A stretch of 64,000 nucleotides of DNA from Octopus vulgaris (lineage: Eukaryota). Shown one piece after another: positions 1 through 64,000 of this stretch. The DNA lies in the NCBI GenBank assembly GCA_951406725.2, contig OX597828.1, positions 32,364,001-32,428,000 on the forward strand, written 5' to 3'. Position 1 is the stretch's first letter. Each line of letters starts with the position of its first letter. The notes beneath the pieces were generated by a model that was not told the origin of the DNA, searched no databases, and saw only the letters and a list, made by a program, of their open reading frames with translations. A program made the translations under genes and the position numbers.

Positions 1-347
1 TTTACATTCGTATGAAATTCCTTCATATTCACTCCAGAGCTTGTTCCTCTTTGGGTTTGACCTATGTTCTCATTCTACTTTGCTTTTACTTATTTTAAGA
101 TAACGAACTTGTTATAGCGTAGGGATAGCAAGAACTGATTTAATCTTCAAAAATTATTTTGATAGGCAAATAGTTAATAATAATCAACTTATCCTTTTTT
201 ACTGTATCTGTTACTTATCTGCTTTTCAGAGTTAGTCTTATCCGGAAATAACAGTGTATTGATGTGCCATGCGTAATAGGAAATACAAGAAGACACACGT
301 AGTGGGGGACTAGTGTTCTGATTTATATATCATATTCCTGTCCAAAC

Positions 348-1525
348 TATCCCGTCAAATCACAAGGTCTGCCCGATTTTTATAGAATTAACATTTCTTT
401 CATTAAAACCCTTTCTAACAAGGAAGTATCCAAAGAGCATTTGAGACACATAATGTTGTATGAGTACAGAAAAGGAAATTCTGCAGCCGAAGAGACTCGA
501 AACATGCAGTCAGTTTATGGGAAAGAATGCTTCAATGGAAGAAATTGTCGAAGATTTTTTTGCAAAATTCAGAAGAGGAGATTTCGGCCTTGAAGATAAA
601 GATCGAACAGGACTTCTAGTTGCGTTTTATGATAAGCTCCTTGAGGCATTACTTGTAGAAAATCTTGCAGTATCAGTTGAAGAGTTGGCAACAAAGCTTA
701 GTTCAAACCATACAACAGTTCATCGTCATCTTCAAGAACTTGGAAAGTTTCATAAACTTGGAAACTGGGTGCCTCTTGGATTGTCCGAAAGCAACCAAAA
801 ATCGCGAGTTGACATCTGTTCTTCTCACCATTCTCGCGAACTCATTTCACCCTTTTTGGATAGACTTGCGACTGGTGATGGAAAATGGATCTTCTAGCCA
901 AATGTTAAACGTCGTAAACAGTGGCTTGGTAAAAGGGAAAAAGCTCAACCATAACCAAGAAGGGAACTTCATGGGAAAAAGTTTCTTCTCTCTATCTGAT
1001 GGGATTGCAAAGGGGCAATTCACTTTGAATTGTTACCACCTAATGCAACAATCAATGCTCAAGTCTTCTGTCAGCAATTAGAGCGTTTGAACCAAGCTTT
1101 GAAGTAAAAAGACCTGATTTAGTGAATCAAATAGGAGTGATGTTTCATCAGGACAATGCGCGACCCCACACTGCAAATTCCACATCACAGAAGATCGAAG
1201 AGCTTGGTTGGGAAAAAATTCCTCATCTACCTTATTCTCCCTACTGTGCTCCTTCAGGCTACCATTTGTTTCGTAGTTTACAGAATCATTTGGGGGTGCA
1301 TAACCTTTGCAAGCCAGGAGGAAGTCGAAACTGACATTTCAGAGTTCTTCGCTTTGAAACCAAAAGAGTTTTACATTGATGGGATATAAAACTTGCAAAT
1401 ACATGGACAGAAGTCATAGATAATCAGGGAAAGTACTTTGATGATTAAATTTCAATCAAATATAACATTTGATCACTTGTTTTCTGTATTCAAAATTCGG
1501 AGATAACTTATGGGATGACCTGTTA
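348..1525 (+). mobile_element. Full-length degenerate mariner (DD34D) DNA transposon; transposase pseudogene
   Basis: Frameshifted pieces give HTH 'FAKFRRGDFGLEDKDRTG', 'WVP', 'TGDGKWIF', 'FHQDNARPH', 'YSPYCAPSGYHLFRSLQ'. Right TIR aaaattcggagataacttatgggatgacctgtTA (1492-1525) has a decayed partner at ~348-380. Confidence 0.9.
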
Positions 1526-4256
1526 AAACCATTTCTAGCGACAAACTACATAGCATTGTAAGCCTCTGAAAAAGAACACATTTCATGTTATCATATATAC
1601 ATTACAAAAATGTTAAATAAAACGTTGTTGTCCCCATGAGATTCATTTAAGTATAAAATATATTAATATTAGACATTTTCAAATTATTGTCAGTGAAGTT
1701 AATTAATATATTTAATTGAGTTATATATGAATGCTTAAGTTTAAAATAGCTTTTGTAATACTAAGTTTTATTGTCAGACGTGTTCTGGTTGATGTGAACT
1801 TACAAAAATTTACTTCAGTCATTCATAATTATTGCAAACTCGTCAGGATTGTACAAAGTGCGAGACTTCGGACTTGTAAAGTAAATTGTTTAGAGCTAGT
1901 TTTAAGGTTACAATCTGGTTACATTGTCATTCTGTCCTTCAAACTGGATGGATTAAATACCAGTAATTTCCTATGGTCACATTAAATTTGTTACAGTTAT
2001 CCGATCGTTAAATATATTTGTGCACAGATCAAAAATATCTATAATTCTTGTTGCAAATTTGGGTTATGCTTCGAAGAGGATATAAATTTCTCTGTCATTT
2101 GGAAGTCGCTAATTTTACTATTTTCTCTTCATCTAAAACGCAACCGGGAACGGTATCAGAAAAACACATCATAATATGATTTTATAATTGCTCATTTAAA
2201 ATGTTGATTCTTTTTTTTTTACAATAAAATTAATAGCAGTGCAATTCCAAACACTTCCTCACAATTTAATTATTTTCACTATTGCAAGAGAGTTATCGAG
2301 TATATTAATCCAACTCGGTCTTTATACTATTCCTTCAAGGGACATTTTACAATGCTCAGATGATTAACAAAACCAATAGATAAATCAAAGAAAATATAAA
2401 AAAGGATTATATAGGTTTTATAGATATACTAGTATAAATCTGATATTTATTAATTTCTTTCTTTACTTTGTTCCACGCGCCTTAATAACTACCAAACCAA
2501 TCAATATTTACATATGTTTTTTTTTATAAATAGGCGACAGAGAGATAAAAAGATTTTTTTTTCTTCACTGCAAATTTGTTGCAATGATAATACGTGAAAA
2601 TATTGTGTAGTGCATCGACTTGTGAGGAATCTGGTTGATAACAGCGGAGAATTCAAGTCGATTCTTTCTTTAGAATGAAAGGAAAAAAAAACTCTTCGAA
2701 ACTGAAATCAATAAAAATCCAATGTTTATTCTAACAAGATTTTTCATAATTTACGCACCATAAGATCTGAAATCTCTTGCACGAGTGATATGGTTGCGAA
2801 GCTTTAGTGCTTCAAACTGTTTATGACATGTCTGAAGTTTGCATGTGTGCATATGCGTGTATCTGTGTGTGTGTTTGTGTGTTTGTCTGTGTATGTCTAT
2901 GTACACATGCACGCGCGTGTGTGTATTAATACAAGCCAACGTTCCCCAGCATTTTCTTCGTACACTATCAGGAAGTATTGCATTCATGTGCTTCCATGTA
3001 TTTTAGTCATGGCGCCAAGAATCCGTCATGTCTAAGCTTGCGTATTCTCCTTATCTTTTTGTATGTATGTAAGGTATGGTATGTACGCATGTACATATAG
3101 GTCTGCTTGCCAGAAATGCGTCTAGCAAAACCGAAGGAATACATACGTATTTTTAGATTCCATGCATATACACTATATTTATAGCATATTAAAAAGTATA
3201 ATGTCTACTGGTGTGTATGTTGCCGAGTCACTGTTATTACTACGCGGGTGATTATAAGGTTGTTGTATGAGGCTACATATTTCATGTATAGCCTTGAGTC
3301 TTTCATGCTTACAATCCAGTATACACTAAAGCGGATGTGGTGTCTCCGAGTAAACTAAGAGCTGACTTTCGTTTGCGAGTATTTCTTTTGAATTTTCCTG
3401 TTTGCGCTTTGTATGTAAAATGTGTATGCGTATATATTCGCAGGTATGAGCTTGGTTGTGGGTGTGTATGTCAATGTGGGTATGTAGGCATGTCAGCTAA
3501 AAAGGATTCTGAATGTATTCATTATATATAATAAAGAGGAAAAATGCCTCCTGATAAACTTATTCTAGAACATATCACTAATAACACAGTAAAATAGTTT
3601 GAAATTAAAATAAAAATCGGAAGCCGATTCATGAATTTCAATTTTATTTCGAAACGATCAGCCTCTGTACAATTAGTTGCTGTTATTATTCTCATAAAAC
3701 CGCCTTCAGCAATGAATAGACCAGCGATTGTTCGGATTACACCTCTTTTCATTTTTTTATGTATTTATTTATATGTTTATTTTTGACAGTGAGAGAAAGG
3801 CAGCAGATTGTGTTGTTAGGCAGATTTTATATTCAATTCCATATGCTAAATGCGATCTTTTTTATAAATTCTAACAGATATCCTTAGAGTAATACGATTT
3901 ATATTAATGCAACCATTCGATATTTCACACACTTTCTTTTTTTTTTTGTTTTACATTTGTATATTTTAAATCACAATCTGCGAACAACGGCGCCGTTCGT
4001 TGCAGGTTTATAATGGACTAATCACTGGTTCAAGGCATCTATTGATTGCGTGAATGGCATGAAACAACGGAGATTTTTGCTGCCTTGTTCTCTGCAGAAC
4101 ATACATTAACGTGGAAACTCTTTCGAAATCCAACGGTTTAAAGTTTTACTCGCTGTTGTTATTATTTGCCTTTACTGATCAGCATAAGTTATACGCGTAC
4201 ACGCACACATCAGAACAAATACACATATGACTACACATATAGAATAGAAAGAAGGA

Positions 4257-4287
<31 letters not shown>

Positions 4288-4430
4288 CATTGATGTTGAA
4301 ATAGAAGGCATTTTCTTTTGGAGAATTCGAAGTGTATAGAATAATATTTCCATTAACGATTTTATTGCCATCGCGAAAAATAAAGTAAATGGTTACACCA
4401 AGGACTATCATCCTCTCTCGAGTACCTTAG

Positions 4431-4469
4431 CCTTGTAACGTTTCTAGACACAGGTTCATCAGAGCAAAA
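4431..4469 (-). ncRNA. Degenerate minimal hammerhead ribozyme-like motif (PLE remnant)
   Basis: Minus strand reads ttttgct-CTGATGA-acctgtgtcta-GAAA-cg-TT-acaagg. Core intact, helices I and II imperfect. Confidence 0.35.
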
Positions 4470-5189
4470 TATATATATATATATTTCTTCAAGATGTAAT
4501 TAGCTTATAAATTATCTTACATCCCGTACATATGTATAATATGTATAAGCACCTTATTTCTACTAATCTCATATATGTTGAGTTCTCGGCTTCTGTTAAT
4601 GGTGAATGTGTATTAAAACGTTTAGATCCAGTCTACTTGCTCTCTGTGAATAAAGATGAAACATGTAATGTGACTAAACAGTAAGATAAAGTATTTAAGA
4701 TTTATCAGAAAACATGTAACATACATGACTTTCCGCATTTCACAAATACGTTATAAAGAGTAGGATTAATTAAATATTAATTATTATATTAAGTAAGGAA
4801 AACATCAGTGGCTGCACTGATGTGCTAGCTAGAGGTACCTGTTCTGCACCAACTTACTTCATTAACAAAATTATCATAAGGTTAAAAAGTGTATGTTCAT
4901 CACAAAATGTAATTTGTATATTTAAGCTTTATATAACGGCATTATATAAAGATATAATACATACCAATATATTTCTGTTTCCTTTTACTATAATGTAGAT
5001 ATCGGGAACCCACGTTCAGTGAGTGTTACAACAATTTACTGAATCCTATACTTTACGATAACGTGTTGCATCTTCCAGCACATGTTTAAATACAGTGTAT
5101 GCGCATCTACCAAATCGATCTATATATTATATATTTGTATAATATATTTCTATAATACATTTGGAGACAGTGAGAGAAAGAGAGAAGGT

Positions 5190-5258
<69 letters not shown>

Positions 5259-5289
5259 TATATAGGTATTTATGTTTATATGTGTACCA

Positions 5290-5640
5290 GGCGTGGCTGT
5301 ATGGTAAGAAGTTTGCTTTCCAACCACACAGAACCCGCGTTCAGTCCCACTGCGTGGCACCTTGGGCAATTGTCTTCTGCTACAGCCTCGGGCCGACCAA
5401 CGCCTTGTGAGTGGATTTCGTAGACGGAAACTGAAAGAAGCCTGTCGTATGTGTGTGTGTTTCTTTGCCCTCCCCGCAGTCAATGTTACTGTATTTACGT
5501 CTACGAAACATAGCGGTTCGGCAAAAAGACTGATACAATAAGTACTATGCTTACAAAGGTGCTAGAGTTAAATTCTTCGACTAAAGTCGGGGCTCCAGCA
5601 GGGCCGCATGCAAATGACTGAAACAAATAAAAGAATAAAA
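5290..5640 (+). mobile_element. tRNA-derived SINE, family A (head ggcgtggctg..., CCTTGGGCAA central segment)
   Basis: A-box/B-box-like head (tggctgtatggt...gttcagtccc), central caccttgggcaa segment, tail ...gactgaaacaaataaaagaataaaa. Homologous copies at 14963, 28684 and 63050. Confidence 0.8.
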
Positions 5641-5646
5641 GGAAAT

Positions 5647-5709
<63 letters not shown>

Positions 5710-5711
5710 AA

Positions 5712-8560
5712 AATGTTGGTATAGAAATTTATGTAGGTTCCTCCTATGCCCATGTATTAGTATCAAGTGAAAATGTTTGGCGTCGTAAGTTAAAGCTGAC
5801 ACAGTTGACTGAACAAGTCCGTACTATCAATTCTCTGAATTTTTCTGTCAAGTGTTCGTATAGAATGAACACATGGTTAAGTTTCTAAACTTCTGTGCGT
5901 TTCCCACTGCATTCATGTGTTAGTTTCACATGGCAGTATATTTTGCGCCTGAAAAGAAGGCCGACACAGTTGAGTGACCATGTTTAGTTATACTCAAAGC
6001 AATCCATATTTAATCTATCTAATGGGAAAGTGTGGACTGGAGTCGATTTCATGTAGTGCAATGGTTAACGTTGCGGCTGTTAGCGGTGTTGCTTCCTCAT
6101 GATAAGTGGTAGAATGAATTTCGTGTGTGAATATTTATTTGTATATGAACTCTGTTAAATTTTTCAAGTCTGGGTTTGTACTTTTGTATGAAACTATTTC
6201 CTTCGTGTATCTACGCTTCATCTGTAGTATTCGCTAAACATAGAAAGTGTGAGAAGACCTAGAATTTAACAGACTTATTTTTGCATATATGTCTATGTGA
6301 CCACTCAGTGGAATCTGTCTAGTATTGGTGTATCGGATTTATTGTCGGTGAATGGTTAGTCTATTTCTTAGAGTAAGCTTTGTATGATCTGTGTAATCTT
6401 CATTACATATTTGACATTTCATAGTGTATATTACATACCTTGAAGAACATGTAAAGTGATATTTGACGGAAAAAGTGTGTCCTGATTTGAATTTGCATGT
6501 TGTATCTTTAATAATATTGATGCAGCTCCCAAAATTGGGGCGGCCACATTTTTTGACTGTTCGTGTAGGAATTGTTGAAGATAATATAGGATTTATGAGG
6601 AATTTTTTGAAGGAATTTAATTGTCTTTTGCTTTTGATTATTTTGTGTATTTCAAATGTTTGTTTCATTCTTCGGTCTTGTTTAAGTAGTGGGAAGTTCT
6701 GATGGATAATATTATAAACCGCTGTGCTTCTTAGGTTTCGCGTTGGAATAAAAGTTAGATAATTGAGTGTACCTGGAGCGTTTTTCGTAGTTCTTCGATA
6801 TTTATTGCTTTGGCATATATTTCGTTGCCTATTAGCATTAATGGGTATTGTCTTTTAAGTAGTACTTGCTTCAGTCCCTGAGGTATTTTATTGCGGGTTT
6901 CAGGGTTTGAAACAATTATGCAGATTCTTCTTGCTAGATTAAAGTGGATATCATCCTTCGTGTGTTTGGCATGGCATGAGGAGAATAGTAAGTAGTGTTT
7001 AGAATTTGTTTGTAGTGAACATCTGTTTCAATGATTTTATCTCTTTTGATGATTATTATATCCGGGAAAATAATTGAGTTTTACTGTATTCCATGGTAAA
7101 GTTAATATCCTTGTTTCTGAGGATTAGATTTTTTGAAATCAGTAAGTAGTTCAAATGTCTACGTCCAAAGGATTAGGCAGTCATCTAAGTAACGTTTCGG
7201 TTTTCTAGTTGATATCTGTGGAAGTTCAAGACACTTATGAAATTGGATTGTTTATATATCTTGACCTCCCTGTATGCCATGACTACATTGGCGTACGTCG
7301 GAACATCTATTGTCGCCATTGTAATCTCAGATATTTATGTGTAAATATTGCCATCGAAGTAAAAAAAAGTTGTATTTGATGATCAACTTTAATCTTTCAG
7401 TGATGAAACATTTTTTCAATTCAGTCCAGACTTTCATGAGGGAATTACTTAAGCCAGAATCATATTGTTTCTAGTCCATATTTATGCGAAATTGTGGTAT
7501 GTAGGTTTACAACATCAAAAGATACAATAATAGTATCATTGTTTATGGATTTTGGGAGGTGATTTAACACGTCCAAGTCAGACCTTACAAGGCTTGGTAT
7601 GTATTTTAACATGCATTTCAGTAATATATCTAAAAAGTTGTTCAGCCTGTGTGTTTCACAGTTACGGTCTGCTACGCTTGGTCTGAATTTAAGGACGGTG
7701 GGATATTCTATGCTTATGCAAGTTGAAGTTGTTTTTTACATGCATTCCTAATAGTTTGATTCTTATGGATTTTCTGGAGAACGTACAATTAGCGGGTCTT
7801 GCAATCAAAGTGAGATAATTAGTCAAGTAGTCATATTCTTTGTTTGTTAAAACGTTTTGTTGTCTGCGGATGAGTGTGTTTAGTCATGTGTTTATTCCTT
7901 GTCTTTAATTTTTGGTAATTGCTTAACTTTTCGTAGTGCGTCATACCCTTTATGAATAGGTTCTCGGTAGAGTACTTTTTTTAAAAATGAGATTCATAAT
8001 TGGGGAACTAAAGTGCATTTCTTTCCCACCGTTGAAGTGGATGTTATTTCTCGTGTTCACATTTTCCTTTCTATAGTTTAATAATATTTTCTCGGCCTTC
8101 GGATACTTTTGAAATTTTTGCTTGCATTTCTGCATCAATCGTTTAAAATTTTACGCCGTTGGAATTTACGCTTAGCTGAAATAGCTGGGTTTCCATCCTG
8201 AATTTCATGAGAACCATCTTTTCTCTAAGTTTTTGTTGTTGTTCTGGTTCTTAGGACGCAAACATTGTCATTTGATACTAACACATTGACGTAGCGCGGA
8301 ACCTACAGAAATTTCTAAGACCTGTCATGTGACTACCCTCTACCAATCAAATACTATTGAAAACATATACTAATTTAAGTCAGGAGCTCCCTATAAAAAC
8401 AGGTCAAGCTTCAAACACTAGGCAAAAAAAAGACAGCTACGATGTAAGAAAAGGATTTCTATTTGATTTTTTTGAAAATCAGTGTAAAATGTGAAACCGG
8501 TTAGAGCTTCAAATATATCAATAAATGATATTTCAACGATTCTCATTGCATTTATGACTC
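5712..8560 (-). mobile_element. Penelope-like retroelement (Neptune-like), degenerate RT + GIY-YIG, with inverted 5' pseudo-LTR
   Basis: Minus strand shows RT 'KRYLDDCLILW' (~7170-7200), 'PTYANVVMAY', a Cys linker 'KKCGRPNFGSC' and GIY-YIG 'FTCSSRYVIYTMKCQICNEDY..RNRLTIHRQ' (6339-6668). 5722-5789 is an inverted copy of 8250-8317. Confidence 0.85.
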
Positions 8561-9163
8561 CTATTGTTCCTAAATAGATATAAGGCGGTGCTCCAGAATA
8601 ACCGCAGTCAAATGCCTGAAATAAGTAAAGGAATGAAAAAATATGTGAATAAGTATCTATCTCTCTCTATAATATGTGTGTGTGAGTGTATGAGTGTATG
8701 TGTGCGTGTGTTTAAGTATGTATAGAAGCATGTGAATATGTATGAAATAATTTTCATTTATATGAGATATTTTGCTCCGTTCCTGGTTCTTCAATATGCC
8801 ATTTGGTAACACTAACTATTAATACGTTTATTGATCACATTGTTTTCTAATCGACCAAGTGCTGCTTATTTCGTATGTCATTCATAGAGCCATGTGAAAG
8901 ATCTTACTTTTCGAGTAACAACATCTATTCAGATTATCTGAACTATTGTCACTTACACTATACTCATTATGCGAATGTCTAACTATTACGGATATAAACC
9001 CAGCAGATGATCTGCAATGAGCAGACACGAATCACAGGACACCTTGTCAAGCTGTCAACAACTTCCGGCATCGTCATTCCCTCCTATTCATTAATTACGC
9101 TTTCTCTTCAATTCACTCTCAAAGAAAACTATACATTATAGTGTCTTATGATTACCACTACGT

Positions 9164-9164
<1 letters not shown>

Positions 9165-9197
<33 letters not shown>

Positions 9198-9456
9198 AAT
9201 GAGGAAAAGAAGAAGAAGAAGAAGAAGAAGAAGAAGAGCAACAACAACAACAGCAACAAGAACAATAACAACAAAAGCTACAACTACAACAACAGCAACA
9301 ACAACAAAATAACAAGAACAAGAAGAACAAGTACAAGAGGGAAAAGGTCCATGAAAAATAGAGGCAGCAACAGCAGTAGTAGCAGCAGTAGTAACAGCAG
9401 TAGCAGTAGGAGTAGTGGCAACAGTAGTAGCGGCAGTAGTGGCAACAGTAGCAGCT
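9165..9456. repeat. Compound trinucleotide microsatellite (GAT)n(AAG)n(AAC)n(AGC/AGT)n
   Basis: Read directly; accounts for the ORFs at 9136 and 9141. Confidence 0.95.
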
Positions 9457-10149
9457 GCAATCTGTGGAAATGAAAGATTTAAAAAAAAATATTTTTAGCT
9501 TTCAAGTTAGGTGAAATGAGTAAAATGACGTCATCGAAAGGAAGCAATAAGAACTGATACTGTATTCCCTTATTAGTTTGTTTAATGTTTTTAAAATATT
9601 TCGGGAAAAATTCCCCTTTCCATCTAGAAGAAAGAAAATAACCAAAGAGAAATGCAATGTTAATGACAGGCTGTTATTGTGTATTCTGAATAACTGTACT
9701 GGTTGAAACTATGCAATTACAATTTTTGTCGGGTAAGACACGGAAAATCAGCGGCCACAGGTATTGTAGTATGTGAAGGGACACAAGTTAGGGCAAGTGT
9801 GTGTTGAGATGATTCATATAAATATAGGTGAGCTTTAAACTAAACTTTTTCAGTTGGCAAATTTATAAGAATTCCTTTGTTTATTCCTAGAGAAAGTTGT
9901 GCTAAACTCTTATCTGTGGTAAAATACGCTGTGATGGTATGGTTGACAAGTGTTAGAAATAAGTTATAAATATAAGAACATTTGTTTAGGTGAAAGCCAA
10001 GAATGAAAAAAAAAAGCATGTGCATGCCATCCATTTTGGTTCTGTTGTTAGTTTCTGGTATATGTATTTTCATACATTTATCCTCACAAATTCTCAGCTT
10101 ACAAATATTTAGGTTAGTGGCAACAACAGATGTTTCTGCTTCCCGGTTT

Positions 10150-10860
10150 TGATTAAATTTGTTGTGTTGCTTCCCCGGGGAAGTGCATGTATACAGATGT
10201 TCCTTAATCTTAATCCTGAGTCTCTTCTACACTGTTTACTGGTTCCTCTCTTGGCTCCTTAAACATGTCACCTGTTACTATTTCTGTTTATTTTCGTATA
10301 TGAAGGGTGTCGCCGCAATTTTTCATGAGCTTGTCAGATTTTGGAATTAAAGCAGAAGAGGGCTCCCTGACAACTCTGAAGGCAGTTGTTATGAAGCCAT
10401 TACAGTGGTTGTTTAACAGAAGCCGATTTTATCTCAACTAGCTTGTCCAGCTCATCTAAACTGAAAAAAATTTAACTCTCTTTTAAATACGTATGCGTAC
10501 CAGATGCAATTTCTGTGCTTAAAGACCAACGGCAAGGTGTGTCTCTGAACGACTACCAGGGAGGACAATCCGGCTAATTTTCTGCTTTGCACATATCCAT
10601 TTTCCTAGAGTATTCGATGCGAGCCAAGTGACAAAATTGTTAGCAATATATCTAGTAATAATTCTTGTGCATTTCGTCCGAGATATGTGAAATTTATCAA
10701 CGGTCATGAAGCATACTAATTTTGTTTTCCTTCACGCATAAAGTTTTAACAACATATATTTTGTCATACGTATCAACCGACGCGGGAGACTTCATTGAAA
10801 CTGCCTCAAACTGTTCTGCACAAGTCACAAAGAAGGCCGCAGTGGCTTTGCCAATGCATA
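10150..10860 (-). pseudogene. Ancient hAT-type transposase fossil
   Basis: 'KFHISRTKCTRIITRYIA' resembles the hAT 'LSRTKCTxII' motif as I recall it; surrounding sequence has many stops. Confidence 0.4.
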
Positions 10861-11325
10861 ATTAGATTATCTTCCTTTACGTTTGTCCTTGTGTGTGTCA
10901 ATTCCAGATAGAAAAATAATAGTTGTTTTGTCATATACTGCTACCGTGAATTCTTTCTTTCCATTCAATAAGTTTCTTTAAAGAAGGTGTGTTCGAAGTT
11001 ATTTTTGTGGAAAACTATTCCGTTGTTAAACATTCTACTGTTAAAAGATACGTTGCATTGGATTTGTAAACTTTTTCACAAACGTTTTATATATATGTAT
11101 ATATGTATTTATATATTATAGATAGATATACATATACGTATACATACACACACACACACAGATATATATATATATATGTATGTACATATCAGAAACATAT
11201 ATTTTATAGTTTGTCTAGTCTGTTATCGACAGTCTTATTCGCGATGGAAATGTCAAATATTTTCCCAGTCCAAAATGCATAAATTTTGTCTGAATGCTCC
11301 AGCTATTTTTATATATTGTTTCTCA

Positions 11326-11326
<1 letters not shown>

Positions 11327-11388
<62 letters not shown>

Positions 11389-11431
11389 GTTATTATTGTT
11401 GTTGTTGTTGTTGTTATTGTTGTTGTTGTTT
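11327..11431. repeat. (ATT)n(GTT)n microsatellite
   Basis: Read directly. Confidence 0.95.
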
Positions 11432-12627
11432 ATTTACTTATTTATTTATATTGATTGCATTTAATTAGTGGAAATATGTTCACCTTTACTAGATTTGTTT
11501 TGCTAGACGTTCAGTGATGTCATTTCATAGAGTAATGCTTACAAGTTGGGATCACAATTCTCTAATAACAATCCCTTTTTTTTCCTTTGAACGCTGTACG
11601 ATCAGACAGCCAAGTTTCAAGCACTCTCATTATGAAAAATAATCCCCGAACAAAAAGAAACCATTTATTCAGTTTAACTTGTAGAAATGCATATCAGTGG
11701 AAAGCGGCGAGCCATGTATAATAGATTAGTTTGCCTGTACATCAAGTTGTTTCTCGCGCCATCTTATTCAGCTTAAGAAGTAGACGAAACAACGTTACTT
11801 ATGTTTAGATCAGTTCTTTTCGTTTTTAATCAGCTATAATAAACACTTCGTCCTTTATCACATCAACAATTTTATCCATTCATCTAAAGCTGATTTATAA
11901 TATATCTCTTGTATCATAGATCATTCTATAAATACCGGGACATATATCATCTTAATTATACACTTAACTAAATCTAATTCAGTCTCATGTCTTATACAGT
12001 ATAATAATTCTTCTAATGTAATCCTACACAAAGATAAAAAGATGGATTGAGGAATGTGCTGGGGAAAAAAGAGAACCTAAGTGTGTGGATTACATTAAGA
12101 ATTTTAACACTAAACATATCACGGCTATTGTTCTTTATCTTCAAAACTAATGATTTATGAATACAAAAGTTATATCAAAACTTGATCTACGGTTATATCA
12201 TTTGCTAATTCATTTGAAGCATAAAGATGTCGGAGTAGATAATATGAAGCTGATGAAGTAAAACAGACAGTGAAACTGATATTTTTGACTATGTGACATA
12301 CGCTACTTGATATTTATAGCCATTAAACATAGCTCTCAATAACCGAATCAACCTCGCCCAATATATATTGGTAAAAATACTTTTCATCCATTGAAACCAG
12401 CAGCGAGAACGGTAGCAAACTGCAGATAAATTTCTTGCTTTCTACAATGAAGTTCAGTTCCATTCATTTAAGAAAACAAAAACATTTTCGCTACACGCTT
12501 TCTACATTCCCACTCAGTTATCTATTTATGTATCGACCAATCTGTGTGCATATTTCTCTATACATCTGGCTTAACACATAGATATATAGCGAAAGAGATA
12601 GGCAGACATACACACATACAGACATAC

Positions 12628-12687
<60 letters not shown>

Positions 12688-12708
12688 TGAGAGATAGATA
12701 TATAGATA

Positions 12709-14884
12709 TGTTTCTTTATTAGCCACACAGGGCTGCACACAGATAGAACAAATTACAAGGTAGAGCTTTTCTTTTGAAGGGTTAAAAAAAAAAAAAGGAA
12801 GGGGGGGAGTTTCGATCAAAAGGGATCGTAAAAGGAGAGAAAGAGGACAAAAAAGGTTAAAAAAAAAGGGGAAGAGGAAAAAAATTGATCAATAGGGATC
12901 GTTATCACAGAAATGTCAATATGAAGTGTAAAGGGGAGGACAGGTGAGGTTTACCCGTGGAAAGAAAAGCCTACGGAAAAGATCACGGTAACCTCGGTCA
13001 ATGAAGTCACATTTTATATTTCTTTTTTTTTTTTTTTTTTGCAAATAAGCAACTCTCTGTTTTCGATTTCTGGGTTCATAGGACTATGCTCAAGGTGGCT
13101 TCGTCATTCATACGTGCCATTCTTGCTACATTCACCCATCTTTTTAAAACATTCGCTAGACAAAACTTGCCTCTCTACTCTCACTTTCCTTTTCAAGTGG
13201 TACTTGAAGAAGTTGATGAGAGATTGACCAGAGAGGAAAGTGTTTGTCTCCAATCCTTTCAGACGCGTCCACCAGATACATTCTTTCGCCATAGCCACAA
13301 GGATGATGGAAATAGCTCTTCCTTCCCGTTTGAAGGAAGGAGGCGTGACAATATTGACGATAGACTCAGCTGATAAACCGACTCGTCCCACACGTGACAG
13401 CAGTTGTTCGACATAAGCCCACAGGTCGGAAATTGTTGGACACTGAACGAGTGCGTGCAGAACGGTTTCGTCGCTCTGACCGCATCTCGGGCAGGTCGGC
13501 CCCGTGTTTCTCGAGCCGTGTCTGTAGAGCTTATCCCGAACGGGTAGCGCTTCTCGGTAGCACCGCCAGGCCAGGGATCTCTGGAAGTTGTCCATGGGCC
13601 CTGGCCCGAAAGTCGTCCTGAACAGGCGGGTCATGTACTCCTCGTCGACGTCCAGGTTCGCCCCGAGCTCGTCGTCGTACCTCCCCTCCACTAAACCCCT
13701 ATAGAATGCTTTGGTTGTGTTGAAGTCACTTAAGGTCGACCCAGGACGGCAGAGTTGCTTGAGAGCAACGCGACACTCGCGGTGCCATTCGCCCTTCCTC
13801 GGCCTCTTTTTGATCCACGACTGCAGTTCGGTCATGGAGACGAGCTGCGGGAAAGCGTGCCTCACAAACGGCGACCACACCTGTTCACCGTCGTCTACAT
13901 AGAGCCAGAGATGTCGCAGTCTCAGCGCATGTCTGCGCATCATCAACCACGGCATGCCCAGCCCTCCTTTTAACGGGTGTTGACAGCAAATGGATCGCCT
14001 GACCATCGGGACGCATCCTTTCCACAAGAAGCGAAAGAGGATGCGTTGTAGTTTGGTGATGGTAGGGTCGGGACAAGGTACGACGGTCAGGCGGTAGTAG
14101 ATGACGGACGCGATGTACGTGTTCGTCACCTCCGCTCGACCTTTTAGGGACAGTTTCCTCTCGGCCCATTGCCGGGCGAGAGTGACCACCCTACTCGTTA
14201 TCTCGTTCCAGTTCTTCTCCACTTGGAGGTCCGGACCAAACCAGACCCCGAGCAACTCAACCGGGCCGTCGGTCCAGCGTCCCACGACGGAGGCGCCGGT
14301 GGACGGCATGGGCTTGCTTCTCCAGGTGCCTAGTCGCAAGCCCACTGACTTTTCCCTGTTGATTTTCGCTCCTGTCACCGCTTCGTAGTTTTTCAGTGTC
14401 TCGCCGACCAGCTCGATGTGCTCGTGGCTAGACACTATGACGGTAACGTCGTCCGCGTATGCAGACACGCTCGTCCCGCATCCCAATTCTCGCGGGATGC
14501 CCCTTAGAGTCGCCAGCTTCCGCAGTAGTGGCTGAAGAGTCAATACGTATAGAAGCGCCGAGAGGGGCATCCCTGACGGACCGAACGTGCAATGTCGAAA
14601 GGTCTCGATAGATGTCCATTTACGCGAATTACCGAACGGATGCCTCTCTACAAGGCAGCTATCCAGCCGCGGAAGACGGGACCGAAACCAGCCGCTCTCA
14701 GGACTGCCTCCAAGTATCGATGGTCTACCCTATCAAAGGCTTTCGATTGATCCAAGTTGATCAGGGCCCCACCCATGCCAGGTTCGTTAACTACCCTGTC
14801 TATGATGTAGCGCATCAGATGGAGGTTGTCATGGATGGTCCGGTCTGGCACGGCGCATTTTTGCGCCTTGTCGACCAGTTTCTC

Positions 14885-14886
<2 letters not shown>
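12709..14886 (-). mobile_element. 5'-truncated Tx1/L1-clade non-LTR retrotransposon, copy 1
   Basis: RT motifs 'LDQSKAFDRVDH', 'SAYADDVTV', 'GAKINREKS', 'GGLG', and zf-RVT 'CPRCGQSDETVLHALVQC'. The 3' UTR ends AATAAAGAAAC. GC-rich; (GATA)n on both sides. Confidence 0.95.
13104..14570 (-). CDS. Open 488-aa segment of the LINE ORF2 (RT C-terminal half + zinc-binding domain); separated from the upstream RT part (14648-14885) by frameshifts
   Basis: ORF track; YADD and CxxC-H-C motifs. Truncated, so not an autonomous gene. Confidence 0.85.
   Translation of the reverse strand: MPLSALLYVLTLQPLLRKLATLRGIPRELGCGTSVSAYADDVTVIVSSHEHIELVGETLKNYEAVTGAKINREKSVGLRLGTWRSKPMPSTGASVVGRWTDGPVELLGVWFGPDLQVEKNWNEITSRVVTLARQWAERKLSLKGRAEVTNTYIASVIYYRLTVVPCPDPTITKLQRILFRFLWKGCVPMVRRSICCQHPLKGGLGMPWLMMRRHALRLRHLWLYVDDGEQVWSPFVRHAFPQLVSMTELQSWIKKRPRKGEWHRECRVALKQLCRPGSTLSDFNTTKAFYRGLVEGRYDDELGANLDVDEEYMTRLFRTTFGPGPMDNFQRSLAWRCYREALPVRDKLYRHGSRNTGPTCPRCGQSDETVLHALVQCPTISDLWAYVEQLLSRVGRVGLSAESIVNIVTPPSFKREGRAISIILVAMAKECIWWTRLKGLETNTFLSGQSLINFFKYHLKRKVRVERQVLSSECFKKMGECSKNGTYE

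Positions 14887-14960
<74 letters not shown>
14885..14960. repeat. (GATA)n at the 5' junction of the Tx1 copy; matching (GATA)n at 12633-12705 on the 3' side
   Basis: Read directly. Confidence 0.95.
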
Positions 14961-14961
<1 letters not shown>

Positions 14962-14962
14962 T

Positions 14963-15360
14963 AGGCACAGACCAAGCTGTGTAGTAAGAAAACTGCATCC
15001 GAATGACAGGATTCCGGGATCAGTTTCATATCGTGTTACCTTCGACAAGTATGTTTTACTGTAGCTTCTGGCCGGTTCAAACCTTGTGATTGGATTTGGA
15101 AGACAGAAACCGAAACAAACGCGCAGTGTATGTGCACGAGTGTGTGTTTGTATTTGTGTGTGTATGAGTGTGTCTTTCTCTGTGTGTTTGACAACTAGTG
15201 TTAAAGTATATGCTTTCCCGTGACCTACCAGTTCGTTAAAAGAGATCGACTAGAATAAGTACCAGTTTTAAAAAAAGAAACAAGTACTGAAATGATTTGT
15301 TTGGCATAATTAACTTCAATGGTCTGCCTTAGCATGGTGGTAGACAAATATATGAAAGAA
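14963..15360 (+). mobile_element. SINE family A, diverged copy
   Basis: Co-linear similarity to 5290-5640 (gctgtgtagtaagaa...ccttgtgattggatttgg...gactagaataagtacc). Confidence 0.7.
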
Positions 15361-15372
15361 ATAGATAATATA

Positions 15373-15421
<49 letters not shown>

Positions 15422-15526
15422 AGTAACATTTCTTTGCCACCTGGCTGTTCTAGGAATCGTGTCTAGGAATCTGTGTCCGATATATTGTGAGTAAGGGATT
15501 GACTGCTTTCCCTAGCAGGCAGGTAC

Positions 15527-15571
15527 CCAGTACCGATAACGAGTAAAGACCCAGAAACCATGGACTGCTGG
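15527..15571 (+). ncRNA. Decayed minimal hammerhead relic
   Basis: ccagta-CCGATAA-cgagtaaagaccca-GAAA-ccatgg-AC-tgctgg. Helix I pairs over 6 bp and helix III is palindromic, but the core is mutated. Confidence 0.4.
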
Positions 15572-15837
15572 TCTTGTTAAGCTGGAGGATAGCGATTTTC
15601 TCTCTTACTCACACATGTTTTGTGTCGTTAACCAGGTGGAAAAAAACGTTTTCCTGGGGTTAAAATTTAGTTACACAGTTCTGTATTGAATAGCCATGCT
15701 TTAGTGATAATAAAACGTTACCGTCTACTATTGTTATTACTTATATCTCGTGTAGAGATTTTAGAACTAGCCGTGTGTGTATGTGTATGTGAGTGCTTGT
15801 GTCTCTGTGTGTGTGTGCCCGTGTGTGTGTGTGTGTG

Positions 15838-15868
<31 letters not shown>

Positions 15869-16276
15869 ACCCGTGTGTGTGCGCGTGTGTCTGTGTGTAC
15901 GTGTGTGTATGTGAGTAAGTATATTGCTCGCCATCTCTCTTTTGGTATCTATTCACTATTTTGAAAACAGTTTTACAAATGTATAGCTGATCGAAAATGA
16001 GGAAACGGACAGCAACCAGATACGTTAGGTTCCTAGATTTGCGATGCAATCAAAATCGGATGGGAGGCTGTTTCCATTCTCGTCATCGGTAATGTGAATT
16101 TTAATGTTTTTAACTGTGAATACAATGCCCGACCCCCAATAAAACACTGAAAGTTACATCTGTCATGCAGCTAATGCACATAATGCAATCAACTATAATA
16201 TTCACTCTTTTTGTGCGTTTGTGTGTGTGTGTGTGTTGTCTGTGTGTGTGTGTGTGTCTGTGTGTCTGTGTCTGTA

Positions 16277-16312
<36 letters not shown>

Positions 16313-16324
16313 TGTGTCTGTATT

Positions 16325-16363
<39 letters not shown>

Positions 16364-16649
16364 CTGTGTCTGTGTCTGTGTGTGTGTGTGTTGATGGAAT
16401 TCAAGAGACACCATGTGGGTATTTGAGACGGAGGTGCGCAACCATTTCCAGGTCAGAAAAGAGCCAATTTCTTGCAGAGGGAACGACGAGACAGAGACAT
16501 GGCAGGATGAGATAGAAAAGGGGAAAAAAATGATAATGATGACGAAGGTGTTGATAATGATGATGATGATGAGGAGGAGAAGGAGAAGGAGGAGGGGGGA
16601 TGTTGATGACGATGGTGGTGCTGCTTGCTGCTGCTCACAGAGCGTATAT

Positions 16650-16960
16650 TTCCCCTGAGATCACCTTTGTTGGTACTAACTTGGTTCGATGTTGTATACA
16701 TCGGTTAGTACACGCGCACCATTGCTTTCAACGCAATATTGAATATGCAGCTAACTTGAGTCTGCGATATATCCCTAGGAAAAGGCAATCCTATGAATCT
16801 ACACTCTCCAACTGCTCCATCACAAGAGCGATTTCCATGTTTGAGGCACTACCTGATGTATTTCCTATGTAACAGATATGGTGGATTTTATGCCTGCAAA
16901 ATCTTTCTTACATTTATCTGACCATTGTGTACTCCTCCAAATGATTCTTCTATTAAAACA
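16650..16960 (+). mobile_element. Old CR1/L2-like LINE 3' fragment
   Basis: 'STLSNCSITRAISMFEALP' resembles the CR1/L2 C-terminal 'NSFxxRAxRLFNxLP' motif. Confidence 0.4.
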
Positions 16961-17343
16961 ACAGATCTGTCATAAACAGGATATTGCTATAAACATCAAA
17001 GCAATACAAAGGATTACTGAGAATTTGAAGATAAAGTATGCAACCCTTATTTGCAAATATCTGCGCTGCAGATTAGCTAATATCTCAATAACAATCTGCA
17101 TTTCTATAATTCATTCACTTGCTTCAGTCTTTGGACAGTTACCATGCTGCAGCAAGGCCCAGAGGTTATAGTGCGTATAATTTGATTGATCCAATCGGTA
17201 CCAAAATGCATATCTTTTAAAATGTGATAGATATTCTAACGGTCTCTTGCCACTGCGTTGTGACATGGGCACGAATATAGCAACATCGTTTGCCAACCGG
17301 GTAGGCGAGCATAAACACAGGCTTACACAAACACAGGCTACTT

Positions 17344-17382
17344 CAGTTTGATGAAGGGCAACTGCACTGAAACTAGTCTCTG
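17344..17382 (+). ncRNA. Near-canonical minimal hammerhead ribozyme motif (PLE type)
   Basis: cagt-TTGATGA-agggca.ac.tgcact-GAAA-ctag-TC-tctg, with a palindromic helix III (ACTAGT) and a GUC cleavage triplet. Confidence 0.6.
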
Positions 17383-17699
17383 TTTGCTTGCTTTGTTGTG
17401 TGGAGGTACTTATCTCTCCCGTTTGAAGTCTCAAGGATACAGAACGCATGTGTCACGTAGCCAACTAGAAACGGTGTTTCTTGGAGCTAAATAGCCGTAG
17501 CATCCTTCCATTTCCCGGGACTGCCACCTTAAGTTGGCAACAAACTATCACTTTATCGTGCTGCTACTGTATAAATCTCTCTGAGAGACTTAGAAATATA
17601 ATAATTCTAATTTTATATAAAAATATGGAGAGAAGAGGGTGGGGGTGTTGTTGTTCAAGGGGAAAAAGGAAAATGTGTATACATTAAGAAAGTAAGAAA

Positions 17700-19900
17700 A
17701 AGAGAAGAAGAATTGTGGCGACTATTCAAAGTTTTTTTTTTTTCAGTAGAGGAATGTCTATAGTGTGTGGTGACAGTGTTTAGAATAAGACGTTTTGGAG
17801 GTGTATATTGCCATATGTACTTGTAAGTTTACGGAGTGAGAAGATAGGAGGGGTTGGCAGTTTAAATAAAAAGATTTTTTTTTTTAATGCTAAGGAAAAG
17901 TACGGATAGAAATGTGTAATTGTCAGTAAAGGCATTAAAAGGGTGATATATTGTTGGTCTAATGTATGGTGGTAGTGGGAGTAGATAAGAAGGAAAGTTT
18001 ATTAAGGTTAGGGAGAAAACAACGGTTGTGGGGTTGTTATTATTGGTATTTTGAAAATAGATTTATTGAACGATGCTTGCAGGTGAATATTATAGAGCTG
18101 CATTCGTTGAGTCAATCCGTGGATTGGAGAATATCCAAGACCTCGGCTATGCAGAGATCACAATTGTTATTATAGCTGCTGTAATGCTTGGCGTGGGTGA
18201 CTATATGCCACTAGAGAATGTAAGGAGTTGAATTAAGCGTTAGTTTACTGATAAGTTGAGACAACGATGTACTGTTGGATTTTGTTTGGGACTTGAAGCA
18301 GGAGTAATCATTGATCACTATGGCTTTGAAGTTGGTCCTACATGAGCCGATATAAAGGTAGTTACAGTTGGCATTTGACACTGCACGTTTAAACGATGTT
18401 TTTGTGAGACAAGGGTTATCTGAAGGAAGGAGGGTTGGCATTTGAAGCTGCATTGGTTTGTAGGTGGTGTTACGGATGAACTTGTGAGGGGATTGCTATT
18501 TAGTGATGTATCGGTGTTAGGTTCGTTATTCATTCTAGCGTTAAGATAAGTATTTGTTAAGGAGTTAAGGAGTTAATTTGTTAAGGAGTTTTGTCGGGAT
18601 TGTATAATAAGATAGTTATTGTGTCTCATGGTATACCGTGTTGTTCTCTATTTTTACAGGAGTTGTTGTTGAGCGCTGTGATAAACTTAAAGATTAGGTA
18701 TTAGCAGTGGATTTATAGTTGGGATTATGAGGGTTAGTGTTGCGAAGAGGGCCGATTGGTGTTTTACATTTATATGTATAGAGCTGGGGGTTATGTTGAG
18801 TTAATTTATTAGGGTGGATGTTAGATGGCTGTCGATTGCTAGGTTTCTTGTCCATAAAATGTCGGATAACTCTGGCAATGCTGGTGCTGGATGAGTAGGA
18901 ACATTTCATAGATGGGAGGTTAAATATGTTTCTAAGGAGGCTTGTTTTAGGGAAATGATTTTTGGGCAAGGCGGAAAATGTTTGGGTGCTTCAGTCTGAA
19001 CGTTAAGGACGAAGGTGGAAGCAGATTATGTCACGGGTTCTATTTCGTTGAATCCGATAAGGTGGATTAACTGAATGGAGATAGGGTTTTGGAGGTTATG
19101 CTGGTGTTTGTTTCAGTGGGTTATGGTGTATCTAGGATTTGGGGGTCATCTGGTAGGGGGTTATGTTTATAAAATGGGCGTGCGGAACTGCTTTCTGTTC
19201 CGGGTTTAATGGAGAGAGGAATATCCAACATGGAGAGACATTCAATTGCGTATTTATAGTCGGCACATTGTAGGGTACAATTGTAATATTCAGTATATTG
19301 ATAGAAAAATATTTATTAGCACATAGTGAGGAGATCCGGTAGGAAACGCTTTCCACAATAGACTTTAGGGCGGAAAGGGGGCTGCAGGAGAAGTTCACGT
19401 AGTGGAGGCTTTCCTCAGGTTTAGGATATGGGTCGAATCTTTGGTTTTGCAAGACCAGGGTTACGTTTTAGAAATTCACAGTTTTGATGTTGTTACAGAA
19501 GGATACGCTGAGGCCGACATTTAAAAACAATATCTTCTAAACATTTCTGTAATCGGTTCGATTTTTCGGTTGCTAGAATTTTAGATTGTGAACAGAGCAT
19601 CGTCTCTCTATAGATCACCGGAGATGTTAAGAAATCTTTTATAGAGACCTTTACGTTGGTAGAGTCCTATGCTGTCAGTGACTTGGCCGTAGTCACTTGC
19701 TCCCATGGGGATGTCGAAAAATTGGGTCTATCATTGCGGGTCCAGGATTTTCCATCAAATTGTATGATATATTTCGGCTGGCTGCTAATATAATATCAAA
19801 ATCGTCGCGTGATAGGTTGGAATACTTTTTGGCGAAAATTAGGGCCTTATTGAGATTAGAAGTGCTGGAATTGTATTGATCAATATCGACTTGACATGCG
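17700..19900 (-). mobile_element. Degenerate Naiad-like Penelope element (RT + GIY-YIG)
   Basis: Minus strand reads 'FFDIPMGASDYGQVTDSIGLY', 'L*RDDAL', 'HFPKTSLLRNIFNLPSMKCSYS', 'YIGSCRTNFK', 'CDLCIAE...LNECSSIIFTCKH'; many stops and frameshifts. Confidence 0.85.
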
Positions 19901-22082
19901 TCAACATGTACATCCTTATGACAATGTAGCTTTTAATTTAATCCTTGACCTCAAGAAATGCCAGCGGTATGCATCTCGCTTGGATTTTTCCCATCTTTGA
20001 GATTCCACCCGCTATGAAACATATGTAGCCTGGATCTTACTGACTACACTCCGTAACTTTTGTATTCGTATTCGCACTCCGCAGCACTGGTCACCTATTG
20101 TGAAATATATAAAGAACTTTTTTCAGCTGATTGTTCTTCGATACGAAAAAAATTAACAATCTTCCGTCTCAATACAATTGTCACTGAATGTTGTTTTTAT
20201 TGTATTTACTACAGATTGCTTGAGGCTAACTTTATTCCTATACCTCGATCATTGGATCTTACATTTTTATATGTGTATGTGTGCGTTTTGTGTATGTGTG
20301 TGTTATATTCAGGGTGTGTTTATGTGTGAATATGATAATTAATACTGGAGTAGTTACTAAGTTGATTCGAGATTCTTCACAAGACAATGAGTGATTTGTT
20401 TATTATATTGGCTGTAAATTTATCTACGTCTATTCATATATCTCTTTCGAGCGACAGTTGTCCGTGTTTCACATTACATTGAGAAATACGATTACAATTC
20501 TGCATTTCTATATTTCCCATAGCAACGAATATATTCCAAATTACTTCAGAACAAATTCATACCTCTAATCAAACACTGATGCACTTGTATGGATACTGCC
20601 TTAAGCTTTCAAAATAATAGTTCCATTCATAATTTTTGATACATCTATTGCAGTCAACCTTAATGTTTCATTGGTTGTTTATACATCAGGTGTTATATAT
20701 GTTTTTTTTATTATTTCATATGGAGTACATATAAATCGCTTTTGTTTATTATTTCATCGATAAATGATGCACAAATTTGCATGTATGATTCATAGAGAGA
20801 CTTACATAATGAAACAACCAAAACATGTATTTACACACTTATATTCATTGTTACGTCTTCTGATACGAGTATGTGTGTGTGTGTGTGTGTGTGTGCATGC
20901 ATGTTTAACACAGATATATATATATATATATATATAAAGCTATCACGTACATACACGTATACACACATATATACATATATACACAAACTCACACACACAC
21001 ATACACACACACATGCACACACACACATATATATACATGTATGTATGTATATATGCCATTCAGTTTATTTCCAGGTTTATCGCCAACAGAGAAAGAAACT
21101 GTTTCTAACCTAGATACAATTTCCTTCATTGGGGCATGTATGTATGTACCTATGTATGTATGTATATATATATATATGTGTTTGTCTGTGTATGTGTATA
21201 TGTATGAATGTATGTATGTGTGTTTGTCTGTGTATATCTATGAATGTATTTATGTGGATGAATGGAAGGACAGACGGGTTTTTGGATGAATGGCTGGTTG
21301 GATTCATATAAATTTGGAACAAAGATTGTAAATTTGTGATTCACTGCGAATTGTGTTTGGTATTTCAAACTTCTATTACCAAGGTTACTCAGGTTTACAA
21401 TTCCATCATCCAACTAAAATTTCTATTTTGTAACGTTGCTTGCCACTGAATTGAAACCTAGACGAGTCTACATTGGTTTATGTATTAATCTCCGTCTTGA
21501 GGTCGGTACCCTGTATGCATATGCTTCGGATATAAATTTTATCCTAATCGGAATTCATCCTAATCGGAACCCTTAGAATTCATCACATAAATAGGTAATA
21601 TGAAATACCTTTACGCACCTTATGTTTATCAAACCAGTTTTCCGGGCCGTGTCTCTTTACTAAGAGGAACTGCACAATAGTATGATAAATTATCTTTGCA
21701 ACGTATCGAACGAGAGTTACGTTCTGGAAAGTAATGCTTCACTATACAACCCGCTGAGTGAGATACCAGATTCCGGTGTCTTTAATTATATCGTTACTGT
21801 TTCATTTCAGTGGATTCAGTAACTTGTAAATAATAGAGATAAATCACAATATATTTAAAATTCCGTCCAGGTGGGTTTTGTCTCTAGGAGATGAGAAATA
21901 TACCTCTTAATTTTATGTGCGTATCTTGTTTCATTTGTTACATATTGCCATCGTAAAAATTAAGGTGAACTTATATGCGTTCATAACCGTGATAAACTGC
22001 ATATGTATGAGCTTGCATAGTAGCGAGGGATCAGCTGCAATCGTTTTACGCAGTATCGGGTGTTATTTATTTATTCTCTTCT

Positions 22083-22402
22083 ACTATAGGCATAAGGCCC
22101 GAAATTTGGAGGGAGGTGGCAATGTCGAACTCGGATGAATTTAAACTTAGAACGTAATGATAGACGGAGTACCTATTTCTTTACTACCCACAAGTGGCTA
22201 AACACAGAGGGGACAAACAAGGACACGCAAACGTGTTAAGTCGATTACATCGGCCCCAGTGCGTAACTGTTACTTGCTTAATCGACACCGAAAGGATGAA
22301 AGGCAAACTCGACCTCGGCGGAATTTGAACTCAGGACATAATGGCAGACGAAATACCGGTAAGCGTTTCGCCCAGGGTGCGAACGTTTCTGCCTGCTCAC
22401 TG
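22083..22402 (-). mobile_element. SINE family B, one copy joined to a partial second copy
   Basis: Reverse complement of the element at 22869-23112. Confidence 0.85.
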
Positions 22403-22683
22403 GTGTTAATTATTTATGCAATTTCAAACTTATGATTATTGTTAAAATTCATCTCTGAAATGAAGGTTGCAAATGACAAGCAAAAGATATTTCTGAAGGA
22501 TTTTGGCTATAGTTTCCGCAAACACACATGCATAACACAGCAATATCTTGGAAAAGAGCATCCAAATATACGAGACATTGTAGTTTAATATAATGTTGCT
22601 CAATACAATGTCAAGTATCAGAAGACATTTGAAGACTGACTTGGAAATATTGTGTTTTAATCTTGTCTTTACAATGCATTTTT

Positions 22684-22863
<180 letters not shown>

Positions 22864-22868
22864 TAGAA

Positions 22869-23112
22869 GGCGGCGAGCTGGCAGAAACGTTAGCACGCCG
22901 GGCAAAATGCGTTGCCGTAGTTCGTCTGCCGTAGTTCGTCTGCCGTTACGTTCCGAGTTCAAATTCCGCCGAGGTCGACTTTGCCTTTCATCCTTCCGGG
23001 ATCGATAAATTAAGTACCAGTTACGCACTGGGGTCGATGTAATCGAATTAATCCGTTTGTCTGTCCTTGTTTGTCTCCTCTGTGTTTAGCCCCTTGTGGG
23101 TAGTAAAGAAAT
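22869..23112 (+). mobile_element. tRNA-derived SINE family B (central GCCTTTCATCCTTCCGGG-TCGATAAATTAAGTACC domain)
   Basis: Head ggcggcgagctggcagaa...gagttcaaattcc (A/B boxes); at least 6 copies in the window; 14-bp internal duplication gccgtagttcgtct. Confidence 0.9.
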
Positions 23113-24170
23113 ATATATATATATATATAATATATAATATATACATATGTATATATATAGAGAGAGAGAAAGATATATAGATCTATTGATAGATAGATAG
23201 GTAAATAAATAGATGTCCCTACATGTACCCCTTTTTTCCCCTTACCAAACACAGCGAAAACACCCTAGAGGGAGGTTTGCTGTGCTCCAATTGGGTTTCG
23301 GCTTTTGCCCGAATTTCTGTTCCGAAAAACACTATCATATACCCCATATACCCCACCTGAACTGCAGAAAAAAAAATATACTTAAAACAACTCCCAGGAG
23401 GTTTCCAATTCTATTCTAAAAGTGATCAGAAAGCCTGTTGAGATTTTCGTAATACACGTTGTTTAATTTTAACCCTGGTGGGACTTTGTGATTTCTTTCG
23501 GAAGGCTGACTACAGTTTCAAACTCAAAATTTGCTAAACGTTTCATCTATCGTAAAAAAAAAAAAATGTTTCAAATTTAGAGATTTCCTATTTGACATTC
23601 ACCAGCAAAATTCAGTGTATTTTTATTCGTGTTTCTCCCTGAAAACTTAATTGTGTGCATAGCGATCTTGTTGTTATCGTTGTTATTGTTGTTGAAGTTA
23701 TTGTTGTTGTTACTATTATTGTTGCAGTTGCTGCTGCTGCGGATGAGATTTTTACTTAGTTGAATTAAGCTCTACTGTGTTTTCGCTCTGTTCGTGCATG
23801 TTATTAATATTTTCCGTATCAATTAAATTAGCATTCTATTTTTTACTTGTTTTCTACGTAGGAAATTCATTATTTTGTATATTTACTATTTTTTTAAAGA
23901 GCTTAGCGTGAAATTATTTCGTACATTTACAATTTTTTAAGAGCTTAGCGTGAAATTTTCATGGTAATTTTTTTGTCAATGGCGTGAGAAAAAAAAATCG
24001 AAATTTGTCTAAAAGTAAACACAAACCACTTTTTGTTTATTTATTTGTTCTGCAGCTCTTGTAAAGCGAGATGACAAACTGTAAAAAGTTATATGTAGGC
24101 GAGCACTTTCGTTCAAAACTAAATACCATGTCTACATCAACAGCAGTGAAAAATGATAAAAGCGACAGCA

Positions 24171-24301
24171 GCAATAATGATAATAATAATAATAATAATG
24201 ATGATGATGATGATGATGATAATGAGGATGATGATGATGATGATGAGGAGGAGGAGGATGACGATGATGGTGATGATAATAATAATAACAACAACAACAA
24301 C

Positions 24302-24363
<62 letters not shown>
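24171..24363. repeat. Compound (AAT)/(GAT)/(GAG)/(AAC) microsatellite
   Basis: Read directly. Confidence 0.95.
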
Positions 24364-24364
<1 letters not shown>

Positions 24365-24540
24365 CATTTCTACTGGAGGCACAAGGCTTCAAATTTTGTG
24401 GGGAGGGGACTGGTTGATTACATCGACCCCCAGGACTTAACTGTTCACTATTTTATTGACCCCAAAAGAATAAAAGGCAAAGCCTGCCAAAAATCAGAAC
24501 AGAAAGACGGAGGAGATGCCGCTAAGAATATTGTCGCAAA
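24365..24540 (-). mobile_element. SINE family B, diverged fragment
   Basis: gattacatcgacccccag...gaccccaaaagaataaaaggcaaag matches family B. Confidence 0.65.
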
Positions 24541-24730
24541 TACTGTGTGAATAGAAATACAATTAAATACGGATTATGTACAACACGCGCACGTGTTAGC
24601 ATATAAAGTAATTACTATACTTTATTAATTTATACTGATGTACATCTATATATATGCAGGTATACGTATGTTGCTTATGCATAATGTACATACACACATA
24701 CGCACATACACAAAGACGCATGGATATCCT

Positions 24731-24925
24731 TTCCTTTTTTATATTTTTCAGACATTTGACCGCGGCCATGTTGTAGCAACACATTTAGTTGAGCAAATCG
24801 ACCCCAGATCTTATTCTTTGTAAGCCTGGTACTTATTATATCGGTATCTTTTGCCGAACAGCTAAGTTATGGGGACGTAAACATATCAGCATCGGTTGTC
24901 AAGCGATGGTGGTGGGGACAAATAC
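24731..24925 (-). mobile_element. SINE family A 3' part
   Basis: tttcagacatttgaccgcggccatg...ggtacttattatatcgg is the reverse complement of the family A tail. Confidence 0.65.
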
Positions 24926-26197
24926 AGATACACGTAAACACAGACACACATATGTATATATATATATATCTATATATAAAACCGAAATGCGTTTTAACCG
25001 CTTGGATCGCTTTCAATGCTACTACGGCCCGTCCGATTCGCTCCAAAATTTACTGGGACATGTAGAATGAGGTGACGATGCCAGTGGGCTATCTTAGAAA
25101 TCCCTATCTTAAAAGGTGTGGTTGCTAGGGGCCATCTTCCTCACTCACGCTATTTCCTATATTACCCTCTCACTCCTCTTCATTTAATGTAAGAACATTT
25201 TCACTCACTCTATCTCTTAGCTTCCCACAATTTTTACTCATGTATCTCTATACAGAGAAACAAATCTTCCATCGCCAACGCCACCGCATTCTATTGTCTA
25301 CCTGTCAACGCGCCCATCGACCAAATACAAACAGAACACACCAACGAGCGTTTATATACATGTGTGTGTGTGTTCTATATATAAATATGTATATATACAA
25401 AGTGTATATATCTGTATTTATGTATATTAAACTTTTAAATACTTTTTGATAGTTACGTAAAGGGAACTGGTTGCTTCTTTACACTTTTTGGGTGAAACTT
25501 GGGTGCGAGACAGATAATTTTCTCTGTTAATTACGTGACCAACAGGGGTCTAACAGGGGGAAATTATGCCTAAACATGAGCGCAGCGCATGTGAACATCC
25601 GAAGTGCTTTGAGTCGGGAGAAGAATTGAGCTGACGCAGACGTGTTGCAAAACAAGGTAGTACACTTGCAGAAAAGAGGTGCATGAGTGCAATAGGGCTT
25701 GCTAGGCTGAAATACAGTGTACAGTATTGAATATCCCAGTGATTAATGCGGTAAGCCTGAGGCTGCCAGCCAGTGCTTGAGTTATTATATGCCTCGGTCG
25801 TGCAGGAACAAAAGTGTGGCATGCTGGCGCGTTGTAAGGGACAAACAACTTTCTCTATGTATGCGTGACCGACCTAGGGTCTTACAGAGATGAGTTGTGT
25901 TTACAAGGGCACACTGAGCATGGAAAACAAGCGAGAAAGGCATGTGTAGCGTATGAGTGTGACAGAGATAGTGTTTTGCTGTCTGCCTTGAAGCAGACCT
26001 TTCCGTTGTTACTGCCTGATATTTATGATTGATCTTTCTAAATATTTTATTTCTCAACTTACTCAAGATCTTTTGTTGTTTATAAATGGGAGAGAGATAG
26101 ATAAAGATAGAGAGTAAGAGAAAGCGAGTCCGAGAGAAAGGAAGAGTAAGAGAGTGGGAGAGTGAGAGACAAAGGAGAGAGAAACAAAGAGGGAGAA

Positions 26198-26507
26198 TCA
26201 TCATCATCATCATCGTTTAACGTCCGTTTTCTGTGCTAGCACGGGTTGGACAGTTTGACAGGGGTCTGGGAAGCCAGGAGGCTGCACCAGGCTCCAGTCT
26301 GATCTGGCAGTGTTTCTACGGGTGGATGCCCTTCCTAACGCCAACCACTCTCTGAGCGTAGTGGGTGCTTTTTCGTGCCGCCGGCACATGTGCCAAGGGT
26401 CCTGGCAGCGGCCACGATCGGTTGGTGCTTTTTACGTGCCACCAGCACAGAAGCCAGTCAAGGCGGCGCTGCATTCCGCCATGTTCGGATGGTGCTTTTT
26501 ACGTGCT
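26198..26507 (-). mobile_element. Retroposon 3' end with (GAT)n tail and internal repeats (ggtgctttt-acgtgc)
   Basis: (CAT)n followed by cgtttaacgtccgtttt...ggatgcccttcctaacgccaacc; three ggtgctttt units. Confidence 0.55.
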
Positions 26508-26599
26508 GAAAGGAAGCAACATAAAGTAACAACCACACACTTACCCGCGCGTAGAGCGGGTCACCTTCAGCTAGTATATATATATATATATATATAGAA

Positions 26600-27519
26600 G
26601 AAATGAGGTAATCAGAAGATCGGATGGTTTATATTTACAGATATTTATTTGTATATTACATTTTTATATATATATCATATCACTTAGATCATTAGCGCTT
26701 TCTCCCATTCTAGTGGGGTTTTCAAATCAAACTAAGTTCCTGTGTGAGGAGTTTTGAACATTTTATATAGTTTGTAGTGGTGGGGAGGCATATAAGACAG
26801 TACAAGAGAGTGATGGATGAGGAGAAAGTGAGAGAGAGAACATGTGTGTATGTGTGTGCGTGTGTGTGTGTTTTTGTATCTGGGGTGAGTGCTAAAGAAA
26901 AAGAGGGGAAGGGAGACGGAAGGAGAAGAAAAAAATTTTTTTGGTCTGCTGGACAGAATATTGACTCCAAGGGGTTTCTAAGGCCTTGGAAACAAAGAAA
27001 GAATTTCAGTTTTGACCATTTCACAGTGTCACTGAGTGTGTGGTGGCGGGGAGGTAGGTCATAAATTATATTTCCTTTTATCATTGTGAGAGAGTGTGTG
27101 TGTGTTTAATGGGTTTAAGAATTCTTTCCACTTTTTATGAAAGTTTTGTGGAGGTGTGTGTGTGTGTCCGTGTGTGTTTGTGTGCGTGTGTGGGTGTCTG
27201 TGAGTTTGGAGAAGGGAAGAGAGAAAAAAAGGCACCTCATAGACAATGCAAACAAGTATGTGCATTGGGAGGAAGGGGAAAAATTGTGTTGATATTTATT
27301 CCACTATATATATATATACATGCTTATACATGAAACATTAGAAAAAACACCTTTCATCGATTCAAAATGAACAATTAAATTAAACCATCTTGAAACTTGC
27401 ATATCATAGGAAAGTTAAAATTAAAATGACAATTAAAAAGTAAAGATTAAGTAAAATACAAAAATAATATAATGTATATAACAGGCAATATACACCCACA
27501 CACACACACACACACCCAC

Positions 27520-27555
<36 letters not shown>

Positions 27556-27605
27556 TAAATGTTCTACTATATTAAATTGTAAATCGAAAGATGTGTCCTT
27601 CATTG

Positions 27606-27658
<53 letters not shown>

Positions 27659-28660
27659 GCTTATACATGGAATATTAGAAAAAAACACCTTTTATCGATT
27701 CAAAATGATCAATCAAATTCCACCATCTTGAAAATTGCATATCATAGGAAAGTTAAAATTAAAATGACAATTAAAAAGTAAAGATTAAGTAAATTACAAA
27801 AATAATATAATGTATATAACAGGTAATATATATATATACACACATATATATACATATACACACATATACTAAATGTTCTACTATATTACATTGTAAATCA
27901 AAAGATATGTCCTTCAATGTATGAATGAGTAAAATTTCAGTCATTTAATTTGGGGGAGAACTTAGCTATGAAATATTTTTCCATATTCCTCCTGAAAGAG
28001 GTGTCGTTCTTCGGACATTTGTAGAAGAGAAAGATCTTAAACTTTCCTTCTCCACACGTAGCTAGGTGTGTACTTCGTGGTATCTTGCTTAGTTCTTCCT
28101 GCCGAACATGTTGTCGGTGAATCCTGGCTCGCTGGCACAAAGAATTACCAGTTTCACCTGGTAATCCTCCTTGTACGTGGGGCAGGTTATGCAGTATATA
28201 ACGTTCTGCGTCTTGCAGTTCATATCTGCATTTACCTTAAATACGTAACCACTTTTAAATCTCATCTCTCTGTTTCCCTCTATGTATTTGTAGGTGGGGT
28301 TGCTGCAGATCCCACATCTACCATCTCCGCACTCTTTTGCAAAGAATTCCGTTTTAGTTTCGCTCTTGTTAGGTGTTTCTTTAGGTTTTTGCCCTGTCGT
28401 CTACTGTTTTTTATGGTATATTTGTTTAATATGTTTTTCATTTTGGGGCTTTGAAAGGCTATTGGCAGGTTTAAATGTATGGTTGGGAACATGTTGGTAA
28501 CTCCAAGGTTGTGCGTGTTTATAAAAGGGATAATGTTTTCTTTGTTTTTTGTTTTAGGTGTCCTGAGTTGTGCGATGTCTAGTTCCAATGCTCTTGTGAT
28601 TCCATTTTCTATTAGTTTAAGGGGGGGTTGCTCTAGTCGTATTTGTGAATCAGTTACTAT
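26600..28660 (-). mobile_element. 5'-truncated Neptune-like Penelope element (thumb/linker + GIY-YIG + long 3' UTR with hammerhead relic)
   Basis: 'IPFINTHN...SRRQGKNLKKHLTRAK', frameshifted 'NVIYCITCP', 'QRARIHRQH...EKYFIAKFSPKLN' (27937-28650). Hammerhead-like motif at 26682-26737. Confidence 0.85.
27305..27917. repeat. ~300-bp tandem duplication in the PLE 3' UTR
   Basis: catgcttatacatg...aaagatgtgtccttca (27319-27602) recurs at 27656-27916 with a few substitutions. Confidence 0.9.
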
Positions 28661-28683
28661 GCTATATATATATATATATATAT

Positions 28684-28822
28684 ACGACGGGCTTCTTTCA
28701 GTTTCCGTGTTCCAAATCCACTCATAAGTTTTTGGTCGGCCCAAGGCTGTTGTAGAAGACACTTGCCCAAGTTGCCACGCGGTTGGTAAACAAGATACTT
28801 ACCACACAGCCATCCTGCGCCT
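28684..28822 (-). mobile_element. SINE family A, 5' half
   Basis: Reverse complement of 5290-5447. Confidence 0.8.
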
Positions 28823-29591
28823 ATATATACACAATAAAAAGCACATACGTACATGAACACTTAGTGAAGAACAAGCAAAAATGTCTTGATAGATGCAGTT
28901 CACATGAACGTAGAGACATATATATCTACACAAACACACACATTACAATCACATACACACACACGCACGCACATACACAAACATACACACTTACACACAC
29001 ACACACAAACACAAGCGCATACTCGCACATGTATATATATATATATATATCATCCATTTATGTATATATGTAGGGTGACAATGAGAGAAAGTTTGAGAGA
29101 AAGACAATATGTAACGAAAATATGTCTATCTTTAAGAGTTCCTGCAGGGTACCCATATATTTGAGAATTTTTTGTAAAAATTTCTAAGTGAAAATATCAA
29201 CTCAAACTTTTACCCTTGTCTTTACATTGATGAATCATATCAGAGTGCAAACAACGAAAACGAATATAGACAGACTACAGCAAAAATCATCGATAATTAT
29301 AGAAACCGATTCATGTATTGTACTTCGAATTTGATGGATGACATCTCATTCTTTATCTCCTCTTCATTCTTCTGTTCCTTCCAACCTCTGACTTCATGCT
29401 TTACCTTTTTTTTATTTCTTTCCCACGATTCCCCTGCCACGTTTAACAATGTAGTCTGTTCTCCGTCATAGCGCCAGCATTATTTGTGTGCTTTACCGCA
29501 GCAATATTATCGCCTTCCTTACAGGCTACTCTTATCTTTGTATACGCCTCCAACTTCCTTACCGCCCCTGCACCTCCTCCTACTGCTCCTT

Positions 29592-29631
<40 letters not shown>

Positions 29632-29847
29632 CCATCATCATCATCATCTGTATCGTCATCATCATCGTCACCATCATTAAAATCATGATGTCCGTTTCAG
29701 TTTGTATTTTAATTTCTTTATGTCAATCACGAATTTTACTGTAAAAATAAATGTAATGTATCTCTTGTTTCTCACAGTCGCGATCAATAACGTTATTTTC
29801 TTTTCTCCTATTTTTAAAGTACAGATATGTTTTTGTCATATCGTGAC

Positions 29848-29915
<68 letters not shown>

Positions 29916-29954
29916 ATGTATGTATGTGTGTATGTATGTATGTATGTATATATG

Positions 29955-29988
<34 letters not shown>

Positions 29989-30155
29989 TGTATATACATA
30001 TATACGTATATACACACGTGCACAAACACACGCATAAATATACAACACATATACATGCTGTGCAGTGTATGTATATATATATGCGTATATATACATTTAT
30101 ACATACATATATAAATGTATTTTATAGATATATATATATATATATATACATATAT

Positions 30156-30230
<75 letters not shown>
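29848..30230. repeat. (TA)n/(TG)n/(TATG)n compound microsatellite
   Basis: Read directly. Confidence 0.9.
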
Positions 30231-30232
<2 letters not shown>

Positions 30233-32266
30233 GATTGTTTATAGAATTCATATAGAGTTCGTGTTTGTATAATATTCTATTTTCAGATCTTTGTTTTGCT
30301 TAAAGAAAAAAAAAAGCAAACAAAAAATTATTCGTAACTGACACACTTCCTTGCCCAAATGGTTTCTCTTTGAATGTTAGCTTACATGTTTTGTAGAATC
30401 GCATTTTTGTCTTGTAGTTATTTCTCATGTTTCATTGTAATGCTAAAATATCTATGCCCTCTACAGTTACTTCCACTCTTGACAGTGCAAAGATTAGCTG
30501 GTTTATTTGTTTGAGGTCATAGCTATATATAATTGATCCGGCGTTCTTTACAATTCCTGACATTTGTCAATAAACTGTTTTAGTACCTTGTATTATTCTT
30601 GTATGTCGACTTATCGTCAACAATCTTTATGTGGAATCCTTTTCTCCATTCTATCAATCCTTTCATTCTAAGAGAAAGAAAAAAAAGATGGACAGAGGTA
30701 GTTGGAACGCAATTACAGAAATAACTTCTGTTTTTTTTTCTTCTTTTTTTCTCATATTTCTTTTCTTTTCTTTATATTTTACAATGATTTATTTAATCGC
30801 TGCAGCTATTCGGCTTTATTGATGTTTTAATTTCCTACATGAGATTCATCAAAACCCTAGCAAAACTCTGTGTTTAGTTATTTTATCTTTCTTCTCATTG
30901 TTTACCTTCTTGAGAGATGGGAAAATGAACTTCAAGAGGAAAGATTCCTTTCATCATCTCCTCACATTTTTTTTGTCATACTAATTGTAGTTGATTTTGT
31001 TGTTGGTGTTACTGCTCTTGCCGGAGGTAGCATTTTTAATGAGATAACGTTATTATATATTTTGTTTATTCTCTGAGGATAAAATTACTTTCTAAGCCTG
31101 TTTCATTTATTAGGAATTTGCTAAGCGACATATCTATGAAACCTTTTGCATTGCTATGTCAACTCGGTTCTAACGTATAGATACATTTTTGAAATATCAG
31201 ATTTGATTTTTAGATACCACAAACATATTTGGAGTATTTTCCTTTGACAATGAAATTGTGCGGCGTCGGCTAGATTTGAAACCAGCTTTGATTTCATAAA
31301 ACCTGTATATAATTCATTGTTTTGGAATCATGAATATTTTAAATCATCTACAAAAGAAATTCGAAATAGCAGTATCCTGAATTATTCATTACGACTTCGT
31401 ATTATATTATTTGTGAATCGTTGGTAGTTTAATGGAATCTGTAAAATATTTTAAATGCCTTGCTATCCTGTGGGGAATATTCATTAACTATTACTTAACT
31501 ATTATATTTCCATAGTTGATAGATTAATACTTGTCAAATAAGAAGTACGTCTACTTTAATAGAATCTTTGCTTAGAAAATGTGTGGCATATGTTTGGATT
31601 TCGAAGTGTCATTTTTATATATATATATATATATTGTACCTAATAAATGATATAAGAAAGACGTTTCTTTTCATTTTATTATATGAAACTGCCACTAACA
31701 AAGCACACAGATTCCGTCGTCCAGTTGAAAACCATCACGAAGGTTTAGCGGGATCTATATAGCTGCAAACAATATGCTACTACCATGATAAAACTAGAAT
31801 TCACTCCTCTCTCTTCATTAGTCAGAAAAGAAATGAAGGATGTTGGGCCATGCCGTTCCTCCGCTGATTAGGCAACTGGCACTCAATAATGCAACACATT
31901 TGACACTGCATATAGTTCGGCGCAATTGCCATCCATAAGTTTTCACGCAAATAATATTGCACCAACACACATAACACAGATGCCGCAACAATAGAGTGGT
32001 TTGCCGTGCAGTATAACTGATTGTGCTAAGTATCTTGGTTGTAAATATGTAATGCTTTTGAAAACAACTATTTTAAAAGTGTGTGAAACGAAGTTCGTTT
32101 TCCTAATCTCAATTCTGGGGGCGCGGGGTGGAGCTAGATAAATGAGCAGCTTCTTTTAAGTGAATTATAGTTCTTTTTATAATTACTGCAATGAAAATGT
32201 CGTTGGGCAACATTTAGATAAAACATGTTTCGTAGAGAGAATCAAAAAGACCATTATAATAATCAT

Positions 32267-32333
<67 letters not shown>

Positions 32334-32351
32334 TCCCCGATGTAGTACAAG

Positions 32352-32640
32352 CAGTGGCCCTCGTGGCGTCTGGCCGTAACTGATTACTAGTGTTATCATG
32401 TAATTGTTTTGTCTTGATATAAAAGATGGGCTACAGCAAATATTGTGCTCAATACCACAGCTTTGCTTGTCGGTTGTTTGACAATAACCAGTTGAGCATG
32501 TCCCTTAGTGACTGACGATATGTGCATCTCTGATCACGAGCAGAAGTAGTGGGGGTGTATCATACCCTTGTGTTGAGAGGGATTCTTTGGGGTTAGAAAT
32601 AGTCACCTCTGGAAATATAGGTGTTTCCTTCAACATCCTT
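32352..32640. repeat. Interspersed repeat following an (AAC)n(AAT)n tract
   Basis: Looks like a common octopus interspersed repeat from recall; single copy in this window. Confidence 0.35.
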
Positions 32641-32641
32641 G

Positions 32642-33646
32642 CAGAAAATTCGGAAAGAGTTGGATGAATCTAATGGTGACTACGAAGGTACGGCACCTCG
32701 GAAAACTTACTCTGATCGTTCTGGTAAGAAAATAAATCACAAATTTGCTGATGAGATCCAGGCATTGATTTACAACGATCCTTTTAAGTCAATCAGGACC
32801 TTCGCTAGGGGCATAGGAGTGTCTGAGTATCTTATCACACAGGTCGTGCATGAAAACATTCTGTATTCCGCATAGAACTTGAGAATGGGAACATTTTTAT
32901 CGCAGCCCATCAGCGATAAGAGGAAAACCGGGCTACGAAGCTTTTGAACAAACTCAGTTATCCCTCCAACCGAACATGCTTTCTTTTTCTCAGACAGGAA
33001 ACATTTCTGCCGTGTCCATGAAACGTATATGGAGAGTAATAAAAATCAAAGAAACAGTCAACATCATGGTGTTTGGAGTGAAGACTAGTGATGTTGAAGT
33101 TATACCTCCATCGAGTTTACTACACGACCTCAGATTCAACATGGAGGGCTGCATCAAGTACCTGGAGGAAGTAGTGTTGCCCTGGGGGAATAGGGTGGCT
33201 GCTGGAAGAACCTATGTCTGACAACAGGACTCTGTACCATGCCATATAAGCAAGAGAGCTCAGTCATGGCTGTCAGACAATTTCTGCGACCACATCACCA
33301 CTAAAATCTGGCCAACTAGCTAGCCAGACTGCAATCACCTTGAATATTATGTGCGAGGCCCAGTTGAGCGAGAGACCAAGAAAACTCCTTCAGGTGAACT
33401 GAAGGCAACGATTGTGGCAGCATTCACCAACTTAAAGAAGGAGACTCTCCAGAAATGTTGCAGGTTATTCCGTAGTCATCCGGAGGCCGTGGTTGAAGCC
33501 AATGGCGATTTTATTGAATAAATTTACTCTGTTATATACCAAGATAGTTTAATATAATTGTGGTAAATATATCTGTTAAAACGAGATGTGATTGTTATGT
33601 TCATATTTACGTAATTTAGACGAAAATTTATTGACCGCACCCTATG
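32642..33646 (+). mobile_element. Tc1/mariner-superfamily (maT/DD37D-like) transposon, 5'-truncated
   Basis: 'NIMVFGV', 'YLEEVVLPW..AAGRTYV*QQDSVPCH', 'IWPTS*PDCNHLEYYV'; likely right TIR gacgaaaatttattgaccgcacccta. Confidence 0.85.
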
Positions 33647-33657
33647 CATATGTATAT

Positions 33658-33724
<67 letters not shown>

Positions 33725-33812
33725 TATATATAATAATTAATTTACTGTATAACTTACCTGTAAATTTTTAAACATATTGACTACTTGATAAAAATCATTC
33801 ACGTGATTTTAT

Positions 33813-33847
<35 letters not shown>

Positions 33848-33916
33848 GGAGTAAACACATAAATGTGAAACAAGGTGGAAAAAAGAGTACTCAAATACCA
33901 GTGGTAGAGTAATATG

Positions 33917-34904
33917 CTTTATTTTAAGCAGCAGAAAATTCAACAAAATCTGTTACTCTGAGTTTCTCGTTGCCGTTCATCAGACAGTTTTTGCTAGAAT
34001 GGAACATATATATTAATTCAATCTATACTCTTACAAACGCTACACCTTTAAAAAGAAATGGACTTGTTTGATTGGCCCTTTAGAAAAAACGGTCAATCTT
34101 CGAGCGATAAACAAAAAGGTCAAAAATATATGTATATATATATAAAAAACTTATAAAAATTATAAAATCCGAGGAAAAAACCGAGGAAAAAACCTATTGC
34201 CGTTAATGAAGACAGTACAAATTAATGCATAGAAATTAAACCTGTTATAAATACTGCAATACATATTTATATTAAAATCCACATATATATATCAACATAC
34301 ACAAAAGGATGCGCGTAAACGCCATACATACATATACAGACGTATGAATATGAATCTAAATTATACACATAAAAGCATGTGTACATATATTCACGCAAAC
34401 CGTCTCGCACGCAAGCTAAAATTCATCTATGTAGCAATTCTCATATACTGAGCAAGGAGGGGGAACGAAAGAAAGGGAAAGAGAGAAAAAAGAAACGAAG
34501 GAGGGGTGGGGAAAACTTGTAGCGATATTATTGACATCTATAGAGGCCAGTATACATACACAAGTTTGAATTGATACATATACATACCGTCGTGTGTATG
34601 CGTGCTTAAGCACAAGCATACTTTCACTTACACATACACAGATACGCATGCTTACAAATATATATGCTTTGCTATATACAAACTTATATAAACATTCTAA
34701 ATTTGACAACATTGCTTTTTTTAAAAAAAACATTGCTTTTAAAAAATGGGTGCATTAATAAAAATATATACGAAAGACATAAAATAAAATATAACATCCT
34801 ATTTTGGGTCATTTATAAATAATCAAGGTAATATAAATAATCAAGGTAATCTTATGCAATACAATAACATGAAAACAAAGTTTGTAGGTTTTTCCTAATA
34901 TATA
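33917..34904 (-). repeat. Left arm of the long inverted repeat (PLE 3' UTR/pLTR)
   Basis: Matches 35711-36700; the only difference I noticed is a 2-bp indel (ttttatgt vs ttttatatgt). Confidence 0.97.
33945..33992 (-). ncRNA. Minimal type I hammerhead ribozyme (left arm)
   Basis: Exact reverse complement of 36625-36672. Confidence 0.8.
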
Positions 34905-35022
34905 CGTTTATAAACGTCGTTATCAAGTGCATATAAGTTCCTTGTCTTGTCAGAATTAACGAAGATCTTATTCGAGTCGTTAATCTCCTTAATTTTTTCT
35001 CTCATGTTTTTTTGCAATTGGT
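34905..35022 (-). pseudogene. Antisense fragment of the PLE RT N-terminal region (DKT motif)
   Basis: Minus strand reads NQLQKNMREKIKEINDSNKIFVNSDKTRNLYALDNDVYK, matching the PLE DKG/DKT pre-RT motif. Confidence 0.8.
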
Positions 35023-35029
35023 TGAGGCA

Positions 35030-35621
35030 GGGTCATAAATTCTACAGAATATTTAATAGAAGAACCCTGAAGGTTAGCTATTCTTGTTGCAGAAATTTCG
35101 CCTCTTACATTAGCCAACATAATAGGAAGCTAATTGAGATTAGACATGGTGCCGAGCCCATTAAGAAATGTAATTTCAAAAACGAAAGCTCCTGTCCGTT
35201 AGAAGGGAAATGTCTAGTGAAAGGAGTAGTTTATAGAGCCAAGGTGCAAGTGGAAGGCTCATCGGAATACAAGACATACACAGGGGCTTCAGAAAATTCA
35301 TTTAAAACAAGATTTTATTCTCATAAGAATTCTTTTAAATACCCAGAGAACAGAAAGAAAACCAGCCTAGCAAAATATGTCTGGGAACTAAAAGAAAAGG
35401 AAGCCCCACCTTTCAACGTGACATGGAGCATTCTGGACAGGGCGGCACCATACAGGCATGGAGCTTACAAATATAATTTCAAGTGCAGGCTCTGCTTATT
35501 AGAAAAAATGCACATATTATTCAAAGACAATAATTCTTTGAATCAAAGAAGTGAATTAATGAACTTATGTAGGCACACGGCTAAATTTAAAATGTCGAAT
35601 ATAAATATACCATATGGATAG
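35030..35621 (+). CDS. Open GIY-YIG endonuclease domain of a Naiad-like PLE (5'-truncated)
   Basis: 'GHKFYRIFNRRTLKVSYSC', 'CNFKNESSCPLEGKC', 'VVY..TYTG..FKTRFYSH', 'CRLCLLEK', 'NQRSELMNLCRH'; no stop codons. Confidence 0.9.
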
Positions 35622-35710
35622 AGTATATATTTTGTATTTTGATTTTTTGATTTTGATTTTGACTCTTGAGCGCTACGACGGACCTATAGCAAAGTCTTTT
35701 TGTTTCTACA

Positions 35711-36700
35711 TATATATTAGGAAAAACCTACAAACTTTGTTTTCATGTTATTGTATTGCATAAGATTACCTTGATTATTTATATTACCTTGATTATTTAT
35801 AAATGACCCAAAATAGGATGTTATATTTTATTTTATATGTCTTTCGTATATATTTTTATTAATGCACCCATTTTTTAAAAGCAATGTTTTTTTTAAAAAA
35901 AGCAATGTTGTCAAATTTAGAATGTTTATATAAGTTTGTATATAGCAAAGCATATATATTTGTAAGCATGCGTATCTGTGTATGTGTAAGTGAAAGTATG
36001 CTTGTGCTTAAGCACGCATACACACGACGGTATGTATATGTATCAATTCAAACTTGTGTATGTATACTGGCCTCTATAGATGTCAATAATATCGCTACAA
36101 GTTTTCCCCACCCCTCCTTCGTTTCTTTTTTCTCTCTTTCCCTTTCTTTCGTTCCCCCTCCTTGCTCAGTATATGAGAATTGCTACATAGATGAATTTTA
36201 GCTTGCGTGCGAGACGGTTTGCGTGAATATATGTACACATGCTTTTATGTGTATAATTTAGATTCATATTCATACGTCTGTATATGTATGTATGGCGTTT
36301 ACGCGCATCCTTTTGTGTATGTTGATATATATATGTGGATTTTAATATAAATATGTATTGCAGTATTTATAACAGGTTTAATTTCTATGCATTAATTTGT
36401 ACTGTCTTCATTAACGGCAATAGGTTTTTTCCTCGGTTTTTTCCTCGGATTTTATAATTTTTATAAGTTTTTTATATATATATACATATATTTTTGACCT
36501 TTTTGTTTATCGCTCGAAGATTGACCGTTTTTTCTAAAGGGCCAATCAAACAAGTCCATTTCTTTTTAAAGGTGTAGCGTTTGTAAGAGTATAGATTGAA
36601 TTAATATATATGTTCCATTCTAGCAAAAACTGTCTGATGAACGGCAACGAGAAACTCAGAGTAACAGATTTTGTTGAATTTTCTGCTGCTTAAAATAAAG
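35711..36700 (+). repeat. Right arm of the long inverted repeat (PLE 3' UTR, ends at AATAAAG)
   Basis: Reverse complement of 33917-34904. Confidence 0.97.
36625..36672 (+). ncRNA. Minimal type I hammerhead ribozyme (right arm)
   Basis: aaaaactgt-CTGATGA-a.cg.gcaa.cg.a-GAAA-ctc.a.gag-TA^acagatttt; predicted cut after GUA at 36663. Confidence 0.8.
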
Positions 36701-36852
36701 TATATATATATATATACATATATGTTATGCAAGTGTGTGTGTATATTTTTTCTCTCACCACTTGACAGTTCTTCAAATGATAAAGCCATAATAATTATCA
36801 ACCATTGAAAATATAAAATATTACGGTGATTTCATCGACTAAAAAACTTCAA

Positions 36853-36893
<41 letters not shown>

Positions 36894-37128
36894 CAGGCAG
36901 ATAAACAGATCGATAGCTAGATAGATAGATAGATAGACAGTCAGACAGACAGAGAGATAGATAAACAGACAAACAGATAGGTAGGTATATAAATAGATAG
37001 ATAATAATAGACAGATATATAAATAGATAGATAAATAGATAGACAGATTGATAGACAGACAGACAGATATATATATATATATATATAGATATATAGATAG
37101 ATAGATAGAAAGATAGATAGATATATAA

Positions 37129-38230
37129 ATACGTTTCTTTAGTGGCCACACAGGGCTGCACACAGATGGGGCAAGTTACAAGGTAGAGCTTTTCTTTTTG
37201 GGGAGAAAAAAAAGGTGGCGTAGGTTTTCGATCAATAGGGATCGTGTATCACAGTGTCATGATGTATGGTGTAAAGGGGAAAGCAAGTAAGGTTTATCCG
37301 TGGGAAGAAAAGCCTACGAAAAAGACCACTATAACCTTGGTCAGTATTGTTATATGTTACCACATTTGTTTGCAAGTGGGTAACCCTCTGTTTTCAATTT
37401 CTGGGTTTATAGGATTGTGCTTCGTCATTCATACGTGCCATCCTTGCTACATTCACCCATCTTTTTTTTAAACGTTCGCTAGACAAAACTTGCCTCTCTA
37501 CTCTTACTTTCCTTTTCAAGTGGTACTTGAAGAAGTTGATGAGAGGTTGACCAGAGAGGAAAGTGTTTGTCTCCAATCCTTTCAGACGCGTCCACCAGAT
37601 ACATTCTTTCGCCATAGCCACAAGGATGATGAAAATAGCTCTTCCTTTCCGTTTGAAGGAAGGAGGCGTGACAATATTGACGATAGACTCAGCTGATAAA
37701 CCGACTCGTCCCACACGTGACAGCAGTTGTTCGACATAAGCCCACAGGTCGGATATTGTTGGACACTGCACCAGTGCGTGCAGAACGGTTTCGTCGCTCT
37801 GACCGCATCTTGGGCAGGTCGGCCACGTGTTTCTCGAACCGTGTCTGTAGAGATTATCCCGAACGGGTAGCGCTTCTCGGTAGCACCACCAGGCTGGAAG
37901 TTGTCCATGGGCCCTGGCCCGAAAGTCGTCCCGAACAGGCGGGTCATGTATTCCTCATCGACGTCTAGGTTCGCCCTGAGCTCGTCGTCGTACCTCCCCT
38001 CCATTTATCCCCTATAGAATGCTTTGGGTGTGATGGAGTCACTCAAGGTTGACCCAGGACGGCAGAGTTACTTGAGAGCAATGCGACACTCGCGGTGCCA
38101 TTCGCCCTTCCTCGGCCTCTTTTTGATCCACGATTGCAGTTCGGTCATGGAGATGAGCTGCGGGAAAGTGTGCCTCACAAACGGCGACCACACCTGTTCA
38201 CCGTCGTCTACGAAGAGCCTGAGATGTCGC

Positions 38231-38231
<1 letters not shown>
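37129..38231 (-). mobile_element. Tx1/L1-clade LINE, copy 2 (more truncated, frameshifted)
   Basis: Closely similar to 12709-13920; lacks the 10-bp ccagggatct present in copy 1; GATA repeats on both sides (36853-37125 and 38299-38392). Confidence 0.95.
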
Positions 38232-38297
<66 letters not shown>

Positions 38298-38299
38298 GG

Positions 38300-38383
<84 letters not shown>

Positions 38384-39849
38384 GGATGGATAGACAGACA
38401 GGCAGGTAGATAGATGATGATATGCGATATAGTAAAAGTCCACGTAAGTCCTAAAATGCCGTAACTTTTGAATTAAGTGTATTCTATCCTTTCATCTTTA
38501 CATTATGGATAAGATATATTTCGGACATTTACCAAGTTCAAATGACTATATTAGTAACTAAGGCATTGGGAACAAAATGGTCAGAAACCTTCGTTCCAGT
38601 TTTACATTTTGACATCATTTATAGGGGAGTAATGAAGTAATTACCAGATGACCATTGGGGTCAATGTAATCGTATAACCCCTCTCCTAAAATGCTAGGAT
38701 TTGTGCTTATAGAAGAGAGGACTTTTAATGAAGTCATTAAAGCCCTATGTTTGCTGTAACTGCTATATCACGATTACTGTCCACAACATTGGATTTATAT
38801 TTCAGAGTATTGTTACAAACATGTGCAGATATATGTGGCAGGGAAATCAATGAACGTTTTACCATTGAAATTTGCTTTTACGTGGTTTAACTACTGCTCT
38901 GTGAAGAACGGAAATTGAGAAGTTGAGAAAATAATGGAAAATACATTTAGTTGTTCGTTAAATGTCAGCAGGAAATTTCTAATGACTACAGGTACAAATA
39001 AATTTCTGAGGCAGTTGACTGCAAATGTTATTTCAATTATGCGATTTCGAAATGTAACTAAATAAATGAGAAAATTAGCAAATAATCAGAAATTATTGTT
39101 GTTAAAATATGATCAGCTTGTCGGTGAATTCATATCTGTTTTTATTGCAAGACTCTGAAGTGGAAATAAGGTCAGTAAATTCAATATTGCATTTAAAATA
39201 TCAGTAATTATCAAATATAATTCTTATAAAATACGAGTTAGGTATTTAAAATAGTTAGAATGACATTTTCCTATGACACTCTCTTCCTTATAATTTATGC
39301 GTCTCTATAGTAATTTAAATGAATTAACGTTGATCATTAAATTGCATAGTTTTTAAATTACTTAGATGATAGTGTTACAGATGAATTTAAATATTGGTAT
39401 TCTTAAATCAAGCGTATGTTAAGGTTCCGATGTGAAGGTTGTCAATTATTGTTAACCTCGTATCAAATGATCATTTTATGTATTGTAAATATTTCCTAGG
39501 AAAACTGATGGTTCCCTGTTACTTTCTTGCATCAGTTGTGCGTGTCATGACCAACTGAGATACCGATTCATTAACACAGAAAGGTGTGGCTTATTATTAT
39601 ACGGCAGTTGACTATTAAAGTCGTCCGCATTTAGACCTATATCATTGCTCTTTGCTAAAAGGGTCAACTTTCGACGCACTTTTAGTTTTGTCTACCTTAT
39701 TTCCCTCATTTCTGAAACTATGATACCAGAAACATGTTTACGATACCAAACATCTTCATTGAAACCGAAATCAAAGAATTGCGAAGTGAAGTTATTATCA
39801 ACTTGACTATACATGCACTAAATATAATATAGTTATAATTGAATGCAGC

Positions 39850-40600
39850 ACAGCACACGTAGGCTTCTGCTTACTGATAATGATTGAATACTTTCAAAGT
39901 ATAATTCTTGCTCAGAGAGAATACTTACAAATAAGTTTCTCTGGCAAATGTCATAAAAATACCAATTAAACTATGATTGCGTATAAAATGACATAAACGT
40001 ATGACCTTCTGATTGACATCTCACCGTATAATAACGTTCTAATATTAACGAAAGCCAGACTTTATGGCTCAATAGCTCCATTGTGTTTCATTACTGATCT
40101 CCTCAATATGCCGACCCTTCATCTAAGTTTATGACATCGTTTTGAGATACTGCATCTATATTCCTTTCCTGTAATAGAAAATTTCATTTAATGTTGTTAC
40201 ACACATATTTCTAATTTCTCATTAACATTTCTTGGATTAGTTAAGCACCGACGTTTCAATGCCTCATCAATATTTGCTTGAATCTGGAAACCATTTCTCC
40301 AACAATATCATTGAAAAGTTTACTATTGATATATTCCTGGTACTTAAGAAAATATAAAACTTAGCTTGATATATGTTTAAAATGATTGGCGCTTTTGAGT
40401 TTCGTAAAGTGATGTGATGACATTTGAAAAGAAACTGAAAGACTCAAATCTGGTTCGTTTAATTCCAGTTACGCCTTCTTCATTTGCAGAAAATATTCCA
40501 GTCGGCGCTGCCTTTTTATTTATGCAAAGAGTACCAATCCGTATTGAAATACGAATGCACATTTATTTACAGTGACATGTTAAATAGGTTGGCGAGGTAT
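39850..40600 (-). pseudogene. hAT (Buster/SPIN-like) transposase fossil, C-terminal part
   Basis: Minus-strand pieces in the expected order: 'LFNDIVGEMVSRFKQ', 'LTNPRNV', 'KVW', 'IFMTFARETYL*VFSL' (compare STYLCExxFS). Confidence 0.45.
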
Positions 40601-40747
40601 CAGAATACTTTAACAAATGTACACTGTGATGCTATCAGTCCGGTGAAATGAACGTAAAGTAATTTTCACATAAAAATAATTCACCCCAAGGTGAGAACGA
40701 AATAAGGAAAAAATATACAGGAAAAATCTGAGCACTCTCCGTTGAAG

Positions 40748-40819
<72 letters not shown>

Positions 40820-41579
40820 AACTTTTCATGGCTTACTGACGTATGTGTAATTAGGAGATTTACAACATGCGTAAAGTTTGGATGATATACACGCCTTCTT
40901 GCAAATCTTTTTGCAAACAGTATTATTGCACAACTTTTTATATATTTATCTCAAGTTTTTTTTTAATTACTTTTGCCTCTCTTATCATTCTTCGTAATAT
41001 ATCAAAAAATTATTTTTTTAGTGTGCATTTATATGTTTTACTCTACAATTCCCTTTCTAATATTTCTTCTATAAATTCAATTACGTTTATGTGAGATATT
41101 CGTACTATATATTACACATGTAGTTTTAGGTATTTTGCCTATACATCATTGTTATTATGCTTTTTAAGAGTGGTGATGGAAAATGTAGCGCAATTTATCC
41201 TCATCTATTTGAAGCTTCGTAAAAAGTCTTTGGTGTTCATGAGATACGGCAAATAGTTTCCTGTTCTGAATGTTTATTTACTGTGTTGATAACAACAATT
41301 CATTATCCTTAATAAATATCACCTAATTGAATTTCTCTTATCCAAACAGAAGTAAATTTCATTATTGTTTTTGTTCATTTTAGGTTTTTGTACTCTTCTT
41401 TGTTTCTAAATGAATGTTATTGAAGAACTACTTTAAGAACTACTTTAAGAAAATTTTGGCCATAGGATTCTTGTAAACAGTTCTCTTGTTTTAATTTTAG
41501 GTGTAAAAGGAACAATAAAATGTATGCACATATATGTATATTTTACATTATAATAAATATATATATTTTTTTCTATTTT

Positions 41580-41950
41580 CAGCCAAGAGTTTTCTTTCGA
41601 CATAACTGTTATGAGGCAGGAAAAAATGTAAGAACAAGCGAAGAAGAACATGATTACACACCTCGTATATGCTGTGATGGAGCCAAATTCATCGTGGACA
41701 TCAATAAATTCCATGCCGCCATGACGATACGCTGCGTGGCTAGGTGACGTTATCAAATGTAAATATACAATGGGGATTGCTAAATTCCTCTGAATATATT
41801 CTCTTACTCTATCGTGGCCTCACTCTTCCCATTATGTCCATGTCCGAAACCATCAGATCACATCTTCAATATCAACGGATATTCAGGACCACGCTAAATA
41901 ATAAAGAAATGTTAACACTGATACAAAGAAATGATTCATTTAATGCTGGG
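41580..41950 (+). pseudogene. hAT transposase fossil, catalytic-core part
   Basis: 'ICCDGAK' (compare ICTDGA), 'TIRCVA' (compare IHC), 'ETIRSHLQYQRIFRTTL' (compare IRSxxLNHRxF). Confidence 0.4.
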
Positions 41951-43369
41951 ATGTGCCTTTCCACTTAACGTGAAATAAAACATATATAAATATATGAGGA
42001 TGTTGTTTAAAAGAAAATGATAGAAAAAACTTCTAACGGTTAAATGTTTGCATTGTAAACCTTAGGCATTTTATGTGAGATTTAGCAGTAAACAACTGAT
42101 CTCTTATCTGATATAATATATCAGTTAAGGTGTATCTTAAATATAAATGTTTGCGCGTTTGACATGGGTGTGTGTGTTAAAAAGCTCGCTTTTATATGTA
42201 GTAAAAAAAACGATGGTATATTTATGAGCTAACACTGTGTGTTAGCATGAGCTTGACTGAACACGAACCCAGATCAAACATTTAAATAAAATTCTAACAA
42301 ACTCGTTACACTGAACAGTATAAGAAAGAAAATATTTTTTAGTTTGGCTTTCAAAAGTATCTAAAATCGAGTGACCAAAAGAAACAAATATCGAAAAGGA
42401 AAGAAAGAAAGAAAGGAACCAATTGGCAATACTCCGATAAAAACGTCTTTGTCCAAATATCTTTACGCGTACTTAAATATTAACTGTTGAATGTTTAATG
42501 TATGGTGTACGGTAAAACATACAGAACAGTGAGCTTATATGTTGTGTATTAATTGCTATTAATATTTGTTTAATGTTCTCTGAAGGACTAAATATGGAGT
42601 AACAATATCATGAATATTGGTATATGTGTTACCAATAAATAACGGATTACCAATCATACTTAAAGAAAACTAAAAAAGGATATTTAAATAAGAACCTAAA
42701 CTTTTTTCCATGCTATATCTTTGATATGACAAAAAACAAAATGCATCCGGGACAGGTTCTAATTTATAAATTGGAAATTACAAACACGATTAGTTTTATT
42801 TGAATTTTATGTTCACTTTCCCCAGAAGAAACCGTTCATATACTAAAGCTTCCCAACAATACATGCACTTTAACTGGTTGTTTTCTGCTGAAAGTTACTT
42901 CATTTATATATATGAAAAAAAAGCAACGGTATGAAAAAAAAAATAACCAGCGCTTCTGTAAGAGTTGTGACACAGAAGCAGTATGTTCGGAAACTAATAC
43001 GAGTGAAAAAATTTCTTTCAAAATATTGTGAAAACTATTTAAAAAGGAAAGGGTTATATATCATGATGGTAACACTGTGACGATGGCTGATATGAATAGC
43101 GTGAACACGATAGTGAGTGCGCTAACAGTGGGAAAAGGGGAGACAGACATTGTAAAATAATGATAAAATAAAAAAAAATGAAATGTATGTTTGTATGCTT
43201 GTATGAAAACGCATGGATTTCTAAATGATAAAAAAGAAGATATATTTATTTATAAACATATGCACACATAAATGTGTATGTTGATTATATTAAATTTGAT
43301 AAATAGGTATAAGCCTAACCCCTCTGTATTTCATGTATATTTAGCTTTAAATATTCCCTCTGTACGAGT

Positions 43370-48951
<5,582 letters not shown>

Positions 48952-49633
48952 AGAGAGATCTTGCCGGCTTTTGTTCAAAGGGAGAATTATTATTTCATTG
49001 CCACTATTTAGAATGAGTTCTCCAACTCATCTCTTTGACGTTTATGTAATAACTAGATTATTTGTGGCTTATGGATAATTGGACGTGCCTTCCCCCAGGT
49101 GATTGTTATTTGCGAATGTTTAAGGATAAGTTGGTTTTCTATAATATATGATGCATGTTAAAATATGTGTCTTCTACATATTACCTAAATGTAAAATACC
49201 AATAATTCTGCTTAACCTACAAGGTATTGAGAACAATATCATCTGCAAAAACACCGATGACAACAATTAATAAATATCCTACATATTTTCACAGTGGAAG
49301 AATACAATGAGGTTAGATCGCTAAGCGTGCAAGACCAGGTAGAAATAGCAGGTTTTCGTTTTCTTAAATACCATCTTCCTACTTAAAAATTAAATAGAAA
49401 TAAACACTGAATAATGTAGTTATTGATTAAATAATATTAGGTAATCATTGTTTGAAGGCTCTTATTCCTTATGTGAGACCACTTAAGGATGGCCATAGAA
49501 AACTAAAATTAACTAAAAGTAGATTGGGGTATTCCCTTTACAGAAGATTGATGGCTTTGGAACTCTCTCTTGCCGCCTAACAAAAATGTATTATTTCTCT
49601 TTGGAAAAAATATTGATCTCACTTAAATGAATA

Positions 49634-49847
49634 TATGAGCTTGTGCTGAAAAGGTCCTGGCTTTGGGTAAAAGAAATTACAGGAGGATCAGTTAATTTTG
49701 ATTTTATTCAACATATTCCCCTCTCACATTCACACACTTATCGCAACGGTCCTTCAGTTTTTCAAAGCTTTGTAAACGAAGTTTGGGGATCTAACCAGGC
49801 CTTTCGCGAGAACTTTAAAGCCAGGAGCTTTTCAGAACACTCTTGTA
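49634..49847. mobile_element. Mariner-type MITE (~210 bp)
   Basis: TIRs tatgagcttgtgctgaaaaggtcctggcttt and aaagccaggagcttttcagaacactcttgta; TA ends; no coding capacity. Confidence 0.75.
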
Positions 49848-51960
49848 TCAATGGGTGATAAATATAGGAATGTGTATTGTATTTTATTAAAGAACGTCGG
49901 CACGTCTTAATTCTTCTCCACAGTATTAATTAGTGTAGTTATTAAATTAAGGTTACAATTGCATCAAGTCTTTTTCATAACATGGACTGATATGTCACAT
50001 GTTTTGTTAGGTTTATTTCTCATTACACCACAGCAATGGAAGCCGTCCACAATTTTGGTAGAGCTGAATCAAACCCGTGCAGTTCCCCTTAAATTGAATG
50101 TGCAAAAAATGCAATAAATTTGTAAGTTATTGAATAGGGAGACGTAAAACTCGCGCGGTTGAATTTAGACCATTTTCTTTTAATTAACGGTTATTATGGA
50201 AGGCAGTGTGGAAAAGCGGGCGTTTGATGGAATCTTGCAAATATGTGAAAATGATAATATTTAGGTTTTAGGTTCCGAACGGATACAGTACTCGAGATTA
50301 ATTTGTGCAAACCATAATCTCTTCAAACAAAGACTTTCTGATAACGCAAGCATCCATTGAATTATGAGATATCTCGTGAAGCAGGGAGGAGCTCAGGAAG
50401 TATCACATCGTAAAGCAAATGAAGCTCGGAGCGGAATATTTCATAATTAGAAAGACAAATAACATTAAAACGAACGGACTGCATATAACGATGATATCGT
50501 TATTGAAGAATAGCGTTTCGTTGGAAAGAGCGAGTTAATCGTCAGAGATAGGGATTAATTTCATGAACTATAAAAGAAACAAAATAATCTCGTTTTCAGC
50601 CACATTTTCTTTCTACGTCAGTTGTATGGGGTTCTGTATTAACCGGAGTTAATTTTGAAAAAAAAGTTGATACTGACGATGATAATACATTGATTACAAC
50701 AACTAAAGTTAGTTAATATAATAGGTTTTTGATCTCTGCTCCAAACTAATTCTCTTAACGGATATGAGATATTTTACGTTTTGCTGATAATAAATTATGT
50801 TTTATTTTTATTCAAGTTATTTTTATTCAAGTTATCAGCACAAGTTCTCCGGTATCTAGCAATCAATCATTTTTTAACTACAATATAAAATTGATATTGA
50901 CAGTGAAAATAATATTATATTAATTCTATAGAATAAATTTTAAAATTTATTTCATATGCAATTGCATGCGTTTTGTAAAATGTTGACTAATTTGTGAACG
51001 GCGTATAAACACGCGATGAAATTGTGTAATGCAAGTCGTGTTGCATCATATCAAAGAGGCATGCATACGAATTCCATATTTAGTGTTTGTACGTTATTTA
51101 TATCCGCAGGATGGATCCATAGAATATAGCGGTTAGTGTATTTCAAGAGTTTCTACATCACAGCAGCTAAATATAAGGAAGAATTAATTATTTGGAGCAG
51201 TATTTACAGAAAAAAATATGAATACATGAGTGACAAATCAGGAACATGGATGCAAATAGTTACGATTACAGAAGAGCACCTACCGAGTACTCTCAATAGG
51301 ATAGTTTGCGTTTTATTTAGAACTGAGAGCACAGTAATGGTTTCCTTATAAATGTAGTTTTCGTGACTATTATTTGAATAAAATATATCATGGTGAGCGT
51401 TGTATATAAAAAGATGTATTGTGTTGAAATATTTCTCTCGTATACAGGAAATAGTAGTAACCTTTTTTTACCTTCGTGTATTTATATTGTAGATAATATC
51501 AGGTTTCACTTGGTGGATAGAGAAGATAGCGTACGATCGAAGAAGAATATTTAGATGCAGTGTTTTGTTGCTTTTAGGATACCATATAAACTTCTATATT
51601 GACATCACCAAGTGTATTAACTGTTGATACCGTTACAAAAGATTATCAAGCTCAAACCCGTTGAGTTGGTGAACGGATGTATCAATCTAAAAATTGGTTA
51701 CATCTTTGATATTAATAGTGGATATATTCTAGCTTTAAAATTAATGTTGCATGGAGAGAGCACAATACGTACAACTGAATAGAAACTTTGTAAAAATATA
51801 AATATTTGAGAAAAAAAATATGTCTTCTGGAAAATATGTCACTCTTTTTAAAATTAGATTTCCTGTCAGACATCACATACGGAACTGAAAAACTTGCACC
51901 GTTTTCCCAAATATATTTTCATTTTATCACAGACAGAGTACAAATAGATGAACACTTATA

Positions 51961-52110
51961 AGCACGAGCCTTGAAATATTGAAGAGGGTCAATCAATTTA
52001 ATCGATCCCAGTGCTTAACTGGTAATTACTTAATCAACCCTGAGAGGATGAAATGCAAAGTTGATCTCGGCGAAGCTGGAACTCAGAACATAAAAACGTA
52101 CGAAATGCTT
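51961..52110 (-). mobile_element. SINE family B fragment
   Basis: atcgatcccagtgcttaactggt...gaggatgaaatgcaaagttgatctcggcg. Confidence 0.7.
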
Positions 52111-52399
52111 GTAGTCAGTATTTTCGATTAAGCATTAATGACTTGTAGGTCCTTGGTATTTCGTTATGTAAACATAGTATACTGTAAAGTATGCTATTGA
52201 GAATTTTGCTATCACATTTAATATACTATACTATAATATAGCATAACGATATATTGCATAGCTGCAAGCCATTAGTATTTACGTAGAAGCTCCCAGGAAT
52301 GCGTTTAATATGTAAATTGGTATATCCAATAACTACACACTACTAGATATAGTGGATATTTAAGCAATGTGTCCGAGGATGGTTAGATAGGTTAGATGG

Positions 52400-52860
52400 G
52401 TGCTGCTTTATTGTTTTCTTTATCGAGGAGTCATCCAGTCACGCTAATTGCTCAGGCTAGCCTGACTACCTCTCTCCATCCCTCACGGTCTTCTATTCGT
52501 CTTCAACTTGGCATTCAACATCTTCTGCAAGCAGTTGTATATATGTCTTCCGTGGTCTTCCAGCTGTTGTGGGTGTCCACAGCAACATATTACTCACAAG
52601 TTCTTCTTTATGAACATCCTGATGCTGATGTCCGACCTACCGTTGCCCTTTTCATTTCATTCCATCTCAGTTGGGATTTCAACTTCAAAAGCTGTCGCTC
52701 TGGAGAGGTCAAACGTGGAAGTCATATCATCCCAGAACCGATAAACGATGGAACTTGGTGCTGATGAAGAGACAAAGCACCTCGAAAAATGGCATATATG
52801 TCCATTACCTGTTCTTCATCTACCATATCATTGTTTGTTTACATCTCACGTCTCGTATAC
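52400..52860 (-). mobile_element. RTE-type LINE 3' fragment
   Basis: Minus strand reads 'LVSNMLLWTPTTAGRPRKTYIQLLAED' then 'EDREGWREVV', typical of an RTE C-terminus. Confidence 0.75.
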
Positions 52861-54571
52861 GAAACACAGTAGTAAAAGTCAGTACTGGCTCTAATTTCTA
52901 TAGAGATAACCTTTAATGCATAATGTATTAATTAAGCCTCATTATTACGTGATTTTATAGCGTCATGTCTTTTATGTCGTACTCACAATTAGTCAGTTCA
53001 TCATTAGTTCTATGTATTGTTGGAGATATTTTATATAAGCTTCAATAAGGAACAGCACACGGAAGATTATAAGACTATAAAGTTTTGGAGAACATTTACG
53101 AGATTTCGCGAGATAAAGCGAAAAAAACGTAATGGAAACGTAATACAGTATAAATAATGTCAGTATCGTCGAAAATATATGCATATCTATTTTATTGAAA
53201 CTTGTTATGGTGGAACACTTCCTGCACTGGGGCCCTAGCTAATACGGGAAACACTCTAAATTTACAGGAAAGGAAAAGTCGCCTCATTACATTCTACATC
53301 TTAACCTGAGGAGAAATGGCAAATAAATCTATTCAGTGGTATTTTAAAAAAATATATAAAATCTTTGTACATCATAAAAAACAATTACAAGGTGTTTTAA
53401 TTTTGGTCATTATTATAAGTTTATTTACAAAAGTTTTAAAATCTTAGAGCACCCTGGTTGGAAGATATCGGCATTCACACGGCATAAAGTAGGTCGAAGT
53501 CGAAGTAAGATGCTATCATTTGAAAGCAGAAACGTCTGTCTGACTGTGTGTATATGTTTCTATAAAGAATCATGGAAAAAATCGTACGCAAAGACTTTAG
53601 GGAATGTAAAATGATATAACATAAAATTGAATGATTGGTGAAGAAGACTAATATAGCCTTGATTAATAGTAATGAGTACATGCAGAAATTTAATCTGAGT
53701 GTCAAAGTCGAGTTATCCATTTGTTAATCATATCCTGACGCCAGAAATGCTCGAGGTTTGAATGAATAATGCGCAAATTAATGGAAATTAATTCAATTTG
53801 GTCAGAACATGTGGCAACATTATATCCTGCATGCCCAAAATGTAACAGCTTTAAGGAAATTGGAAAACTACAGCATACCTTGAAAATAGTGAGCATTTCT
53901 ATTTGAGGTGTGCATTTCTCATAATTTAATAAGTGTACTTTTGTTTTGCGCGACTTAAGTAGTGAAGCAATGAGCATAGATGAGCATGGTATATACCTTC
54001 CCGGAAAAAATATATACATGGTATATATTTACATAATATAATAAATACATGGTATATGTTTACATAATATATACATGGTATATACTTCCCCGGAAATTTC
54101 TAATGGTCAAATGAAGAAACTTATTTGAGTAACAGACATTGAAATATATCTTCCACAGACACCTTATGTATTAAAGGCTAAGGTTTTATCCTCGGCTACA
54201 GTACGGTTTTTTTTCTTTGCGTTAATTGTTAGATATGACCTCATATGTCATTTTGAATAAGGGGAAACAAAATGTACAATGCCTGATAAGGTGTAGGCTT
54301 ATGCGAAGAGAGATATTTAGACTACGTCTTGATTCGAAAGATTTGCATAGGCATAGACATACGTACACACACACATATACATATTTGTAACTATATATAG
54401 ACACATCACAAACACACACATATGTATGTAAAGATAATGTGGATAGAAAAACGATTTTGGTGACGATGCAAAAAGGCGAAATAATGAAAGAATTGTAGGC
54501 AGACTGTGACCAGTCGCATAAGAATCCCATTGTCAGGTCAAAACAATTAAGGCAAGTGATATGCTATATAC

Positions 54572-54636
<65 letters not shown>

Positions 54637-55387
54637 GAGAGAGAGAGAGATAGGGAGGAGGGAGGGGGAAAGAGCGAGTACTGGCTATTTGCCAACATGA
54701 TGTGACTGTCCCGAAACAGACGATCTAACTCTTGTTTTAGCCCCAAGAAATATCATTTCTAGCTACACGGCACACTATCTGTATCCTTACGTTTTCGAAC
54801 ATGTAGCCCAGCACTCCATCTAGCACAAAACATCTATGGCGGAGTTTCTCGGTTATTGCCCTTTATCAACACATGGTAGCTGTTTTGACCAGATGGCGTT
54901 GCTGAATTCATCGTTCGAACATATAGTTTTCAAAGTGACACACAGCTATTGTTCAAGAAATAGAAATATTATTTCTAAATCTCTCAAAGAGAGGCTCTAC
55001 TTAAACAATGCATCGCATTTTCTTTTTCTAGATATCGACATCACCACCTATATATCATCTCGATTAATCTAGCTATTTCAAAATGAGTTATTTCTAATTA
55101 GTACCAATGCGACAGCGATGAACAGTTAAAAGTTATATTCCGCTAAGGTATTTATTTCAAGAATGTAGAACAATGTTGTTAAATGAAATGCTGTTTGAAT
55201 GATACGCAAGGAATTTGCAATACCAGTGATATATTGAATATACTTCAATATCAAACTGCGTCAACCGCTTAACAGGATTAATTGGATTTCTTTCGCTATG
55301 ATATCCACAGGCAATACACTGACCTAACGAGATTTTACGCGCACTTCAAACACTGGTTTAAAACAACGAATTCAGATTACGTCTTGA

Positions 55388-55710
55388 AATATATTGGGTA
55401 GGCTACTATAAACTGGTACTCCGTCGGTTACGATGATGACCGTTCTAGTTGATCCGAACAACGGAACAGCCCGTGAAAATAACGCGCAAGTGACTGAGCA
55501 ACCGACGCGGTAGTTAACAGGGAGCTTCAGTGAGACACAATGTAAAATGGCTGGCTCCTTTGAATTACAAATATAACACATTTTTACCAGCTGATTCCAC
55601 TGAAGCAATGTAAAATAAAATATCTGGCTAAAGGGTATTATCGCAAACACGGGAATCGATCTCACTACTTTACGATCGTCAGTTGAATGTCCTAAGCCTT
55701 GCGCCTTCAC
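55388..55710 (-). mobile_element. tRNA-derived SINE, family C (diverged)
   Basis: Minus-strand head with a B-box-like gatcgattccc; body ...gatccgaacaacggaacagcc...gtactccgtcggttacg. Confidence 0.55.
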
Positions 55711-55787
55711 CTCTAGAGGTTTTTAGGTGTTTAAATTGCAGCATACAAAATTTATTTATCACATTTGTTTCGTATGAGAAATAATAC

Positions 55788-56367
55788 TGGTTTGAAATTT
55801 CGCCACAAGGGCAGTAATTTCGTGGGAGAGGGCAGCAATTATATTGACCACAGTTGTCAGCTAGTATGCAATATATCGACCATAAAAGGAGACTTAAGGT
55901 CGATCTCAGTGTAACTTGAACTCAGAACGTAAAGAGAGACGAAATGCAGTAAATATTTTGCCCAGCGTGCTAACGATACTTCCTGCTCGTCGCATTATGT
56001 TGATAAATAATATTTTTTCCCACAAGGAGCTAAACATAGAGGGAGATAAACATGGCTCGACAAAGTGCGTAACTGATACTTATGTAATCTACCCTGAAAG
56101 AATGAAAGGCAAGTGGACCTCGGCGGAATTTGGACTCAGAACGTAACGGGAGATGAAATACCTATTTCTTTACTAAACACAGAGAAGACAAATAAGGACA
56201 GCCAAACGGATTAAGTCGATTATATCGACCCCAGCGCGTAGCTGGTACTTATTTAGTTGACCCCGAAAGGATGAAAGGCAAAGTCAGCCTCGGCGGAATT
56301 TGAAATCAGAACGTAGCGGCAGACAAAATACAGCTAAGCATTTCAACAGATTCTTCCAGCTCGCCGA
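55788..56367 (-). mobile_element. Cluster of three joined SINE family B copies
   Basis: Repeated gaaaggcaa..ctcggcggaatttg.actcagaacgta units at ~55900, 56105 and 56273. Confidence 0.8.
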
Positions 56368-56549
56368 CTTTTATGATAAATAATATTATAATAAAATAAT
56401 GTTTCTTTCAATTCAGAAAAGAAGCAATTCTTAATAGACGAAGTTTCTTTTTTTTTAATTGTCCTCATTACTCCACTCCATAAAAAACGATTCTGATGTT
56501 ACCTTACATAATCTTTGTATTTCATTTGGAATAAACTGTACCAGTGTAG

Positions 56550-57450
56550 GATGTCGCTCGGGGGATGCTTCGCTCAATGTTAATTATATTTCTAAGATTC
56601 CATCGAGATGTAGCGTTGGTTTCCACTTGTTAATCCGCATGTGATTTCGAGCGCGTTGGGAGACGTTCGCCAAGCGTGCAAACCTAGCTAAACTTAAAGG
56701 TAAGACATGCAATTTTCCGGTCAAATTTTCTAAATCACCTCTAGATATATGGTTAGCAGTGCTACCCCGGAAACTTTCCGATCAGTCATCTTTGAAGCAA
56801 CAAGTTGATTAAGAAACAAATTTATATCAGCCAATGTGCAGGTAAGTACTGACGTTCTTTTCGTCCCTCAGACCTGTCCAGCTGGCCACTTTTCCATCGC
56901 CGTTTTAATTTAAAGAAATAAAGAGAGATGTTAGATTGTCAGTAATGCCATTGGGATACTATAGTCAAGTACATCTTGTGCCACACCGCAATGACACATA
57001 CAATCAACGCCAAGAAATTCCAGAGACTAGCAAGAGCAAGATAGCCAGTTCTAAGCAGAAAAGAATTCTATATGCTTATTTTCGTTCATCTAGAGGGATG
57101 TCTCTAAACCAATCGGGGTTTCGTCACTCCCAAGCTGGATGACCGCAATCTCGGGAACCAAACCGATTATTTCTATGTCCCGGGGCAAAGTGCCTTGTTA
57201 GATGATCGAATACTGTCTTATCAGGCTTGAAAAATCCTCCCGTACATTGCTTTACATTGATGAGGTCCAGTAGATCGAAATCGCGGGATACAGGAATTCC
57301 GGTGCCCATAGCAAATCTCGTTTGCTACGATCTATGTGTTTGCTTTTATACACCAGGTACTCATATGAGAAGCTCTCTGAAGGCTAATAACGCAGAATTT
57401 GGTGCTCTACCAACGCCTTCATATTATGTTGGATATAAAGGTTAACCTTT
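56550..57450 (-). pseudogene. Ancient L1/Tx1-like RT fossil
   Basis: Co-linear decayed motifs 'QTRFAMGTGI', 'DLLDLIN..GGFFKPDKTVFDHL...RFG', 'TDNLT' (compare QTGFxPGRxI, LDxxKAFD, YADDLT). Confidence 0.45.
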
Positions 57451-59469
57451 GGCATTAATAATGCTTCCGTTGCCAATAATTAATATGCATGTGCATGGGT
57501 GAGTGTGTGAGTGTTTGTGTGTTAGCCTGTGTGCGTGTGCATGCGCGTGTGTGTGTATTTTGTGGGTAAATACTCATACATGGATGTGTACACACTATTG
57601 GGTGGCCATTAGCTTTAGTAGGTTCATCCACACTTCAACAGGTTCTGATATTTGTCCTGCAGACTATCCACTCGCCTTCCTCACGATTATGCAGTAGGCT
57701 GATCTAGATTAGCTCTTAGCAGTATCGCTCACCTGTCACATACAACAATACCTAACCTACCTACATACATACACACATAGATACATGCATGCATACATAT
57801 TTATCTATATGCAAAGACACATACATCGATCACATGATCAAATAGTGTCCACGGATTGGATGATAATAAACAATGTTTTGTGTAGAGACAAGTGGAGTTA
57901 TCTCACATCCATCCAGTCATACATACATACATACATATACATACATACATACATACATACATACATACATACATACATACATACATGCATGCATACATAC
58001 ATACATACATACATAAACGTATATGGTATAAAGAACTGGAGAGTTTTATAGGAATTCCATACCAAGACTAAATAAGGGCAAATCAATTAATTATTGATGT
58101 ATACATTTCAAAGCATTTCCCGTGCCAGTAGATCGCAATGCAAAGGATATAATACATAATGACAATTCTAAGACCAGGGTCTATTTTGGGGTTGCCGACC
58201 AGCTGAAACCATGAAAGCGTATTAATCATGAAAATTAGTATTTTTTTTCTGCAGCTATTAAAACAGTGTATATTGTGTAAGATATTTAACAACTGTTTCT
58301 ATAATATTGAGTGATCACATCGATAATAGTTCGCAGACTCAAATCATGACTTCAAGCATGAATCATGATCATATTATTCTCACGCCTTTAGATACAGACG
58401 AACGAAATCGCTTTGGTATACTGAAATACAGTTTCTCGAGACGCGTTTGAATATAAGAAAAAGAAAAATGTAGAAAAACTTGACATTTATTAATGTGTGT
58501 TTGCATTTAAAAGGTCAGAAAATTACATCACAATAATAGAATTTTTAGTCTATTGAAGATAAAAATTCAAACAAGACGTGATCTGCACCATTGGCCGTAG
58601 TAGCAGCAAAATAGTTTTCTTGCAATTTTGTGAAAGGTGAAATGACATTTTTGTGATAAGCACTTTTTGATACAGAAGTTTATTTGTTCATCTGTTCACT
58701 TATGTAACATTAAATATTTTCGAAGCTACAGATGTTTCGTTCTTTATTCGGAGGTGTGAAACTGGGATGTTGTGATTTTCAAAAATCTAGCATGGTTTGC
58801 TCACAAGTCAGGTTGTTTTTACCGCGTAGCAAACCCGAGCTAAAACAATTACATCAGAAGTTTGTACACTGGATTCAACGACGGAAGATTATTAACGTTT
58901 TAGGACACTAAACATTGCAATATCTTTTTTATGCATGTTTTAGTTCAGATTATAAAAAGTATCCGACGTATATCATTGATCTCACTGGTCTGTGTTAGCG
59001 ACATTAATTTTATACCCCTGAGACTTAATTACATCCTTGAATATGTCATCAAGCACTAAAAAGGGAATCACATTTTAGCATTCATTTTGATTTCCTAGCA
59101 ACGTTCCCCTTACTACTAAGGTTTTATTTATTTTATTTATTTAAATTAAGTGCATTGAAAACGTAACATATATCATCTTTTCCCAGTACATCACATCCAC
59201 TACTGGATATATTTCAGGCCCCAAATCATTTTACTTGCTTATAACATTTGAGAACTATAGATTAAATTTGCGAAATAAGAATTATCTTACAACAATTGAG
59301 CATTGTAAATCAAACTTGAGATACGAAGTTGCAATTAGGTAACATAAAAAATCATGAAATTCAACATTTGACTGCATTTAATTATACGCTAGTCAATGAT
59401 TGTGGCCTTCACAATGTCGGTTTGTCTTCTATTAATATCAAAATCCCATTCAAAATATACCCGAATCAT

Positions 59470-59720
59470 TATTTATAAAGGTTGGACATATTGGTTACAA
59501 GTGCTTGAGTAAAACTGTATCCGAAGATCGGAAATGGTCTCATGCTATTTTGTCTTGAATTATAAAAAATCAAGGAAGCCATGAACGAAATACTAATTGA
59601 TAAAACATCAAACGATATCATGCATTGGGAAATAAATCTGAAACGTGTCAAGTTCAACGCTATGTCGGAGCTTGTCAAGTCTCTTGGTGTTCTGCATAGA
59701 AACTTTGTATTGGTGATATG
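59470..59720 (+). pseudogene. Possible hAT transposase fossil
   Basis: 'KIKEAMNEIL...AMSELVKSL' resembles the helices after the hAT RWNS motif; weak. Confidence 0.25.
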
Positions 59721-60290
59721 AGATAGGACACTATAGCATTTGTTACAAATTAGATAGAGTATCACAACAATTTGTTTTCTCGTCACGTGTCGACTTGTTT
59801 GTCTTTTCTGTCTCACGCACACACACACACACTCTCTCTCGCTCTCTCTCTTTCTCATGTGTATATCTATATGCATGGGTGCATACATATGAATAATCGT
59901 AACTCACAAAGTACCATGGAAGTACCATGCAATATGTCGCAGTTTCAGGCGCTTAAATATTTATTAGTAGATGTACACACCGATTCAACCACACCCCTCA
60001 TTGATTTAGCGCATTATCGAGCAGGTCAGATCAAGGGGAAAGCAATGCAAAAAGAAAGGTATTACTGTAGGACTCAACATGACACACGTCCCAGAAATAT
60101 AATCCACGCTTCTATGATCGTGTCATCGTAGTATATGTGCCTTTTCATACATACATTTAAGCACACGCACACACACAGAAACATACATACATACATACAT
60201 ATATGCTTGCATACATGCATGAACATATACATACAAACAGATACACATATTAGTATGTGTGTATAAATGTATAAAAAGAAGTCGAAACAA

Positions 60291-61520
60291 TATTTGGTTG
60301 GCAACTAATTTCCCGCCGTTTTTTTAAAGTTTGGAATTTATTGTTTTTAAATTTTGGAATCTATTTTCTTTTTCTTTTCTAGTTAATTTTAGTTAATCTT
60401 TTGTTTATTTTCAGATCATTAAAATGGAACGTCAAGTTAAGAAAAACGAGCATTTTCGACACCTCTGTCTTTTACCTTTTAGTCAAGGTTCTAATGCCGC
60501 AGAAGCTGCTCGCGATATTTCTTCAGTGTATGGAGAGTGTGCCATAGCTGAAAGAACCGCTCGTGATTGGTATGCCAATTTTAAAAATGGAAATTTTGAC
60601 CTCAAACACGCACCTCGTTCTGGCCGTCCAGTTAAGTTCAATGAAGAGCGATTAAACCAACTTTTGCACGAAAATTCTCCTCAAACAACAAGGGAACTGG
60701 CAGAAAAATGGAATGCTACCACACTACTATAGAGAAGCATCTTCTTTCGAGGGTTCAGAAGTATGGAGCATGGGTTCCCCATGCTTTAAGTGACATCAAC
60801 AAACCATAATCTCCGCTGGTTTGCTTACTCGTCACCGCTCAACTCATGGACACAAGCAACGATTTCTTAACGAATTGTTACTGGCGACGAAAAACGGTGC
60901 CTGTACATCAATTTGAAGCAGCGTAAGGAACGGCTTAACCCCGGCAAACAAGCGATACCCCGCGTGATACAAGATCTTTATCCGCGTAAAACGATATCGT
61001 GCGTAAGTTGGGACTAGGAAGGGATTATCCATTACGAATTACTTGAACGGAACCAAACTTTCAACGCGAGACTCTATGTTCAACAGATGCAACGACTCAA
61101 CATGGCTATTCAAAAGAAAAGACCTAATGGGCGGGCATGGAGTTCTTCTGCTGCACGACAACGCCCGACCTCATATCGCCAATACGACCAGACCAAGGAT
61201 GTCATTCAAACTCATGACTGGAAAGTGCTGCGACACCCGCTGAGCTCTCCTGATTTGGCACCAACGAATTTCCACCTCTTTCGATCTCTGTCAAATGCTA
61301 TGCGCGGAGTTTCGTTCAATACTGATTGGATCCAATTTTTCTAGTCGAAGTCGAGGAATTTCTATCAACGAGATATTGAGAATCTTTTTGAAACTTGGAA
61401 AGAAGTTGTAAACAAGGGTGAATACATTATTGATTAATTAGTTGTTTCCTTTTTATTAAATCATTTAAACATTTTAAATACAAAAAAATAATCGGAGGGA
61501 ACTTAGTTGCCAACCCAATA
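60291..61520 (+). mobile_element. Full-length degenerate mariner transposon with TA target-site duplications
   Basis: TIRs TA-tttggttggcaactaatttcccgccg and cggagggaacttagttgccaacccaa-TA. Protein pieces 'MERQVKKNEHFRH', 'PRSGRP', 'WVPHAL', 'VTGDEK', 'LLHDNARPH', 'SPDLAPTNFHLFRSL'. Confidence 0.95.
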
Positions 61521-61621
61521 TTTTGAATGTAGTCAATATGTAGCTTCCAGATAATTGCGCTAAAATCAAAAAGGGAATTTCATGTAATATGCAGAATTCT
61601 GCTCAATTAAGAAATATATAT

Positions 61622-61681
<60 letters not shown>

Positions 61682-62481
61682 ATATGTCTTAAGGAAGATG
61701 AAATATTCGATTCTGCAATTCGTAACTATTTGAAACGTACGTATTAAATACATTCAACATATATGTATGTATTATGTGTTCATGTATGTATGCATACATG
61801 CCTGTTTGTACGTACATACATATGTGCATACATATGTGTGTGTGTGCATGTGTGTGTGTATGTGTGTGTGTATTCCCGACAACACTGAGAAGACCGAAAG
61901 AAATGCTTTGATGGATAATTCTTAATATCGAAATAATAGCTAGGAAGGTAGCCAGTGACTGAGATATATAGGATAGATAATAATCACACAAGAAGCTAAT
62001 TATAACAATCACGAACGAGACAGATAACATCTGCAAAAAAAAAAGAATCTTCTACATTAATTAACCCAGCCTTCGTAAGTAGGATAACATTTAATTGTAT
62101 ATGTGTGTGTGTGTGTACATATAGATAAAGACAGAGAGCCAGACAGATAGATAGAGAGAGTCAACCAGACAGAGAGAAGAGAAGGTTATGCATTTACTCA
62201 CATGTAATACTAATGAACTCATCGATGTCCAATTAATTCAACACTTCTATTCCAGGCCAGCACATTTCTCTATGGGAACTGTTTTGTAATATTCTGAGGC
62301 CAAGTTGTACATATATGCCATATTAAACATAACACATATAATGCGCTTACATTGTTTTATGCGTTTAAGATTTCATATATAGTTTTACCAAATGGTTGCT
62401 AACGTTTTGTAACAGCGAGTTCCTCCCATAAGATCGTCGGCTCTTGCTAAAAATTTGAAATCATCTTCTTGATAAGACACG

Positions 62482-62612
62482 CTGGCATAATTGTTAGCGT
62501 CCCCGGCAAAGAAAAAAAAAATAGCAGCATTTCTTCTGTCTTTTTGTTCTGAGTTCGAATGACGCTGAGGTCAAATTTGCCTTTCAAATTTTTCAAGATC
62601 GATAAAATACGC
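62482..62612 (+). mobile_element. SINE family B, diverged 5' part
   Basis: ctggcataattgttagc...ttctgagttcgaat...tttgcctttca...gatcgataaa. Confidence 0.6.
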
Positions 62613-63049
62613 ACGATAACAGAATAAGCCTATAACAGAAAAGAATATTTTGTTGGATTAAAATAGATGTATTTACCAAAGTCTTCTTTAATAATAGAAA
62701 TTATATCGTTGAATATGATCCTATTTACAATGTTTGAGTTAATTAACGTAGTAGATTCTTTTTGCGAATGTTTTCTGCCACGTCCTTGATTGTTATAATT
62801 AGGTTCTTGTGCGATTTTTATCTAACATATATCTCAGTCAGTGGCTATTTTCAAGTCTTCTATTTCAATCTTGATAGTTATCTTACAAAGCATTACTTGT
62901 ATGTTTCGTTGATGTTGACCTGAAGACACACATACAAGCACACACAAACACACACACAGTCACACAGTCACGCATAAAACTATATATATATATACGTGTG
63001 TCTGTGCGTCTAGGTTTGTGTGTCTGTGTTTGTCACCACTTCATCGCTT

Positions 63050-63520
63050 GGCAACCGATAGAATAAGCGCTAGGTTTACAAAGAATAAGTCCTGAGGTCC
63101 ACTTGTTCGACTACAGAATATACATATATATATATATATGCAGTTTCTTCGCCAAGAATCTCCTACTACAACATCGAGCAGACCAAAGCCTTGAGTGGAT
63201 TTGGTAGACGGAAAAGGAAAGAAGCCCGTCTAATGTATGTATATATGCATTTGTGTATATGTGTTTGTTCTCCTACCAACATTTGACAACCGGTGGTGGT
63301 GTGTTTACGATACCGTAACCTAGCGGTTCGACAAAATGGACGGATAGAATAAGTATTACTCTTACAAAGAATAAGTCCTGGGATAGATTTGTTCGACTAA
63401 TGGTGGTGCTCCATCTTGGCCGCAGTCAAACAACTGAAACAAGTAAATGAATAAAAGAATATACATATAAGTCGGTACTCCAACATGGCCGCAATCAAAC
63501 GAGTGAAACAAGTAAAATAA
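63050..63520 (+). mobile_element. SINE family A fragments with duplicated tail
   Basis: gaccaaagccttgagtggatttggtagacggaaa...gaataagtcctg...ggccgcagtcaaac (tail present twice). Confidence 0.7.
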
Positions 63521-63599
63521 TATATATATATATATATTTATATATATAAACTAAATCACAAAAGAAACGTCACGATTACTAAGTAGACACCGGTATATT

Positions 63600-63800
63600 A
63601 ACAGACTGCCATGGCATTGATTGAAGAGCGCTAGTTAAAGAAACGAGCTTTCTTAATGATAAAACGTCATTTCCTGAAATATTTGTGACGTCCTGGATCC
63701 AAAGTGATGACCACCGTTTGCGTTGATTACACCCCGACATCTTCTGTAAATTGAATGCACTAAACGATAACTGAAAGCCGTGAGAATATCAGCGCGAACT
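63600..63800 (+). pseudogene. hAT transposase scrap
   Basis: 'DIFCKLNALND' resembles Buster-type 'DIFxKLNELN'. Confidence 0.35.
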
Positions 63801-63809
63801 CTCTTAAAA

Positions 63810-64000
63810 CTTGAAGAGTTGTGCCGCAGCTGTTGGCCTTAGCCGGATGTCATTTAACCCTAGGGGATTCAAGTCCACACTTAAGGTAGGCATTGCCTGT
63901 GTCTGGATATTGTGCTGCTGGAGGAATTCTGTTGTCAATCTGCCAGCATGGGCACGGCCATTGTCGTGTTAGAACACGTGATTCCGATGACGGACAAAGT
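63810..64000 (-). mobile_element. Tc1-like transposase fragment (continues past the window edge)
   Basis: Minus strand reads 'VF*HDNGRAHAGRLTTEFLQQHNIQTQAMPTLSVDLNPL' (compare FQQDNARPH...WPxxSPDLNPIE). Confidence 0.8.

Follow-up and report, generated by a model that had tools for sequence, protein, structure and literature searches.

The inverted-repeat insertion at positions 33846–36700 of the 64-kb window, by which we mean the whole stretch of 64,000 nucleotides that was analysed, is best read as two truncated copies of a young autonomous Hydra-type Penelope-like element (PLE), lying head-to-head in a (TA)n microsatellite and likely produced in a single event in which both cut strands acted as primers. 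We put the probability of this reading at roughly 85%. Lacking its RT, the insert cannot move by itself as a unit, and its inverted arms are no terminal inverted repeats but a by-product that arises anew with every insertion. The part of this work most worth keeping is a paired-start rule observed across the family; the cassette and Naiad readings of the original prediction both fail.

The near-identical inverted arms that had been predicted are indeed there, at 33917–34904 (988 nt) and 35711–36700 (990 nt), and so is the (TA)n, which is present to the left and to the right of the insert. No substitution was found inside the arms: over an alignment of 996 columns they differ by one 2-nt indel and two mismatches (33916 and 34905), both lying just beyond the true arms. 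On the parent unit described below, the insert maps as the tail followed by 3353 down to about 2361–2364 and 521 down to 402 on the minus strand, then by about 1675–1678 up to 3353 on the plus strand, at 98–99% identity. From left to right, its features are as follows.

33816..33845, no strand: (TA)15 target microsatellite, left flank, read from the sequence
33846..33916, minus: 71–72-nt tail, on the left arm only; unit positions 1–72, which follow the upstream pseudo-LTR in full copies
33888..33911, minus: small hairpin, predicted start-site signal, lying 5 nt past the unit end on the RNA (z of -1.7 and -1.8 for the two look-alike hairpins)
33917..34904, minus: left arm, which is the inverted copy's 3′ UTR (unit about 2364–3353)
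33950..33987, minus: left-hand instance of the putative hammerhead-like motif, measured from one side of helix I to the other, by motif match
34905..35024, minus: 120-nt piece of the N-terminal coding region including the DKT motif (unit 402–521); 1.84 kb of the unit is skipped between it and the arm
35025..35621, plus: last 198 codons of the element ORF, which encode the linker and the GIY-YIG endonuclease; the RT core is lost through 5′ truncation
35622..35710, plus: start of the 3′ UTR, right copy only, by mapping onto the parent unit
35711..36700, plus: right arm, 3′ UTR reaching the unit end, without the tail, by mapping onto the parent unit
36630..36667, plus: right-hand counterpart of the putative hammerhead-like motif; cleavage is predicted after 36663, which leaves 37 nt to the unit end
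36701..36716, no strand: (TA)n target microsatellite, right flank

The region between the arms had been described as a spacer of ~800 bp holding a stop-free, RT-less GIY-YIG domain. The open frame, the fold and the absence of the RT core motif YRDD from the insert all stand, but the 806-nt spacer consists of two pieces in opposite orientation. Its stop-free frame (34914–35621, 235 aa) is element protein at 35025–35621 only (198 aa), the first 37 codons being the antisense of part of the element's own N-terminal region. The in-frame ATG at 35004, which would yield 205 aa, is taken as chance, since long frames cross junctions in other loci too (L044, L049 and L052). There is no exact microhomology at either of the two window junctions.

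Elsewhere in the window, a 541-aa LINE-type frame with Pfam matches to RVT_1 and zf-RVT lies at 13104–14729 (minus); this LINE family is represented again at 37394–38472 (minus), by a broken copy that a TA/ATAG microsatellite splits. The frames at 6339–6854 and 28280–28798 (both minus), neither of which had a match in Pfam, look by eye like what is left of a linker and endonuclease from other Penelope-like clades, and those at 454–1081 and 33324–33521 (both plus) may, again by eye, be mariner/Tc1 transposase fragments, the first of them giving only weak HTH matches below the cut-off. A 69-nt unit repeated 1.9 times at 63405–63537 may be the terminal part of a short interspersed repeat. Among the window ORFs of at least 130 aa, none was evidently a host exon.

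The parent of the insert is a young autonomous Penelope-like family with many intact ORFs. A natural copy (L059) gives a unit of 3,353 nt with a 138-nt leader, a single 711-aa ORF and a 1,079-nt 3′ UTR; the protein has its RT first and a GIY-YIG endonuclease at its C-terminus, with YRDD at residue 344 and the endonuclease motifs at 581–697. The full ORF is kept in 12 of the 20 copies that carry the start codon. Many places in the genome match the right part of the window spacer at 99–100% identity (scoring covered 40 of 1,326 candidates). Of 63 protein matches scored in the genome, 61 lack stops, and the 30 whose loci were retrieved belong without exception to the window's family. Homologues at E<=1e-30 numbered 1,062 among 7,996 scored candidates, the best 120 being 43–58% identical, and Pfam returned no match to the full 711-aa ORF. 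Most full-length copies have in front of them a partial tandem unit, or pseudo-LTR, whose length varies (L033, L034, L055, L056, L059, L111, L121 and most of L122–L151), which fits a tandem or circular template. One contig from X7, a run guessed to be RNA, spans the RT into the endonuclease at a depth of 8.6 and is at most a weak hint that the family is transcribed. A 663-aa frame of another PLE type, with an ADKGG motif, was also seen about 1.2 kb from a family copy (L063:6512–8503, plus).

As for the clade, the Naiad affinity proposed earlier could not be upheld, since the parent has RWK, DKT and a C-terminal endonuclease with CxxC and CxH, which is the Hydra signature: RWK is at residue 37, DKT (changed from DKG) at 113, and CxxC and CxH stand either side of a conserved E and N. 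Naiads have an N-terminal endonuclease, DKA and CCHH, and are without a canonical hammerhead (PMC8557442). A Naiad element is thus ruled out by the C-terminal endonuclease of full copies, the DKT, the missing CCHH and the presence of a hammerhead core. From these motifs and a by-eye comparison with the published supplement, rather than from a tree, the parent would appear to be a Hydra-type PLE. Outer flanks are TA-rich at 133 of 145 recognisable family ends.

The endonuclease domain had no match in Pfam or in a sequence search of the PDB, and its identity is read from a predicted structure. The model, built from a 37-sequence alignment (pLDDT 80.5), indicates a GIY-YIG fold: in a structure comparison of the prediction, I-TevI came first (Z 9.5, rmsd 2.3 over 89 residues) and was followed by T4 EndoII, the UvrC GIY-YIG domain and PD-T4-3, while Foldseek placed UvrC at the top with a non-significant E of 0.77. 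Residues C667, C670, E673, N686, C695 and H697 are invariant in 120/120 homologues, no Cys occurs between VVY and YTG (i.e., CCHH is absent), and the window endonuclease keeps all invariant residues except one. The linker motif had been given as CxC-x5-CP-x4-C; the window in fact reads C-x-F-x5-CP-x4-C. This second linker Cys (residue 564 in L059:3804–5936) is kept in 119/120 homologues; within the family it is Phe in 64/89 copies, that of the window included, and Cys in 24/89, and young copies are found among both variants. It seems that the second Cys is dispensable for spreading or that the Phe copies moved in trans.

A hammerhead near the outer end of each arm had also been predicted, and the core CUGAUGA-N10-GAAA is found at 36634 (plus) and 33983 (minus). 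The motif has helix I, the core and a palindromic helix III, with a helix II of only 2 bp closed by A.A, and it recurs identically in 146 places among the loci scanned. No hammerhead family was among the 11 Rfam matches at E<=1 and the fold of the region has a z of -0.13; the motif is a weak one. In vitro cleavage by monomeric PLE hammerheads is poor (PMC4209133), and the palindromic helix III could pair between two hammerhead copies. Since the two motifs lie on opposite strands, one transcript would carry one sense copy, which in a fold-back transcript would pair with its complement. The predicted cut, 37 nt before the unit end, would remove both of the start sites discussed below, so the template would be uncut RNA.

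The family was surveyed in two sets of loci. A 24-mer from the arm has 612 exact matches in the genome, and all 75 loci behind the first 100 of these (contigs C1 and C2) form the systematic sample; a hand-picked set of 16 loci came from the scored spacer matches. The census left out short low-complexity matches (unit 3095–3150), on which the class given to L105 depends. Head-to-head junctions are present in 48/75 systematic and 14/16 hand-picked loci, and the junction pairs of the 56 two-ended inverted loci, including the window, are all different. A whole endonuclease without YRDD occurs in 13 of the 55 other two-ended loci, a forward skip of more than 100 nt in 7 of the 62 other inverted loci, and both arms reach about 1 kb or more in 24 of the 75 systematic loci. 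Each striking feature of the window insertion therefore recurs independently across the family. In three loci (L039, L041 and L045) the junctions are complex: short additional pieces, alternating in orientation, separate the arms. Inverted 5′-truncated partners, often with a tail at one end only, are already published for PLEs (PMC8557442). Among them, the Hydra element Penelope-13_HM has a 5′-truncated inverted copy (nt 1–966) with a hammerhead on each strand (PMC8557442 supplement), and in Adineta vaga an incomplete derivative with an internal deletion is flanked by inverted pLTRs (Arkhipova et al. 2013, PMC3846280).

The ends of the copies follow a strict rule. Two end points are used and both are fixed: the unit end, and the tail end that lies about 72 nt beyond it. 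In every one of the 55 two-ended inverted loci a single arm carries the tail (42/42 systematic and 13/13 hand-picked). Three further inverted loci seen whole (3/3) show the same arrangement, and 7 of the 62 inverted loci say nothing on the rule, an end being ragged or unseen. Single copies lack the tail in 21 of 26 cases with a recognisable end, and the second arm of L086 and of L087 consists of nothing but the tail. In the literature covered, the one-sided tail was found only as a qualitative statement.

Both ends also lie just before look-alike hairpins, the unit end by 5 nt and the tail end by 6 nt, the tail-end hairpin being present only in full copies and not in the window. The two are of the same build, with a 5-bp stem, a UUU bulge and a short upper stem, and two pairs have changed together; they are modest singly, at the z values listed above, and are seen in one family. 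They would mark the predicted start sites, and together with the one-sided tails they suggest paired priming on one RNA. In vitro, the protein of PAc, a Poseidon element of Anolis, cuts and extends both strands of AT-rich DNA (Frangieh et al. 2024, PMC11167929); two internal start sites bound the tail, uncut RNA is the template and a dimer is predicted. Against the paired model, the PAc start sites were alike on both strands and no pairing of them was shown. From the fixed ends, the 55/55 tail/no-tail loci, the tail-only arms and the PAc data, we infer that each strand supplied a primer of its own and that each primer used a different one of the two start sites, in the simplest case on a single RNA. 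The stronger proposition, that every two-armed insertion arises from an enzyme pair priming two strands at two fixed RNA sites, each marked by its own hairpin copy, we hold to be slightly favoured by the evidence.

The relationship between the arms bears on whether a single RNA was used. Within a locus, the arms differ by a median of 1 per 628 columns versus 6 to other loci (37 loci), and the linker codon agrees between segments in 18/19 loci versus 0.59 expected (P 0.0006). The partner arm is closer than any other copy in 11 of 37 loci, tied in 10 and farther in 16; since it is often not the nearest copy, a single RNA molecule, a single donor subfamily and gene conversion are indistinguishable here. 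In 7/55 loci the stop points of the two arms are no more than 10 nt apart, versus 0.42 expected by permutation, and several of these loci sit at native palindromes, for which reason we rejected them as proof of one RNA 5′ end. A second enzyme trailing the first finds no support either, as tail arms are not shorter than tail-less ones (32/56, P 0.75).

Under the preferred reading, the element endonuclease would cut both strands within (TA)n. One 3′ end would prime at the unit end and copy about 1.68 kb, giving the right half; the other would prime on the same uncut RNA some 72 nt downstream, at the tail end, and copy 1.06 kb. The left-half cDNA would then jump 1.84 kb, unless this stretch was lost later, and copy 120 nt more, after which the two cDNA ends would be joined and filled in. 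The original prediction of a very recent insertion made by template switching is in this respect upheld for a recent PLE insertion in (TA)n with an inverted partner and an internal jump or later deletion. The window insertion is most likely private.

The best-surviving alternative is that one cDNA or antisense RNA folds back and primes itself, that the endonuclease trims one end to leave the tail on one arm, and that the 1.84-kb gap arose afterwards, when part of the palindrome was deleted. Self-priming has been proposed from palindromes at inverted junctions and resolution by endonuclease tail-cutting has been suggested (PMC3846280, PMC8557442), internal deletions have been described in Adineta Penelopes (PMC3846280), and the excess of near-same stops reported above, several at native palindromes, would agree with it. 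However, palindromic stops equally fit two cDNAs pairing with each other, and the arms stop more than 50 nt apart in 46/55 loci. Folding back from a tail-primed cDNA also predicts that single copies should be tailed, which 21 of 26 are not, and the tail-only second arms need a second primer. We therefore regard this alternative as rather unlikely.

An assembly or library artefact seems very improbable, even though long inverted repeats trouble assemblies (PMC8557442) and the window junctions are known from the assembly. A chimera would not give a one-sided tail in 55/55 loci, age-graded arm divergence (up to 7 differences in 628 columns) or different unique flanks, and short-read contigs from two runs support five other arm-to-endonuclease joints among the 12 listed (depth 32–49, short-side anchors of 20–29 letters). 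In the Logan contigs of 5 runs, no listed contig bridges either window junction, the source animal being perhaps absent from these runs. The coverage comprised X1, X2, X5 and X11 on 33740–35700 and X1, X2, X11 and X7 on 34860–35070; loose contig ends at the window junctions continue into normal element, and X1 is without cover at 34908–34947. Finally, the multicopy mobile unit of the original prediction, in which the whole 2.85 kb would be a new non-autonomous, TIR-like cassette moving as such and supplying free endonuclease, has clean ends, identical arms, a nearly complete set of invariant endonuclease residues and the 205-aa frame in its favour, but is hardly credible given that 80-nt queries across either junction matched fully only in the window (among the 40 of 846 and 40 of 577 candidates scored), that 56/56 junction pairs are distinct, that the ends are unequal with a tail on one side, unlike TIRs, and that open frames also run over junctions in the three loci named above.

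The silencing locus and ADAR substrate suggested in the original prediction are unsupported. As a source of hairpin RNA the window locus is not special, because two arms of about 1 kb or longer are likewise present in 24 of the 75 systematic loci. By extrapolation from 24 such pairs per 100 of the 612 matches, the genome would contain about 150 almost perfect inverted repeats of this family whose arms are at least 1 kb long, all of them potential hairpin-RNA and instability sites. We found no editing imprint in the form of an A>G excess: A>G and T>C account for 9 each of the 87 private variants carried by one arm, and for 6 each of the 41 carried by both. The window locus itself is ordinary insertion debris of the published kind and the family matters more, since its strict one-tail rule links the two in vitro start sites of PAc to long-known, unexplained inverted insertions. 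If the paired-start proposition is true, the one-sided PLE tail would be an obligatory product of the mechanism, not an optional one, and the family, with its dozens of intact ORFs, 72-nt spacing and two mutable hairpins, would suit a direct in vitro test of PLE integration.

In comparison with known systems, PAc starts within its ORF whereas the octopus family starts in the 5′ leader, and one site per strand per insertion is not reported in the available portion of the PAc paper (PMC11167929). The Penelopes of Adineta vaga share with the family the inverted pLTRs, the tail on one of them and the palindromes at some junctions, but they belong to another clade, their pLTRs are about 200 bp long, and they have target site duplications (TSDs) of 8–10 bp, while for the window insert no TSD is readable inside the (TA)n (PMC3846280). 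Naiads have in common with it the (TA)n bias, the inverted 5′-truncated partners and the tail at one end (PMC8557442).

The closest likeness is to the Hydra clade (Craig et al. 2021, PMC8557442), with which the family shares RWK, DKT, a C-terminal GIY-YIG without CCHH but with CxxC and CxH, and the (TA)n target; a putative hammerhead-like motif lies near its 3′ end, where Hydra elements carry a hammerhead. It differs from what the same source gives for this clade in several respects: the unit is 3.35 kb long with a 1.08-kb 3′ UTR, where Hydra elements are generally below 3 kb; the tail is ~72 nt instead of the usual 30–40; and the Hydra linker reads CxC-x5-C, where the second Cys is Phe in most family copies (64/89). 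Several of the listed Hydra hammerheads are also mismatched in helix II, but their stems are longer, and the 2 bp found here is below every listed motif. Hydra-1_Obim was judged by eye, from its other protein start and other hammerhead and not from an identity figure, to be a different family. The octopus elements are a new Hydra-type family in a known insertion shape.
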